This document shows positions 1-64,000 of a stretch of 64,000 bases of DNA, in pieces; the first letter of the stretch is position 1, and each line of letters opens with the position of its first letter. A model generated the notes under the pieces. That model searched no databases and was not told the DNA's origin. It was given only the letters and a program-made list of their open reading frames with translations. Location of the stretch: the NCBI GenBank assembly GCA_038065315.1, contig JBBTRF010000001.1, positions 392,425-456,424 of the forward strand. The letters are read 5' to 3'. This DNA is from Patescibacteria group bacterium (lineage in GTDB: Bacteria > Patescibacteriota > Minisyncoccia > Phycocordibacterales > JBBTRF01). The translations under genes and the position numbers were made by a program.

Positions 1-555
1 GTCGTTGATCTTTTTCAAAATTTGTACGATTTCGTAGGTGTTAATTGGGTCTAGATTGCCAGTCGGCTCATCGGCAATAATAATGTCGGGATTATTTACG
101 ATCGCTCGGGCGATAGCCACACGTTGTTTTTCCCCGCCGGATAGCTCGTGTGGAAAGTTGTGCATTTTGTCGGCCAAATCTACGAGGTTGAGCACGTGCG
201 GCACGTCCGCAGCGATATCTTCGTCGGTACGACCGGCCACCTCCATCGCAAAAGAGATATTTTCATAGGCAGTCTTCTGTGGGAGGAGACGGAAATCCTG
301 AAACACTGCGCCGATCTTTTGGCGAAATTTGGTGAGCTCTTTGCGGTTGAGCTTGTGAATATTGACCGACTCAAAAAAGACCTTCCCTCCAGAAGGTCGC
401 TCCTCAGCGAGAATCATCTTCAATAACGTGGTTTTTCCTGCACCAGAATGGCCCACAATTGACACAAACTCCTTTGGTTGGATGGAAAAAGACACATCGT
501 CCAGCGCGTGAGTCTGGTCGGCATACCGCTTAAACACCTTATCGAAATGAATCAT
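1..555 (-). CDS. ftsE: Cell-division ABC transporter ATP-binding protein FtsE (C-terminal part runs off window start)
   Basis: Manual minus-strand translation from ATG at 555 is continuous to position 1: [14 protein letters not shown]...[13 protein letters not shown] (Walker A)...[32 protein letters not shown] (ABC signature plus Walker B). Not in ORF track because it is partial. Confidence 0.85.
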
Positions 556-564
556 GTCCGCCTA

Positions 565-1515
565 TTATAGCATTTTCTCAGCTTCGATGAACTTCTCCAG
601 ATCGCCTTCGAGTACCGCATCGGGATTGCTCGATTCGATATCAGTTCGGTGATCCTTCACCATCTTGTATGGGTGGATGACGTACGAGCGAATTTGGTTG
701 CCCCATTCAATACTCGTTGTTTTGGAGATCGCCATGCCGCGCTCTTTCGCCTTGCGCTCTTCCTCCATACGTTTGTACAGCTTGCCTTTGAGGATCTCGA
801 GTGCTTTCTCTCGGTTTTGATGTTGCGAGCGCTCGCAGGAGATGTTTACTGAGAGGCCGGTCGGGATATGTACAATGCGTACTGCGGTTTCGCGGCGATT
901 GACATTCTGACCGCCCGCGCCTCCGGCGCGGGCGGTGGAGATATCCAAATCGCTTTCCGGAATATCGAGGCGCGCCGCCGAAGAGAGCGAAGCATCAAAT
1001 TTTGGCACCACTTCCACCATTGAAAAAGAGGTTTGGCGCAGCTGCTTTGAATTAAACGGTGACAGACGCACCAAGCGATGTACGCCCGACTCGTTTTTGA
1101 GCGTGCCATACACGCCATTGCTGCCGGTCGGCTTACCAGTGATCTCGAAGGTAATGTTGCGGTACCCGCCATGACTATTTTCATTGTCGTCCAGCACTCC
1201 AAGCGACCAACCTTTTGTCTCAACATATTTTCGATACATCCGGAACAACATCGCTGAAAAATCCTCCGCATCATCGCCGCCAGCACCTGAAAAAATCGTG
1301 ATCACGGCTTCGCCCTTGTCATATTTTCCACCTGGGCCGCCGCTTTTCAACTCGTCTTTCAGTTCACCCAATTCCTTCATCATCATCTGCGCCTTTGTCT
1401 TGTCAGCCCAAAAATCACCCTCGAGCATCGCGGCTTCGATCTCAGCGATTCGCGCTTCCACTTTGGCCTCTTGGGCATTTTGAGGCTTTGAGGCTTTTTG
1501 TTCAGACGCGTCCAT
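565..1515 (-). CDS. prfB: Peptide chain release factor 2 (no programmed frameshift visible)
   Basis: 316-aa ORF with SPF tripeptide (RF2-specific) and GGQ motif ([12 protein letters not shown]); contiguous single frame. Confidence 0.9.
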
Positions 1516-1971
1516 GCGTCACAGTATACCGATTCCAGGTCGATTGTACAAAAGAAAAAGCCGCCCAGAGAAAGGCTGCTTGGATCCATCTCGCGTCAGG
1601 AGGGACGAATTACAGAGCGAGACAACGCGGATACAAACAACCCTGCAAAGGGCGGCACAAAGACCGAGGAGGTGTGATACGTGCAGTGGAGCAGAGACGA
1701 ACACCGACGAAGGTTCGAAGGATGATGGTGCCACCCAGCGAGCGGTGCGGCCACTTGGAAGTGGGCGTTCTGCAGACGAAGTTCACTGCGCACTGCCAAA
1801 CAGGCAGAGGATCTCTATGAATTGAAACACTGTCCAGAGGATTACGCGCGGGTCTCCGGCCTGTTAAGACCGAAGCTCCTTGCGGGGGACATTCGAGACG
1901 CAAAGCGTATCACAACCTTACCAACACCGACACCGTCAGAAACTATATGACAATACGGTGAGAAATGCAAT

Positions 1972-2047
1972 TGGAGCCAAAGCCCGGGATCGAACCGGGG
2001 ACCCCTACTTTACGAAAGTAGTGCTCTACCAACTGAGCTACTTTGGC
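1972..2047 (-). tRNA. tRNA-Thr (anticodon CGU)
   Basis: Reverse complement folds as cloverleaf GCCAAAG/TA/GCTC-AGTTGGTA-GAGC/ACTAC-TTCGTAA-GTAG../T-arm GGTTCGATCC; anticodon loop TTCGTAA gives CGT; 3' CCA encoded. Confidence 0.85.
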
Positions 2048-2227
2048 GTGGGTGAATGGTAGCAAAAATGTGACGTCGAAACAACCACAGAGAAAAAGTT
2101 CTGTTGACATTCAAGTATTTTTACTTTAGTATCCACCCCAGTCCAAAGCTCGATTTAGGGAATAAAAAGACCCCTGATACCGAGTGCACACCGACATAAA
2201 CGCAAGCAAACACACCAGTCGAACCGT

Positions 2228-3142
2228 ATGAAATCAACCCTCCGTCTGCCGACCAAACTCTTTGGTCACTGCCTCGCCTTCCCATGCCTCAGCATCACGG
2301 AAGCCGAGCTCGTCAAGATGCTCCGCTACTGCCGCGATGAGTGCGGACTGCACGGCCTCGTGGTCGTCGCTGTCCTTGTGCACGAATCCCTCACACCGAA
2401 GCGGATGGCGCAGATCTTCAAGCGGGAGAAGATGCGCGGCTTGATTTGCGGCTTTCTCGGCAACACCGGCCCCGACCCGTTTATGGGAGGCGCCGACGCC
2501 TGCCTCCTCGAACTCGAGCGACAGGCTCAATACACACTCGCCTTGGTGAAGGCCAAAGTCGGCGATCCAATCCTCTGTGGCCCAGTGCACACGCGCCACA
2601 TGACGATGCGACCGAACTGGGGCACGGACAACCTGATCGAAACCGCCTTTCTTCCCTGGATGAAGAAGCTCGACGCTCTCGCGAAAAAGCTCGGCATCAA
2701 GATTCTTTGCGAAGCGCTCAACATGACCGAGGACGGAACTTGGTCGCCTTTTTCCGCCATCGCTTGGGCAATTAAGACTGGCAAGCTCGAAAATCTCGGC
2801 CTTCATCTCGATATCGGCCACTGGGCAATGCAAGGGATGAGCATGGACGCATTCGCCGATCTCTCTGCGCTAACCGGCTATTTCGAGTGGGCCAATATAG
2901 GCAGGCATCCGCTTCGCCTGAAAGAAGGCATCGACATGCGCCTCTGGGCACAGAACCTACACCTCCTGCCAAAGGGCTGCGTGATGGGCGTCGAGACCTT
3001 CCATGACCTCATCATCAAGACGTTCGGGCTCGGAACGATCTGCACCACCAAGACGGACGGCAAGAAGTGCCTCCGGATGGACGCGAAATTCCTTCGGATG
3101 CTCGGAGTGGCGCGGCACCGGAAGCTGACGGTGGCGAAGTAA
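2228..3142 (+). CDS. Xylose isomerase-like TIM-barrel (sugar phosphate isomerase/epimerase family) protein; start uncertain
   Basis: 304-aa ORF with the LGLHLDIGHW motif typical of the xylose-isomerase-like TIM barrel (metal-binding DxGH); followed by a rho-independent terminator on the same strand. Overlapping minus ORFs look compositionally spurious. Confidence 0.45.
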   Translation: MKSTLRLPTKLFGHCLAFPCLSITEAELVKMLRYCRDECGLHGLVVVAVLVHESLTPKRMAQIFKREKMRGLICGFLGNTGPDPFMGGADACLLELERQAQYTLALVKAKVGDPILCGPVHTRHMTMRPNWGTDNLIETAFLPWMKKLDALAKKLGIKILCEALNMTEDGTWSPFSAIAWAIKTGKLENLGLHLDIGHWAMQGMSMDAFADLSALTGYFEWANIGRHPLRLKEGIDMRLWAQNLHLLPKGCVMGVETFHDLIIKTFGLGTICTTKTDGKKCLRMDAKFLRMLGVARHRKLTVAK

Positions 3143-3166
3143 GTGTCGAATTTGCACAACGTCGAA

Positions 3167-3199
3167 CCGGCGGGACCCCAGGTCCCGCCGGTTTTTTCT
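3167..3199 (+). terminator. Rho-independent terminator
   Basis: ccggcgggacc-cca-ggtcccgccgg perfect 11-bp stem followed by TTTTTT. Confidence 0.55.
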
Positions 3200-3239
3200 T
3201 TTCTATTATTTCACCGAAGGCACTGGAGTCAAAAAAATG

Positions 3240-3507
3240 AGCCGTTGATCAGGATTGAACTGATGACCTCGTCATTCGTTTACACCTCATCTTGCGAGAG
3301 GACTAGACTGTATCTTTCTCCGCTTCCGCATTCCTGCCAGAAGTGGAGACCCTTGTCAGTCGTTCGGGCGTCGAACTGTTCGGCGCCACGGTCTTGTCCA
3401 GTATTTGGATATTAACCGTTATTCGGGATTCGCGACGGAATTGCTTCCATCGTGGGCAGGGGTGACGACCCACCAATGACGTGCTCTACCAACTGAGCTA
3501 CAACGGC
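3240..3507 (-). tRNA. tRNA-Thr (anticodon GGU) interrupted by a ~195-nt group I intron in the anticodon loop (after position 36)
   Basis: 5' exon GCCGTTGTAGCTCAGTTGGTAGAGCACGTCATTGGT (3472-3507) and 3' exon AATGACGAGGTCATCAGTTCAATCCTGATCAACGGCT (3240-3276) reconstitute a canonical cloverleaf with loop TTGGTAA. The intervening 195 nt (3277-3471) ends in G, the upstream exon ends in U, and the intron contains P7/S-like AAGATACAGTCTAGTCC and R-like GAACGACTGACAAGG elements. Confidence 0.6.
3277..3471 (-). other. Putative group I intron within tRNA-Thr(GGU)
   Basis: See tRNA feature: exon U / intron-terminal G, GACTG...CAGTC P7-like pairing, size similar to the Azoarcus tRNA intron (~200 nt). 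Confidence 0.5.
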
Positions 3508-3567
3508 AACTGAGCTACCAAGGTAGAGTAATATATTTACCTTCTTTAATCAACTATCACTTTCACC

Positions 3568-4329
3568 CTACCACTTCCTCTCCAAATACGCGGTCACCGT
3601 GCGGCGCTTGAAGGCACGACCATTCAAAATATGGCGATGAGATTTTTCGAGCTTCTTGATCTCAAATTGTTCACCAAAAAATGCATCAATCTCCTCCTCC
3701 GTCCACACATGCTCGGCCAAGCCAAATTTCGGATGAATATACGAGCCTGCTTCCCCTGCCGGATTGTCACGAAGTAAACGCTTGGTATGTAAATCACCAT
3801 CGGCACAAAAGGTCTTGAAAAAGAACCACCCGCCTGGCTTCAAAATCCGTGCGACCTCGTCTCGAAACACCACACGCTGGGCCTCATTCAAAAAGTGTGA
3901 AGACATCATGTCGAGCACCACATCCACCGACTCATCAGCGAGCTCTGGAAACGTGCCCTCAATCGAACGCGCCTCAAAAGTGAGGAGCGGGGCGATGGCA
4001 ACAGAAGCATTGCCATCTTCAGCTTTCGACTCAGCATCCACCTTCTCCGCCACCGATTTGGCCTGACGAATCGCCTCGCCGGAAATATCATAGCCAATCG
4101 CCCGACATCCAAATGTCTTCGCAAAATACACCATGTTGCGCCCGTTGCCACAGCCCATATCTACCACCAAGGAATTCGCATCGATGCCGAGGATCGCCTG
4201 CGGCTCCTTCTCCCAGGCACGCGCCACCCATCGAGCAAACTTCTCCAGGTCCTCCGAAGGCTGCTCCGAAAGCGCCAGATGCTTCGGGCTCTTGTATTCC
4301 TTATTCCAAAAATCTTGATGATGAGACAT
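3568..4329 (-). CDS. Class I SAM-dependent methyltransferase
   Basis: Motif VVDMGCGNGR (SAM-binding motif I) and acidic motif II; start chosen at internal MSHHQDFW so it does not overlap the tRNA-Asp gene. Confidence 0.7.
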   Translation of the reverse strand: MSHHQDFWNKEYKSPKHLALSEQPSEDLEKFARWVARAWEKEPQAILGIDANSLVVDMGCGNGRNMVYFAKTFGCRAIGYDISGEAIRQAKSVAEKVDAESKAEDGNASVAIAPLLTFEARSIEGTFPELADESVDVVLDMMSSHFLNEAQRVVFRDEVARILKPGGWFFFKTFCADGDLHTKRLLRDNPAGEAGSYIHPKFGLAEHVWTEEEIDAFFGEQFEIKKLEKSHRHILNGRAFKRRTVTAYLERKW

Positions 4330-4380
4330 GGGGGCTAAAATGGGCGCGGCGACCAGCGAATATTGACGAAAACCGATCTG

Positions 4381-4454
4381 CGCGGCCAACCGGACTCGAA
4401 CCGGCGGTCTCCTCCGTGACAGGGAGGCGCTTTATCCAGCTAAGCTATGGCCGC
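4381..4454 (-). tRNA. tRNA-Asp (anticodon GUC)
   Basis: Reverse complement GCGGCCATAGCTTAGCTGGATAAAGCGCCTCCCTGTCACGGAGGAGACCGCCGGTTCGAGTCCGGTTGGCCGCG; loop CTGTCAC gives GTC; discriminator G. Confidence 0.9.
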
Positions 4455-4571
4455 ATAGGAACCCATTATACATATTTGAGGCAATAAGAAAAGAGCGGCA
4501 CCGCAGTACCGCCCTCTCGAAAACTACCCAACGAGCCACGGAGTGTGCTCGACGCCGACACAGGTCAGACC

Positions 4572-5147
4572 TCATCGTATGGCGAATACGGTGCCTGAAG
4601 TCGAAGGATGGGATCGTCCCAACGGAATGTTCAAGGCGAGGCCGACGATGAGGTCCCCGCTCCGGAATCCCCGCGGCGCCGAACCTTCGGTGGGATAACG
4701 ATATTGAACGATGAGATCCGTGCCAAAAAGCGGCTTGCCGGATGCTCCGCGAAATTTCCAGAATGTCCACTGATAGGCATCGGCAGCCGAACGAGCAGTA
4801 GGTTCTTGGATGTGGATTAGGCTGCTCACGTTGGGCGGCGGGACGATCCGTTCGCCGAAGACCGTGATTACTTCGCCAAAGTGTTCGACGGCGGTTTGTG
4901 CGGTCGAAACCTTCGGCTGAGCCAAAGCCAACTTCACCGGATACGGCAACCGTTCTGGTGCATTTGCCGGCAAGCTGAACGGGCCAACCCGCACCGTCGG
5001 TTTGGTCGCGACGGGGTCGAGCTTGGCATACTGCACATAGCCTCCGAGAGTGCTGCCAGGCTTCTCCTCTGCCTGCACTCGCGCACCCGACACGCCGACC
5101 AGCCAAATGGCCGTCAGCCCGACAATGACCGACTCGAGTTTTTTCAT
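4572..5147 (-). CDS. Hypothetical secreted protein (signal peptide)
   Basis: Start at MKKLESVIVGLTAIWLVGVSGARVQA (signal-peptide-like) rather than the upstream MVHVV; no recognisable domain. Confidence 0.45.
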   Translation of the reverse strand: MKKLESVIVGLTAIWLVGVSGARVQAEEKPGSTLGGYVQYAKLDPVATKPTVRVGPFSLPANAPERLPYPVKLALAQPKVSTAQTAVEHFGEVITVFGERIVPPPNVSSLIHIQEPTARSAADAYQWTFWKFRGASGKPLFGTDLIVQYRYPTEGSAPRGFRSGDLIVGLALNIPLGRSHPSTSGTVFAIR

Positions 5148-5352
5148 AGGCGTTCCTCCGACGAGACAGACCACATGGACCATGCATTACCGACATTTCA
5201 GGGATCGAAACGAGCTACAACCGACCTCGTTTTTCCTAATGAATAAGTGTATACCTGCCGGCAAAATCTGCAATATCGGATGGTGCGCGAAAAGCAAAAA
5301 AGGCCTCGTTGAGGCGTATTTTTGACGTGTTGTAATGCTGCACCACTCTTTG

Positions 5353-5426
5353 TGCCGGAGACAGGACTCGAACCTGTGACCTTCTCTTTATGAGTGAGAT
5401 GCTCTAGCCACCTGAGCTACTCCGGC
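5353..5426 (-). tRNA. tRNA-Met/Ile2 (anticodon CAU), elongator type
   Basis: Reverse complement GCCGGAGTAGCTCAGGTGGCTAGAGCATCTCACTCATAAAGAGAAGGTCACAGGTTCGAGTCCTGTCTCCGGCA; loop CTCATAA gives CAT. It is not an initiator: 1-72 are paired and there are no 3 G-C pairs in the anticodon stem. An A31-A39 mismatch is present; Met versus lysidine-Ile cannot be decided from sequence. Confidence 0.8.
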
Positions 5427-5464
5427 ATCACTAAAGAATATAGCACAAATATCGTTTTGGACAA

Positions 5465-5821
5465 TTAAATCTTTTTTGTTCTTTTTACAGTCCTAATTCG
5501 GTGACAGTTAGCACAAACAAGCTCACATCTAGATATTTCGGTCTTTATTCTGTTCAAACTTGAGGTTTTCCGCTTAAAGTCTGCCAAATTAAAGCTTTTC
5601 TTCCCAACATGGTCAAATTCTAAAACCTGAGGGTATTCTCCTCCGCAGAAACCACAATCGATACAACTTCTCATTTTTTTATATTCACAAATATACTCGA
5701 GTATTTTCTGCTTCAACCTGTTTACATACGAAATGTGCTTTTTCTTATTTTTTGGATACCACACCTCTCTCATATATCTCTTGTGGTTTTGACGATGTTT
5801 TTCTGGATCACGATATGGCAT
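5465..5821 (-). CDS. Free-standing HNH endonuclease (homing-endonuclease-like), AT-rich
   Basis: About 117 aa starting MPYRDPEK; motifs CIDCG...EFDH...CANCH (HNH / zinc-finger nuclease). GC content drops sharply over 5440-5870 relative to flanks. Confidence 0.7.
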   Translation of the reverse strand: MPYRDPEKHRQNHKRYMREVWYPKNKKKHISYVNRLKQKILEYICEYKKMRSCIDCGFCGGEYPQVLEFDHVGKKSFNLADFKRKTSSLNRIKTEISRCELVCANCHRIRTVKRTKKI

Positions 5822-5921
5822 AGTCATCATATTATATATTATTTTTATGATGCCGTTAAGAAGAATGCTTTTGAAACGAAAAACAGGCGCCATTCCGAGC
5901 GTCTGTTTTTCGTTTTCCTTG

Positions 5922-6225
5922 TTGCGGGGCCGCGAATTGCACGCGGGCCTCAAGGTTATGCTTACCACTTCGGCTTTCGCCGCACCGACTTGGCTTCGTG
6001 GTCTGGACTATACCTTCTTCCGAAAGATACTCTTGTCTCGTTACGGAAGCCTGCCATCTAGTCTCTACACCTTCCGAGATTTTGCTCGGCTTGGCTCGGT
6101 ATTGCCACCCCTCCCCAAAGTTGAGAAGACGAGGTTTCACCGAATTTGACAAGTTATCAATACCGATTACTCGATAGTGAGCCCTAAAAATTGAGCCTTG
6201 CGAGTTACTGCTTCTCTACCCCGCG
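5922..6225 (-). tRNA. Initiator tRNA-fMet (anticodon CAU) interrupted by a ~233-nt group I intron between U33 and C34
   Basis: 5' exon CGCGGGGTAGAGAAGCAGTAACTCGCAAGGCT (6194-6225) plus 3' exon CATAACCTTGAGGCCCGCGTGCAATTCGCGGCCCCGCAA (5922-5960) give a cloverleaf with the C1:A72 mismatch typical of initiators, loop CTCATAA and a CCGCG/CGCGG T-stem. The intron (5961-6193) ends in G after an exon U and contains GGCAATACCGAGCCAAGC...GAAGGTGTAGAGACTAGATGG, near-identical to the Azoarcus tRNA-Ile group I intron (IC3) core. Confidence 0.7.
5961..6193 (-). other. Group I intron (IC3, Azoarcus-like) in tRNA-fMet
   Basis: Core block similarity to the Azoarcus intron (GGCAA.GCCGAGCCAAGC ... GGUGUAGAGACUAGA); 5' splice after U, 3' terminal G. 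Confidence 0.65.
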
Positions 6226-6263
6226 ATATGTATCCAAATCACTTCCGATGATTTTCTTTGGAC

Positions 6264-6299
6264 AAAAGATAGCATACCACGGAATGAAGGCGCAATCAA
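6264..6299 (-). promoter_or_regulatory. Putative sigma70-type promoter for the intron-containing tRNA-fMet
   Basis: Minus strand TTGATT - 17 nt - TATGCT, about 40 nt upstream of the tRNA 5' end. Confidence 0.35.
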
Positions 6300-6327
6300 G
6301 AAATGTCTAAGAAATTATGAAGAACCC

Positions 6328-7074
6328 CTAAAGAAACCGCCCCTCCTTCAACACCGTCTCAAACAGCCCGATAATTCTCCGTGCCTCATGCTGAGACAGT
6401 GCAAAATTTGCACCATCATGTGCGATCCTGTTGCGCACCAAATGCGCTTCCCACGCTTTCTGCACGCTCGGAATCGTGTGCTCATTCACCGACTTCAGAC
6501 GATCCGCCACAGTGTCACCAAACGTCCCCATCCCCTTTAGCATGTCATCCAAAATAATATCTGCCTCGAGGATCGCCAAGCGCCAATCGGATTCGCTTGC
6601 TGAACTGACGTTTTCCACGACGGCAGCCCAACGCTCGGCATTACGTGCCTTCTTTTCAATCTCGGCAGACTCGTCAAAGATCGGCAATCCAACGGGAACC
6701 CCGGTCGGCAAATTGGCCGGCCCGCCATGATTTGCACTCGCACCGTGCGCCGCAGCACCCTCGGCTGCCCCATGCTTCTTCCTCGGTGCAGCCCGATGAT
6801 GCCGGCGGATTTCAATCTGCTTCGCTTGCATTCTGGCATAGATGGTACCGACAATAAAGAGGAGGGACAGGAAGATGGAGAAAAACCGTGCCGCAAATAG
6901 TGCGGTCTCAAGCGTTTGTTGATAATCCGCACCGGCAATATCAAAAAAGAAATTGATGATCCAAATGAAGATATCTTCAAACGACAGAGACGGGAGTCTT
7001 GGGATTTGGTCTGTGCTGCTCGCAGTGTTCGCCGAGCTTGCCGCGGCTTGTAAAAAAGAAAACAGAGGGTTCAT
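6328..7074 (-). CDS. Hypothetical membrane-anchored protein
   Basis: 248-aa ORF with an N-terminal hydrophobic segment (IFIWIINFFFDIAG...FFSIFLSLLFIVG) and a Gly/Ala/His-rich linker; no assignable domain. Confidence 0.5.
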   Translation of the reverse strand: MNPLFSFLQAAASSANTASSTDQIPRLPSLSFEDIFIWIINFFFDIAGADYQQTLETALFAARFFSIFLSLLFIVGTIYARMQAKQIEIRRHHRAAPRKKHGAAEGAAAHGASANHGGPANLPTGVPVGLPIFDESAEIEKKARNAERWAAVVENVSSASESDWRLAILEADIILDDMLKGMGTFGDTVADRLKSVNEHTIPSVQKAWEAHLVRNRIAHDGANFALSQHEARRIIGLFETVLKEGRFL

Positions 7075-7095
7075 TTCCTCTCTATTGTATCAAAC

Positions 7096-8529
7096 CTAGG
7101 CGAGGAAATCTTTGGCGCAGTGGAAAAGTGTCGCGTCGGCTTTGTGCGGTGCCATGAGCTGGATGCCAAGTGGCAACTGCTTCTCCTCTTTCTCGACAAA
7201 GCCTGATGGAATCGAGATCGCTGGCACGCCCACGAGGTTAGCTGTGACGGTGAAAATGTCGGCTAGGTACATCTGTAGCGGGTCAGCCGACTTTTCGCCG
7301 ATTTTGAAAGCGGGTACAGGTGAAGTCGGCGTCAAAATAAAATCAACTTTTTTGAACGCTTCCGCAAAATCAACCCTGATCATATCGCGCACGAGATTGG
7401 CCTTCGCATAATACGCATCGTAGTAGCCGGAAGAGAGGATGTAGTTGCCCATCATGATGCGGCGACGTACCTCTTTGCCAAAGCCTTCCGTGCGAGTGCG
7501 AAGATAGTCAGCGAGCAGGTCGTTACCCTCTTTCAAAGCTCCGTACTTCATGCCATCGAAGCGTGAGAGGTTCGATGAGGCTTCGGCCGGCATGATCACG
7601 TAGTACACCGCAAGCGAATATTCAATATTTGGCAGTTCGATCTCGACGATCTCATATCCAAGCTTTTTGTATTGCGCAACCGCTGCCTCAAAATTCGCCA
7701 ACACCTCGGCGTCGATACCCTCCTTCATAAAATGTCGGGGAATCCCAATGCGTTTTTTCGCCGAAGAAACAGCGGTGCTTTTTATCCCATTGAACGCACT
7801 CTCAGGCAATGTCGTACTGTCATGCTCATCATGTCCTGCCATCGCATCAAAAAGGATTTGCGCATCGTCGGCATTTTTCGCGATAGTACCAATCTGATCG
7901 AGCGACGAACCCATCGCCATCAGACCATATCGAGAGATCGCACCGTAGGTCGGTTTGAAACCAACCACCCCGCAGAGGCTCGCCGGCTGGCGCACCGAAC
8001 CGCCGGTATCCGAACCCAAAGCGGCGAGCGCCCCGAACATCGCCACTGCCGCCGCTGAACCACCAGAAGAGCCGCCGGACACACGAGACTCATCGTGCGG
8101 ATTGTGCACCGGACCGTATGCCGAGTTTTCGTTGGAGCCGCCCATCGCGAATTCATCCATGTTGGTGCGGCCAATAAACACCACGCCTTCTTTTTTGAGA
8201 CGCGCGATTGCGGTCGCATCATACGGCGCGACATACCCCTCGAGAATCTTCGACGCTGCACCCGCACGTCGACCCTTGATCAAAATATTGTCCTTCACCG
8301 CGATCGGAATGCCGGTGAGCAAACTGCCCTTTCCTTCTTTGATCAGCACATCGGCCGCCTTGGCCTGATCGAGCACATCGCTGAATACTTCGAGGTACGC
8401 ATTGATTTTGGCGTTTTTCGCAGCGATTTCGTCGAGATACGCCTGCGCCAATTGCACAGCGGTAAAGTCACCTTTTACAAAAGCGTCGTGCGCACTGCGA
8501 ATCGTGATGGTTTTGAGATCGATCTTCAT
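7096..8529 (-). CDS. gatA: Glutamyl/aspartyl-tRNA amidotransferase subunit A
   Basis: 477 aa; amidase signature GGSSGGSAAAVA with the Ser-cisSer-Lys context; typical GatA length. Confidence 0.9.
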   Translation of the reverse strand: MKIDLKTITIRSAHDAFVKGDFTAVQLAQAYLDEIAAKNAKINAYLEVFSDVLDQAKAADVLIKEGKGSLLTGIPIAVKDNILIKGRRAGAASKILEGYVAPYDATAIARLKKEGVVFIGRTNMDEFAMGGSNENSAYGPVHNPHDESRVSGGSSGGSAAAVAMFGALAALGSDTGGSVRQPASLCGVVGFKPTYGAISRYGLMAMGSSLDQIGTIAKNADDAQILFDAMAGHDEHDSTTLPESAFNGIKSTAVSSAKKRIGIPRHFMKEGIDAEVLANFEAAVAQYKKLGYEIVEIELPNIEYSLAVYYVIMPAEASSNLSRFDGMKYGALKEGNDLLADYLRTRTEGFGKEVRRRIMMGNYILSSGYYDAYYAKANLVRDMIRVDFAEAFKKVDFILTPTSPVPAFKIGEKSADPLQMYLADIFTVTANLVGVPAISIPSGFVEKEEKQLPLGIQLMAPHKADATLFHCAKDFLA

Positions 8530-8535
8530 ACTCTT

Positions 8536-8841
8536 TTACGACAAAATTTTCTTCACTTTCACAAAACGACCATCGCGCTTCGGCGCATTCGTGAGCAATG
8601 CCTCGGAGTATTCGCCAGGGGTGTGCATGCGAACACCATCCTCGCGAAGCACATTTCGCACTTCGTCTTTCTTCTCACGCGAACGCTCCTCGGCTGTCTT
8701 CGGGGTACCGGAGACCTTCTGGATCTGAGCCACATAGCCCAAAATCGCCTCGATTTCTGTGCGCATTTGAGCCTTTTCCGCCTCCGTCAGCGAGATGCGC
8801 GAGAGCGCCGCCAACTTCTCGATATCCTTGATTTCCACCAT
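8536..8841 (-). CDS. gatC: Glutamyl/aspartyl-tRNA amidotransferase subunit C
   Basis: 101-aa ORF immediately upstream of gatA, MVEIKDIEKLAALSRISLTEAEKAQMRTEIEAIL (GatC N-terminal pattern). Confidence 0.85.
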   Translation of the reverse strand: MVEIKDIEKLAALSRISLTEAEKAQMRTEIEAILGYVAQIQKVSGTPKTAEERSREKKDEVRNVLREDGVRMHTPGEYSEALLTNAPKRDGRFVKVKKILS

Positions 8842-9013
8842 ATTCGGGTATCATAGCATATCTCTTTCGCCGACGCCCTAACTGGAGCCTCCATCCACAG
8901 GCGCCTCGACTTGCACTTTGTACATAAGTATTGTAGTATCCTACCCTAGTGCCATTGCACCGCTCCCGGCATAGTTTGCCGAGGGCAACTCGAAAATCCA
9001 TCGCGAAACACGC

Positions 9014-9250
9014 ATGAGCGCAAAAAAGCACATCGCACACGCCGACACCGCAGCAGCCAAAGGCCGGTTGACGACCCACCGTCGCCACTGGCGAATCGTC
9101 ACGGGCATCCTGGCCCTTACAGCAGAAGCTGCACCAGCCCGGTCCGTGGAAAAGAAGACCTCCCACCCTGACGAGCACCGTCACAAGGACCCCTTTTTCG
9201 GCGGTTTTGGTCAGGCCCTCAAGGCCTGTGCCCAGCTCGGCCTCGGCTAA
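9014..9250 (+). CDS. Small hypothetical protein (78 aa)
   Basis: ORF followed directly by a strong terminator (9275-9308); a TTGCAC-17-TAGTAT promoter-like element lies upstream at about 8884-8912. No homology recognised. Confidence 0.3.
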   Translation: MSAKKHIAHADTAAAKGRLTTHRRHWRIVTGILALTAEAAPARSVEKKTSHPDEHRHKDPFFGGFGQALKACAQLGLG

Positions 9251-9274
9251 GTCTCACACCGCAATTCTCTTACC

Positions 9275-9308
9275 GCGCCGCCTCCCCTGAGGCGGCGCTT
9301 CTTTATTT
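9275..9308 (+). terminator. Rho-independent terminator
   Basis: gcgccgcctc-ccctga-ggcggcgc stem followed by ttctttattt. Confidence 0.5.
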
Positions 9309-9328
9309 GCTCTCTTCCTTCGAGCAGA

Positions 9329-9356
9329 TTGACATCATCAGCCAGAAGCGTAGTAT
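9329..9356 (+). promoter_or_regulatory. Sigma70-like promoter (TTGACA-16-TAGTAT)
   Basis: Consensus -35 TTGACA at 9329-9334 and -10 TAGTAT at 9351-9356; implies the downstream CDS starts at the in-frame ATG at 9470, not at the TTG at 9329 given in the ORF track. Confidence 0.45.
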
Positions 9357-9469
9357 CCGAAGCAGAACGGTTCTTTAGTCTTTGCAATCTTTGGACAAAG
9401 GATACAACACAACAACTGGCGAACCGCTACGTTCAGCGGGGATCCAAGAAAGAAATCAGGTCTAATGCT

Positions 9470-10378
9470 ATGCGCAGGCAACCTCCAAATCAATCGGAAA
9501 CGGCCGACTGTCCGTTGAGCAATATCGGTGCAAACTACCTCCACCCGGCCATTCAACGGCTGAGTGATGACGGTGTAAACGTCGACCACTTCACCCGACT
9601 GGGTCGAGACCGACAATTCGCCCTACGGATGGCTCGAGCGTTTCGTTCAGGCGGATGGTCGTTGACACTCGGAGAAAGCGAGGCCTTCGACCTTCTCGGA
9701 GAAGACCGGATGTATCTGGCACCGGAAGTGATTCAGGTCTGGAATCGTAGCGGCGCGGCCATTCAAGAAGATGTTGTCTGGAAACATCGCGCCCTCTTCT
9801 ACTCAAGCCACATGCTTCGAGAGTCACACCCGACAAGGGAGCCTGGTGCCGACTGGAGACTGTTCTACATCCAAGGACTCTCGCCGTATGCAATGGAGGT
9901 GCGCCTCAATGACCTTGGCCGCTCGCCAGAAGGGCACCCTATGCGAAAGTTCTACCATTCACACATCGCTGGATGCTTTCGCTACTGGCAGAACATGCTC
10001 GTGGGAGGTTCTCCGAAGCCTGGTTACTATCTACTCAACCTGAACGCCACGGATCTGAGTCCTGAAGAGCATTGGGAGGTGCACCGGGAAGCGAAGGTTC
10101 GACATCATCCTGCCTCGGCAGCGATCTGGGTCGAAGCACTCATCACCGACCTTCTGATGAACGAGCGCAGCAGTTTCAAGCCCCAAGAATCAAGCGGAGC
10201 GATCGTTGGTGGGGCTTGGCATGAACCAAAGACACCAGAAGCAACGGGCGGAACACTCACTTTCACGCCCGTAGAAGATTCAAAATACCCACACAAGTTC
10301 ATATACAACTCAGCGAGAAAGGATGACACAAAGGGGACCATTGCGGTCTGGGACCACGACCTTGGCGGACTAACTTGA
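9470..10378 (+). CDS. Hypothetical protein (Trp/His-rich)
   Basis: Long ORF in frame with the 9329 track ORF; start set at MRRQPPNQ downstream of the promoter; followed by a terminator at about 10403-10436. Confidence 0.45.
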   Translation: MRRQPPNQSETADCPLSNIGANYLHPAIQRLSDDGVNVDHFTRLGRDRQFALRMARAFRSGGWSLTLGESEAFDLLGEDRMYLAPEVIQVWNRSGAAIQEDVVWKHRALFYSSHMLRESHPTREPGADWRLFYIQGLSPYAMEVRLNDLGRSPEGHPMRKFYHSHIAGCFRYWQNMLVGGSPKPGYYLLNLNATDLSPEEHWEVHREAKVRHHPASAAIWVEALITDLLMNERSSFKPQESSGAIVGGAWHEPKTPEATGGTLTFTPVEDSKYPHKFIYNSARKDDTKGTIAVWDHDLGGLT

Positions 10379-10402
10379 AATGAGCTGAACATCAGATACA
10401 AC

Positions 10403-10436
10403 CCCGGGCACGCGAGTGCTCGGGCTTTTTATTTCT
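10403..10436 (+). terminator. Rho-independent terminator
   Basis: cccgggcacgcgagtgctcggg hairpin followed by ctttttattt. Confidence 0.5.
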
Positions 10437-10449
10437 CTACTCCCCAATA

Positions 10450-12564
<2,115 letters not shown>

Positions 12565-13125
12565 CTAGTAGGTCGCGCGCAATCCTCGCTCGACACGCTT
12601 AGTAGAGGCGGTGGAATTGGTACAAATATTGTAGCCGCGAGAGTCGGTATTGGTGAAAATATCCCCGCTCCTGGTAGACTTGCTCACTGTCACGATCGCA
12701 CAAGGACCGTCAGTGTCCGCAACATTCGTCCCTGAGGCGCCGCTGCGAGCAGTGAGATACACGGTGAGTGTCGTGATTGCCGTGTCGCTCGAAGCATAGT
12801 ACAGAGGCGTCGCGACCGGCATCGTCGGAACGCCGCACGCGTACAAGAATTGCGGGCTGAGCGCGACCTGCGGATTCATCGTACTCGTCGCAAAGGCGAT
12901 GCTGCCGCCGCGGAATTTCAAATCATAATACAAGGCGCACTCCATGCCCGCGTCGGCAGCAAACAACGCGATTTGCGACTCCGCCGCAGACTGCGCCAAG
13001 GCAAAGTCGCGCAGTGCAATATCAAAAATACCGAGACTGATCGAGATGAGCAAGCTAATGATCAATAGCGAATACAGGATCGTGAAACCGCCGCGTGTAT
13101 TTTGTTTTCGGTTATTGCCAATCAT
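12565..13125 (-). CDS. Type IV pilus minor pilin / pseudopilin-like protein (start uncertain)
   Basis: N-terminus RGGFTILYSLLIISLLISISLGI resembles a prepilin leader plus hydrophobic helix (lacks E5); last gene of a 4-gene pseudopilin run. Confidence 0.55.
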   Translation of the reverse strand: MIGNNRKQNTRGGFTILYSLLIISLLISISLGIFDIALRDFALAQSAAESQIALFAADAGMECALYYDLKFRGGSIAFATSTMNPQVALSPQFLYACGVPTMPVATPLYYASSDTAITTLTVYLTARSGASGTNVADTDGPCAIVTVSKSTRSGDIFTNTDSRGYNICTNSTASTKRVERGLRATY

Positions 13126-13714
13126 ATACTTCATCATATAATGAAATTTTCTTTTCCCCACCGAGGATGCCCTCATACCAGATCACATCAACACGAATCA
13201 GCAATTCTCGGCTATCAGGCGATACATTTAACGGCGAAATGGTGATCTCTCGGCGAAATTGGCTTTCGATGATGCCGTCACTGATCGGAGCGTGTCCGAA
13301 ATAGCCACTAAAAGGCAGGAGGGGGGAAGAAAGAAAAGTGAGCGGATCGCAGTTCACAGAACACGGGAGTATTGTCACAGCTCGCGTCACGGTATTCGAG
13401 ATTGCCTCGCTCGGACTATATTGCGTATCAACATCGCACTTCCCGACAATACACAGAGCGTAGACGTTACCAAGCGTGTTCCAGGTCCCGCCCTGGAGTG
13501 AATTCGTATCGCGCACATTTCGCAAAAATTCCATGGCATCCTGGGCGAGATAGTACGCCGTGGTACGGTTCTTTGTGTACGTCGAAGTCTTCACACTTTT
13601 CTGCGCGATCGTAAGTGGGCCGACGATCGACAGCATGAGCAACGACACCGCGACGAGCGTCTCAAGTAGAGTGAATCCATTTTTGATCTGTGTCGATATC
13701 GGTTTCATACTCAT
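13112..13714 (-). CDS. Pseudopilin (type IV pilin-like, N-terminal methylation motif)
   Basis: KNGFTLLETLVAVSLLMLSIV prepilin peptidase cleavage/methylation motif. Confidence 0.7.
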   Translation of the reverse strand: MSMKPISTQIKNGFTLLETLVAVSLLMLSIVGPLTIAQKSVKTSTYTKNRTTAYYLAQDAMEFLRNVRDTNSLQGGTWNTLGNVYALCIVGKCDVDTQYSPSEAISNTVTRAVTILPCSVNCDPLTFLSSPLLPFSGYFGHAPISDGIIESQFRREITISPLNVSPDSRELLIRVDVIWYEGILGGEKKISLYDEVYDWQ

Positions 13715-14277
13715 CGATTTAATGTTCGCTGGCTGATAGTGGTGGAAATATTCACATTGCTACGATATTTTGTCTTGTCGCTTACATGCGCCTTCAGCAG
13801 CAAGTGCAGATATGGCTGTGCAGAGGGCTGGCCGAGCGCGGTCTGCGGATCAAGATAAAAATACAACTTGTCGACGATCAGCGCCGGATCGGTAAGCGTT
13901 TCGATTGGGCCGCTACCGACCTGCATCTTTATCTGCTTATTTTCAACAAAGTACGAGGTACTGTTGGCAGCCGTCTTGCCTTGAGGTACAAACGTGATCC
14001 TCGAATTATTATCAGCAAGTGGCGTCACGGCCCACGCCTTCCCCGTACGCAAGGAGCGCGACATGTCGTCGATCACGAAATTGAGATTATCGACGGCCGT
14101 GTTGGTGGCTTGGGATTTTCGATTAGCATCGATGATCGACAGCATTGAGCTCGCCGCTACCGTCATTACGGAGATGAAAAGTGATAGCGATACGATCATC
14201 TCGATGAGTGTGAAGCCGCGCGCGCTTCGCCGCGCGGCATTCATCTGGCTTGTTCGTTTTTTAAAAAAAAGTTTCAT
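13711..14277 (-). CDS. Pseudopilin (type IV pilin-like)
   Basis: ARGFTLIEMIVSLSLFISVM prepilin motif; 4-nt overlap with neighbours (operon). Confidence 0.7.
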   Translation of the reverse strand: MKLFFKKRTSQMNAARRSARGFTLIEMIVSLSLFISVMTVAASSMLSIIDANRKSQATNTAVDNLNFVIDDMSRSLRTGKAWAVTPLADNNSRITFVPQGKTAANSTSYFVENKQIKMQVGSGPIETLTDPALIVDKLYFYLDPQTALGQPSAQPYLHLLLKAHVSDKTKYRSNVNISTTISQRTLNR

Positions 14278-14289
14278 TCGATGTATTTG

Positions 14290-14997
14290 CTATGGGCACA
14301 CATTCGCAGCAACGACCGCGGCACCATACCCATCACCAGTATCTATCTTCGGATTTTCAACCACTCCGACCTGGCCAGCACTCGTCACCTTCACGGCCTT
14401 GCAGATACCTTGCACGTTCTTCACCACCACCACCGCAGAGGTCGCGAACAAAATACTTGAAGTTGGATCGGTCTGCGAAGAGTCACGAATCGCCGCACTC
14501 AGCTGTGGACGGAGAAAGCTCACGTCGAGCCACGTGAGCGGGCCAGTGCCGGAATTGCTGCACACCGGCGAGAGTCCCGAGCGGATCGTGCAGAACATCA
14601 CCACTTCGGTGCCGGAGCCGATCTGATACGTGCGGACCAACGCGTCGGCGGCGCTTGCGGGCGTGCTCGTAAATTGCCGATCGCCCACCGCCGCCGACCC
14701 ACCCGACGCCGGCGGATAGCTATCACCAAAGAGCAAGTACGAGGTCGGCGTCGCCGTATCAAAATGCACACCATACGGGGTGACGTAGATATACGCGCCC
14801 GATTGCGACGGATCCACACCACGCACATTCACGCCATACGCCTGTGCCTCGCGAAAAGTGAGGGCGAGCTGGTATGCCGTGTTGCCGATCACGACGTTGC
14901 CTTTGAATTGAGAATTCTTCACCAACAAGGTGGTGGTGAGAAGCATGAAAATGCCCAAAGACACGAGCATTTCAAAGAGGGTGAACCCGCGATTCAT
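14290..14997 (-). CDS. Pseudopilin (type IV pilin-like); true start internal to the track ORF
   Basis: The track ORF 14290..15381 has a compositionally implausible N-terminal 128 aa and overlaps pilD; the real start is MNRGFTLFEMLVSLGIFML (prepilin motif) at 14997. Confidence 0.7.
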   Translation of the reverse strand: MNRGFTLFEMLVSLGIFMLLTTTLLVKNSQFKGNVVIGNTAYQLALTFREAQAYGVNVRGVDPSQSGAYIYVTPYGVHFDTATPTSYLLFGDSYPPASGGSAAVGDRQFTSTPASAADALVRTYQIGSGTEVVMFCTIRSGLSPVCSNSGTGPLTWLDVSFLRPQLSAAIRDSSQTDPTSSILFATSAVVVVKNVQGICKAVKVTSAGQVGVVENPKIDTGDGYGAAVVAANVCP

Positions 14998-15011
14998 CCC
15001 TGTATTGTATG

Positions 15012-15905
15012 TCAAAAAAGGTTCTGAATGAAGAGGACAATGTCGGTCGGCATTACGCCCGTCGCATATACGAGCACCGTGCCGATGATGAGAAATGGTG
15101 CAAACGGGATCTCGCTTTTCATATGCAATCGAGCGCCGAGAGCTGGCCCCAAGAGTTGGCCAAAGCGCTGACCAAAACGTTGGACCGCAAGCATGACCAC
15201 GGCTACCAACGCCCCCAGCCAAAAGGCCAAAACGACGGCCGAAACGCCACCAGAAAGGCCGAGAAACCAGCCCATGCCCAAAGCCAGCTTTCCATCGCCA
15301 AGGCCAATCCAGCGGCCCCCAGACACCTTCCAGAGCAAATAGAATGGCAGGAACAGGAGCGGGCCAGCGGCGAGTAGCCAAGGAATGGCTTGAAATAACG
15401 TGTTGGTGTATTCGAGGCTGGAGGGAGCTGAGAAAAGACGACCCAGGCTGTACACCAGAGCGAATGCGGCGAAGGCGTACGCCAGAGCATCGGGAATGAT
15501 CTTGTGTCGCAGGTCATACACGCCGATCACCACGAGAAGCGAGAGAATGATGAGCGCGAGTAAAAGTCCAAAAGAATGCGCACCGACTGCTTCATGTAGA
15601 AATGCCACGACAAATAATAGGCCGGTGAGTAATTCGACGAGCGGGTACTGCCATGAAAGCCGGCACTTGCAGCCGCGGCATCGTCCGCCTTGAGCGAGAA
15701 AGCTCGCCACAGGGACCAACTCGTACCACGCGAGCGTTTTATCGCAAGAAAAACAATGCGACCGGCCGCCGCCAAAAAGCGCCTGACGGAGGCGGCCGGT
15801 GTTGTACCGCAGCACCACTACATTCAGAAAGCTCCCCACCAACATGCCGAGGACAAAGACAGCAACGATAAACGGAGTCGGAATCAAAAGCGCAGTCGCC
15901 AACAT
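15012..15905 (-). CDS. pilD: Prepilin peptidase (A24 family)
   Basis: Polytopic membrane protein with the CxxC...CxxC zinc motif (CFSCDKT...CRGCKC) and conserved Asp-containing loops typical of PilD. Confidence 0.85.
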   Translation of the reverse strand: MLATALLIPTPFIVAVFVLGMLVGSFLNVVVLRYNTGRLRQALFGGGRSHCFSCDKTLAWYELVPVASFLAQGGRCRGCKCRLSWQYPLVELLTGLLFVVAFLHEAVGAHSFGLLLALIILSLLVVIGVYDLRHKIIPDALAYAFAAFALVYSLGRLFSAPSSLEYTNTLFQAIPWLLAAGPLLFLPFYLLWKVSGGRWIGLGDGKLALGMGWFLGLSGGVSAVVLAFWLGALVAVVMLAVQRFGQRFGQLLGPALGARLHMKSEIPFAPFLIIGTVLVYATGVMPTDIVLFIQNLF

Positions 15906-15906
15906 G

Positions 15907-16440
15907 TTATTGATTTACGACGTCGAAGCAGCGATCGTTTGCATTGTCAGCGACGGCCGAGGCGGTAGTACACGCTGAGGAGAGGCCAGCAAAGTTGGTG
16001 CCGCCGCTAGGACAAACACCGGTGGTAGAAACACCATCGGCATCACCGGTCAAGGTCGGATTATTCTGCTCCAGGATCGCACCAAGATGATAGCCTGTGC
16101 AACTAGTAGCACCAAGTGCAGCATAGGCGTAGCTCGCCCCAGCACTTGGATCTGTTGGTAAAGTCGAAATATAGGTCGGCGCAACACAGCCAGTGCCAGT
16201 GCAGAGCGTGGTCGGGTACCTCCCCAAATTCTGGTCCGCATAGAGTTCGAGTGCCAATTGGATCTGCTTGATATCAGAGACACGTCGTGCATCTCTTCCC
16301 TTTGCACGGGCCGTATTCAAGCTGGCAAGTACTACCGAAGACAGAATGCCGATGATTGCAATGACCACCAACAATTCGATGAGGGTGAAGGCTTTCTGTC
16401 CTACGCTTTTCTGCTGATTTTTATGTTGAATAGAATTCAT
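15907..16440 (-). CDS. Type IV major pilin paralog 1
   Basis: Start at MNSIQHKNQQKSVGQKAFTLIELLVVIAIIGILSSVVLASLNTAR (class III signal, G-1/F+1/E+5); the upstream 62 codons of the track ORF rejected. Confidence 0.8.
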   Translation of the reverse strand: MNSIQHKNQQKSVGQKAFTLIELLVVIAIIGILSSVVLASLNTARAKGRDARRVSDIKQIQLALELYADQNLGRYPTTLCTGTGCVAPTYISTLPTDPSAGASYAYAALGATSCTGYHLGAILEQNNPTLTGDADGVSTTGVCPSGGTNFAGLSSACTTASAVADNANDRCFDVVNQ

Positions 16441-16442
16441 GA

Positions 16443-16910
16443 TTAGTTGCAACCAGCCACCACGCCACCGCCGGAATTGCTTCGAGCGCTGAATGGGCCT
16501 GCAGACAAAGTGCCGGCACCATTCTCCAAGTAGCTGCAGACCTGAAAGTTCTGAGCGGTTGCACCTGCAGTGCCATCTTCCTTTGAGATCGAATACTGAC
16601 AGCTTGCAGCGCTTGCGCCGGCACATGGAGTGGTTGCGCCCGACACATCATGATACAGAGAGAAGTTTGGCGTGGTACAGGTTGATGCATCAGCATATGC
16701 ACCTGTGCAGCCGGCAAGAACCGGAGCGGGGTCAATATCAATGACCTGAATTCCCTTCACCATCTGAGCAACCTCAGCGATACGTCGAGCATCTCGGGCC
16801 TTTGCTCGAGCACTGTTCAAGCTCGCCAATACGACTGAAGACAAGATACCGATGATTGCAATGACAACGAGGAGCTCGACGAGGGTGAAGCCTTTTCTTT
16901 GATGATTCAT
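16443..16910 (-). CDS. Type IV major pilin paralog 2
   Basis: MNHQRKGFTLVELLVVIAIIGILSSVVLASLNSAR; Cys pairs in the variable C-terminal domain. Confidence 0.8.
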   Translation of the reverse strand: MNHQRKGFTLVELLVVIAIIGILSSVVLASLNSARAKARDARRIAEVAQMVKGIQVIDIDPAPVLAGCTGAYADASTCTTPNFSLYHDVSGATTPCAGASAASCQYSISKEDGTAGATAQNFQVCSYLENGAGTLSAGPFSARSNSGGGVVAGCN

Positions 16911-16913
16911 GGA

Positions 16914-17384
16914 TTATTCAGTGACAGTACATGTTGTGGCCGCAATATCCAGCAAGGTGGTCGTTTTAGCAGATCGGCCAATTCCGTCGACACACCACAT
17001 CATCGGAGTCGAATCGGAAGATTCAGCCAGCGGAACTTCGACAGCCCATTCTTTTACACTATCGTGACAAGTCGCCTTATCCCAACTACCATTTGTTCCA
17101 TTATTCTGGATCGCGGAAATTTTATTGACTCGTGCGGTATTAGACAACTGAACACTTATTTTATCGTCCGTACAAATGCCTAAGTATGAATTGTCATTTG
17201 CGTAGAAAAAGATCTCTGCTTGTTTCTGCAACTCGGAAAGACCTCGCTTTACCCCAGTATCATTACCTTTCGTCCTACTCGAACGAATACTCACCGTCAC
17301 AACACTGACAAGTAGGCCTATTATTGCGATCACGACCATCAATTCCATCAAGGTAAAACCGTTCTTATTTATTATATGTTTCAT
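16914..17384 (-). CDS. Type IV major pilin paralog 3
   Basis: MKHIINKNGFTLMELMVVIAIIGLLVSVV prepilin motif. Confidence 0.8.
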   Translation of the reverse strand: MKHIINKNGFTLMELMVVIAIIGLLVSVVTVSIRSSRTKGNDTGVKRGLSELQKQAEIFFYANDNSYLGICTDDKISVQLSNTARVNKISAIQNNGTNGSWDKATCHDSVKEWAVEVPLAESSDSTPMMWCVDGIGRSAKTTTLLDIAATTCTVTE

Positions 17385-17444
17385 CTAAAAAAATACTAAT
17401 GTGATATGAAGACATTATACACCCTTGGTTTAATAAAACCATAG

Positions 17445-17472
17445 CAAAAAATCCCCTCGTGGGGATTTTTTG
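17445..17472 (-). terminator. Bidirectional rho-independent terminator between pilin genes
   Basis: aaaaaa-tcccctcgtgggga-tttttt (A-run, 6-bp GC stem, T-run). Confidence 0.55.
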
Positions 17473-17491
17473 TAAATCGGCAAAAACCGAA

Positions 17492-17920
17492 TTAGTTACA
17501 CTTTCCGTTTGTAAGATTGGCGGTAGTACTCGTTGCGCTACCTGTGTAGTCAACACACCAGTTGCCACTACTCTTGAGAGCCGCAGACACCACATATCCG
17601 TACTGTCCACTTACACAGCTCAAGGCAACGCCAGTAGACTTGATAGATGCAATCATCTGACCGACAGTAGGATCAGCAAAGAGACCAGTTGCACAAGCAG
17701 TGGTGTCTGTAGTAGATCCAGACGACATACCATAGTGGTTGTTTGTATCGTAGTAGAGAGCGGCCTGGGTTCGAAGATTATTCAAGTTTGACTTGATATT
17801 TGCGTCCGCACCCTTGCTTCGAGCACTGTTCAAGCTCGCCAATACGACTGAAGACAAGATACCGATGATTGCGATGACCACCAACAATTCGATGAGTGTA
17901 AAACCTCGTGAATTCTTCAT
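17492..17920 (-). CDS. Type IV major pilin paralog 4 (followed by its own terminator, likely the expressed major pilin)
   Basis: MKNSRGFTLIELLVVIAIIGILSSVVLASLNSARSKG; N-terminal 30 codons nearly identical at DNA level to paralogs 1 and 2. Confidence 0.8.
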   Translation of the reverse strand: MKNSRGFTLIELLVVIAIIGILSSVVLASLNSARSKGADANIKSNLNNLRTQAALYYDTNNHYGMSSGSTTDTTACATGLFADPTVGQMIASIKSTGVALSCVSGQYGYVVSAALKSSGNWCVDYTGSATSTTANLTNGKCN

Positions 17921-18061
17921 ATTATAAATCGATTAATTTCTAATGTGTAATAATGTAATTGAATGAATATTTTCGGTTTTCCCCTCGACCGCCTTCGTTG
18001 CTGAAGGTCGTATACAAACCTTGCCCTTTATTATACTCCTGTTGATTGGCCATGGAAATGG

Positions 18062-18119
18062 GGCTGTGGATAACAAAAGACCCGCGCCGTACGGCGCGGG
18101 TCTTTTGTTATCCACAGCC
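18062..18119. repeat. 58-bp perfect palindrome (29-bp arms) containing two inverted consensus DnaA boxes and a GC hairpin plus T-tract
   Basis: ggctgtggataacaaaagacccgcgccg|ta|cggcgcgggtcttttgttatccacagcc; TGTGGATAA (18065-18073) and TTATCCACA (18108-18116) equal the DnaA-box consensus; inner part acts as a terminator for the 18123..19259 gene. Confidence 0.6.
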
Positions 18120-18122
18120 AGC

Positions 18123-19259
18123 TTATATGAAGTTGGGATAGTTCTCCCTATTCACCACCTGCACTTCTTTGCCATAAGTCGCTACAAATTGTGATGGTGT
18201 CTTTCCACCTCCCTTGCTCCATTTGCACTCAAAAGCCTCTATGCGGCCATCCACCACTTCAATCAGGTCGATCTCCGTACCGCCTCGGCTCCTCCAGAAG
18301 AACCTTTGTACGATCTCTCCCTTGTACTCACTCGCTTTCATCCGCTCCACCACCACGAAATTCTCCCACAATTGGCCGATATCAGGCCGCTCTGCTGCCG
18401 GCTGAAATTGCTCAATGAGGGCATTTCGTATTCCTAGATCGTAGAAGTAGTATTTCTTGCTCTGCGTGATCTCTTTCCGTGGATTGCGAGAAAAAGCATC
18501 CAAATGAAAGATCACAAAGCTCTTTTCCAACAGATCCAGATAGCGGGCCACCGTCTTTACGCTCACATTGAGTGAGTTGGCGATCTCATTCAACGACACC
18601 TCCTTGCCGATCTGAAACGCAATGAGCGTTGCAACTTTCCGAAATACATCTGGGTAGTCCAACCTTTCGAGCATGAGCACATCCTTGAAAAGATAGTCCT
18701 CAACAATCTGGGTGAGGTATCTTTTTTTCTCGTCGTGAGTCGCGAGGGCATACACATATGGATATCCACCGTACAAAAGCTGATTATCGAGCAGTCCGGA
18801 GATCTTGTACTCAGACAAGTCCTGCGCAAGTTCTCGCGTACTCAATGGGTACAGGGAAAAAGCATTGTTTCGTCCCGTAAGATGTTCCTTCGCCCCGCTG
18901 GAAAGCTGGAGAGATGAAGAGCCTGTCACAAAGATCCTCTTTTGGGGAAACAGATCAGTGACAATCTTCAGAGCCAACGTGACCCCCGGGATACGTTGCG
19001 CCTCATCGACGAAAATCACATCGTGATTCTTCACAAGCTGAGTAAGCGCCACTTCCGAGTTGGTCGAAAGGGCCTTCACGGACTCCTCGGTATCACCATT
19101 GAAATGGAGGATCTTTGCCTCTCCGTCTTCTTTCCGAAATGTCTCACGGATCTGTTGGAGCAGGATCGTTTTCCCCACTCGACGAGCGCCGTAGATCAAA
19201 GTAACGAAGCCCTCCCTTTGGCTTTTTACGATATTTTCTAGAAGCGTTCTTTTGTACAT
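18123..19259 (-). CDS. AAA+ superfamily ATPase (AAA_14 + DUF4143 architecture)
   Basis: Walker A GARRVGKT, Walker B VIFVDEAQ, C-terminal DUF4143-like region; 378 aa typical of this family. Confidence 0.75.
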   Translation of the reverse strand: MYKRTLLENIVKSQREGFVTLIYGARRVGKTILLQQIRETFRKEDGEAKILHFNGDTEESVKALSTNSEVALTQLVKNHDVIFVDEAQRIPGVTLALKIVTDLFPQKRIFVTGSSSLQLSSGAKEHLTGRNNAFSLYPLSTRELAQDLSEYKISGLLDNQLLYGGYPYVYALATHDEKKRYLTQIVEDYLFKDVLMLERLDYPDVFRKVATLIAFQIGKEVSLNEIANSLNVSVKTVARYLDLLEKSFVIFHLDAFSRNPRKEITQSKKYYFYDLGIRNALIEQFQPAAERPDIGQLWENFVVVERMKASEYKGEIVQRFFWRSRGGTEIDLIEVVDGRIEAFECKWSKGGGKTPSQFVATYGKEVQVVNRENYPNFI

Positions 19260-19362
19260 AGTCTCTAAATACTAGTGTATTTGTGGAGTATTGTCAACAA
19301 AAATAGCCTTATTTGTGGATAATTATCAAAAAATGGCTAAAAACAGCTGTTTCTAGGCATCT

Positions 19363-20565
19363 CTAAGCCCCTGCCGAGATGTTGTAGATCGGAATTAGCA
19401 CCGAAGCGAGCAACACTGCCACGCCCACACCCAGCGTAACAATCATCGCTGGCTCGATCAGGCCCACCAAGGTATCTACGGCATTCGTCACCTCGCGAGT
19501 GTAAAACTTCGAGAGATTCTGCAAAATATTGCCCAATTCACCGGTCTCCTCGCCCACCTTCACCATTTGCACCATGATCGTCGGGATCTCCGGGTAGCGG
19601 CCAAAGGCTTCAGCCAAAGAGCTGCCGGTCTTCACCTCTTCGAGGATCTTCCCAAGCACTTGCTGGTACACCGCACTACCCACCACCGAGCCGGTGACTT
19701 CCAGCGACTTTACAATCGGAATCGCGGACAGAAGCATCGTATTGAGGTTGTCGGAAATGCGCGAAAGATACAGCTTTTTGTACAACGTGCCGATATACGG
19801 CACCGAGAGCTGGAAGCGATTGAGCGTCATGCCACCGTCAGCCGTTCGAGCGAAACGATAGAAGAAAAAGCCGCCGACCACGAGGATGATGAAAGCGTAC
19901 AGGCCATAATTCACCGCAATATCGCTGATGCCCAGCACAATTTTGGTGTAGATCGGTACCTCCTGCCCAGAATCCTTCAAAATCGAGCTGATATTCGGGA
20001 TCACCATCGTGAGCATCAGGGTCATCACCACCACGAAGGTGGCGATCACGAATGCTGGATAGATGAGCGCGTTCTTCGCCTTTGAGGTCACTTCGAACGA
20101 ACGGTCGAGGTAGTCCGCGAGATAGAGCAGAATCTGGTCGAGCTTGCCAGACTCTTCACCGGAACGCACCATGTTGACATAAAAATCTGAAAAGACCTCG
20201 GGATGCTTCGAGAGCGCCTTGGAGATCTGTGTACCTCCTTGAAGATCATCTGCGACACTGTTGAGCACGGCTCGTAGCTGAGGCTTTTCCGTCTCGGAAC
20301 CCAACAGACGAAATACGCGGAGCGCCGAGATCTGCGCGGAAAACAACGTCGACATCTGGCGCGACAGGATCACCACGTCTTTGTTGGTGACACGGCCAAA
20401 GAATGTCAGCTTTTCGAGAGCCGACTCCTTCTGCTCTCCCTTGATCGTGACAATAGTGAGTCCGCGGCGCTGCAGCGAGCTGATCGCCACATCCACACTC
20501 ACGGCATCAATAGTGCCTTGTGCTTTGGTGCCTGCCGCGTCGATTGTGGTGTAGTTGAATATCAT
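19363..20565 (-). CDS. pilC: Type IV pilus assembly platform protein PilC (GspF family)
   Basis: 400 aa, duplicated GspF domains with three TM segments. Confidence 0.85.
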   Translation of the reverse strand: MIFNYTTIDAAGTKAQGTIDAVSVDVAISSLQRRGLTIVTIKGEQKESALEKLTFFGRVTNKDVVILSRQMSTLFSAQISALRVFRLLGSETEKPQLRAVLNSVADDLQGGTQISKALSKHPEVFSDFYVNMVRSGEESGKLDQILLYLADYLDRSFEVTSKAKNALIYPAFVIATFVVVMTLMLTMVIPNISSILKDSGQEVPIYTKIVLGISDIAVNYGLYAFIILVVGGFFFYRFARTADGGMTLNRFQLSVPYIGTLYKKLYLSRISDNLNTMLLSAIPIVKSLEVTGSVVGSAVYQQVLGKILEEVKTGSSLAEAFGRYPEIPTIMVQMVKVGEETGELGNILQNLSKFYTREVTNAVDTLVGLIEPAMIVTLGVGVAVLLASVLIPIYNISAGA

Positions 20566-20577
20566 AGCTGCAACGTA

Positions 20578-21645
20578 TTACAAAAGGCGCTCCAAGATCT
20601 TCGTGTTGGTCGAATGCAAATACGCGTTCTCCACCGTGATTTCGCCTGCCCGCACCAGCTCAGCGAGAGAACGATCCATGCTGATCATCCCCTGTTCGGA
20701 GCTGGTCTCGAGTACAGTGTTGATCTCATGCACACGCTTCTCGCGGATGAGATTGCCGACGGCGGTATTGTTGATGAGCAGTTCGTATGCCGGCACCAAG
20801 CCGCCAGACACTCGAGGAATGAGGCGCTGCGAAAAGATACCGGTGAGGCTAGCGGCGAGCTGCGAGCGGATCTGATCCTGCTGGCTCGCCGGGAAGCTAT
20901 CGATGATGCGGTTGATCGTCTGTGCAGCGTTGTTGGTATGCAAAGTCGACAACACCAAGTGTCCAGTCTCCGCGGCGGTCACGGCCGTAGAGATCGTATC
21001 AGCATCGCGCATTTCCCCTACGAGCGCAACATTGATGTCCTCGCGAAACATCGCTGCCAGCGCGCCGGCAAATGTCTTGGTATCCACCCCAACCTCCCGC
21101 TGATTAATAATCGAGCGCTTCGCTTCATAGATATACTCGATCGGATCCTCGATCGTCAGAATGTGCGCCGCGCGCTGGCGATTGATGTATTCGATCATGC
21201 CTGCCAACGTCGTCGATTTGCCCTGCCCGACCGGACCTACCACCAGAAAGAAGCCTTGCGGCTTTTCGGTAAAGGTATTCAAAATCGGCGGCAAACCAAG
21301 CTCTTCAATAGAGCGGATCTGATTTGGGATCAAGCGCAACGCGAATCCCATCTTCCCCTGCTGAAAAAAGCCGTTCACGCGGAAGCGCGCCTTACCTTGA
21401 AAGTCGTAGGCAAAATCCACTTCGTGATTGGCCAGGAAAAGCTGCTTGCGTTCCGGGGTCATGAACACCGAGGCAAAACCGCTGATCATCTCGGGGGTGA
21501 GTGACTCCGCTTTCACCATCGGGAGCAGTTGGCCGGCGATACGAATCACCGGATTGCGACCCTCCGACAAATGTAGGTCAGATGCGCTTTCGGCGAGGAC
21601 CGTGGCGAGCAGCGATTCGAGTTGTGCTTGATATTGGTTTTGCAT
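20578..21645 (-). CDS. pilT: Type IV pilus retraction ATPase PilT
   Basis: 355 aa; Walker A GPVGQGKSTT, Asp box, His box; PilT length (no N-terminal GSPII domain). Confidence 0.85.
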   Translation of the reverse strand: MQNQYQAQLESLLATVLAESASDLHLSEGRNPVIRIAGQLLPMVKAESLTPEMISGFASVFMTPERKQLFLANHEVDFAYDFQGKARFRVNGFFQQGKMGFALRLIPNQIRSIEELGLPPILNTFTEKPQGFFLVVGPVGQGKSTTLAGMIEYINRQRAAHILTIEDPIEYIYEAKRSIINQREVGVDTKTFAGALAAMFREDINVALVGEMRDADTISTAVTAAETGHLVLSTLHTNNAAQTINRIIDSFPASQQDQIRSQLAASLTGIFSQRLIPRVSGGLVPAYELLINNTAVGNLIREKRVHEINTVLETSSEQGMISMDRSLAELVRAGEITVENAYLHSTNTKILERLL

Positions 21646-21646
21646 C

Positions 21647-22042
21647 TTATTGCAACGACTCCTTTAAGATCTGCTGGATCTCGGACACCACTTCCGACGG
21701 GATGGTGGTGGCTTTCACGATGTAGCCACTGATACCCAGCGCCTTCGCCCGCTCGATATCCGACGGCTGGTTTTGGTTCGACAAAATAACCACCTTAGCC
21801 TTCGGTACGAGATTCTCCTTGCGGATGCGCGCGAGGATCTCCACACCATCCATTGACGGCATGATCATATCGAGCATCACCACGTCGGGCACCAGACCAT
21901 CTTTTAATTTATTGAGTGTTTCTTGCCCATCGAAAGCTGAACAGACATCAAAGCCAGCAGCCTTGAATTTGATCGAATACATGTTCACGAGGAACTTGTC
22001 GTCGTCTACGATGAGGATTTTCTTTTTGTTGGTGTTTTCCAT
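21647..22042 (-). CDS. Response regulator receiver domain protein (CheY-like, stand-alone)
   Basis: 131 aa; ILIVDDD...D at the phosphoacceptor position (DVVMLDMIMP), conserved K (VILS...K). Confidence 0.8.
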   Translation of the reverse strand: MENTNKKKILIVDDDKFLVNMYSIKFKAAGFDVCSAFDGQETLNKLKDGLVPDVVMLDMIMPSMDGVEILARIRKENLVPKAKVVILSNQNQPSDIERAKALGISGYIVKATTIPSEVVSEIQQILKESLQ

Positions 22043-22075
22043 ATTGGTGTTATTTACAAACGGCCGTCATCGCTG

Positions 22076-23803
22076 CTACAAACTCGTGACTTCCTCAAAA
22101 GGGATCTTCCGCTCGAATGCCTTAATAATAGCATCCTCTTTCATCGTGAGCATCCCCTTGGCGCGGGCCACTTTCATCAGGGCCAATTCGGTCGGGCTGT
22201 TGAGGATGACTTTTTCGATGTCTTTGTCGATCGTGAGCACCTCCATCACCGCCGCGCGACCCAATGTGCCTTTAGGGCAATCGTCGGTGACCATGGCTTC
22301 GTACACCATCTTGCCTTTCGGAATCTCCTTTTGAAATTCGGCTGGCAGATCTTTGAATTCGCCATCGATGAGGTCTTTAATATGGCCCTCCACCGGCACT
22401 TCCTTGCCACCGCCCTCGCAAAGGGTACGGACCAAGCGTTGCGCGATCGCGCAGATCAAGGTCGGGCCGATGAGGAATGGGTCGACACCCATGTCGATGA
22501 GGCGCGGGATCACGCCAGCTGCATTGTTGGTGTGAATGGTGGACAATACCAAGTGCCCTGTAAGTGCCGCCTGCACAGCCAATTGGGCCGTCTCTTTGTC
22601 GCGAATTTCTCCCACCATGATAATGTCTGGGTCTTGTCGCAACGTGGTGCGCAGACCAGTCGCAAAGGTGTAGCCAATTTCTGGACGGACCTGCGACTGG
22701 CTCATGCCAGGGATGTTGTACTCCACCGGATCTTCAAGTGAGAGTACATTGCGTGTCTCCTTGTCGAGCGAGTTGAGCATCGAATACAGAGTGGTCGACT
22801 TTCCGGAACCGGTCGGACCGGAAATGAGAATCAAACCATACGGGCGCTCAATCGCTTCACGGATCGTCTTGAGGTTGCGTTCACTGAGACCCATCTGGTC
22901 GAGCGGACGCACCCCTTTGGCCGAGTCGAGGATTCGCATCACCACCTTTTCGCCGTAATATGCGGGAAAAGTGGAAACACGGTAGTCAATCTTCTTGCCG
23001 TCGATCATCTGGCTGAAGCGACCGTCCTGCGGCTTGCGTTTTTCGTCGATCTTCATGTTGCAGAGGATCTTGATGCGAGCTACGAGTGCGGAATGCACCT
23101 TGCCAGGCAAAGTGAGACTGGTCACGAGCGAACCGTCCACACGGAAACGCACGCGCACCGCATCCTCCATCGCCTCGATATGAATATCGGAGGCATTCCC
23201 CTCGGTGGCGTAATGCAGAATCGTGGTGACGATTTTTGTCACCGGTGCATCTTCTTTTATATGTGTATCACCATCGAAGGCGCCGCCGCCGAGCGCACCT
23301 TCTTCGCTGTTCAAACTCAAGCTACTTGCCGAACCATTGTCCTCGGTTCCCAATTCAGTGAGCGCCTTCCCCACCTCGCCACCAATCCCTTTGTACGATT
23401 GCAAAATTGCATCAAAATCCTCCTGAGAGATGAGGAAAATCTTGTATGGGAGATTGGCTTTGGTGGAAATAAAGTTGAGAGCGTCTCGAGCCTCGATGTT
23501 GTCGGGGTTGAGCATACCCACTTCAAGCACACCGTCGGTGAGGCCGACTGGAACAAACTGATAATAGGTGGCGGATTCCTCGGGAATGTATTTGAGCACC
23601 TCAAACGGCACTTTGTTTTTGCCGAGCGTCTTGGTCGGCACATTGAAATACTCCGCCTTGCTTTTCAAGATTTCTTCTGGATCAATGCCGCGACGGCGCA
23701 GGACATCATTGATGTTCCCCACTTTTTTTACCTCACTACGAACAGCCTGAGCATCGTCAGGATGTACGATTTTTCTTTGTACCAAGAGGTCGATAATGTC
23801 CAT
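22076..23803 (-). CDS. pilB: Type IV pilus assembly ATPase PilB (GspE family)
   Basis: 575 aa; N-terminal GSPII domain, Walker A ISGPTGSGKSTT, tetracysteine zinc motif (CxxC...CxxC). Confidence 0.9.
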   Translation of the reverse strand: MDIIDLLVQRKIVHPDDAQAVRSEVKKVGNINDVLRRRGIDPEEILKSKAEYFNVPTKTLGKNKVPFEVLKYIPEESATYYQFVPVGLTDGVLEVGMLNPDNIEARDALNFISTKANLPYKIFLISQEDFDAILQSYKGIGGEVGKALTELGTEDNGSASSLSLNSEEGALGGGAFDGDTHIKEDAPVTKIVTTILHYATEGNASDIHIEAMEDAVRVRFRVDGSLVTSLTLPGKVHSALVARIKILCNMKIDEKRKPQDGRFSQMIDGKKIDYRVSTFPAYYGEKVVMRILDSAKGVRPLDQMGLSERNLKTIREAIERPYGLILISGPTGSGKSTTLYSMLNSLDKETRNVLSLEDPVEYNIPGMSQSQVRPEIGYTFATGLRTTLRQDPDIIMVGEIRDKETAQLAVQAALTGHLVLSTIHTNNAAGVIPRLIDMGVDPFLIGPTLICAIAQRLVRTLCEGGGKEVPVEGHIKDLIDGEFKDLPAEFQKEIPKGKMVYEAMVTDDCPKGTLGRAAVMEVLTIDKDIEKVILNSPTELALMKVARAKGMLTMKEDAIIKAFERKIPFEEVTSL

Positions 23804-23806
23804 AGG

Positions 23807-24610
23807 CTATTGACCGATCGGCGCAAATGGATTTGGTCGACCTTTTGGCTCCACGACCACCTCAACACCGAAATCCTGAAGTGTTTTGAACAGAGGACTG
23901 TCGAAGAAGGCCCGCTCGAGCTTGAGCGAAGAAAGTCGACTGAGCATCTCCACGACTTTCGCCTTCGGATCCTCTTTACCCACCTTCGCCGAAGTACGGC
24001 CCGTAGATTGATTCGCTGGTGTCAGCGCGGTATCCGAGACAAAGGCATACGTCCGCGCAGCTACAGAAAAATCATACTGACCGACAGCATTCGGTGTCAC
24101 GGAAATGGAAACTACGTCAATGATGCGGAGACTCTTCTCGAGGTCGACAAGAAAACGACTAAAGCTCTCATAGCTGGTAGTAAGGATGAAGGAGATCGGT
24201 AGAGCGCTGAAATTCTGAACCTTCTGAGCGGTAGCGAAGGGCGAGGCAGCGAGCAGTGGTGAATTAGCCTTTTTGTCTTCTGGCTTGGCGTCAATTCTCT
24301 TGATCAAGATACCGTATTTTGAGGCGATACTGGTAATATCTGTGGTCAATCGGACTGTGTCTACCGTGTCGGGCAGCATGCGGGTCAAGCGATCCTTCTC
24401 CAAGCTGGAAATATTACTCGCACTCGAAATAAGCTTCTCTCGCACTTCTCGCACTTTCTTTGCCTGATCGGCTGCGGTCTGGTACTGCGCCTTGCTTTCG
24501 GAAAGCACCTGATATTTTGCGTATTGTGGGTTAATCAGGCCAAACACCGCTCCGGCAGAGGCGATCAACAATATGAGAGCCGTGATGTTTGGTGACATGT
24601 TATTGTGCAA
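23807..24610 (-). CDS. PilO-like pilus assembly protein (membrane anchored, coiled coil)
   Basis: N-terminal TM (ITALILLIASAGAVFGL), coiled coil, position after pilN-like gene in the pilMNO run. Confidence 0.5.
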   Translation of the reverse strand: MHNNMSPNITALILLIASAGAVFGLINPQYAKYQVLSESKAQYQTAADQAKKVREVREKLISSASNISSLEKDRLTRMLPDTVDTVRLTTDITSIASKYGILIKRIDAKPEDKKANSPLLAASPFATAQKVQNFSALPISFILTTSYESFSRFLVDLEKSLRIIDVVSISVTPNAVGQYDFSVAARTYAFVSDTALTPANQSTGRTSAKVGKEDPKAKVVEMLSRLSSLKLERAFFDSPLFKTLQDFGVEVVVEPKGRPNPFAPIGQ

Positions 24611-25205
24611 GAAAAAGGTTTTTGTAAGAAGTGAGGGCAGGATCGACAGAAGCCTTCATTGAGAAAAGAATATTTCCCTTTTCGTCCAGGCGAATATCGG
24701 AAAACAGTGCATTATCTAGACTCTCGGAAGACTTCATGACATCCGATTGGTATGACACCGCGTTGTAGCTGCGACCCTCGCCGGAAAGCGAAAGGTCGAG
24801 ACTAGTCTTTTCTACACCGTCATCTTTGAGCGAGAAGTCAAAACGAGTGAACCGGATATTTTTTACGGTGAGCTCTTGCAAAAGGCGGAACAAGCTTGAA
24901 ACCGCATAGTGGCGCTGCAACACCTCGCTCGCGGCCTGAGTGCGTTTGTCGAGGGCGCTCCAAGCATTGACATCGGTGTCGGAAAAATCCTTCTTTTCCG
25001 AAGCGATCAGGCTGGCGGTAATAGTATCGATCTGCTTCTGCTGATTGGCGTTGTAGAAAAAGAGGAAACCGCCGATGGCGAGAGTGACAATGAGCACCAG
25101 TACAGAAATGAGGAAAAAGAGGTTGACCGTATTCGAGGAATGCACCCCGCGGTCGGTCGCAATCGGCGTTTTGGGAATGAAGGAGGACTGCATCTTCGGA
25201 TCCAT
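24600..25205 (-). CDS. PilN-like pilus assembly protein
   Basis: Single TM (VNLFFLISVLVLIVTLAIGGFLFFY) followed by periplasmic domain; immediately downstream of pilM. Confidence 0.5.
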   Translation of the reverse strand: MDPKMQSSFIPKTPIATDRGVHSSNTVNLFFLISVLVLIVTLAIGGFLFFYNANQQKQIDTITASLIASEKKDFSDTDVNAWSALDKRTQAASEVLQRHYAVSSLFRLLQELTVKNIRFTRFDFSLKDDGVEKTSLDLSLSGEGRSYNAVSYQSDVMKSSESLDNALFSDIRLDEKGNILFSMKASVDPALTSYKNLFLAQ

Positions 25206-25271
25206 TGCCCTATTATAGTACGAAATACGGCCCAGCGCTTGCCGCACACTGTGTATATCCGAAACGAACGA

Positions 25272-26360
25272 TTAGTCGAACTCCTGCAGCTTTCGCAAAG
25301 CGAGGCCAACAGCCACAGCGAATTCGGGCCCAGCGTCTTTCAACACCTTCTCAAGGAAAGCGGGTGATTGGATCTTGGTGAATGGGTCTGCGGAGACCAC
25401 GGAGGTCTGGAGTTCCTTCTGCGCGAGCTCGGCAAAGCCTTTCAACATCGCACCGCCGCCAGTGAGCACCACTTTGGCGACATTTTTATGGAATTTCTTC
25501 TGGTAGTTGAGGAGCACGCGATTGGCCTCAGAGAAGATCATGTTAATACTCGAGGTCATCACGCCAGCCAATTCGCTATTTTCAGCTCCTGCAAGCAGGC
25601 CCTTCTCGCGCTTCATCACCTCCGCCTCCTCGATGGTGATGCCTAGGGATTGTGAAAGTGCTATGGTGAAATCCTGAGAACCGCGAGTGACGATGTGTGA
25701 CACACGGAGAATGCCTCGGTCAACAATATATAGCTTGGTCGATCCCGCACCGAGGTCTACGATCATGGCCGGATCGGGTTCATGCTCAAGCACCGCACGG
25801 ATGGTGCTGAAGATCTCGATTTCAAAAAACGAGGTATCGAGAGCCGAGAGTTTTATGACATCGCGTGCTTGCTGCAAAGCGTCATTATGAATCACCACCA
25901 AAAGTACGTCGAGTTTCCCGTCTTTTTCCTGCGTCTCGTCCTTCGGGATCACCCACCAATCGAGCGAGACTTCACTGATCGAGATGGGGATATACTTTCG
26001 CGCCTCGATCGGAATCATCTGAGCGAGCTGCTTTTGATCCACCTCCGGGACCTGGATGACGTTTACCAAGCTCGAAGACATGGGAATGGAGAGGCCAGCA
26101 TTCTTCGTAGTGACGCTCGCCTCACGCAATAGGTCTAGCAGCGCTTCGGCGAGCTTCTGCGGCGGCAAGCGGGTCGCACGACCAACTTCAATCCCTGCAT
26201 ACGGTCCGAGTGCAAGTGCGCCGTATGTTTCGAGCACCGCTTTGCCATTCTGCTTTTTCAGCTGCACCACTTTGATCGACGACGGTCCAATATCCACGCC
26301 AATGACGCTCGATTCCCCTTTTTTGAAGAGACCGGCAAGTTTTTTAAACGGATTGTCCAT
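25272..26360 (-). CDS. pilM: Type IV pilus assembly protein PilM (actin-like ATPase)
   Basis: 362 aa; actin/HSP70 fold motifs (VIGVDIGPSSIKVV..., LVVDLGAGSTKL). Confidence 0.8.
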   Translation of the reverse strand: MDNPFKKLAGLFKKGESSVIGVDIGPSSIKVVQLKKQNGKAVLETYGALALGPYAGIEVGRATRLPPQKLAEALLDLLREASVTTKNAGLSIPMSSSLVNVIQVPEVDQKQLAQMIPIEARKYIPISISEVSLDWWVIPKDETQEKDGKLDVLLVVIHNDALQQARDVIKLSALDTSFFEIEIFSTIRAVLEHEPDPAMIVDLGAGSTKLYIVDRGILRVSHIVTRGSQDFTIALSQSLGITIEEAEVMKREKGLLAGAENSELAGVMTSSINMIFSEANRVLLNYQKKFHKNVAKVVLTGGGAMLKGFAELAQKELQTSVVSADPFTKIQSPAFLEKVLKDAGPEFAVAVGLALRKLQEFD

Positions 26361-26381
26361 GGAAAGCGATATAATTGTACC

Positions 26382-27065
26382 ATGAAACGTTTTGCGAAAT
26401 GGCTCGTGCGGGTGCAGATAAAATCATACCGGCTTTTAGACACTTTCCTCGACCTCTTGTTCCCAAAGAATTTGATGGTGCAGGAGCTCGAGAAGATGTC
26501 CGCTGTAGAATTTGCCAACGGCAGCGGTGGGCACGGGGTAGACCGCCTTTTTCACGGTCACTACCCACCCGAATGTGCGGAGTGGTGTCGTGCGATCCTC
26601 ACCTATCGCGACCGGTATGTCCGAACAGCAGTGTGGGAACTGAAATATCGGAAGAGTGCCAAAATAGCGAGCATTTTTGGTGAGCTACTAGTCCAAGAAT
26701 TGGCAAAGTATGCTGGGGATTCTCTTGTTATACCAATTCCTCTCTCAGAAAAGCGGCGACGCGAGCGCGGATACAACCAGATCGAATTGATTCTTGAGCA
26801 GCTACCTGCCGGCAATCGCTGGAACATCGAGTTGGATCTTTTGCACCGTAAACACCACACTGTTCCACAGACGAAACTCTCGAGAGCGGAGCGTTTGAAG
26901 AATTTGGATGATTGCTTCGAAGTCACGGATCCGCAAAGGGTGGTTGGCAAAAATGTTGTTATTGTCGACGACGTTATGACTACCGGTAGCACCCTTCGAC
27001 GGGCTCGTGAGGTACTTTTGAAAGCTGGTGCCAAAGAGGTACTGGGCCTTGCTCTAGCACACTAA
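26382..27065 (+). CDS. comFC: ComF family protein (ComFC, phosphoribosyltransferase domain)
   Basis: C-terminal PRTase motif VVIVDDVMTTGSTL; divergent from the pilus operon. Confidence 0.7.
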   Translation: MKRFAKWLVRVQIKSYRLLDTFLDLLFPKNLMVQELEKMSAVEFANGSGGHGVDRLFHGHYPPECAEWCRAILTYRDRYVRTAVWELKYRKSAKIASIFGELLVQELAKYAGDSLVIPIPLSEKRRRERGYNQIELILEQLPAGNRWNIELDLLHRKHHTVPQTKLSRAERLKNLDDCFEVTDPQRVVGKNVVIVDDVMTTGSTLRRAREVLLKAGAKEVLGLALAH

Positions 27066-27136
27066 ATCCCTCCGCCAGACAAACTGAAAGACTGGCGCAA
27101 ATGCCGAAAAATATGCTATCATCGCCGAGTATCCAC

Positions 27137-27228
27137 GGAGGGGTGTCAGAGCGGTCGAATGTACCTCTTTGCTAAAGAGGCAGGGTCTAAACAACCCTCG
27201 GGGGTTCGAATCCCCCCCCTTCCGCACC
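27137..27228 (+). tRNA. tRNA-Ser (anticodon GCU), class II
   Basis: Acceptor GGAGGGG/CCCTTCC, anticodon arm CCTCT-TTGCTAA-AGAGG, long variable arm CAGGGTCTAAACAACCCTCG, T-arm GGGGG-TTCGAAT-CCCCC. Confidence 0.75.
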
Positions 27229-27405
27229 GAAAAATCGCTTGCGATTTTGAGTAAGGAAGGGAGAAAAGTCCCTTCGGACTTTTCGTGGGGGATTCGAAAA
27301 GCTTGAGCCTGTCGCGCGGAGCGAAGCGAGCACGACGCGAAAGCTGTACAGGTCCCGTAGGGACCGAATCGTTTCGATGAAGGTGAGGGACCGAATCATA
27401 GAAAC

Positions 27406-27492
27406 GGAAAGATGGATGAGTGGTTTAAATCAACGGTTTACTAAACCGTCGTCCCGTTACACGGACCGTGGGTTCGAATCCCACTCTTTCCG
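27406..27492 (+). tRNA. Class II (Ser-type) tRNA with apparent anticodon ACU
   Basis: GGAAAGA acceptor, D GAT/ATC, anticodon arm ACGGT-TTACTAA-ACCGT (perfect 5-bp stem forces loop TTACTAA), long variable arm, T-arm GTGGG-TTCGAAT-CCCAC. Confidence 0.5.
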
Positions 27493-27557
27493 CAGTAAGA
27501 AAAATGTATCGGGAGACCCGAGTGCCCAAAAAGGTCATTTTAAGCTAAAATTAAAGC

Positions 27558-28016
27558 ATGTTTAATCTATTCAAAAAACAACAAGTTGAACTAGTCGAAC
27601 ATCAATATAAAAATTTGGTTATTCCACTTCCCGCAAATTGGAAATATGAACTCGAAAAAGGAGATCTGGAAGCTTGCTTTGATTTAAAATCCCAAAGCAC
27701 ATTGCGACTTCATGTGATGAAAGCTGTTCCTCCAAAAGATAAGACTTCGGAAGAAAATATAAAATCTCTAACTGGTAACCAGTCTTGCACGACTACGCTC
27801 AAAGGGTATCTCTTAACCAAGCCTACTTATAGCGATACCACTGAGAGTGGTATAAATATTACTCTCGTCACTTGGAAATTAATCAACCCGACTGGCGATG
27901 AAAAAATAATTGCCGCCGTGACTTATACGGTTTTATCAGAGGAAAAAGATTCAGAGCAAGAAAAAGGGATGATTGCCATGATTGAAAGTTCGCTTAACAA
28001 TTCTGAGCTGGGATAG
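27558..28016 (+). CDS. Hypothetical protein (AT-rich)
   Basis: 152-aa ORF directly downstream of the tRNA pair; low GC; no domain recognised. Confidence 0.4.
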   Translation: MFNLFKKQQVELVEHQYKNLVIPLPANWKYELEKGDLEACFDLKSQSTLRLHVMKAVPPKDKTSEENIKSLTGNQSCTTTLKGYLLTKPTYSDTTESGINITLVTWKLINPTGDEKIIAAVTYTVLSEEKDSEQEKGMIAMIESSLNNSELG

Positions 28017-28135
28017 TGCATATTTAAAATATCTACCCGACCCACAAGCATCGGCTTAACCTCTGAGATTATCCTAAACGGCCATTATGGTGTCTCGATG
28101 TCTTGGTACTAGACCCGAGTGGCCCGCTCTAAAAA

Positions 28136-28972
28136 CTAGCAACCAAGTCGTCCCGGATCTTTCCCACTACCCTTCCCCCAAAAATTCTGCTTCGAGACAA
28201 CACTCTTTCCGATCTCTTTTTCTGTTTGCTTCCGCGCATTCCCCGCAACCCTACCGCCGCGCCTAGCCACATGCCGATTTTTATCAAACGTTTCCGGCTT
28301 CTCAATCTCAGAGATCTCAGTTGTCACCCGCTCGCCAAGCATCGTGAAGATGAGCTCCATGTCCGTCATGTGATCGCGCAAATTTTCCTTCCCCAGCCGT
28401 TTGAAATCCCTATATTCGGCCGGCGTCATACCAAATGTCGCCGTAGATATTTCCGCAGTCAGAATAGCGAAATCCCTTTCACTAGAAACACCTCGATCTT
28501 TCCATTCATCGGTCAGATTCTGACGAATCGCTATTCCCCGGATGCGTTTATCGATCCACCCTTTTGGATATCCTTTCTTTTCATACAAAATTTTCATTCT
28601 ATCTTGTGCCAATTCAGGATTTTCAATCTCCTGAATTCGCTCGTACCCAACACGCGCCAACCAGCGCTTAAACGGCTCAGCCTTGGGCGAGGGAATGGAT
28701 TGAACCAAGCGAAACACGCCTTCTGTGTTCGCACAATCAGTCTCATATTTTTTACCATCAGAAGACTCCAGTTTCAGTTGTTTACAAAATGTAAACAACT
28801 GAATTTTCTCATCTTTCTCGAGCCGCTCCTTCATAACGGCCCAATAGACACGCGGGTTACTCGAATCAGTCAAAGCCTCCACCACATCGACAACAGAAAA
28901 CCACCACTCATCGCCATGAATGACCCTTCGTACCTTTTTCCCTTCGAATAGTGATATTTTTGTCGACTCCAC
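28136..28972 (-). CDS. Bro-N domain protein (phage antirepressor / DinD-like)
   Basis: N-terminus ISLFEGKKVRRVIHGDEWWFSVVDVVEALTDSSNP matches the Bro-N / KilA-N DNA-binding pattern; AT-rich. Confidence 0.55.
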   Translation of the reverse strand: MESTKISLFEGKKVRRVIHGDEWWFSVVDVVEALTDSSNPRVYWAVMKERLEKDEKIQLFTFCKQLKLESSDGKKYETDCANTEGVFRLVQSIPSPKAEPFKRWLARVGYERIQEIENPELAQDRMKILYEKKGYPKGWIDKRIRGIAIRQNLTDEWKDRGVSSERDFAILTAEISTATFGMTPAEYRDFKRLGKENLRDHMTDMELIFTMLGERVTTEISEIEKPETFDKNRHVARRGGRVAGNARKQTEKEIGKSVVSKQNFWGKGSGKDPGRLGC

Positions 28973-29042
28973 TCCTAAATTATATCAAAATTCTCTGCCG
29001 TCCACTCACTATGCCACATTCGGCAACTTTCCGCCCCACTCA

Positions 29043-29630
29043 CTACGCAAACAACTTCATCACATACGACGGCAAAAATATCAGCACAGCCGAGTAGGCA
29101 CCTTGGCCGATCAAAGTTCCCAATATAAATCGATCCCTGTCCGTCTTCAATATTCCGCACACATAGGAGATAAGGTCAGCAGGAACAATCGCCAATATAT
29201 TCCACAAGATGACGATAAACAATTCGTTTTTGTCTACCGCCTGCTTGATCCTCTGGATACCTTTTTTGTGCCGCTGTTCGAAAAACGTGTACAGATGAAA
29301 CGAGTCCGAAAAATGATAGATGCACAGCGCAGAAAATAAGATACCCAACAGAGTGAGAATAAAAAGAGGGAGCGGTGGAAAAAAGAGCATGCCAGCGATG
29401 GTGAGGTAGGTGGCCGGGATCAATGTGAAGCCACGCAGGCAACAGAGGGTAAAGTAGCTCAGATAGCTCACAGCTCCAGCGGCAAGCACCGTCGCCAAAT
29501 GGTGCTGAAAGAAGTCCGGCTGGAAAAAATAGGTGTAGAGAATGGTAATCAACGCAGCCGACCAGACCGAGAAGAGCAGATTTCTTAGCACGTGTACATA
29601 AACATGCTTTTTTTGATTCATATTATGCAT
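29043..29630 (-). CDS. DedA/TVP38 family membrane protein
   Basis: Motif VPADLISYVCGILKT and multi-TM topology typical of SNARE-associated/DedA proteins. Confidence 0.65.
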   Translation of the reverse strand: MHNMNQKKHVYVHVLRNLLFSVWSAALITILYTYFFQPDFFQHHLATVLAAGAVSYLSYFTLCCLRGFTLIPATYLTIAGMLFFPPLPLFILTLLGILFSALCIYHFSDSFHLYTFFEQRHKKGIQRIKQAVDKNELFIVILWNILAIVPADLISYVCGILKTDRDRFILGTLIGQGAYSAVLIFLPSYVMKLFA

Positions 29631-30216
29631 AGATCATTAAAAGCGCATAGGTCGCAACCAGATGACTGATGACCAGCGGCCAGAGACTCTTCGACTCTTT
29701 TAACAGGAACCACTGTGCAAGTGCGAAAACAAACAATATCGGGAACATGAGAAATGGAAAACCACCCGGCCGCCAATGCATCGCAGTGAAGACGAGCGCG
29801 GCCAAGCACATGTTGGTTTTCTCGCTCAGACAAAGGCGGAAGAATAGTTCTTCAGAAAAAGCGATGATGATCGGGTACAGAGCGAGTGTCAACATGGATG
29901 GGCGGGCGATACTTCCTTGGATAAACCGCCCGAAAGCTTCGTGGCCCAAATAGGTATCCTTCAGCAAATAAATCACCGCAAAATACAGTACGGAAAAAAG
30001 CATTGTGAGCAAGAATGCTTTTTTGGTGAAATGAAAATAGTGAAAGACATTCTTCCCTATCAGATAGAGACTGATTGCCGAAAGGAGAATTTCTACAATA
30101 ATGACGAACATGGTCTGAGGAGTATAGTATATCCCTCGCGCGACAAATCGGCCAGGAGTATACTTAAACCCATACTCACTAGATAAACAATATGGACAAA
30201 AACCAATCGATCGCAC
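29623..30216 (-). CDS. CPBP (CAAX protease / Abi) family intramembrane metalloprotease; start uncertain
   Basis: Motifs EELFFR (EExxxR), FTAMHW (FxxxH), HLVATYALLM region; multi-TM. Confidence 0.6.
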   Translation of the reverse strand: MRSIGFCPYCLSSEYGFKYTPGRFVARGIYYTPQTMFVIIVEILLSAISLYLIGKNVFHYFHFTKKAFLLTMLFSVLYFAVIYLLKDTYLGHEAFGRFIQGSIARPSMLTLALYPIIIAFSEELFFRLCLSEKTNMCLAALVFTAMHWRPGGFPFLMFPILFVFALAQWFLLKESKSLWPLVISHLVATYALLMIYA

Positions 30217-30659
30217 TTGTCGCAGTCATCGTCGTGGTCGGCCTCTTCTTTTATTTCAATGACGCGCAGGCACCGACCCAGCAGAACACTCAGCAACAGT
30301 CTCAATCTGCCTACACTCCACCGACTGAATCCGCTCCTGCGACACCGACTTCGAAACCGGCTGCGAAGGCCGCAGTCCCAGTCGCGAAGAACACGGTCTC
30401 ATATGCAGGCGGAGCTTTTAGTCCGATGACCCTCAATATTAAAGCTGGCGAGTCGGTAAAGTTTGTCAACAATAGTACCCTCTCGATGTGGGTGATGTCG
30501 GGTCCGGACACTTACCACAGCGAATATCCGTCTTTCAATCAGGAGCGCACTGTCGGCAAGGGCGGCGTATACAACTTCACTTTTGTGACCCCAGGTACCT
30601 ACCAGTATTTCAACAAGAACAATCCTTCAGCAAAGGGGTTGATTGTCGTCACTAAATAA
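30192..30659 (+). CDS. Membrane-anchored cupredoxin-like (beta-sandwich) domain protein
   Basis: N-terminal TM, Pro/Thr-rich linker, then TLNIKAGESVKFVNNS...GTYQYF pattern reminiscent of the cupredoxin fold; copper ligands not evident. Confidence 0.4.
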   Translation: MDKNQSIALVAVIVVVGLFFYFNDAQAPTQQNTQQQSQSAYTPPTESAPATPTSKPAAKAAVPVAKNTVSYAGGAFSPMTLNIKAGESVKFVNNSTLSMWVMSGPDTYHSEYPSFNQERTVGKGGVYNFTFVTPGTYQYFNKNNPSAKGLIVVTK

Positions 30660-30660
30660 A

Positions 30661-30780
30661 CAAAAGGAAAACCGCTTCCGTCTCAGACACGCCGTAAATT
30701 TCTTCTGAAATTTCGGCTCCGCTCGCCGTCGACACGGCTGCGCGAGGTCTTCGCCGGCAAGCGGTTTTCCTTTTGTCCAC
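30661..30780. repeat. Long-range inverted repeat (~21-bp arms separated by ~75 nt) between convergent genes
   Basis: acaaaaggaaaaccgcttccg ... cggcaagcggttttccttttgt. Confidence 0.5.
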
Positions 30781-30781
30781 T

Positions 30782-31474
30782 CTAGCGCCAATCAATCTCC
30801 TTCAAGCCTCTTGACTTCAAGTACACATTAGCTTTGCTGAAGTGCTTGCAACCGAAGAAGCCATCGTACGCGGAAAATGGCGACGGATGTGCCGCTTCGA
30901 GTACTAAATGTTTCGAACGGTCGATTACCGCACCCTTTTTCTTGGCATAGTTGCCCCACAACATAAACACCAGACCTTCGCGTTCGCGCGATAGCGCCGC
31001 CACCGCAGCATCAGTGAATTCTTCCCAACCTTTTCCCTGATGCGAACCAGGAGTGTTGGCACGGACAGTGAGTGTCGCGTTGAGCAATAGCACGCCCTGC
31101 TTCGCCCAACGAGAAATATCACCGCAGGCACCCAGCTCCGGCGCGGTGGCAGCACCAAGATCGGCCAGGATCTCCTTGTATACATTTTTCAACGATGGCG
31201 GCACCACCACCCCTTTGTGCACAGCAAAACACAAGCCATTCGCCTGCCCCGCACCATGGTACGGATCCTGTCCGAGGATCACGACCTTCACTTGGCCGAA
31301 CGGACACAGGTCGAAAGCGCGGAACACATCTTTCGGTGGCGGAAAAATTGCGCCCTTTTTTTGCAAATATTCCTCTCGCACAAAATGCGAAAGCGTCTCG
31401 AAGTACGGCTTAGCGAATTCGCCTGCCAACACCCTCTTCCACGAAGGTTCTATCCGCACAACCGATGCTTCCAT
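30782..31474 (-). CDS. ung: Uracil-DNA glycosylase (family 1)
   Basis: GQDPYH water-activating motif, HPSPFS (HPSPLS-like) C-terminal motif; start at MEASVVRIEPSWKRVL. Confidence 0.85.
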   Translation of the reverse strand: MEASVVRIEPSWKRVLAGEFAKPYFETLSHFVREEYLQKKGAIFPPPKDVFRAFDLCPFGQVKVVILGQDPYHGAGQANGLCFAVHKGVVVPPSLKNVYKEILADLGAATAPELGACGDISRWAKQGVLLLNATLTVRANTPGSHQGKGWEEFTDAAVAALSREREGLVFMLWGNYAKKKGAVIDRSKHLVLEAAHPSPFSAYDGFFGCKHFSKANVYLKSRGLKEIDWR

Positions 31475-31560
31475 ATGGATAGTATAGCGTGTCACCAAAG
31501 AAAAAGCCGCCCGGCCTGTGAAGGCGCGGGCGGCGTGCGAAATCTGCTGAAAACCGGCAA

Positions 31561-32154
31561 TTAGTTGGCAGCGGACTGACGTCGCTGCAGTTCGTTGAGT
31601 TGTTTACGGCGATCCGGCCGCAACGACAGCGGGAGCATTGCCGGAAAACGGGTGGTCAACTCCGCAACAATGAATTCGACTTCCTTTTCGGCGCTGAGAT
31701 GGGTGCCATCGGCTCCGATCAGCGCATGATGTGCGGTGTCGAGTGCGTCGTTGACCATCTTGAGATTCAGCATGCCACCAGCGACCATTGACGGCAGGTC
31801 GATGAACCGGACACTACTGCTAGCGAAGTGGATCTGGAAGAGCGCTTTCGCAAGTGCGAATTTCCCGAGATCCACCACGACGCAGGTGGGGCTTTGCGTG
31901 TGGCGAGACAGCCACTCCAAAAGCATCTTGCTCACCTCCTCAGCCGAGCCGCTGTCGTTGGTCGTGTAGTGATAGAACAGAGCGGAGTCGGGGCGTGATT
32001 TCGGACACAGCACTTCGGCCGCGACCACCGCGACGGCGGTATTGTCAATCGCAAGCAGTTCTTGGCTGGCCGGCTGGATCGTGAGCGCGATGAGCAGCGG
32101 CTTCTGGTGCGTGTAGGAACGGCGCCGCTTGTGAGCGGATAGGTTTTTTGACAT
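31561..32154 (-). CDS. Hypothetical protein (possibly RNase H-like fold)
   Basis: 197-aa ORF, PLLIALTIQPASQELLAIDNTAVAVV resembles the first strand/Asp of RNase H-like resolvases but is not diagnostic. Confidence 0.35.
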   Translation of the reverse strand: MSKNLSAHKRRRSYTHQKPLLIALTIQPASQELLAIDNTAVAVVAAEVLCPKSRPDSALFYHYTTNDSGSAEEVSKMLLEWLSRHTQSPTCVVVDLGKFALAKALFQIHFASSSVRFIDLPSMVAGGMLNLKMVNDALDTAHHALIGADGTHLSAEKEVEFIVAELTTRFPAMLPLSLRPDRRKQLNELQRRQSAAN

Positions 32155-32277
32155 ATGGAGTTTTGACTTTTGTGCAAGATGCCCTGAAATAGATCAGAGC
32201 GAAACGGCCCATATCCTAGCATATTTTGGGTAAAAAGTCAATCAGCGGCCGGCAGCGGAGTCGGATACAATACAGGG

Positions 32278-34560
32278 ATGTTTTTGCAGACCCCTATCAA
32301 CGAATTCCAGCGCCTACTAGAGCCGCAAAGGCGCGCGCTCGCGAAGCTTGGCCTCCGCACCGCCGAAGACCTCCTCTACCACTTCCCCGCACGGTACGGC
32401 GACGTGTCCGAGATGCGCCCGATCGCCAATCTTGCCAAAGGTGAGACTGCGGTGATCTTCGGCCGCATCACCGGACTCAAAACGAGCAAAGGATTTCACA
32501 GTCACATCGCCATGGCCGAAGGGATGATCGAGGACGACACCGGCCGCATCAAAGCCGTATGGTTTAACCAGCCATATCTCGCAAAGATGACTGCCGAAGG
32601 TGCTTTTGTGCGCGTCGAGGGAAAGGTGAGCGAGCGGCGCGAAAGTCTCTATCTCAGCAATCCCAAAATTGAGGTGGTCGCGAAAGTCCCTATCGCGGTC
32701 GGCGATTCCCTTTTTGGATCCGACGGTGAGGCGCACACTTTGTATCCGGTATATCCCGAATCGCGCGGTATCACATCCAATTGGATGTATCATGCGATCC
32801 AACGCATTTTCAAATCCGGCATTTTGGAAACGCTCATCGACCCGCTGCCGACAGTCATCCTCGAAAAATATAATCTGCCCTCGCTCCGCACCGCGCTCAT
32901 CTGGATCCACGCGCCACAGAAAGAGAGCGACGCGCTTGCTGCGCGCAAACGTTTCGCGTTTGAAGAGATCTTTTTCATCCAACTCCAAAAGCAGCGTGAC
33001 CGCAAGCAGTATCAGAAGCTCAACGGTTTTGTCATCGAAAAAACCGAGGCTGAACTCGCCGACTTCATCGGCCGCTTCCCTTTCAAAGCCACCGAGGCGC
33101 AGCACGGCGCGATCCAGACCATCCTCACCGATTTCAAAAGCGGCAAACCCATGTCGCGGCTGTTGGAGGGCGATGTGGGTTCCGGCAAAACCGCCGTGGC
33201 AGCCGCGACCGCCTACGCCATCGTCACCTCCCGCCCCAGCATGCTGAAAGGCGGCAAACGCATCCTGCAAACGTTCGGCAATCTCCAGGTCGCCTACATG
33301 TGCCCCACTGAAATCCTCGCCACACAACACTTCGAGTCGTTCATCAACTATTTCACCCACCTCGGCCTGCAAGTCGGCCTCATCACTGGCTCGGGTTGTC
33401 GAAAATTTCCATCGAAGGTCGCTTCGAACTCGCGCCTCGCCGAGGCCAAGGGCCGACAAAACTGGACTGACATTTCCCGCACCCAACTCCTGAAATGGGT
33501 CGAGAGCGGTGAGATCCCAATCCTCATCGGCACACACGCACTCATTCAAAAGGCGGTGAAGTTCAAACATTTGGCGTACGTCATCATCGACGAACAGCAT
33601 CGCTTCGGCACCTCTCAGCGACAAAAATTGGCGCTGAAAAATGACGCTGCGGTGACGGCGCCGGCCAAAGTCAGCAAGATTGGCGCGCTGACAGCACCGG
33701 CCGCGGCCATCGCTCCACATCTTCTCTCGATGACCGCGACGCCAATCCCTCGAACGCTCGCCCTCACTTTGTATGGCGACCTCGACCTCACCCTGCTCGA
33801 CCAAATGCCAATGGGCCGCAAGCCGATCATCACTGAAATCGTATTGCCGAATGGCCGCGCGGCCGTGTACGAAAAAATCCGCACCGATCTGCAAGCTGGC
33901 CGGCAAGCATATGTGATCTGCCCACGTATCAACGAACCCGATCCCGACAAAGAAGCTGCGGTGAATGCCAAATCCGTGACAGAGGAAGCCAGGCGATTGA
34001 AAGAAAAAGTGTTCCGCGAATACACGCTCGGCATTTTGCACAGCAAGATGACACCGAAAGCGAAAGACGAAGTGATGCTCGATTTCAAAGCGCAGAGGAT
34101 CGACATTCTCTGCGCCACTTCGGTGGTGGAAGTCGGTGTGAATGTGCCAAATGCGACGTCAATCATCATTGAAGGCGGCGAGCGCTTTGGCCTAGCACAA
34201 CTCCACCAGCTACGCGGCCGCGTCATCCGCAGCAATCATCAGGCGTACTGTTATGTATTCGCTGAAAGCAAATCGGAGAAAACCGTGGATCGCCTCAATG
34301 CACTGAAAACCGCCAAGAACGGTTTTGAATTGGCCGAATACGATCTGAAGTTTCGCGGTTCGGGCCAACTGTACGGACATCGCCAATGGGGCATCACCGA
34401 TGTCGCCATGGAAGCATTGCAAAATCTCAAGATGGTCGAAGCCGCGCGCGCCGAGGCCGCGCGGCTCATCGACACCGACGACTCCCTCGCCAACTTCCCC
34501 CTCCTCCGCTCGCAGCTTGCCAAACGCGCTACGGCGGGAGAGAAGATTCACTTTGAGTAG
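32278..34560 (+). CDS. recG: ATP-dependent DNA helicase RecG
   Basis: 760 aa; wedge domain, helicase motifs GDVGSGKT (I), DEQHRFG (II), TATPIPRT, HQLRGRVIR (VI); ends in a strong promoter-proximal gap. Confidence 0.9.
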   Translation: MFLQTPINEFQRLLEPQRRALAKLGLRTAEDLLYHFPARYGDVSEMRPIANLAKGETAVIFGRITGLKTSKGFHSHIAMAEGMIEDDTGRIKAVWFNQPYLAKMTAEGAFVRVEGKVSERRESLYLSNPKIEVVAKVPIAVGDSLFGSDGEAHTLYPVYPESRGITSNWMYHAIQRIFKSGILETLIDPLPTVILEKYNLPSLRTALIWIHAPQKESDALAARKRFAFEEIFFIQLQKQRDRKQYQKLNGFVIEKTEAELADFIGRFPFKATEAQHGAIQTILTDFKSGKPMSRLLEGDVGSGKTAVAAATAYAIVTSRPSMLKGGKRILQTFGNLQVAYMCPTEILATQHFESFINYFTHLGLQVGLITGSGCRKFPSKVASNSRLAEAKGRQNWTDISRTQLLKWVESGEIPILIGTHALIQKAVKFKHLAYVIIDEQHRFGTSQRQKLALKNDAAVTAPAKVSKIGALTAPAAAIAPHLLSMTATPIPRTLALTLYGDLDLTLLDQMPMGRKPIITEIVLPNGRAAVYEKIRTDLQAGRQAYVICPRINEPDPDKEAAVNAKSVTEEARRLKEKVFREYTLGILHSKMTPKAKDEVMLDFKAQRIDILCATSVVEVGVNVPNATSIIIEGGERFGLAQLHQLRGRVIRSNHQAYCYVFAESKSEKTVDRLNALKTAKNGFELAEYDLKFRGSGQLYGHRQWGITDVAMEALQNLKMVEAARAEAARLIDTDDSLANFPLLRSQLAKRATAGEKIHFE

Positions 34561-34568
34561 CCACAAAG

Positions 34569-34598
34569 TTGACAAACGAAACAGTTTCGCCATATACT
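34569..34598 (+). promoter_or_regulatory. Sigma70-like promoter TTGACA-18-TATACT
   Basis: Consensus hexamers at 34569-34574 and 34593-34598, about 190 nt upstream of the 34792 CDS. Confidence 0.4.
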
Positions 34599-34791
34599 AT
34601 CCAACGTGATACTTACATTCACATCAAAGCATCTCTGGAAGCGATATACCCAGGCTCATTCGAGAGCTGCTTTGTGTGTTGGATCAAGTATGAACTCCTA
34701 GTCTCCCCCATCGGTTTCCAAAATACACAGCAGCCTTCGAGTGAAGGCTGCTTTTGTTCTTTAAAAACCCTCTACACGAAAGGAAATCAGT

Positions 34792-36039
34792 ATGTTCGAA
34801 CATCTGTCTGTTGTCCCCTGCGAAAATATCACCGTCCGGGAACTCGTCGCCCTTGAGCAGGCCGGCCACTGCGTGCGACGTTCCTCCCATGCCGGCAACT
34901 GGAGCCTTTACAAGCTCCTGATGTCTCAAGTCGGATTGCCTGACTGCATCTGGGATGTCACCTGCGTTCACCGCGATGTGAACAATCAGCCTCAGCACCG
35001 CCTGTTGGGTGGAGAAAAGTGGCCGCTTCTTCCACAACTGGGCCCGCTGCGTGCCGAAGACACGACCAAATACCTGACACCGTATCATTGGACCGGCGAG
35101 AATGGCGAGAGGCAAACCCTCTCGCAGTTCCACGTCGCTCCGCTGAAGAAGTTGTATGGCGATCTTGTCACCACTCAATCCCGAGCCTTGCTCGAGCACA
35201 GCGACAAGTTGGCACGAGTCTTCGAGATTGTGCAAACGCATCGTCCAGAACTCCTCGGTCGCTATGTCCTGCCCTGCGGATGCATGGTGAAGCTGGAAAA
35301 CCACGGCGCATTCTTCACCGCAAAATGTGCTCACAATGAAGCACGGGTGAATCGGAAGGAGCTCGCCGCTTCGGCAATGGGCACTCTGGCTGAGCTCGAA
35401 AAGCTCGTTTGGGATTCGCACGGATACGAGCCGAAAGGCGGCACGCTCTACACCTTCGAGTTGGTGGTGGCGAGCTTCTATCTTTGGGCTCACTGGCAGT
35501 TTGGCGACAAGACCATCTACGAACTCTCCGGTCCCGACATGATCGGATACGCCACGAAGCCACCCTTCATCCAGAGCATTCAGAAAGTGCTGGAGCTGAT
35601 CGGAAAGCATGCACCCGACTTGGTCCCCAAAAGGATCGAGGCAAAAATCGTGCCGGTGACACTCTTCCGTTTCGGATACCCGCAACAATGCGAAATATCC
35701 AGGGCGGTGATGTCCGCGCACGAAGCGATTCGTGACATACAGGCAGTGAAAAGAAAGAGTCTTGGGACACAAGACATTCATGATGCCTGCGACGCGGCGA
35801 TTCGAGGCATCTTGCCAATCGTCCGAGAGCACGGAAAAAAGTGGGACCTGTTCCACGATCCGAGCAAGGACGCCTTCTTCTCCCAACATGACCTCGCGGC
35901 CATGGGCGGAGAGATGCAGATCTGCGACGGGTATCTCGACGTGCCGTTTAGCACGATGAGAACGCTCTTGGCGACCATGCCGGAGAAGGAGCGCCAGCTC
36001 TATCGGAAATTGTTCGAACAGAAGCAGAGGACACCTTGA
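34792..36039 (+). CDS. Hypothetical protein (415 aa)
   Basis: Plus-strand ORF with AGGAAA RBS 8 nt upstream and protein-like composition; the overlapping minus ORF 34684..35889 is Cys/Trp/His-rich noise. Confidence 0.45.
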   Translation: MFEHLSVVPCENITVRELVALEQAGHCVRRSSHAGNWSLYKLLMSQVGLPDCIWDVTCVHRDVNNQPQHRLLGGEKWPLLPQLGPLRAEDTTKYLTPYHWTGENGERQTLSQFHVAPLKKLYGDLVTTQSRALLEHSDKLARVFEIVQTHRPELLGRYVLPCGCMVKLENHGAFFTAKCAHNEARVNRKELAASAMGTLAELEKLVWDSHGYEPKGGTLYTFELVVASFYLWAHWQFGDKTIYELSGPDMIGYATKPPFIQSIQKVLELIGKHAPDLVPKRIEAKIVPVTLFRFGYPQQCEISRAVMSAHEAIRDIQAVKRKSLGTQDIHDACDAAIRGILPIVREHGKKWDLFHDPSKDAFFSQHDLAAMGGEMQICDGYLDVPFSTMRTLLATMPEKERQLYRKLFEQKQRTP

Positions 36040-36140
36040 TCCTTTCGGTGTAGCAAGGGTGCGGCGAGCTCACACTCGCCGTCATTTTCCTGGATTTGAC
36101 TGAAGATATCCAATCGAATCCGGAAAGATGACGAAGTGAT

Positions 36141-37097
36141 ATGATAAAAAAACAAATGAAAATAATCGACATGCACCAGGACCTGATGCTGTATGTTTCT
36201 CGTCCTGAACTATACAAAGACAAGCACAAACAAACCAGCTTCGAGCAGATCAAGAAAAACGGTCTCAAGGTAGTGGTCGCTTCGGTATTTGTCGTGCCCA
36301 AAAAGGAAAATTATCTCGATCCTTCAGCAAACACGCTTATGGAGAAAAGTTTGCAGGCTTATGCGGCCTATTGCGCGGAACATCCTGAATTTATAATCAT
36401 CAAAGATCGAAAAGATTTGAAAAAAGTTCTGGCAACCTATGGACTGTACGGCCTCGTCCTTCATATAGAAGGCCTCAACGTATTCGATGCGAAGAACGGT
36501 TGGAAAATGCTCGAGCACTTCTACGCCCTCGGCCTCCGCTCCATCGGCCCGATGTGGAATATCAACAATCCCTTTGGCGGCGGCACTCTCGACCGAGAAA
36601 GAGGGCTCACGGCGCTTGGCAAGAAACTCATCGCTTGGTGCGAAAAAAGAGGAGTCATTTTCGACTGTGCCCATATGAACGAAAAGACCTTCTGGGATGC
36701 GGTGAAAATAACCACGAAGCCCATCATGGTGAGCCACGGCAACTCCCGAGCGGTGCTCGATCATGTTCGAAATTATAGCGACCGACAACTTGAGCATATC
36801 GCCAAGACCAATGGGGTGATCGGTATCTTTTTCTCAAAGAAATTTCTGTCCGGTGAAAAGCGAGCGACGATGAAGACCGTTGGAGCACACATTGATCACT
36901 TCGTGCACATTGCCGGAGAAAATTCGATCGCGATTGGTTCAGATTTCGGCGGTATCATTTCTGGTTTTCCAGATGGACTTTATTCCGTCGATGATCTGCC
37001 TACGTTTCTAGAAAAAATAAGTAACTCATCAAAAACCCTAGGCGATAAAATGGCATGGAAAAATGCCTTGCGAGTAATACACTCTCACCTATTCTGA
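36141..37097 (+). CDS. Membrane dipeptidase (peptidase family M19)
   Basis: 318 aa; M19 renal-dipeptidase-like motifs (DMHQDL..., HIEG, FDCAHM, SHGNSRAV, GSDFGG). Confidence 0.8.
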   Translation: MIKKQMKIIDMHQDLMLYVSRPELYKDKHKQTSFEQIKKNGLKVVVASVFVVPKKENYLDPSANTLMEKSLQAYAAYCAEHPEFIIIKDRKDLKKVLATYGLYGLVLHIEGLNVFDAKNGWKMLEHFYALGLRSIGPMWNINNPFGGGTLDRERGLTALGKKLIAWCEKRGVIFDCAHMNEKTFWDAVKITTKPIMVSHGNSRAVLDHVRNYSDRQLEHIAKTNGVIGIFFSKKFLSGEKRATMKTVGAHIDHFVHIAGENSIAIGSDFGGIISGFPDGLYSVDDLPTFLEKISNSSKTLGDKMAWKNALRVIHSHLF

Positions 37098-37110
37098 AAT
37101 GATGCTGATG

Positions 37111-37183
37111 TGCGCCCGGAGGGAGTCGAACCCCCGGCCAGGTGTGTATAAGACACCTGCTCTACCAACTGAGCTACGGGCGC
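37111..37183 (-). tRNA. tRNA-Ile (anticodon UAU)
   Basis: Reverse complement GCGCCCGTAGCTCAGTTGGTAGAGCAGGTGTCTTATACACACCTGGCCGGGGGTTCGACTCCCTCCGGGCGCA; anticodon arm GGTGT-CTTATAC-ACACC gives TAT. Confidence 0.8.
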
Positions 37184-37399
37184 AAGTGAGAAGAAAAGAT
37201 CGAGCTCGCTCGAGCTTTCGCTTCGAGTGCAGCGTCCGTATAGTATACGGGCGCAAGTGAGAAATAACGAACGAGTCTACTAGACGTATCATAAAGGAAC
37301 GCGGGACTATCCGCAAACCATCATGAACAAAAGAAAAAACCGCGCCGTCTTGCAACGGCGGGTTTTGAGCGAAGACATGTCGGACAGCAACCTTAGCTG

Positions 37400-37609
37400 C
37401 TACCGATGGGCAACCGCGGTTTCCGCTGAAGCTTGCAGGATCTCTTCCAGACGCTGATTCAAACCCTTGAGCTGGATGGTGCGCCGCTGCTTGGCGCCTG
37501 CCGACCAGGCTTTGAGCAGCTTCGGCGGAACATTCAATCGGCCGATCTCATCACGGACTCGCGCCTCAGGCCAATCAAAATATGGATTCGTTCTCGGAAG
37601 AAAACTCAT
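37400..37609 (-). CDS. Small hypothetical ORF (69 aa) at the distal end of the TA operon
   Basis: 4-nt overlap with the upstream 37606..37962 ORF; no homology; could be spurious in GC-rich DNA. Confidence 0.2.
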   Translation of the reverse strand: MSFLPRTNPYFDWPEARVRDEIGRLNVPPKLLKAWSAGAKQRRTIQLKGLNQRLEEILQASAETAVAHR

Positions 37610-37962
37610 GCCCGCCTCCCTTCGAGTTCGGGCGTCGGCTCCATTCCAGCTCGCATCGGATTGGATCTGGCGGCCAAAGACGAACTCCGCCTGAAACGCG
37701 CATCTTCAGGCAGTTCAGACCTGCGATCGGCAAGCAACCGAAGGCGATAAGTCTGCTGCCAGCGTTCAGCCCGGCTTTTAGGAGTCTGGCGCGTCAGACG
37801 TTCCACCTCATCCATCACTTGATCGGTTCCCCACGCTCCGTAGGGGTTCTTCCTCGGCGGTCTCCTCGTCTTCTTCGTCTTCATATGATTGTGGTGCTGT
37901 GCCCGCCAACAGAGGCAGGTCTTTGCTCCGAACTTTATACAACAAAAACACCCACAAAGCAA

Positions 37963-38229
37963 TTATTTCGAGACGTGTCGATAGGCATCCTTCCGATGAG
38001 TAATCGTGACGATATAGACCATGCGCTTCTTTTGGTCTACCTCGTACACGACACGAAACGGCCAGGCACGGATGGTCCAACAGCCCAGCAGCGGACCTTT
38101 CAGTGCTTTTCCCTGAAACGGATCAGTCTGAAGAAGCTCAAGTACCTTGAGCACCTTTAGTCGCACTGACACGGACAAACTATCGAACTCCCGCTCGGAT
38201 CTTCGTACGAGCAGCACTTGATATGCCAT
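37963..38229 (-). CDS. relE: RelE/ParE-family type II toxin
   Basis: 88 aa; ...RAWPFRVVYEVDQKKRMVYIVTITHRKDAY matches the RelE/StbE C-terminal pattern; downstream of the antitoxin. Confidence 0.7.
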   Translation of the reverse strand: MAYQVLLVRRSEREFDSLSVSVRLKVLKVLELLQTDPFQGKALKGPLLGCWTIRAWPFRVVYEVDQKKRMVYIVTITHRKDAYRHVSK

Positions 38230-38497
38230 GCTTTTTCTTTAGTGAATCGAGAGATACGACCCGGCCGCGCTTTGCCTGGGCGCGTGCCATATATACTTTC
38301 TTCTCGATGTTCGGATCTTCGGAGAGCACGTTGAGCGTCTCGGCCCACGACTCAAACTCATCAGCAGACATGACCACCGCTCGGGCCCGACCATTCTCGG
38401 TCAAGGTAAAATGAACGCCGGGTGTCTGCGTCTTTTCAGCAATAGCAAAAATGTTCTTGCGAGCCTCGGTGATCGAAATGATGCGCGGAATATTCAT
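38180..38497 (-). CDS. yefM: Phd/YefM-family antitoxin
   Basis: MNIPRIISITEARKNIFAIAE...VHFTLTENGRARAVVMSADEFESWAETLNVL (YefM fold signature); 50-nt overlap with the toxin ORF suggests an alternative toxin start. Confidence 0.7.
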   Translation of the reverse strand: MNIPRIISITEARKNIFAIAEKTQTPGVHFTLTENGRARAVVMSADEFESWAETLNVLSEDPNIEKKVYMARAQAKRGRVVSLDSLKKKHGISSAARTKIRAGVR

Positions 38498-38552
38498 ATG
38501 TACATTATAGCGTACATACTCAAACAAAACAAGGCAGCGTCACGACCACAAG

Positions 38553-40550
38553 CTACGCTGTCGGCGTAATGATATCTTTTTTCTTCGCTACGATCCCGAA
38601 TGCCAACACGAGCTTCTCATACTCCTCTCGTTCGATTGTCTCCACTTCCACAAGTCGCGCCGCGATCGCGTCAAGAGCAGCACGATACTTCGTCACCACT
38701 TCCTCCGCCTTTGCTCGAGCCTCGCTCATGATGCGTGCCACCTCAGCATCAATCTCGGCGCTCACTCGTTCGGAATATTCCTTGTCCTCTACTCCACGAC
38801 CAAACAACGCACGGCCGCCGCTGCCTTCGAGAGCGATCGGACCAAGCTTGTCGGACATGCCGTACTTTGTCACCATATCGCGCGCCAAAGCGGTCGAGAC
38901 CTGCAGGTCATTGGACGGGCCAGTGGTAATATCGCCGAACACCATCTTCTCCACTACGTAGCCGCCGAGCGACACCGCAATATCATCCAAAAATTCTTTC
39001 TTCGATTGCATCTTGCGATCTTCGAGCGGCAAATGCAGGGTGTATCCCGCCGCGCGACCACGAGAGATGATCGAGATCTTGTGCACCGGATCGGCATGCG
39101 GCAGGATTGACGAAATGAGCGCGTGTCCCGCCTCGTGATACGCCGTCACCTCCTTTTCTTTCTTCGACAGCAAATGGCTGCGGCGCTCCGGACCAAGCAT
39201 CACCTTTTCGATCGCGCGGATCAAGTCGAATTGCGCCACTTTCTTACGCTCTTCGCGAGCGGCCAAAATCGCACCTTCATTCATGAGTGAATACAGGTCG
39301 GCACCCGAAAAGCCTGGGGTACGTTCCGCGATCACCTTCAAATTCACATCTTCCGCAAACGGCTTTTTCACCGAATGGATCTTCAAAATCTCTTCGCGGT
39401 CGCCACGGTCTGGCAAGTCGATAGTCACTCGTCGGTCAAATCGGCCTGGTCGAAGCAATGCGGGGTCGAGGACATCTGGACGATTGGTGGCCGCCATGAC
39501 AATCACCTTTTCTGTTGGCTCGAAGCCGTCCATCTCCACAAGGATCTGGTTCAGGGTCTGCTCACGCTCATCGTTGCCGCCGCCCACACCGGTGCCTCGG
39601 ACACGGCCGACAGCGTCAATCTCATCCACGAAAATGATCGACGGAGAAGCGTCCTTCGCCACCTTGAAGAGGTCGCGCACACGAGATGCACCAACACCGA
39701 CGAACATTTCGACAAATTCCGATCCGGAGATCGAGAAAAAAGCGACGCCAGCTTCCCCCGCGACTGCACGGGCAAGCATCGTTTTCCCGGTGCCCGGGGC
39801 CCCCATCAGCATGATACCCTTTGGAATCACGGCGCCGATCTCAAAAAATTTCTTTGGGTTTTTCAAAAAGTCCACAATCTCGGCAAGCTCCTGCTTCGCC
39901 TCTTTTGCACCCGCCACGTCCTTGAACTTCACGCGCTGCTTCTCATCGGTCGGCAAAATCATACGCGCCTTCGATTGACCGAAAGACATCGCCTGCATGC
40001 CTGCACCGCGCATCTGTCGTGACAAGAACCAGATAATGATGAGCAAGCCAAGTAACGGAATGATCACTGGCAACAACTTCCCCATCCAATACAGGGCGCC
40101 ACTCGGGTCTTTGATCTCAATTTTCACCACCTTCAATTTTTCTGCCGTCGCACCGTATCGTGCGAGAGTGTCGGTGAGTGAAGAGTCGGTTTCTTTTTTC
40201 GATTTCTTTACAACGGCAGCAACCTCCTCAGTCGATGTCGCGCCTGGAGCCGGCTTTAACTTTTGGTATTCAATCGTCAAATCGCTGCCACTCACGCTAA
40301 TACTCGCCACTTTCTGATTGTTCACATCTTGCGCCAATTCGGAAAGTGCAATCGTCTCGCTTTTCACACCCGAAGATACCAGTCCGGAAAACAGGCCGGT
40401 GAGCAAGAACAGCACCACGAGCACCGTGAGAAGGTTCGACAGGAAGCTATTTGGCTCTTTTGCGCCTTTTGGCATCTTTAGCTTGGGCACCTTAGGAGTT
40501 TTCACCGGCTTCATGGCCTCTTTTTGGTCATTGGATGGAATCTGATTCAT
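38553..40550 (-). CDS. ftsH: ATP-dependent zinc metalloprotease FtsH
   Basis: 665 aa; N-terminal TMs, AAA Walker [17 protein letters not shown] zinc site. Confidence 0.92.
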
Positions 40551-40658
40551 GCGCTGATTATACAGATTTTCGAGGAGAAAGGAAGAAAAAACGCGGCCCC
40601 GTACAATGACGGAGACGCGTTCGCGAGAGATTGATGGCGGGGCAATGAAGTCTCGGGC

Positions 40659-41222
40659 CTACGCTCTGGCAGTGACCGAGCGAAGTGGCAAGGTGGGGAC
40701 GGGCACAAGCGACTTCCCTTCTCGAGCTCGCTGGCGCCGCTCGAGAAGTTCGATCACCTTTCGGCTATGCGCCGCAATCGCCGGGTCCGGCCTCAATCCA
40801 CCGAGAAGCACGGTTCCTGGCTGTCCACTCGTGAGCACGATGACTTCGAGCAGTTGTGCCACTCGCATCGTCTCTTCTGCGCGGACCAAGAGTTCAAAAT
40901 CTGGCCAGAAAGCATCCTTCTCGAATTGGTGCTTCCATTGCCGTGTGAACCAATTGAAGTATTTCTGCTCGTCTTTGACGAGGTGGACCGTGCCCGTGGT
41001 GGGACAGACGGTGAGCACGAGCGCGAGCCATTTCACTCCCTCGTTCAAGTTGCCGGTTCCCTTGTTGGGATCCGCGAGGCCCCAGACCTGACCGATACGC
41101 TGCGGGCTTTGACCACAACACTTGCAGAGGCGAATCCTGCGCTTGTGCAAGCGATAGAGGATCGTGCCAACGAGGGTGGCGACGAGGAAAATGACTGACG
41201 CGGAGGCGAGGAACAGTTTCAT
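40659..41222 (-). CDS. Hypothetical membrane-anchored protein
   Basis: N-terminal TM (IFLVATLVGTILY) and CCGQ motif; no domain assigned. Confidence 0.4.
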   Translation of the reverse strand: MKLFLASASVIFLVATLVGTILYRLHKRRIRLCKCCGQSPQRIGQVWGLADPNKGTGNLNEGVKWLALVLTVCPTTGTVHLVKDEQKYFNWFTRQWKHQFEKDAFWPDFELLVRAEETMRVAQLLEVIVLTSGQPGTVLLGGLRPDPAIAAHSRKVIELLERRQRAREGKSLVPVPTLPLRSVTARA

Positions 41223-41339
41223 GGGTTTCCCTTTCTTTTTCCTTGTTTATTTATTGAGTTTTTATCTATTACTGAGCGAACTACACTGTACCATTTTTGG
41301 GTAAAAAGTAAAGCGGGTTCGACCACATTCCCCCATGCT

Positions 41340-41795
41340 ATGATGATACCCATGGCGCTATTGCAGCACAAAAAAATCGGTCTCGACTACGAAATCCTCG
41401 AGAAGTACGAGGCTGGCGTTGAGCTACTCGGCACCGAGGTGAAGTCGGTCCGCGCCAAGCTCGGCAAGCTCGAGGGCGGCTACGTCACCATCCGCGGCGG
41501 CGAGGCTTTCCTCATGAACACCGAGATCCCGCCTTTCCAGCCCCTCAACGCGCCAAAAGACTTCGACCAGGCTCGTATTCGCAAGCTCCTGTTGAGTAAA
41601 AAAGAGCTTCAGGAATTGGCCAATCTCGAGGCGAAACAAGGTTTGACAATAGTACCTGTTTCGGTGTATAATAAGGGCCGAAAGTTGAAGGTGGAGATCG
41701 CAGTCGTAAAAGGCAAAAAGAAGCACGACAAGCGCGAATCCATGAAAAAGAAGCAGTCCGCGCGCGACGTCGCTCGCGAGTACCGAGATCGTTGA
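41340..41795 (+). CDS. smpB: SsrA-binding protein SmpB
   Basis: 151 aa; KKIGLDYEILEKYEAGVELLGTEVKSVRA...GGYVTIRGGEAFL...KKHD typical of SmpB; immediately upstream of tmRNA. Confidence 0.9.
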   Translation: MMIPMALLQHKKIGLDYEILEKYEAGVELLGTEVKSVRAKLGKLEGGYVTIRGGEAFLMNTEIPPFQPLNAPKDFDQARIRKLLLSKKELQELANLEAKQGLTIVPVSVYNKGRKLKVEIAVVKGKKKHDKRESMKKKQSARDVAREYRDR

Positions 41796-41822
41796 CAATT
41801 GAGCACGCAAGATTTTTTATAC

Positions 41823-42209
41823 GGGGATGCCAGGCATCGACGGAAGAATATCTCTTGAATGTGCGAAGGAGAGCTTCAGTAACTCTTAAAAAGGCTGAAA
41901 ATTCTAAGTGCAAAACTTGGATCTGTAAAGTCTCCGTACTTCGGTGCGGCTGACCTTGCATTCGCTTACGCTAAAGCCTAAGCGACGCCAGCCGGATGGT
42001 TTCCACACCGTTCGGTCCTGACGCTATATTTGTGGAATAGGATCAGCGGAGTCCCGCCGCCGATTCGAGATCATGGGAATAGTGCGTACCGCTTTTCGGT
42101 CGTTTCATAACGGCACGCGCGAATTGCCGCAAGGCATAGAAGCGCCCTACCCTTCGTAGACCCATTCACTAGACTCTTCTGCACGGGGGTTCAATTCCTC
42201 CCATCTCCA
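41823..42209 (+). ncRNA. ssrA: tmRNA (ssrA)
   Basis: 5' GGGGATGCCAGGCATCGACGG... and 3' tRNA-like end GGGGGTTCAATTCCTCCCATCTCCA (T-arm plus acceptor pairing with the 5' GGGGATG); located directly after smpB. Confidence 0.8.
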
Positions 42210-43770
42210 CATCCATAGAGTTTGAAGCCACAAAGTCCTCAAAAAGCCTTACGGCTGCTGGTATTTTATCGGTTCGATAACCGGTGTTTTTGTCGTAATG
42301 CAATTTCTCATTGAAAATGAAGAAGAACGTCTCCTGTTTTTCTCGCGCATCCAAGGAAGTCCATATCTTGTATGGGCTTTTAAGCAGTGTGGATACTTTA
42401 TCCAGAGCGGTTCGATAAGGAATTGTCAGATCGATCTCGCCTACTGAACCCGACCCGAGATTCTCAAGCTCCGTTGAAAGAATTTCAATTTGATCCTCAT
42501 AAGCTCTCTTAGCGGCTTCTACACCTGTCTTCGACGAAGAAATTGCTAGTTTTCCAATGTCCTCCTCTATCGACTTTTTCTTGGTGTTTCGCTCAGCTTC
42601 CTCTTTCTTGAGTTTACCGACTTCGTCTTGCCACACCCCATCAAACACAACCTTTAATAATGCGTCGACTTCTTTCTTAAGAACGCACTTTTTAAGAAGA
42701 ATCTTGAAACGATCTTCAACATCCTTCTTTTTTAGAGATTTTCTGTAAAAGGAACAATCTTTCTTTTGACAAAGATAGTAAGGATGCTTCTTGTTTCGCC
42801 CTTTCGACCAACCGGAAGTAAGATGACTTCCGCATTCATTACACAAAAGAAGACCCCTTAGCGGAAAGTCGTCTCTTACGTCCAATCGCACGCGAATACC
42901 CGAATCTTCCTTGCGCAATCTTTTCTGAATTAGTTCAAAGGTCTCGATTGATATTATCCCCTCGTGTTTACCGAGCCTTCTTTCAACTCCCCGCTTCGGA
43001 TATTCAATATAGCCTGCATAAAACGGATCCTTCATTACAGCACTGATACGGCTTATATACTTATCAGGATTACTACCTTTCCAAAATCCCTTTTTAAGCA
43101 AAAACCGACATACATCGACCCTACTCCTCAAGAAGCCTTTAGCGAACTGCTCGCGTGCCGGCTTGAGCAGTTCCAAGCCGTCTTTTGTGGGCAGAGACAA
43201 CATTCCGTGCGCATGATCCTTAGTCATTTTATAGCCCCTCTTGCTACCATAGGCCCAGTAACCCAATTCCAATCTCGCTCGTTGCTTTTGAGTAACCTGC
43301 CTGTGATTTTGGTGCCTCTCAAGTTCTGCTTGTCCCGCCATAATTAATTCTGAGAAGCGTCCCTCTGGACTTTCATCAAAATTATAGTTCAAACACCTTA
43401 ATACGATATTACGTACCTTGAAAGCAGCTCTTAATTTCAAATGAAATTCCACGTCGCGAGCAAAACGCTTGAGATCGTCGAACACAACAACATATCTCTT
43501 GTCGGGATTTGCGTCTATGTAAGCAAGGAGCTTTCGCATAGCCGGACGATTCATAAAATCACCTCCGCCTGTATAACTATCGGGAAAAGTCTTTGTGTGT
43601 GGAATACCTAATGTCGATAGTTCTTTTACACATCTCCCCTCCTGACTTACTAAGCCTGTCCCCTCAATCTCCTGTCTCTTACTTGAGACGCGTGCGTAAA
43701 CGAGACCCTCCCTGTCCTCGTAAACACTTTTTTGTTGTTGTATCTTTTTGTTTTTTAACATTTTTTTCAA
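42169..43770 (-). CDS. Large serine recombinase (integrase)
   Basis: 533 aa; N-terminal resolvase catalytic domain (YARVSSKRQ ... VVFDDLKRFARD), recombinase domain and Cys-rich zinc ribbon (CNECGSHL...YYLC); C-terminus overlaps the tmRNA 3' end. Confidence 0.85.
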   Translation of the reverse strand: MKKMLKNKKIQQQKSVYEDREGLVYARVSSKRQEIEGTGLVSQEGRCVKELSTLGIPHTKTFPDSYTGGGDFMNRPAMRKLLAYIDANPDKRYVVVFDDLKRFARDVEFHLKLRAAFKVRNIVLRCLNYNFDESPEGRFSELIMAGQAELERHQNHRQVTQKQRARLELGYWAYGSKRGYKMTKDHAHGMLSLPTKDGLELLKPAREQFAKGFLRSRVDVCRFLLKKGFWKGSNPDKYISRISAVMKDPFYAGYIEYPKRGVERRLGKHEGIISIETFELIQKRLRKEDSGIRVRLDVRDDFPLRGLLLCNECGSHLTSGWSKGRNKKHPYYLCQKKDCSFYRKSLKKKDVEDRFKILLKKCVLKKEVDALLKVVFDGVWQDEVGKLKKEEAERNTKKKSIEEDIGKLAISSSKTGVEAAKRAYEDQIEILSTELENLGSGSVGEIDLTIPYRTALDKVSTLLKSPYKIWTSLDAREKQETFFFIFNEKLHYDKNTGYRTDKIPAAVRLFEDFVASNSMDVEMGGIEPPCRRV

Positions 43771-43993
43771 TCTCCTCTCGCACGGCCTTTCGACAAAGCA
43801 TCTCGAGATACCGCAACCTCTTCAATATCTTGTCGTCAGAAATTACCCAATCACCAAGAAGGTCGCGGTAGACATGGGTGGAGACCGTAGTCTCCTTATT
43901 ATCATAGCACCTGTTTTCTTGGCTCATAAAAATAACCTGAGGGTTAGGCCCTTAGGTTATTCGATGACCGATTTAGATTGACTTAAGACGAAT

Positions 43994-44731
43994 CTAAGAC
44001 AAAAGCTTTTTAGGAATTCTCACTGACTGTCTAGTGGTAATAAATGCCCAATCTAGGCTATATTTGAGCAACTTTATCTTAATTTGATAAATCGCGTTGT
44101 AACACCTCTTTTCATCTTGTTTTCCACCACCAAGTCGCTCAGCGATCTCTGAGAAAAACCATTCTTCACCAACCTCTTTCGTATCCTCAAAGATAACCCT
44201 TAGAACATGATACTGATTGGAAAACTTGCGAATTTTAATTGTGTTCCCTTTTATATACAAGAGTGATTTTTCTGGGTCGAAAAAGATGCCATTTGGAGCG
44301 ATTCCAGTATCGCAAGAGTCGCGCTCCACGATCTTCTTCCTCACCGACCTAAGAACCTTTAGCTTTGCTCTGGTCTCCTTGTTGATATTAAAAAGCTCCT
44401 TATCCCCCTCCAAGTTAGGGAAATTTGGTTCTTCGTAGGTGAGTGGGAATGAGCAAACCGAATCCGTCTCGGAAAATATCTCTCTTTCATCCTCAAAAGC
44501 CTCCTTGTCCCTATCAAGAAATTTTCTAACAGCTGCCTTCCATCGAAGATACATTTTCCTAACATCGTGGTAATAGAAGGGGTTGTTCTTCCCATGAGAC
44601 ATGGCAACACCTTGGTTGGTATGGGCAGTTATTGTAATCCCCCGTTCGAACAACTTACCAATCCCCTCTGACAGGTCAGCATCTAAAATACTGGGGATGA
44701 GATCTGGTAATTTTAGCCTTCGTGGGTCCAT
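43994..44731 (-). CDS. Hypothetical protein (island cargo)
   Basis: 245-aa AT-rich ORF, no recognisable domain. Confidence 0.4.
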   Translation of the reverse strand: MDPRRLKLPDLIPSILDADLSEGIGKLFERGITITAHTNQGVAMSHGKNNPFYYHDVRKMYLRWKAAVRKFLDRDKEAFEDEREIFSETDSVCSFPLTYEEPNFPNLEGDKELFNINKETRAKLKVLRSVRKKIVERDSCDTGIAPNGIFFDPEKSLLYIKGNTIKIRKFSNQYHVLRVIFEDTKEVGEEWFFSEIAERLGGGKQDEKRCYNAIYQIKIKLLKYSLDWAFITTRQSVRIPKKLLS

Positions 44732-44972
44732 CAGTAGAAAGAAAGTGATTATATGCTAGTATATAAGCACAATTGAATTGTTTTGAGTAGCCTAAACCAC
44801 ACAAGCAATTGTTGGCATGGCGAAAAGCCCAGTAACGACCAAAAAACCCATCATATGGGGTTGTCGTTACTGGCCGTACAGGGAAACTTGTATGGAGGGC
44901 GTAAGCTCTCACCCATGTGGTGGGCTTTTTGCTACCCAACACTTGGTTAGAAGTTAGACCAGTAACATCTCA

Positions 44973-45305
44973 ATGACCAAAACCGGACTCCGCTATCATT
45001 TATTTTTGGCAGTACACCTAATTGGTATAGTGCTTATTATTTCGGGAATAGCTTTCATATTTCTGAACATGCTCATCATTACGAGTGATGGCGTAAGTCA
45101 TTTTGACTTACTCGGACTACCTATACCCACACCGCCGATTTGGTTTTCCTACATACCCTACTATGGATCCTTACTGGGCCAATTTTACGAAATGTTCTCG
45201 TGGCACGGCCTTGTTGAAATTGTCATAACAGCAACCTTAATTTTCCTGGGTGTTGGCCTAAACAATCTAAAGGTAACTGGGATCGCTCACCGACCGAAAA
45301 AATGA
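44973..45305 (+). CDS. Small integral membrane protein (3 TM; island cargo)
   Basis: 110 aa, three hydrophobic helices; 4-nt overlap with the next ORF. Confidence 0.4.
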   Translation: MTKTGLRYHLFLAVHLIGIVLIISGIAFIFLNMLIITSDGVSHFDLLGLPIPTPPIWFSYIPYYGSLLGQFYEMFSWHGLVEIVITATLIFLGVGLNNLKVTGIAHRPKK

Positions 45306-46087
45306 ATCTTAAAACAACATCAAAAGAGAAACTTCAAGAGCTACTCATTGCTGCCATGAGAGAGGAATTAGAGGACCAAAAAGCTGCCAAAAAAGATCGG
45401 TTTATAAGGGCGGCCAATTTAGCAATGGCGGAGGCCGATGAAAGAAATGCTGAATATGAACGCAACCTAAGAAAGGTCCTGAGTGAGGCAAAAGATAACA
45501 TGCCACGAATGAGTAACAACGGGGCTACAGTGGAGATAAAATTCATTGATTATCCCAATGGGTATATTCGGTATTCCTTATCGTTCCTCCACAGCAAGAA
45601 ATCCTTTCTAAATCCAGAATCACTTACCGAAAACCCCGTCACTTTCTATGAAGAAGGCAAAGAGTCTTTGATCCCCTTCTTTGAAAGCTTCTTGGAAGAC
45701 GAAGTGCAGTCGAGATACGAACCGCTAGAGCCTGATGTAAGGATTGAGGGCAAGAAATTACCGCACCAGTTTTTTAGGTTTACCTTCCTTATCAACGAAA
45801 GTAAGATCAAGCAACCTGAAGAAAATGATGTCGCCTACGGTGGCTTTATTCCCGCCCTGACACTAGAGGTTTCAAGAGTAGAGCTTTGGAAGTTTGTCTC
45901 GGAACTCCGCAAAGATTACGACGACTGGGCACTCAGAAATAACGGTCCGAAGATAAAGCGACAAAGCATAGTGAAATACGTGAAGTTAAGAAAGGTTGCT
46001 GAGGGTGTCATCGTGGCTCTAATCTGGATCCTCATCATCTTCATCTGGAATCAATTCGAACAACTTTGGAGAATATTGCTCTCGTAG
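45302..46087 (+). CDS. Hypothetical protein with C-terminal TM anchor (island cargo)
   Basis: 261 aa; coiled-coil N-terminus, C-terminal VIVALIWILIIFIW helix; co-transcribed with the preceding membrane ORF. Confidence 0.4.
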   Translation: MNLKTTSKEKLQELLIAAMREELEDQKAAKKDRFIRAANLAMAEADERNAEYERNLRKVLSEAKDNMPRMSNNGATVEIKFIDYPNGYIRYSLSFLHSKKSFLNPESLTENPVTFYEEGKESLIPFFESFLEDEVQSRYEPLEPDVRIEGKKLPHQFFRFTFLINESKIKQPEENDVAYGGFIPALTLEVSRVELWKFVSELRKDYDDWALRNNGPKIKRQSIVKYVKLRKVAEGVIVALIWILIIFIWNQFEQLWRILLS

Positions 46088-46158
46088 TTTAACGGAAAAA
46101 CAAGGCCGTTCTAACGCCAAGATGCGGGTTCAATTCCTGCCGAGAGTACTTGGAATTA
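46088..46158 (+). tRNA. tRNA-like element / degenerate tRNA (possible att-site remnant), anticodon region reads UCU if folded
   Basis: GCTCTCG acceptor, D arm GTTT/AAAC, T-arm GCGGG-TTCAATT-CCTGC and 3' CGAGAGT pair correctly, but the anticodon stem has only 3 bp. T-loop core GGGTTCAATTCCT is identical to that of the tmRNA 3' end. Confidence 0.35.
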
Positions 46159-46545
46159 AACAGACTGATTCTTTAGCCTAGCAAGGGTTTCATTGAGATT
46201 CCTGATTGTCTCATCATGGCGGCTATCTCGTTCCGTATCACCTCCATTAAGGAGTTGGATATTTTTCGTGAGCTTATCCAAAGCATCTACAAGATCGCGA
46301 TATTTAGCCTTCCTGACGGTCTTAGTCATATGTTTGATGGCAAGAGTACGTTGTATCTCCAACTCCTCAACAAGGGGCCTTATTGCCTCTTTGTAGGCCT
46401 TTGTACCGGTGACAATCTTCGGTGTTTTAGACACAGACTCAGAATATCCGTGCTTTTTGAGGATTTTGCCCATATTCAATTTCCGACCTTTTCCGAGGTT
46501 TTCCATCACTTCTCCTGCTACGCTTTTGGCGTTTATGCTGGTCAT
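46156..46545 (-). CDS. Hypothetical protein (island cargo)
   Basis: 129-aa AT-rich ORF. Confidence 0.35.
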   Translation of the reverse strand: MTSINAKSVAGEVMENLGKGRKLNMGKILKKHGYSESVSKTPKIVTGTKAYKEAIRPLVEELEIQRTLAIKHMTKTVRKAKYRDLVDALDKLTKNIQLLNGGDTERDSRHDETIRNLNETLARLKNQSV

Positions 46546-46697
46546 CTTAAAATTAATTACTTTGATAAAACGGACTTCAAGCCAACCTCACGAGAAACAT
46601 CAATTAGTGCAATTATAACACTGGAAGTGCCTGATTTTCAGCCACGCCTCCCCGCATTGCAATAACTACCCGAAATCTGTAGGCTGGGTCTAATGTT

Positions 46698-47471
46698 ATG
46701 AAGAAAGGGATCTGCAAAATGTGTCTTAAAAACAAGGACCTCCTCAAGGAATCGCATATTATTCCTAAATCTTTGTATAAGCTCCTAGCCGGGAAAAATG
46801 GCCTTTTGGTCTTCCTGAACTCCAAGCGACCTGAGCTTAAATACAACAGTGCTTACGATAAATATATTTTATGCGCAGACTGTGATGGTGGAATCATTGG
46901 GAAACTGGATGACTACGGGGCAAAATTCTTACACGCTAAATTTCCCAACAAGAGTACACCGCAGACAAGGTATGTAGACGGAGAAAAATGCCTCGTTTTC
47001 GAAGACGACCCAAACTATGACTACACCAAATTTAAGCTGTTCTTACTTTCGATTCTGTGGCGCAGCAGCGTATCTTCCCACCCCTTCTTTAGGGCAGTGA
47101 AACTATCGCCTGACACTAAAGAAATCTTAAGACTAATGATCAAGGATGGCGATGCGGGCAAACCGGACGAATACCCCTGCTTTATACACTTACCGCCAGT
47201 AACGGAAAGCTCTGAGGGACATCATGGCTTTAACATAGCCCACTTGCCTACGATGTCACCAGTCTGCGTCGAAACAGACGGAATAAAAATCTGCAAATTT
47301 ATCATTACGGGTTGCCACTACTATTTTATAATCGACAGGCCCAAAAACATCAGAGTGATACCGAGCATGGAAAAAGATAGGCTTACTATTAGATTCAGCA
47401 CAAGGATGGAGCAAGACATGCTGATCCAACAAATATTCGAAATAATCCGTGATCAAAAAGATACTCAGTAG
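46698..47471 (+). CDS. HNH-like nuclease motif protein (island cargo)
   Basis: N-terminus CKMCLKNKDLLKESHIIPKS...LCADCDG fits the CxxC...H-(I/V)IP...CxxC HNH pattern; remainder unassigned. Confidence 0.45.
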   Translation: MKKGICKMCLKNKDLLKESHIIPKSLYKLLAGKNGLLVFLNSKRPELKYNSAYDKYILCADCDGGIIGKLDDYGAKFLHAKFPNKSTPQTRYVDGEKCLVFEDDPNYDYTKFKLFLLSILWRSSVSSHPFFRAVKLSPDTKEILRLMIKDGDAGKPDEYPCFIHLPPVTESSEGHHGFNIAHLPTMSPVCVETDGIKICKFIITGCHYYFIIDRPKNIRVIPSMEKDRLTIRFSTRMEQDMLIQQIFEIIRDQKDTQ

Positions 47472-48136
47472 TAAAGACCATAGCGCTTGATCAGAGCGAC
47501 AAAATCCTTGTAAGTACTAGAGTGGCGAATGGCTTTTTCTTCGTTAAAATGGCTTCCTACAGATTGTGAGATGTCTTTTGCACCAACCGTCTTATTTAGG
47601 TCAACAAAAGAATTAAATTTCTCTTTACAGTGACAACTCGATGTAGTACTAGACAACAGTCTATTCAGCTCACTATCATGTTGATCTTTAAAATCTGGAA
47701 AGTTCGATTCTAATCCAGCAAAATACCAACTTTCAATCTCCACCTCAACTGGACAAATAAGGACCTCCTTGAATGATACGGAGGAACTGGCCACGGCCTC
47801 CTCAATTAACTTTTTCCTGACGCCACTCTGACTCTGGTCAATATCAAAAAGGACAACTAGATAGAGTTCAAAATCATTACCAAAAAGATAGGTGTGATTC
47901 TTGATGAAAAGAGAAGCAATTTGATATGTATCGGGCTTCTTTAATCTTTCCTTTCCAGCAACCTTACTACCAAGCTGGGGCGGGAAAGGAAAAAACCAAA
48001 AGACTTCATCCTTACTGTATATCGAAGAATTGCCATCCTTAAGGAGCTTTGATTCAAAAGACCTTCTTTCCAACAATCTCGGCAAAAAGTATCTTTCACT
48101 ATCCCCCTCTCCGATTAGCAAGCAGACCTTTTTCAT
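47465..48136 (-). CDS. Toprim-like (DUF4276/RloB-like) protein, partner of the AAA ATPase
   Basis: Start MKKVCLLIGEGDSERYF (conserved Glu), later LVVLFDIDQ (DxD) - Toprim catalytic signature; ATG overlaps the ATPase stop as ATGA (48133-48136). Confidence 0.55.
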   Translation of the reverse strand: MKKVCLLIGEGDSERYFLPRLLERRSFESKLLKDGNSSIYSKDEVFWFFPFPPQLGSKVAGKERLKKPDTYQIASLFIKNHTYLFGNDFELYLVVLFDIDQSQSGVRKKLIEEAVASSSVSFKEVLICPVEVEIESWYFAGLESNFPDFKDQHDSELNRLLSSTTSSCHCKEKFNSFVDLNKTVGAKDISQSVGSHFNEEKAIRHSSTYKDFVALIKRYGLYY

Positions 48137-49509
48137 ACTTCTTTTACTGGAAAAATTCCTTCGATTGTCCCCTGGCAAAATAATTCCGAATTTTTCTTAT
48201 CGGAAATGTACTTCTGCTCCTTCGGTGACAAATTTTCGATGATTGTCTTGTAATTATAAATATTACATCTATTTGCACCCTCTACCACAACGTCTCCGGC
48301 AATAGAAGCCGCGTCCTTTATATAGAATATCTCCTCGGTAGAAAAACCATCCAAAAAATAAGGGGAGTGTGTTGTTATGAAGATTTGAACCCTTCTCGAC
48401 AATGCTCTTAAAACCTCAATAAACTCTATGAGAATAGTCGGATGAACGATCGAATCAGTCTCGTCCAGGAGAAGGACGTGAGGTAATTGATAGCTCCTTT
48501 CCAAGGATCTCAGATTAATCCAGTTAAGTAAGGTAATAAAAAACACCAAAACGGATGTTCCGTTGGAGATTGTCCATATACCATCAGGACCGTTTGGCGA
48601 CGAGACAGACAAAGACCCCTTTGAATTAATCGACACTCCTCGAACTATTCCCTTGGTGTAAAGGTTCAGATCATTAGCAAATTTTTCTTTTATTATTTTA
48701 TTTTTTTCTATATCGCTTATCAAGAAAATAAACTCAGAGTTTTCAAGGCTGGTTTTGTTAGAAGGAACACCTCCATCCTTGAGTCGTCTCAAAGCTTCCT
48801 GATAAATCTGCTCATTCCCTTTGTCCGTTACATATTTATGAAGTGACAAAGCGGTCGTTATGTTACCCATATCGACACTAAGAAACTTCGGTCTAAACTG
48901 GGAAACAACGCTGTTTTGTAAATGTTCAAATATGGCAAAATAATTGTCGCCCTGCGGGTTTTTTATCGGATTCGACTGGATGATATTAGTATCACCTATG
49001 TTTTCTGTCTTCGAAAAATTCTTTTCGTAAACAAGGGTATCCTTCATCGTTACTGCACCTTTTTCAAAAAGAGAGTTATCTTTTGCAAAGGCTGACCATT
49101 TTATCTCACGATCCCTATTTACGTATTGCTTACCAGTAAAAAAGAGTTTGTGTAAGGTCGAGAAGCTATTTTTATCTAAAACTTTTTCGAATATCATCGC
49201 CTCGGTCTCGACACAAAAAAAATCAGTCTGTTCGTCCACCTGATTTCCGCCAACAAAACAAGTTCTTGCACTCTTATTCTCTATTGAGGTCTTCAACGAA
49301 GTAGTTCGAAGCCCTTGACCGATAGTAACATTATTGCCGCCAAACTCTTGAGTGTAGTCAGTTTTAATTTTCAGTGCAGAACTAATTGCCAACAGAAAAT
49401 TGGATTTACCACTTGAATTTCTGCCCGTAAAAACATTAAGATCGCCGAAGGAGATATCGGCCTTACTAATATTCCTAAAGTTCTTAATCTCAATATTTCT
49501 AATTTTCAT
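48133..49509 (-). CDS. AAA family ATPase (AAA_15/AAA_21, OLD/ABC-like) of a two-gene defense-type module
   Basis: 458 aa; Walker A VFTGRNSSGKSNFLLAI at N-terminus, Walker B/D-loop LLLDETDSIVHP and H-loop ITTHSPYF at C-terminus, long coiled middle. Confidence 0.75.
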   Translation of the reverse strand: MKIRNIEIKNFRNISKADISFGDLNVFTGRNSSGKSNFLLAISSALKIKTDYTQEFGGNNVTIGQGLRTTSLKTSIENKSARTCFVGGNQVDEQTDFFCVETEAMIFEKVLDKNSFSTLHKLFFTGKQYVNRDREIKWSAFAKDNSLFEKGAVTMKDTLVYEKNFSKTENIGDTNIIQSNPIKNPQGDNYFAIFEHLQNSVVSQFRPKFLSVDMGNITTALSLHKYVTDKGNEQIYQEALRRLKDGGVPSNKTSLENSEFIFLISDIEKNKIIKEKFANDLNLYTKGIVRGVSINSKGSLSVSSPNGPDGIWTISNGTSVLVFFITLLNWINLRSLERSYQLPHVLLLDETDSIVHPTILIEFIEVLRALSRRVQIFITTHSPYFLDGFSTEEIFYIKDAASIAGDVVVEGANRCNIYNYKTIIENLSPKEQKYISDKKNSELFCQGTIEGIFPVKEV

Positions 49510-49808
49510 GACGATAAGTCTATCACAAAATGAGGCGAAATGCGATAATATTTAGTATTTCAAACCCTAAATTTACGGAAATAGCCTTATTTATCAACGA
49601 ATATCAATTCTGAAATACTCCCACAGAGGTATTTCGAGTGGGTCACTATTCAAACAAAGGATGCAATACGTCACTTGTGTCCCCTCTCCGACTATAAGAT
49701 CAAGCATTCTCAAGGGCATTTTGCAGTGTTAGGCTTGAATTGTAATAGCTCCAAAACCGAGAAAGGTAGGATTTTACTCGGTTCAATGTCTTTCGTGACA
49801 TCTCCACA

Positions 49809-49851
49809 ACAAAAGAAAAATGCCAACACATTGTTGGCATTTTTCTTTTGT
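49809..49851. terminator. Bidirectional hairpin terminator (20-bp perfect stem, 3-nt loop) at island edge
   Basis: acaaaagaaaaatgccaaca-cat-tgttggcatttttcttttgt. Confidence 0.6.
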
Positions 49852-50066
49852 CTATCGGAAGAGATGGGAGGAATTGAAAGCCGGAGCGGATGTGAGGCCA
49901 GCAGGCCGAACCGCGAGGCGGGGTCGCAGAAATTTCCGAGCGTCGGCGAGGAAATTATCAGTGACCAATTCCTCATCGAACATTGACATAGCAGTTTAAT
50001 CATGCTAGCGTAATTTCAGCTCCAAAACGTTGGATCGCTTCCAACATCACACACATCAGTCAAACT

Positions 50067-50441
50067 ATGCAACTCACAACCGAACTCCTCACTCCGTTCA
50101 TCGGCGGCCAACTGGAAGTCCAGAACACTAACGAACGTTACATCTACCGTGGTGAAATCAAAAAACTAACGGTGGTGCACAACGAACTCGTCGTGGAATT
50201 CAACTGGATGGCCAAAGGCGAGGGCTTCCCGCCGATCCCAAAGAAATGGGTTCTCGACGAACAAAGAACCTACGCGCTCAGTCTCGACATCAGCTCGGTG
50301 AGTGACATCGGTCCGAGTGAAGGCGAAGTCGGCGGAGGCAGTCGCCTCTGCATTCAGTGCTCTATGATCGGCGAAACAGTAATTCTCTTCCCCGCCGACG
50401 GAAGCAAGCTCGAACGCACCCAGGTCGAAGGGCTGGTGTAA
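50067..50441 (+). CDS. Hypothetical protein
   Basis: 124-aa ORF with host-like GC; terminator-like hairpin plus T-tract at about 50466-50500. Confidence 0.4.
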   Translation: MQLTTELLTPFIGGQLEVQNTNERYIYRGEIKKLTVVHNELVVEFNWMAKGEGFPPIPKKWVLDEQRTYALSLDISSVSDIGPSEGEVGGGSRLCIQCSMIGETVILFPADGSKLERTQVEGLV

Positions 50442-50593
50442 CCAAAGCCCGAACGAAACAGTCTCCATGCCCCCGACCTCACCGTCGGCGGGTTTTTTAT
50501 TTTCCACATCAATTGACTCTCTCCCATTTAAAATGTACCTTGAATACAGCGGCTCGAAACGCGAGCCTCACCCTCCACAAAAAGCTCTTTCTT

Positions 50594-51040
50594 ATGCAAA
50601 TCACCTACTCCTTCATCGAAACATTCAGCGAGCTCCAGGAGGACGACACGGGGCAAATAGCCTCATTACTCTCCCAGCTCTCACCCCAAAGGCAATTTTC
50701 GCCGAGCCAGCTTCGTCGAGCCATGATGTTCGGCTCGCTTTGCGTCGCTCGCGACACAGACAGCTCGGGCAAGATCGTCGGCATGGCATTGCTTGTGTAT
50801 CGACACACCGCGCTGTATAGCTCTGGCACGATCGAAAGCGTGGTCGTCGACGATGCATATCGCGGACAAAAGATCGGAAAAGAATTGATGAATCATCTGA
50901 TCGAAAAAGCCCGACGCTATCCTGGCTCGTTGGCACATCTCGACCTCACCTCGAATCCAGCTCGCGTCGCGGCGAACGCTCTCTACAAAAAATTGGGCTT
51001 CACGCTCCGCGAGACAAACAGTTATCGGATGATCCTCTGA
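50594..51040 (+). CDS. GNAT family N-acetyltransferase
   Basis: Start at MQITYSF (internal to the track ORF); acetyl-CoA binding motif VVDDAYRGQKIGKELMNHL (Q/RxxGxG/A). Confidence 0.75.
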   Translation: MQITYSFIETFSELQEDDTGQIASLLSQLSPQRQFSPSQLRRAMMFGSLCVARDTDSSGKIVGMALLVYRHTALYSSGTIESVVVDDAYRGQKIGKELMNHLIEKARRYPGSLAHLDLTSNPARVAANALYKKLGFTLRETNSYRMIL

Positions 51041-51078
51041 AGACCGAACCTGGTTCAACCCCACAAGAAAGGCTACTC

Positions 51079-51261
51079 ATGCACCCAGAAGAGTGTCGAC
51101 CGTGTAAGGAAGGAAATCATGCCCATTGTGAAGGGGGAGATGGGGTCTCAGGCTGTTCGTGCATTTCGTGCCGAACAAGCAAGCATCTTCTGCTGGAAGC
51201 TGCGCGAGACCAAACCCTTCCCAGGCGACCCCATCGAAAACCCCGCCGGAAAAGGCGCTGA
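51079..51261 (+). CDS. Cys-rich micro-ORF (60 aa), doubtful
   Basis: CxxC...HxHC...CxC...C pattern then an Arg/Lys-rich tail; followed by a terminator; could be noise. Confidence 0.2.
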   Translation: MHPEECRPCKEGNHAHCEGGDGVSGCSCISCRTSKHLLLEAARDQTLPRRPHRKPRRKRR

Positions 51262-51278
51262 ATAAGCGCCGACGAACG

Positions 51279-51323
51279 GCAGCCCCACAACACATCGTGG
51301 CTGGCTGCTGTTTTTTATTTTCC
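51279..51323 (+). terminator. Rho-independent terminator (plus-strand genes)
   Basis: gcagcc...ggctgc stem followed by tgttttttatttt. Confidence 0.45.
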
Positions 51324-51341
51324 TTCTTTTGATCGCCCAAT

Positions 51342-51373
51342 AAAAAACCCGGCTCCCTGCAAAAGGAGCCGGG
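51342..51373 (-). terminator. Rho-independent terminator for the minus-strand Ubl operon
   Basis: cccggctcc-ctgcaaaa-ggagccggg with the A-run on the plus strand (T-run on the minus strand) 50 nt after the operon's last stop codon. Confidence 0.55.
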
Positions 51374-51424
51374 TCGCGTTTTCGAATCTGCATTCGTCTG
51401 CATCACGGAACTTGGGCGAACGAG

Positions 51425-51703
51425 TCAACCCTTCGTCCCGGACTGCTTGATGAACTGGAGCGTCTCGCCGGTCTTGAGGACGCGTTCGTCGTCCACCGTT
51501 TCATCGCCGATCACGGCGAGCATGGTTGGGGCGATATTGAGCACGTCGCTGAGGCGATTGCGCACATTCCCCACCGTCAGGGTCTCGCCATCGCCGAGGT
51601 TGATGCTCTGGCTGTTGGCACCGCACTGGATCTGCACCGCAGGGGCGCTCGGGATCACAGGTGGTTCTGCTGTTGCAGTTGCTGTTGTCGAGTCGTCTGT
51701 CAT
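51425..51703 (-). CDS. ThiS/MoaD-like beta-grasp (ubiquitin-like) protein
   Basis: About 92 aa from MTDDSTTA; C-terminal half ...GETLTVGNVRNRLSDVLNIAPTMLAVIGDETVDDERVLKTGETLQFIKQSGTKG parallels ThiS/MoaD (..G.TV..LL..L......VAV.N.E.V......L.DGDEV.I...V.GG) but ends SGTKG rather than GG; ATG overlaps E1 stop (ATGA). Confidence 0.55.
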   Translation of the reverse strand: MTDDSTTATATAEPPVIPSAPAVQIQCGANSQSINLGDGETLTVGNVRNRLSDVLNIAPTMLAVIGDETVDDERVLKTGETLQFIKQSGTKG

Positions 51704-52410
51704 GTTGCCTTTCTTTGGTTGCCCTCCGGCTTGCGCAGGAAGGCTTGGGTGTTGCCGGTTCTCACATCGAAGAACTGCTCGGAGTATACCAACTTTTGCT
51801 TTCCTGCCAAGACCGCGGAGACCATCCAAAATGCGGAGAGCATATGAACGGCCGCGGCCAGGTTGGTAAAGATCAGTTGAGGCACTCCGCTCGCAGCGAG
51901 CTCTTCGCAGCTCATTTCCGCCGGATTCCGATCCTGCGGCTGCGCGATCTCGGGGTGGAGATGCGTGATCGGCGGCGTCAGATCCTTTCCTCCGTTACGG
52001 AGATAGATCTGAACATTTCCGTCGGTCAGCTCATTTCCACCCGAGATCAGTGTGACCTCCTCCAATTCCCGACAGCGGTCGGACACCAGTTTGCGGGTGG
52101 CATGGTTATCCACCCCCAGGAACACGGTGTCGCCGTTGTTGATCATGAAGAAGATATTTTCTTCGGTCACGTATTCCGATTTTGCTTCGATAGCGAGGCC
52201 GGGGAAATCCCGCCTCATTCTCGCGGCCGTGACCTCTGCTTTGTTTCCGACATCCAAGAATTCTTGGCGGTCGGCGTTTCTGGCTTCGTAAGAGTCGCCG
52301 TCAATGACGACGACCTGGATGTTGCGGTCAGCGAGCGAATCGAGATACCGGCACAAGGGTGATATCAGGTTGCTACCAATACCGCCGAGTCCGATCACTT
52401 TCATGGTCAT
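51700..52410 (-). CDS. E1-like adenylyltransferase (ThiF/MoeB family, minimal)
   Basis: MTMKVIGLGGIGSNL (Rossmann GxGxxG) and VVIDGDSYEARNADRQ (D.D.V..SNLnRQ-like) motifs; about 236 aa; ATGA overlap with JAB gene stop. Confidence 0.75.
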   Translation of the reverse strand: MTMKVIGLGGIGSNLISPLCRYLDSLADRNIQVVVIDGDSYEARNADRQEFLDVGNKAEVTAARMRRDFPGLAIEAKSEYVTEENIFFMINNGDTVFLGVDNHATRKLVSDRCRELEEVTLISGGNELTDGNVQIYLRNGGKDLTPPITHLHPEIAQPQDRNPAEMSCEELAASGVPQLIFTNLAAAVHMLSAFWMVSAVLAGKQKLVYSEQFFDVRTGNTQAFLRKPEGNQRKAT

Positions 52411-53081
52411 AGGAATCCCTTTCTGTGTTTGACGAGGTCGAGCCACTCTTTGGGAACCTCCCAACTATCAATGTCCGGCCAAGCGATCCGATACAAACCT
52501 TCTCGTTCTGGGGTAACACCCTCGAACCAGCCGGTCTCTACGGGAAACCTGTTTCCATTGATCGCTAATTCCGCCGACAGAGAAAACTTTGGATACCGGT
52601 CCACGTTACCAAGGGTAATATGGACCCCATCCGCAGTGTCTTCGTCAGTGTGGTCAGTTTCAGAATGGAAGGCGTGAAGCCGGCCGTGCGAATGAATCGT
52701 TCCGATACAAAGCGCTCCAGGGAGCCGTCCGGAGGCGTCGTAGTCAGCCGTCACTAGGGTCACTTGTTGTTCAGGGACCGTGAGCTGGTAGCCTGTTTTT
52801 TCTCCGTGATGCAGGAGCAGACAAACCTCGCTTTCGGAGACATCGTAGACGGCTTTCGCCAGCTTTAGAGCTTTCGCAATGATCTCCCCAGGCAGCTTCG
52901 GCAAGAGTAATTTTGCTGAAGGGTATTGCACCCTGAGCGCGCACGCTTCGGCCACAGGCACCGTTGCATCTACCCACCCCATCTTCTTACTAACGAAGAG
53001 GCCATTTCTGGCCACGACGTAGTGGGTCGTCTCAGGCGCCGCTGCGGCACCTTTCACTTTCTTGAGATGGATCGGTATCAT
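52407..53081 (-). CDS. JAB/MPN (JAMM) metalloprotease, deubiquitinase-like
   Basis: Start MIPIHLKKVKG; JAMM motif HSHGRLHAFHSETD (H-x-H-x7-S-x2-D) with upstream Glu (ESEVCLLLHHGE); ATGA overlap with upstream gene stop. Confidence 0.75.
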   Translation of the reverse strand: MIPIHLKKVKGAAAAPETTHYVVARNGLFVSKKMGWVDATVPVAEACALRVQYPSAKLLLPKLPGEIIAKALKLAKAVYDVSESEVCLLLHHGEKTGYQLTVPEQQVTLVTADYDASGRLPGALCIGTIHSHGRLHAFHSETDHTDEDTADGVHITLGNVDRYPKFSLSAELAINGNRFPVETGWFEGVTPEREGLYRIAWPDIDSWEVPKEWLDLVKHRKGFL

Positions 53082-54568
53082 TTTGCCTCCTCTGGCTTGA
53101 GGGTTGCGACGAAAGCTTCGTGAGCGGCCGCTATCGACCTCTCCGCATCTGCTTTCATCGAAACCATTGTCTGTTGCACTGCCGCTTCGAGAGCTTTTTG
53201 CAAAGCCTCGTCCGATAACACTTCGTCGATCTGGTCGCCGAGCTGGGTTTTTGCAAAGCCGCACAATTCGCCGACAGCTCGCTTGAATTCCGTGGCAATC
53301 TGAGCCAGGAGTGCCGGTTCAACTTGCCAGGTAGGCACGAGCTTGAAGCAAGCTTCTTTCATCTCATTCTCGACCCTTGCTGCCAATTGAGCAACAGCGG
53401 TATCGAGCGCTGACATGACATCCTTGCCAGTCCGTTCCCTTCTCTGTCCAGCCGTATCAGCAGCGAAATCAGCGCTGATCTTTTTCAGCATGCTCGCGAC
53501 GGTTTGTTTGGCCGGAATCCAAGGGTAGGACAAGCCGAATAGTGAGTCCTTTCTCGAAGCGCCCGCCCAAGCATCGATACTAAGCTGACGATGTGCTTCC
53601 GTGACTAGCTCGGTTTCGATGAATCTGCCGCCCCAAAAACTGGCGATCGATTCTTCCGCCATCACGGCCAAGGATTCCTTAGCCGCCGACGGCGCGAAAC
53701 AGACCTTGAAGTCTCCAAATGTGTTCGGAAGAGCCGGACAGAACAGTTCGTCGTTCAGATCTCGCAATGGAGCCTTCCGAAACAGCACGTATGCCCCATC
53801 GGACTTGCGCCCGCGCAACACGATGAAGAACACGACGTAAGGCAAAGCCAACTGAAACATGTTTGACCGGTCTCCGCCTTGATACATAATCTTCAGTGTG
53901 CGTTTTTGTGGCGGCTGTTCGATGACGAATGTCGTCATCTTGCCTTTCCTAACGACGAAACGCGTGCCCGTAGGCAGCGCAAGCGAATTCACGCCATTAT
54001 CAGCTGAATCCGACGGATCGTCCTGGACAGCCTCTTGCCGAATTCGCAAGACGAGCTCGACAAGGTGCTTTTTTACGGCAACAGCAAAGATCTGCGATGC
54101 TTGCTTGCCGAGCTCCTCCAAGAGCTTCTGACGGAAACCATTCCGATCGGCTTTTACCATTCCGGAAAGGTGCTGCTCATCGAATTTCCGCATGAGTCTT
54201 TCTGCTTCCGTATTTACTTTAGCTTGTGCTTGGCCGATCGGTTTTTCGGCATCGGTTTTGAGTCCCCGGCCTGCTAATATGCAGACGTTTTTAGGGGCTT
54301 GTTTCAATTCGCGCCCGAATGCTTCAAGGGCCGTTCGAATAGGAGCCTTGATCGCATCGGAAAACGAGATCGAGCCGACTTGCCGGAATCCGAACACAGG
54401 CAAGATGCCCATGAAGCGGCCCGGCTTCACTTCTAGGACCAGCTTTTTCAGCATCGGCCCTTGTTTCTGATCTGCAGTGCACACAAGGAAACCCTCCTTC
54501 AGCGACTGCAGACCCTGGCCGAGCGACTGCTCAAACCAATTCCGAATCCGCGTGAGGATACTGAGCAT
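53078..54568 (-). CDS. Large uncharacterised protein with candidate E2 (UBC)-like core, first gene of the E2?-JAB-E1-Ubl operon
   Basis: 496 aa; region ...LALPYVVFFIVL...YVLFRKAPLRDLNDELFCPALPNTFGDFKVCFAPS has the E2 spacing (H/L)PN-x7-C with a central Gly (HPN-like LPN then Cys 8 residues later); helical N- and C-terminal extensions; no other domain recognised. Confidence 0.4.
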   Translation of the reverse strand: MLSILTRIRNWFEQSLGQGLQSLKEGFLVCTADQKQGPMLKKLVLEVKPGRFMGILPVFGFRQVGSISFSDAIKAPIRTALEAFGRELKQAPKNVCILAGRGLKTDAEKPIGQAQAKVNTEAERLMRKFDEQHLSGMVKADRNGFRQKLLEELGKQASQIFAVAVKKHLVELVLRIRQEAVQDDPSDSADNGVNSLALPTGTRFVVRKGKMTTFVIEQPPQKRTLKIMYQGGDRSNMFQLALPYVVFFIVLRGRKSDGAYVLFRKAPLRDLNDELFCPALPNTFGDFKVCFAPSAAKESLAVMAEESIASFWGGRFIETELVTEAHRQLSIDAWAGASRKDSLFGLSYPWIPAKQTVASMLKKISADFAADTAGQRRERTGKDVMSALDTAVAQLAARVENEMKEACFKLVPTWQVEPALLAQIATEFKRAVGELCGFAKTQLGDQIDEVLSDEALQKALEAAVQQTMVSMKADAERSIAAAHEAFVATLKPEEAK

Positions 54569-54597
54569 GGGATGTCCTTTCGATTTGAATTGTTAAA

Positions 54598-55749
54598 GTG
54601 CACACGATCAATGCAGGTGCACCGATCTATGACTCTGTATTACCATATTATTGGAGCATAAGTCAATGGTTGCGACTTGCCGATGTTCCCCATGCTATCA
54701 TTCTCCCCATGGACCCGCTCTACGTCCCCCCTCGCACCTTCGACACCCAAGGCTTCGCCTTCACTCTCAAATGGGGCGGCCTCCTTTTGATCACCATTCT
54801 CATCGGCCGCTCCACCTACGCGCATTTCTCGCCGAGCACCGATTCACGAAATGCTCGAAACGCGCAGACGGCCGAAGAAACCAAAAATATCCGCGACCGC
54901 CTCGCGAGTGGACGCGCCGGCAACACCTCCCGCACCCCCCTCTCCGTCATCGACTCCGCCGCTAAACCCAAGCTCGCCTGGCTCGAAAAGCCGACGATCA
55001 GGCTCAGCGCCAAAATCGCCCGTCCACAAAACATCTCCGCCACCGCCTTCCTCATCGCCGATGCCGACACCGGCCAAGTGCTGATCAGTCGCCAACCCGC
55101 CCTCTCCCTCCCCATCGCCTCGCTCACCAAGCTCGTGACCGCGCTCACTGCACATCGGTATGGTGCACCATCACCCGTGCAAGAGCTCTTCTATCCACTC
55201 CTCATGGAGTCGAGCAACGTCGCAGCCGACCAAATCGCTGGCGTCTACGACGGCCTCGGCAATGTTGGCTACTTTGTCTCGCAAATGAATCGCCAGGCCG
55301 CCCTCCTCGACATGACCCACACGTACTTCGCCGACCCTTCCGGCCTATCCGCAGAAAATCAATCCACCGCATACGACCTCCTGCTCCTCGCCAAAAGCAT
55401 CAAAGACCTCGCGCCAGACATTCTCGCCATCACCAAAACGCACGAGAAGACTGTGATGTTGGATAGCGAACGAAGCGACCCATACCGCAACCAAGCCGCC
55501 TCCGTCTATACCGCGATAGATGCCCCCACCTACCGCGACCTCCAAAACATCAACCTCTTCGCCAATGACCCACGCTTCCTCGGCGGCAAGACCGGCTTCA
55601 CCCCTGCGGCAGGCGAAACGCTCATTTCACTGTTCCAACTCCCTATCCAAAAAAGCTCCCGCAGCGTCGTCTTTATCCTCCTCGGCTCCGACAATCGCGA
55701 GAAGGACTTCGGCATCCTCATGAAATGGCTTGAATTGGCCACAAAGTAA
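54598..55749 (+). CDS. D-alanyl-D-alanine carboxypeptidase / serine-type PBP (peptidase S11-like); start uncertain
   Basis: SxxK (PIASLTKLVTA), SxN-like (MESSN) and KTG (GGKTGFT) motifs; N-terminal TM; may start at MDPLYVPP (54709). Confidence 0.7.
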   Translation: MHTINAGAPIYDSVLPYYWSISQWLRLADVPHAIILPMDPLYVPPRTFDTQGFAFTLKWGGLLLITILIGRSTYAHFSPSTDSRNARNAQTAEETKNIRDRLASGRAGNTSRTPLSVIDSAAKPKLAWLEKPTIRLSAKIARPQNISATAFLIADADTGQVLISRQPALSLPIASLTKLVTALTAHRYGAPSPVQELFYPLLMESSNVAADQIAGVYDGLGNVGYFVSQMNRQAALLDMTHTYFADPSGLSAENQSTAYDLLLLAKSIKDLAPDILAITKTHEKTVMLDSERSDPYRNQAASVYTAIDAPTYRDLQNINLFANDPRFLGGKTGFTPAAGETLISLFQLPIQKSSRSVVFILLGSDNREKDFGILMKWLELATK

Positions 55750-55782
55750 CGAAACGGCCCAAACATTGCACAAAAAGGCCTA

Positions 55783-56328
55783 TTGTGCTATAAATGCTGG
55801 GTTACTTCATACATCGTGAGCACCGTAAATCACAGGATAAATCATCAAATTCGAGTCGCGGAGCTTCGCGTCATCGGTCCTGTCGGGGAGAACTTCGGGG
55901 TCATTTCCCTCAAGGACGCCCTCGACAAAGCCCTGGCAGCGGGTCTTGATCTCATCGAAATCTCTCCGAACGCCGTCCCGCCGATCGCGAAGATCATGGA
56001 CTACGGAAAGTTTCAGTACGATCAGAACAAAAAGCTCAAGGCGGCCAAGGCGAAAGCCCACGTCATCGAAGTGAAGAATGTCCAAGTGAAGATCGGCACC
56101 GGCGAACACGATCTTGCATTGAAAGCGAAAAAGGCATCGGAATGGCTGAAGGAGGGACATCGAATCAAAATCGACCTCTTCCTCACCGGCCGCTCGAAGT
56201 ACATGGAGTTCAACTTCCTGAAAGAGCGACTCGAACGCATCCTCAAGCTCATCACCGAGGAGTACACGATCGCCGAAGCGCCGAAGAAGGCTCTGAAGGG
56301 CCTCACCGTTATCATCGAGAAGAAATAG
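55783..56328 (+). CDS. infC: Translation initiation factor IF-3 (true start probably a non-AUG codon downstream of 55783)
   Basis: INHQIRVAELRVIGPVGENFGVISLKDALDKALAAGLDLIEISPNAVPPIAKIMDYGKFQY... and C-terminal domain; classic infC-rpmI-rplT operon. Confidence 0.85.
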   Translation: MCYKCWVTSYIVSTVNHRINHQIRVAELRVIGPVGENFGVISLKDALDKALAAGLDLIEISPNAVPPIAKIMDYGKFQYDQNKKLKAAKAKAHVIEVKNVQVKIGTGEHDLALKAKKASEWLKEGHRIKIDLFLTGRSKYMEFNFLKERLERILKLITEEYTIAEAPKKALKGLTVIIEKK

Positions 56329-56386
56329 CAGACACGCCGAAATAAAAACAACGTAAACAATAACATCGAATTTTAATATCAATCCC

Positions 56387-56587
56387 ATGCGACCCAACAA
56401 GTCATACACCAAGCGCCTCAAAGTCACCAAGTCGGGCAAAGTGCTCGCTCGAGGCAAAGGCCACAACCACTTCAACGCCAAGGAGCGACGCCGCTCCCAG
56501 ATGAAGAAGAATCGCATGGGCGCCGTCATCATGACCAACAAGACCCGCGCGCGCTTCCTCGGAGGTAACGCCGCTCTCGGACGATAG
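56387..56587 (+). CDS. rpmI: 50S ribosomal protein L35
   Basis: 66-aa basic protein KRLKVTKSGKVLARGKGHNHFNAKERRR; operon position. Confidence 0.85.
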   Translation: MRPNKSYTKRLKVTKSGKVLARGKGHNHFNAKERRRSQMKKNRMGAVIMTNKTRARFLGGNAALGR

Positions 56588-56653
56588 CGAGCAAAGCGAG
56601 ATAAAGAAACGATCAACTTTTATTAAAATCCCCACAAGCATAACAACACCCCA

Positions 56654-56998
56654 ATGGTACGCGTAAAGAAAGCAACAAATGCCCTCAAGACCCGCAAAAA
56701 TGTCCTCAAGCAGGTCAAGGGTTATCGATTTGGCCGAAGCACCAAGGAGCGCATGGCATACGAGGCCATCTCTCACGCTGGTGCCTACGCCTTCGCTCAC
56801 CGACGCGACAAAAAGGGTGTAATGCGACGCTTGTGGATCGTGAAGATGAACGCCGCACTCGACCCTATGGGCCTTTCATACAGCAAGTTCATCGGCGCAA
56901 TGAAGAAGCAGAACATCGAAGTCGACCGAAAGATCATGGCGCACCTCGCGGAGTTCCATCCGGAGACTTTCAAGCGAGTAGTGGCGCAGGTTAAATAA
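56654..56998 (+). CDS. rplT: 50S ribosomal protein L20
   Basis: MVRVKKATNALKTRKNVLKQVKGYRFGRS...AYAFAHRRDKK...RRLWIVKMNAA - canonical L20. Confidence 0.9.
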   Translation: MVRVKKATNALKTRKNVLKQVKGYRFGRSTKERMAYEAISHAGAYAFAHRRDKKGVMRRLWIVKMNAALDPMGLSYSKFIGAMKKQNIEVDRKIMAHLAEFHPETFKRVVAQVK

Positions 56999-57011
56999 GG
57001 AAGACGAAAGA

Positions 57012-57046
57012 AACAAAAAAACCGCCTGATGGCGGTTTTTTTGTTT
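57012..57046 (+). terminator. Rho-independent terminator after rplT (bidirectional)
   Basis: aaaaaaa-ccgcc-tgat-ggcgg-tttttttgttt. Confidence 0.6.
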
Positions 57047-57048
57047 AC

Positions 57049-58467
57049 CTATTTAATCTCGTACGCCACCGCCCTCTCCGGCATCTCCGCATCAACCCCC
57101 ACATTATCCCGCAACTTCTGCACCAAAAAGAGTGACGCCTTCGGCTCCCCCATTGCCACAAACACCTTCTTTAGCGACGGCGCAGCTTCACCGACAAATT
57201 CCACCAAATGATCCGAATCCTTGTGTGACGAATAGCCGTAGATGGTTTCGATGTGCGCCTTCACGCGAATATCGCGTTCGTTGATCCGCACCGTCTTATG
57301 ACCATCGAGGAGCTGACGTCCGAGCGTGCCGATACTCTGATATCCGACCAGCAAAATCGTGTTCTTCTCGTCCGGCAAATATTCCGCCTCATGATGGATC
57401 ACGCGCCCGCCAGCCGACATCCCTGAACCGGCAATGATGATCTTCGGACCCGGCATATTTTCGATGGCGCGTGACCCTTCATTGGTCGGCACATATTTGA
57501 GGCGCGGAAAATTGAAGAGCTGATGATCCCCCTCCCCCGCATCGGACTGTGCGGCTTGGTTGAAAAAGCGCGTCGACTTTTTGTAAATATCGGTGACTTT
57601 TATCGCAAGGGGCGAATCGACATACACTGGCACCTGCGGGATCTGCCCACAATCCACCATGTTGTTGAGCTCATACAAGATCACCTGCGTACGCTCCACA
57701 GAAAACGCCGGAATCACTACCACGCCGCGGCGTGCGACGGTTTCGTTGATCACACGCTTCAACTTCTCTTTTCGCTCGCTCGTCGGCTCGTGGTTGCGGT
57801 CGCCATACACGCTTTCCATCACCATGTAGTCGGCGTCAGAACCCGCGATCGATTCAGTATCCTTCAGCAACGGCGTCGGCGAATTGCCAAGGTCGCCGGT
57901 GAAGAGGATTTTTCGTGGCTCGCCCGCCACACCCTTTCCGGTGCTTGCACTTTTGATCGTAAACTCAATCATTGCCGACCCCAAAATATGCCCGGCATCG
58001 CGCAGGTACACGGACACACCCTCGCAGACTTGAAATTGTGTGTGGTATTCGACTGTCTTCCACAAGCCGATCGCAGCGCCGACATCTTTCGCTTCATACA
58101 GCGGCAACACGCCATCACGCTGCGCTTCTCGAGCGAGCAGTCCAACCGCGTCTTCCATGATCAATTCTGCCAGTGCCTTAGTCTCCGGCGTCGAATAAAT
58201 GACGCCCTGGAAACCGTCTTTCACCAACTTACCAATACGACCAACATGATCGAGATGTGCGTGCGTGATAAAGAGGTAGTCGATGCCAGCCGGGTCATAT
58301 TCAAAAGCCTTGCGATTGCGGCGCGACGACTCCGGCGAGCCCTGCTCGAGGCCGCAATCCACGAGAATGCGCTTACTTTCCAACGTTTCGAGCAAAAAAT
58401 TCGCACCCGTCACCACCCCCACCCCGCCGTAAAATGTGAGGCGCGGCTTGTTCGCTTGGTCGTTCAT
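57049..58467 (-). CDS. MBL-fold beta-CASP ribonuclease (CPSF/RNase J-like)
   Basis: 472 aa; HxHxDH (ITHAHLDHVG), beta-CASP motifs and C-terminal RMMBL-like region. Confidence 0.8.
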   Translation of the reverse strand: MNDQANKPRLTFYGGVGVVTGANFLLETLESKRILVDCGLEQGSPESSRRNRKAFEYDPAGIDYLFITHAHLDHVGRIGKLVKDGFQGVIYSTPETKALAELIMEDAVGLLAREAQRDGVLPLYEAKDVGAAIGLWKTVEYHTQFQVCEGVSVYLRDAGHILGSAMIEFTIKSASTGKGVAGEPRKILFTGDLGNSPTPLLKDTESIAGSDADYMVMESVYGDRNHEPTSERKEKLKRVINETVARRGVVVIPAFSVERTQVILYELNNMVDCGQIPQVPVYVDSPLAIKVTDIYKKSTRFFNQAAQSDAGEGDHQLFNFPRLKYVPTNEGSRAIENMPGPKIIIAGSGMSAGGRVIHHEAEYLPDEKNTILLVGYQSIGTLGRQLLDGHKTVRINERDIRVKAHIETIYGYSSHKDSDHLVEFVGEAAPSLKKVFVAMGEPKASLFLVQKLRDNVGVDAEMPERAVAYEIK

Positions 58468-58600
58468 GGAGATAAGTATAGCAAACTTTTACAGAGGACT
58501 GTGGTCAGTATTGACCTTTTTCCCAGCGCTGATATGATTGTAAATGTCAGAAACTAGGAAAAAGCCCTTCGTGAGTACTGCGTGTCCACGCGGTGCTTTT

Positions 58601-59101
58601 TCATTTACGGGGAACTTGCGATATTTGAGTCCTCGCACTAGAGAGGTCGGTAATGCGGCCGGGTACCGACCGTTTCAGCAAGCTCGAGCATATCTGCATA
58701 TTTGGACAAAGGACGACCTCCAACTTCTCTTCCTGCAATAAGTGTTCAACGAGTGAGTAGAAATCTCCATCACCAGTCACAATGACTGCTTTTGTATAAT
58801 TTCCCTTCTCTAGGACAGTCTTCAGGACTAGGTCAGCATCAATATTTGCTTTCGGTTTCCCAAATTCATCAATAACGACTGGTTTGAAGCAAACATCGTA
58901 GCCTATCTTCTCTAGGAATGCGTAAGAGTTTGAAAACTTTTCAACGTAGCCAATGAACAAAAATGCCTTCGTTACTCGATATTTATCGGCAAGGTAGCGG
59001 TGCAACTTTTCAAAATCCACTAGCCAGCCAAGCCTCTCTACGCCACAAATGAGGTTCTGGGTATCTATAAAAGCGTAGTTATTTTCTCTTTGTGGTGGCA
59101 C
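58601..59101 (-). CDS. NYN domain (LabA/PIN-like) protein
   Basis: NYAFIDTQNL ... AVIVTGDGDF acidic motifs characteristic of NYN/YacP-like nucleases. Confidence 0.6.
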   Translation of the reverse strand: MPPQRENNYAFIDTQNLICGVERLGWLVDFEKLHRYLADKYRVTKAFLFIGYVEKFSNSYAFLEKIGYDVCFKPVVIDEFGKPKANIDADLVLKTVLEKGNYTKAVIVTGDGDFYSLVEHLLQEEKLEVVLCPNMQICSSLLKRSVPGRITDLSSARTQISQVPRK

Positions 59102-59186
59102 CTAACCACTCTAGCAAACCACTGATAGAGAAACCGCAAAGAAACCCTAAAGAATTCGTGAAGAAACGATAAACTTACGATGAATT

Positions 59187-59807
59187 TTACACCCCCTCCG
59201 CAAACACCACGAGCCGCTTCGTGAATTGTCCAGCCGAACGATCCCACTCACCCTCGCAGGTGATGAGGTTGAGAAAGACGCCATTTTTTCGTGACACAGC
59301 ACCGCGTCCGAACACTTCTTCCGTATTGTCTGTTGGCCCAAACACCTTGCTGCCACGCACAATGAACGTGCGCCAAATATTGTCCGCATCGGCCACTAAA
59401 ATCGTGTCGCCAACGCGGAGCTCGCTCAACCGATCAAACACGGCCATGCCATTTTTCCACCCACGATGTCCCGCCACCACGGCACGCCCGCGCTCACCTG
59501 GCCGTGGACCAAAGGCATACCATCCCACTCGCTCGGCTTGTTTAGGCACACCCATGCTACCGTCGGCCAATACTCCTACTGGCTCAAAGGGCGCATCCAC
59601 CTCGATCCTCGGGATTCGGAGCTGTAAAGGCATCCCTGAGTAGTCTACAGGCAACGTACCGGGGTTTTGGGTAACTAGCGCTGAAACATCATCTGGGCTA
59701 TTTTGCGGGGCCTCTAGGGGCAAAAATGGGTTTACCACAAACAAACTGAGGCCAATCGCCAATGGAATCAGGACACACAATAGGCTGTTTTGGACCGGCG
59801 TTTTCAC
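59187..59807 (-). CDS. Sortase family transpeptidase
   Basis: N-terminal TM, catalytic His (VVAGHRGW) and TLxTC (LNLITCEGEW) motif with downstream Arg. Confidence 0.7.
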   Translation of the reverse strand: MKTPVQNSLLCVLIPLAIGLSLFVVNPFLPLEAPQNSPDDVSALVTQNPGTLPVDYSGMPLQLRIPRIEVDAPFEPVGVLADGSMGVPKQAERVGWYAFGPRPGERGRAVVAGHRGWKNGMAVFDRLSELRVGDTILVADADNIWRTFIVRGSKVFGPTDNTEEVFGRGAVSRKNGVFLNLITCEGEWDRSAGQFTKRLVVFAEGV

Positions 59808-60401
59808 CCCGCTATCCTATCCCAAATAGCCATCCGGCGCCATTCTGGACATGAAAAATCCGTCTCTCGGCATCGTGCCAAGGACGGGTCCTTCATAGGG
59901 TTATTAGTCAGTATTTACCCAGCCTAAGCCAGGTGGGTGATCGCAGATGGAGCGGTCAGAACGCCGAAGCGCTCATCGAGGTCCAACAATTAAATCTCCC
60001 TTAATATGTGTTATAGAGTTAATACTGGAAATAACCCTACTGTAATTATATGCTTCCTATTTTTGAGCGCAATTGTGGAAAAACATTACGACACAGTATG
60101 AAAATTTTCCGGAAGAAAACCCCACTCATAACAGGGTTCTCTTCTAGACGGAGGATTATGATCGCTCACGATTTGCAAAAATAATGATCGGTGCCCGAGG
60201 GAGAGACTCGTCGGAACGCGTGTGAACGCACTCAACCGGAGTCTTCGCACATCGAGCTCCTTGTTTTGATTAGCAATGCGAGCTATAAACACAATCCTAT
60301 CTACCATAGTAGACCTATACACAGAAGCGTCAACAACAAAAGTGCCTGAAACGGGTACAAGCTGTGCACAAGGTGTGTGCAACCTGTGCGTAAGCTGTGA
60401 A

Positions 60402-61025
60402 CTAGTCGAAGATGCCGTCCAGATCGACGTTGTAGAGGATTTTTTCTTGCACCGTGTTGTAGCGAATGATCTCTTCCGGAGAGAACCAATGAGCGATCTC
60501 GTCTTCCGCCTCTTTCACCGAGCCGGACGAATGGACGAGGTTGCGTACCGCACGCGTGTCGTCGTCGGAAATTTTATACGAATCGAGCACGAAGTCGCCG
60601 CGGATCGTACCGACATCCGACATGAGCGGCTCAGTGCTACCCGTGAGCTTGCGCACCACCTGCACGGCGTGCGCACCCTGCCACACCATTGCAATCACCG
60701 GCCCACTCGACAAGTACTTCTTGAGCTTCTGGAGAATAATTTCCGTCACTTTCAACGGATCATCCTTGTGCGGATGCACTAACCCTTTCGCCTCGTATCC
60801 TTTAATATTCTTCTCTCCTGTCACACGGCGCCACTCAGGGTCGAGGGTGTAATGTTTCTCGATAAAATCTGGCTTCGGCACGAGCATCTTGAGGCCGATC
60901 ATTTTCAAACCGGTGCGCTCGTAGCGCTGAATAATCTCACCAATGAGGGCACGCTGGATACCGTCTGGCTTGATGACCACGAGCGTGCGTTCGTATTTGT
61001 ATTTCTGAATGTTGGTGTGTGGCAT
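60402..61025 (-). CDS. ndk: Nucleoside diphosphate kinase (long form with insertion)
   Basis: ERTLVVIKPDG ... NLVHSSGSVKEAEDEIAHWF (NxxHGSDS-like active-site His region). Confidence 0.8.
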   Translation of the reverse strand: MPHTNIQKYKYERTLVVIKPDGIQRALIGEIIQRYERTGLKMIGLKMLVPKPDFIEKHYTLDPEWRRVTGEKNIKGYEAKGLVHPHKDDPLKVTEIILQKLKKYLSSGPVIAMVWQGAHAVQVVRKLTGSTEPLMSDVGTIRGDFVLDSYKISDDDTRAVRNLVHSSGSVKEAEDEIAHWFSPEEIIRYNTVQEKILYNVDLDGIFD

Positions 61026-61063
61026 AGGTTGAGACTTCTGATTATCTGGATAAATTTTGTGTA

Positions 61064-63823
61064 CTATGCGTTCTTTTTCTGATACTTGAGCAAAATCTCC
61101 GCCTCGACGTCGGCCTTGTTGCGGCCGAATTTCATGTATGAAAGCTGCTTGAGGTTTTCGATCTGGTCCGGCCGGCCGGGTTCCGGCGGAGTGAGGCGCA
61201 TGCTGAACGGCTTCACCGGCCGGCCGCCAGCCAACAACTTCACGTACGCGTTGTAGTTGTCGACATTCATACTATCTTTCGCAGTGAAGACCGGCGCAAA
61301 CTGCTTCTCCAAATACTCCGCATCCTCCGCGCCGACACGAAACGCCGCAATCGAACCGACGTTGCCAAACACGGAATTCTTGATCCCCTCCTGGAGCTGC
61401 GCGATAAATTGGTGCGCGATATTCAGGCTAAGCTTGTACTTTCGAGCCTCGGACAAAATCACTGAGATAGAGTCCGTGGTTACGTTCTGGAACTCGTCGA
61501 TATACAAATAAAAAGGTGGCATCTGCGGCGCTCCAACCTGACCATTCAGCGAATCGGCGCGTGACAAAGCAGCCATCAGGATCTTCCCCACCAAGATAAG
61601 ACCAATCAAATTGGCATTGATATCGCCGAGGCGACCTTTCGACAAATTGACCAGCAAAATCTTCTTCGTATCCATGATCTCACGGAAATTGAAGGTCGAC
61701 TTTTCCTGTGCGATCACCGGCCGCATGATGTCGTTACTTAGGAATGTATCGAACTTGCTCACCACGTACGGCACAATGTTTGCCAATGACGACTCCCCGC
61801 CCGCCTTCTCCGCCACTTCTCTCCAGAATTGGGTCACCACCGGATTGGTGCATTTCAGCAATTTCTGTTCGCGGAAAATCTTCGAAGACAGCACACGCGA
61901 TACGTCGAGCAAGGTGCCACCAGAAGATGGATCGTCGATGGTCAAAAGTACCGCATTGCGGAAATACTGCTCGAACATCGGACCACCTGCTGTTTTCATA
62001 TCGAAAAGCTTGTTGAAGATAGACAGCATTTCGTTCACCACGAAGGTCTTCTGTTCCGGAAAGCGTGGGTCGTATTGGAGCATGTTCAAGCCCATCGGCC
62101 GCTCGGTGTATGCTGGATCGAAATAAATAACATCTTCGTAGCGCTCCTTCGGAATCTTCGCAAGAATATCCTGGATATCGCTACCGTGCGGGTCGATAAA
62201 GCAGACACCGTCGCCATTTTTGATATCCTGCACGATCATATTCTTCAGCAGGCTGGTCTTTCCGGTACCGGTCTGGCCAATCACATAGAAGTGTCGAAGG
62301 CGATCTTCCGGTGTCATGTGAATCTCCGTCTTCATGTTGCGGAATTCATTCACGCCGAGCAAGATGCCGTTGTGCGGCAAATCGAGCGGTGCTGGCGCAG
62401 TACCTGCCTTGGAAATTTTGAGCTGCGGTGCCGACTTTAGGACCGTCGCTGGCAGATGCATCACGGTGGTGAGCTCGCGCAGACTCAAGGCCAATTTTGC
62501 GTCTTCATCGTACAAGCGATACGCAAACGCATCAACAAACTTCTGCAACGCACCCTTCTTCTGTCGATCAAACACGAAACGATTACCCTGCGTGTTCTGG
62601 AATTGGTTGAATGCCGACTCCATATCGCTCAAAATGCGCTCTGCGGCGGTGTCATCGTGTGCCGAGACCATGAGACGGATGTTGGTGTAAATGATTGGGC
62701 TCTCGATCTTGCGTTGGATCTGTTCGATGGCCGCTTCGTCAATATGTGGTATAGAACGATCCTCACCGTCTTTTGGTTTCTTTGGCGCCTTGGCGGTCTT
62801 GAATACATTCGTAAAATGCTCGTAGAAGGTGTCAGGAAAATCAATTGCTTCGCTAGTTTTGACCCCCTTTCGAATGCGCTCGATCGCCTTCTGGTATCGC
62901 TTCAACTGTAGGTCGCTCTTCGCCGGCTGGCAGACGATCTGCAGCGCCGCACCCTCGCCATCGCGCTGGATCTTTGAAAACGTATTCAGAATGACGTTCA
63001 GCGGATCGTGGTCGAATTCATCATACAGCTTGATCGGCAAGGCCGACTTCTTCATCAGGCCAATTGAAGTACCAGCCACCACACCTTTCTCAGAGAAAAT
63101 GTTGTAGTCGTCGTTCTTTTCGGTGATGCGTGCGTTGTGGAAAATACCCAAAATCTGCTTCTCAAAAAGGTCGCGCTTGGTGTCTGGCACCGCCATATAA
63201 AATACAAATTCGTTGCTGTGGTTCGACACCGCGAGCTCAATCGTGAAATAGTGCGCAGAGGTGTCGTCGTCATCAGACACCGAGGACATGCCGGAGTAAA
63301 ATTGCTCCATTGAGGATACCAAATCCTTGAGTGACTTCTCCGGCGCCTCGCCGTCCCTCTCTGGCAACGCGATCTCGTACAGTGTCATCTTCAGCGCCTT
63401 GGAAATGGCCTCTTTTGGATTCATTTGGTCGACGCGATGGCCGGCCTTGAGGTATTGGATGACAAAACGATGAAAATCGTCCTCAAGGTGCGGGTTTTTG
63501 AGCTTTTCAACAACATCGAGTGCATTTTTCAAACCGTGCTTTTGGAGCACCGCGAGGAGCTCTGCCATCTTTTCGTCGTGCGCTTCTGGGGCAATGTTCA
63601 AGACGATCGCTTCGGAAGCCTGTGGCGACAAGCGATGGTCCGACGCCAGCACTTTTTCTGTCGGAAGCCCCTGATATTCGACCAACTTCTCCTTCATCAC
63701 CCGCTCTTGCAGGGGCTGCGCCTCCCCGCGCTCGCGAAGCTCGCGCTCCTTCTGCGACACCTGCTCACGCAAGAAAGCGAGTTCCTGCTCTGGGGTGTGC
63801 AAGACTTCTGGACCAGGATTCAT
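61064..63823 (-). CDS. Large P-loop ATPase, TraD/TraG/VirD4 (type IV coupling protein)-like, HerA-FtsK superfamily
   Basis: 919 aa; Walker A GQTGTGKTS, Walker B FYLYIDEFQN, C-terminal all-alpha domain; N-terminal about 450 aa unassigned. Confidence 0.55.
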   Translation of the reverse strand: MNPGPEVLHTPEQELAFLREQVSQKERELRERGEAQPLQERVMKEKLVEYQGLPTEKVLASDHRLSPQASEAIVLNIAPEAHDEKMAELLAVLQKHGLKNALDVVEKLKNPHLEDDFHRFVIQYLKAGHRVDQMNPKEAISKALKMTLYEIALPERDGEAPEKSLKDLVSSMEQFYSGMSSVSDDDDTSAHYFTIELAVSNHSNEFVFYMAVPDTKRDLFEKQILGIFHNARITEKNDDYNIFSEKGVVAGTSIGLMKKSALPIKLYDEFDHDPLNVILNTFSKIQRDGEGAALQIVCQPAKSDLQLKRYQKAIERIRKGVKTSEAIDFPDTFYEHFTNVFKTAKAPKKPKDGEDRSIPHIDEAAIEQIQRKIESPIIYTNIRLMVSAHDDTAAERILSDMESAFNQFQNTQGNRFVFDRQKKGALQKFVDAFAYRLYDEDAKLALSLRELTTVMHLPATVLKSAPQLKISKAGTAPAPLDLPHNGILLGVNEFRNMKTEIHMTPEDRLRHFYVIGQTGTGKTSLLKNMIVQDIKNGDGVCFIDPHGSDIQDILAKIPKERYEDVIYFDPAYTERPMGLNMLQYDPRFPEQKTFVVNEMLSIFNKLFDMKTAGGPMFEQYFRNAVLLTIDDPSSGGTLLDVSRVLSSKIFREQKLLKCTNPVVTQFWREVAEKAGGESSLANIVPYVVSKFDTFLSNDIMRPVIAQEKSTFNFREIMDTKKILLVNLSKGRLGDINANLIGLILVGKILMAALSRADSLNGQVGAPQMPPFYLYIDEFQNVTTDSISVILSEARKYKLSLNIAHQFIAQLQEGIKNSVFGNVGSIAAFRVGAEDAEYLEKQFAPVFTAKDSMNVDNYNAYVKLLAGGRPVKPFSMRLTPPEPGRPDQIENLKQLSYMKFGRNKADVEAEILLKYQKKNA

Positions 63824-63830
63824 TGCTGTA

Positions 63831-64000
63831 TTATAGCAGTTTTGCGCGCACCTTTGCTAAGGAAAGCTCTTCCGAGATGACCCTTTCCTCCTTCTTCAAC
63901 GCTTTCATGAAAGCCACGACATCTTCTAGCTCGGCGAGATAATGCTTGTTGAGCTCATTGGACACTTCGAGATACGTCGAGAGCATATCCATGTGGATCC
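63831..64000 (-). CDS. C-terminal fragment of an unidentified CDS running off the window end
   Basis: Minus-strand frame ...MDMLSTYLEVSNELNKHYLAELEDVVAFMKALKKEERVISEELSLAKVRAKLL-stop (TAA at 63831-63833); partial, not in ORF track. Confidence 0.3.
   Translation of the reverse strand, partial: IHMDMLSTYLEVSNELNKHYLAELEDVVAFMKALKKEERVISEELSLAKVRAKLL

Follow-up and report, generated by a model that had tools for sequence, protein, structure and literature searches.

Judged by profile matches, the catalogued system closest to the gene pair described here is the PADLOC candidate HEC-01, which is reported to share the metal-binding site of BpOLD and whose single tested representative gave no protection against any phage tried (Payne et al., bioRxiv 10.1101/2024.01.29.577857). 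In MADS, Mad4, a homologue of DUF4276, is paired with the Mad3 ATPase, and DUF4276 is placed among the Toprim proteins, with the catalytic Glu and the DxD motif both preserved (PMC12065111). The genomes of Patescibacteria have yielded few defence systems, and only a single phage of these bacteria has been described (PMC12366544). In the present work, we have analysed a stretch of 64,000 nucleotides of Patescibacteria DNA (hereafter the window) that carries, on its minus strand, a two-gene module consisting of an ABC ATPase and a predicted Toprim protein. An initial annotation of the window had likened this module to the OLD, PARIS and AbiL systems; the split arrangement of ATPase and Toprim protein was borne out by our analyses, but the place of nearest relative passed from PARIS or AbiL to HEC-01. 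The sequence comparisons described below place the pair, as a divergent representative, in a class of candidate anti-phage modules that has already been catalogued. Such modules are expected on mobile islands and the finding is therefore confirmatory rather than surprising, but the candidate system is clean and seemingly intact, the integrative island that bears it is readily recognised, and the finding adds a small, well-delimited subfamily, mostly from Patescibacteria, to the DUF4276-type class of ATPase-Toprim modules.

The upstream gene of the pair encodes the ATPase, a protein of 458 aa (48133..49509, minus strand, from the ORF listing) that is identical to MEK7645139.1 from a 'Patescibacteria group bacterium' MAG. 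The downstream gene (47465..48136, minus strand; NCBI MEK7645138.1, annotated as 'hypothetical protein') encodes the Toprim-fold partner. The length of the ATPase agrees with the initial annotation, but that of the partner is 223 aa and not 224, the latter being the number of codons with the stop included. The two ORFs overlap in an ATGA stop/start (48133..48136, minus strand, read from the sequence and recognised already in the initial annotation), in which the ATG of the partner occupies positions 48136-48134 and the TGA of the ATPase positions 48135-48133, within ...GAAGTATGAAAAAGG.... The pair with an overlapping stop and start is seen again in each of the related loci (4 or 8 nt in L001, L005, L007, and L009), and the ATGA overlap is indicative of translational coupling of the partner to the ATPase. 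The ORF listing also gives an upstream TTG start for the partner (237 aa); all of the homologues of the partner align from the ATG, with M1 invariant, and the ATG start is therefore supported over the TTG. Upstream of the ATPase lies a non-coding stretch (49510..49600, minus strand), presumed to be the promoter region, which contains one weak sigma-70-like site (TTGATA-16-TAAATT, 49597-49570). Promoter-like sites in 49510-49600 showed no excess over shuffled sequence, and this site is therefore no evidence of function.

The ATPase belongs to the ABC ATPase superfamily (SMC/Rad50/OLD-type), and the profile check proposed in the initial annotation placed it above the gathering cut-offs of both AAA_15 (55.1 vs. 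32.1 bits) and AAA_21 (54.8 vs. 27 bits). Its Walker A motif (GRNSSGKS, residues 29-36), signature-like motif (SNGTS, 315-319), Walker B motif (LLLDE, 346-350) and H-loop (THSP, 380-383) are invariant in 23 ATPase homologues, and a variable insert, both beta-rich and helical, occupies approximately residues 59-286. The N-terminal Walker A and the placement of Walker B and H-loop after a long insert are thus as first described, but the latter two motifs (346-383 of 458) are followed by about 75 residues and do not lie at the extreme C-terminus. The predicted structure is that of an ABC head, to which SMC, Rad50 and the defence ATPases PtuA, AriA, OLD, and GajA are nearest. The SMC and Rad50 heads are the best structural matches, and the ATPase also gives weak N-terminal matches to the RecF, Rad50 and RecN models, which could indicate a housekeeping pair for DNA repair or chromosome maintenance (RecF/RecN/SbcCD/SMC type). 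We consider this reading highly improbable. The matches to the NCBIfam equivalogs for RecF (TIGR00611; 38 bits against a cut-off of 172, residues 3-49), RecN (19.2 bits against 407.85) and Rad50 (25.1 bits against 700) fall far short and are all confined to the N-terminal 80 residues or so, in the Walker A region, so that the RecF/RecN-like identity raised as a caution by the initial annotation did not materialise. A long coiled coil was sought in the ATPase and none was found, the variable insert standing in its place. Furthermore, the island around the pair is low in GC and encodes an integrase, and the partner family is rare and patchy, unlike a core gene.

The Glu...DxD Toprim signature that had been read from the partner is present, in LLIGEGDSE (residues 6-14) and LVVLFDIDQ (residues 93-101). 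Its conserved residues are E10 and E14 (GEGDSE), D98-x-D100, E135 (EIESW), and K171. In an alignment of the 44-member partner family, E10, D98, E135 and W137 are invariant (44/44), K171 is kept in 42 and E14 in 40 members, and D100 is kept in 38 with Glu in 3 more. By the position of their motifs, the acidic residues resemble the metal-binding residues of OLD-family nucleases, and, on the strength of the family alignment, they are assumed to be clustered in a single active site. A confident structure model of the partner is predicted to have a three-layer alpha/beta Toprim fold of the OLD type, and it matches PH0156 and the Toprim region of BpOLD, so the fold whose absence would have spoken against the initial reading was recovered. 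A Foldseek search of the PDB with this model returned generic alpha/beta matches only.

At the level of single profiles, no Pfam or PADLOC model is matched above threshold by the window partner. It has no match to DUF4276 (PF14103; gathering cut-off 30.2 bits) at E<=1, and its match to OLD-like_TOPRIM (PF20469) covers residues 6-26 only (15.0 bits against a gathering cut-off of 23.2, E 0.037). Among its relatives the DUF4276 affiliation becomes visible: 24 of the 44 members of the family match PF14103 at E<0.01, and the partner in locus L007 passes the DUF4276 gathering cut-off (33.6 vs. 30.2 bits). The partner family aligns by hhalign with a set of shorter relatives (99.3%, E 7.9e-21); of the 21 sequences in this set, 8 match PF14103 (best 3e-20) and 5 match DUF3226. 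These results suggest that the partner is a diverged, putative metal-dependent nuclease of the DUF4276 family that is also allied with DUF3226. Two of the candidate families named for it at the outset, DUF4276 and DUF3226, are thus reached via relatives, whereas an affiliation with DUF4435 or, when checked, with RloB was not supported. The window partner is longer than proteins of the DUF4276 and DUF3226 (PF11536; PH0156, PDB 2p62) families (223 vs. about 170-190 aa) because of an insert after the first helix. An additional segment of some 40 residues (approximately 26-70), in which W47, P52, G61 and Y71 are conserved, sets the window subfamily apart from the shorter DUF4276 proteins, which lack it.

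The likeness to HEC-01 lies in the arrangement of two adjacent, co-directional genes, a short-insert ABC ATPase followed by a small stand-alone Toprim protein, and in the best PADLOC matches of the two genes, which are HEC-01A and HEC-01B, respectively. The ATPase is matched by 125 PADLOC models, with HEC-01A foremost (PDLC04178, 9.6e-19; PDLC04175, 1.7e-18), where all PADLOC matches reported here are single-model E-values and not calls under PADLOC's own thresholds; the lead of HEC-01A over the mad3, AriA and PtuA models is only marginal. The HEC-01B match of the window partner is weak and partial (E 1.2e-3, residues 91-179 only, 40% of its length), and PDLC04202 is matched by 7 of 9 partner relatives (best HEC-01B E-value overall, 1.3e-6). 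The pair also differs from HEC-01 in that it is not embedded in a Hma system and is found mainly in Patescibacteria.

Other described systems were compared with the pair. The PADLOC mad3 model aligns with the ATPase from end to end (2.8e-17), but MADS was rejected on the MAD3 equivalog NF047739 (44.7 bits against a cut-off of 420), and neither a methyltransferase nor other mad genes are present in the island or adjacent to the pair. The AbiLi model likewise matches the ATPase (4.4e-16); the AbiLii model is matched by 4 of 9 partner relatives (best 7.4e-5) and not by the window partner itself. PARIS (AriA/AriB) resembles the pair in its two-gene layout, a split ABC ATPase and Toprim effector on mobile elements, and its AriA models match the ATPase (3.5e-17 and 6e-17); however, the partner lacks the DUF4435 (PF14491) Toprim domain that defines AriB. 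PARIS was rejected on this basis, and there is very little likelihood that the pair is a true PARIS, triggered by an anti-restriction protein and killing via tRNA cleavage. The OLD nucleases (P2 Old; class 2 BpOLD, 6nk8; TsOLD, 6p74) and GajA are single polypeptides. A single-chain OLD was rejected, the ATPase and Toprim parts being in separate ORFs and PF20469 below gathering, and the pair further differs from Gabija in having no GajB-like helicase partner. Menshen, a three-gene system, was also rejected.

The linkage between the two genes is strict: in each of the loci recovered, the ATPase gene immediately precedes that of the partner, and the sequence identities of the two proteins co-vary (r = 0.93). 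The partner family amounts to 74 cluster representatives in a set of 1.84 billion proteins, and the subfamily to which the window partner belongs comprises about 40 full-length representatives, mostly from Patescibacteria. A search for related loci, with a 9-sequence partner alignment, likewise found the pair mostly in Patescibacteria, with a patchy distribution, and a scan of metagenomes yielded at least 9 loci. No relatives of the partner were found in phage records, PLSDB plasmids or IMG/VR contigs, which leaves a phage or plasmid origin without support. The neighbourhoods of the pair are variable and rich in mobile-element or defence genes (viz. recombinases of the serine type, a tyrosine integrase, a pair made up of a methyltransferase and a PD-(D/E)xK protein, and tRNA genes). 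No third gene is conserved beside the pair, as neither the convergent 257-aa gene nor the other island genes recur, apart from a 110-aa membrane protein found also in L001 and L004 and serine recombinases found also in L020 and L024.

In the window, the pair is the cargo of a serine-recombinase island that is inserted beside ssrA. The left edge of this island is marked by the tmRNA (ssrA; 41823..42212, plus strand; Rfam RF00023, 88.6 bits, full length), for which ARAGORN gave no call, and SmpB (41340-41795) is immediately upstream of the tmRNA. A large serine recombinase, the integrase of the island (42169..43770, minus strand; Pfam Resolvase, Recombinase and Zn_ribbon_recom; PHROG 95 integrase, 1.7e-53), overlaps the 3' end of the tmRNA with its own 3' end. 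The GC profile delimits an island of 7.7 kb (42213..49880), with a GC content of 0.40-0.43 (42.2-49.9 kb) against 0.53 in both flanks. A second, directly repeated copy of the tmRNA 3' end was sought as the mark of the far island border, and only an 18-nt inverted copy (49861-49878) was found, close to a perfect 20-bp hairpin (49809-49851); an Rfam E-value scan of 49400-50500 gave nothing credible. The core of the initial reading, viz. a split ABC/OLD-type ATPase and a translationally coupled, Toprim-like partner as the cargo of an ssrA island, in an organism with a small genome, has survived every test that was run.

The link of the pair to integrative elements could also mean that it serves the life cycle of the island, in replication, excision or transfer. 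The Toprim protein would then resemble a primase or topoisomerase, enzymes that also contain Toprim domains, and would not be a defence nuclease. This appears quite improbable to us, as the fold matches are to the Toprim regions of OLD-type nucleases and to PH0156 and not to DnaG or topoisomerases, the pair is present without an integrase within 6 kb in L007 and L009, and the rest of the island genes are not conserved with it.

The reading that we favour, and to which we attach a fair degree of confidence, is that of a self-contained two-gene operon on an ssrA-adjacent island, in which an ABC ATPase and a coupled DUF4276-family Toprim protein would act as an ATP-gated nuclease against phage or mobile DNA, a mechanism that is likely by analogy with related systems. 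According to this proposal, the ATPase and its partner would form a complex and the ATPase would sense an infection or foreign-DNA cue; its binding or hydrolysis of ATP would then activate the Toprim nuclease or set it free, and the cutting of nucleic acid by the latter would block the phage or a competing mobile element. The substrate could be DNA, which OLD nucleases cut in vitro, or tRNA, which is cut by PARIS. A PARIS-like sequester-and-release scheme offers a plausible working model for the pair, and an abortive-infection function may be extended to it from its relatives only.

It is much less probable, though the best placed of the remaining readings, that the pair is an addiction module of toxin-antitoxin type, in which a toxic Toprim protein restrained by the ATPase stabilises the island and has no dedicated anti-phage role. 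Its position as mobile-element cargo beside integrases, and the lack of phage protection by HEC-01, are consistent with such a module, and PARIS has been likened to a type II toxin-antitoxin system with AriA as the antitoxin (review, PMC13064643). Against it, the pairs of ABC ATPase and nuclease that have been tested (viz. PARIS, Gabija, Septu, and HEC-02 to HEC-04) defend against phage. Addiction and defence roles are compatible with each other.

The island in the window also carries LOOT, a structured RNA, which is present in two other, distantly related elements with the pair. A more speculative possibility, to which we give little credence, is that the favoured ATPase-Toprim module works together with LOOT as an RNA-regulated system, loosely similar to the retron-linked ATPase-nuclease effectors, or that the subfamily with the 40-residue segment, enriched in Patescibacteria, recognises a trigger peculiar to the epibiotic lifestyle. 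The distance and orientation of LOOT relative to the pair are variable, and it is always located 59-67 nt upstream of some other gene, which points to LOOT as a part of the island backbone and not a component of the pair.

The two minus-strand genes belong to the DUF4276-type (HEC-01-like) class of ABC ATPase and Toprim pairs, of which they are a diverged member enriched in Patescibacteria. The first (49509 to 48133; NCBI MEK7645139.1) encodes an ATPase of 458 aa, and the second (ATG at 48136, end at 47465; MEK7645138.1) a partner of 223 aa that is listed as a 'hypothetical protein'. Their positions in the initial annotation were confirmed by the ORF listing and, since the coding-strand junction reads GAAGTATGAAAAAGG, the partner ATG and the ATPase TGA overlap as ATGA, as had been claimed. 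The ORF listing extends the partner to an upstream TTG, whereas all six homologues compared begin their alignment at the ATG. The corrections to the initial observation are small only: the partner had been counted as 224 aa, and the H-loop had been placed at the extreme C-terminus of the ATPase, whereas ~75 residues come after it. The identical proteins in NCBI come from a Patescibacteria group MAG, and the same island is present in Hainich groundwater assemblies.

The ATPase contains a Walker A motif (GRNSSGKS, residues 29-36), a signature-like SNGTS (315-319), a Walker B motif (LLLDE, 346-350), and an H-loop (THSP, 380-383), and it exceeds the Pfam gathering scores for both AAA_15 and AAA_21, in agreement with the layout first proposed for it. 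Its structural comparisons are headed by the SMC head (20.0), followed by the Rad50 head (18.8), the ATPases of Retron Ec83 (18.7) and Retron-Eco7 (17.5), PtuA (8ee4; 17.3), AriA (13.4), TsOLD (13.3), and GajA (12.6); therefore, this protein is an ABC ATPase and not an AAA+ protein. A housekeeping RecF/RecN-like system had been named as the alternative, and RecF or RecN identity is ruled out on score, the matches to RecF, RecN, and Rad50 models covering the Walker A end only and lying far under the curated cut-offs. The region between the two half-sites (~59-286) begins beta-rich and continues helical; it contains no long coiled coil, and mean column identity is 0.43-0.54 in this insert vs. 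0.68-0.72 in the nucleotide-binding core.

The partner carries the segments LLIGEGDSE (residues 6-14) and LVVLFDIDQ (93-101). Its sequence alone is under threshold for every model searched, including OLD-like_TOPRIM (E 0.037, residues 6-26) and HEC-01B (E 1.2e-3, residues 91-179), it has no match in NCBIfam or PHROGs, and only 74 relatives were recovered when 1.84 billion representatives were searched with a profile. The suggested check against DUF4276 was positive at the level of the family: 24 of the 44 full-length members match this Pfam model, with one relative above its gathering score (33.6 vs. 30.2 bits). The family profile also aligns to a set of shorter DUF4276/DUF3226 proteins with an hhalign probability of 99.3% and matches PH0156 by sequence (E 0.0024). 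DUF4276 has been reported to be a Toprim member in which the catalytic Glu and DxD are kept, and to be the homologue of Mad4 (PMC12065111). Residues E10, D98, E135, and W137 are invariant in the 44 sequences, and E14 (40/44), D100 (38/44, plus three with Glu), and K171 (42/44) are close to invariant. The partner subfamily differs from its shorter relatives by an additional segment (~26-70) with conserved W47, P52, G61, and Y71. Both the ABC ATPase and the Toprim-type acidic motif set are intact.

In PADLOC, HEC-01A and HEC-01B give the best matches to the ATPase and partner genes, respectively. They define the candidate system HEC-01, an ABC ATPase together with a TOPRIM protein, in which the BpOLD metal-binding site is conserved according to its authors and for which defence was detected against none of the phages tested (bioRxiv 10.1101/2024.01.29.577857). 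PARIS is ruled out by its defining domain, the DUF4435 of AriB; MADS by the MAD3 equivalog score (44.7 vs. 420 bits) and the lack of an adjacent methyltransferase; and single-chain OLD and Gabija by the split of the ATPase and Toprim domains seen here. AbiL is a distant relative, its AbiLii model matching 4 of 9 partner relatives but not the window partner. The overall reading in the initial annotation is supported and can be narrowed to the DUF4276-type (HEC-01-like) class.

The pair is translationally coupled, strictly co-inherited, and carried on mobile islands. In every locus recovered by partner or ATPase look-up, the ATPase gene is immediately upstream of the partner gene; the stop/start overlap is 4 or 8 nt at all loci with gene calls; and identities to the window's two proteins drop in parallel (68/49% to 37/27%, r = 0.93). 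No conserved neighbour genes beyond the pair itself were found generally across the loci. Serine recombinases lie alongside it in related loci (L001-L004, L005/L020, and L024), and tRNA genes adjoin it in L001, L025, and L029. Carriers in the species-representative genome set belong to Saccharibacteria, Lloydbacteria, Magasanikiibacteriota, and Peribacteria, with two small 'Gammaproteobacteria' MAGs, and more remote ones are in archaea and Latescibacterota. Searches of GenBank phages, PLSDB plasmids, and IMG/VR contigs found no relative. By analogy with OLD, Gabija, and PARIS, the ATPase would sense an infection cue and regulate the Toprim nuclease, which would then cut either DNA or tRNA. Such a defence nuclease is, overall, the somewhat favoured explanation of this coupled, island-borne pair; that it is purely an island-addiction module appears unlikely, and other explanations carry small weights. 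For the putative defence nuclease, we lean slightly, and on weak grounds, towards DNA rather than tRNA as substrate, because AriB is a more distant structural match to the partner than the BpOLD nuclease region is. Finding the pair on an island is not surprising; what makes it noteworthy is the small number of defence systems known from Patescibacteria (PMC12366544), together with the fact that the DUF4276-type (HEC-01-like) class has a candidate function only.

The island adjoins the full-length tmRNA gene (41823-42212, + strand; Rfam 88.6 bits, missed by ARAGORN), to the left of which lies SmpB (41340-41795). The 3' end of a large serine recombinase gene (42169-43770; PHROG integrase, 1.7e-53) overlaps the tmRNA 3' end, and GC is 0.40-0.43 from the recombinase to ~49880 vs. 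0.53 on either side. No direct repeat of the tmRNA 3' end was found at the right border; this end (42190-42207) has a perfect 18-nt inverted copy (30 nt at 83%) at 49861-49878, the exact point where GC regains the host level, adjoined by a perfect 20-bp hairpin (49809-49851). The inverted copy may represent serine-integrase half-sites or an inversion relic. Besides several ORFs without family matches, the island contains a tRNA-Arg(UCU) gene (46078-46149, +) between two gene blocks, its start overlapping the end of a 261-aa ORF; this tRNA gene may be cargo or a second integration target. A 257-aa protein with a CxxC ... SHIIP ... CxxC pattern (46698-47471, +) has matches to two phage families of unknown function (phrog_19960, 3.4e-24; phrog_7075, 1.6e-17) and none in Pfam, NCBIfam, or PADLOC; its gene is convergent with the partner gene, the ends overlapping by 7 nt, and is not conserved beside the pair at other loci.

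A LOOT RNA (Rfam RF03000; 44789-44910, +; 85 bits) also lies inside the island and recurs in two other, distantly related pair-carrying elements (L001, 6324-6464; L003, 289-429; L034, 2161-2301; L005, 9389-9510, equal to L020, 8056-8177; all on the minus strand). In each element a gene in the same orientation follows it after 59-67 nt; this gene encodes a 110-aa membrane protein in the window, an 84-aa product in L001, and a methyltransferase in L005. In the window and L005, the LOOT RNA terminates in a hairpin with a U-tract. Because a large serine recombinase is common to all three elements, LOOT looks like a component of the island backbone and not part of the pair.

Just beyond the island, a co-directional cluster with host-like GC (51425-54568, -) encodes a protein of 496 aa without an assigned family, a protein with a JAB domain (PF14464, 25.3 bits), a ThiF/E1-like protein (1.3e-17) that also has a weak PADLOC E1-E2 match, and a 92-aa ORF with a terminal Gly. 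The arrangement is similar to operons for ubiquitin-like conjugation, of which some function in phage defence. Elsewhere in the window, ARAGORN reports unusual anticodons for tRNA-Ile(UAU) (37110-37183, -) and tRNA-Ser(ACU) (27406-27493, +), the latter being separated by 180 nt from a tRNA-Ser(GCU) absent from the Rfam results. A group I intron match (5983-6203, -; 51.9 bits vs. the Rfam gathering score of 50) adjoins a 167-aa ORF (5465-5968) and a tRNA-Met gene.
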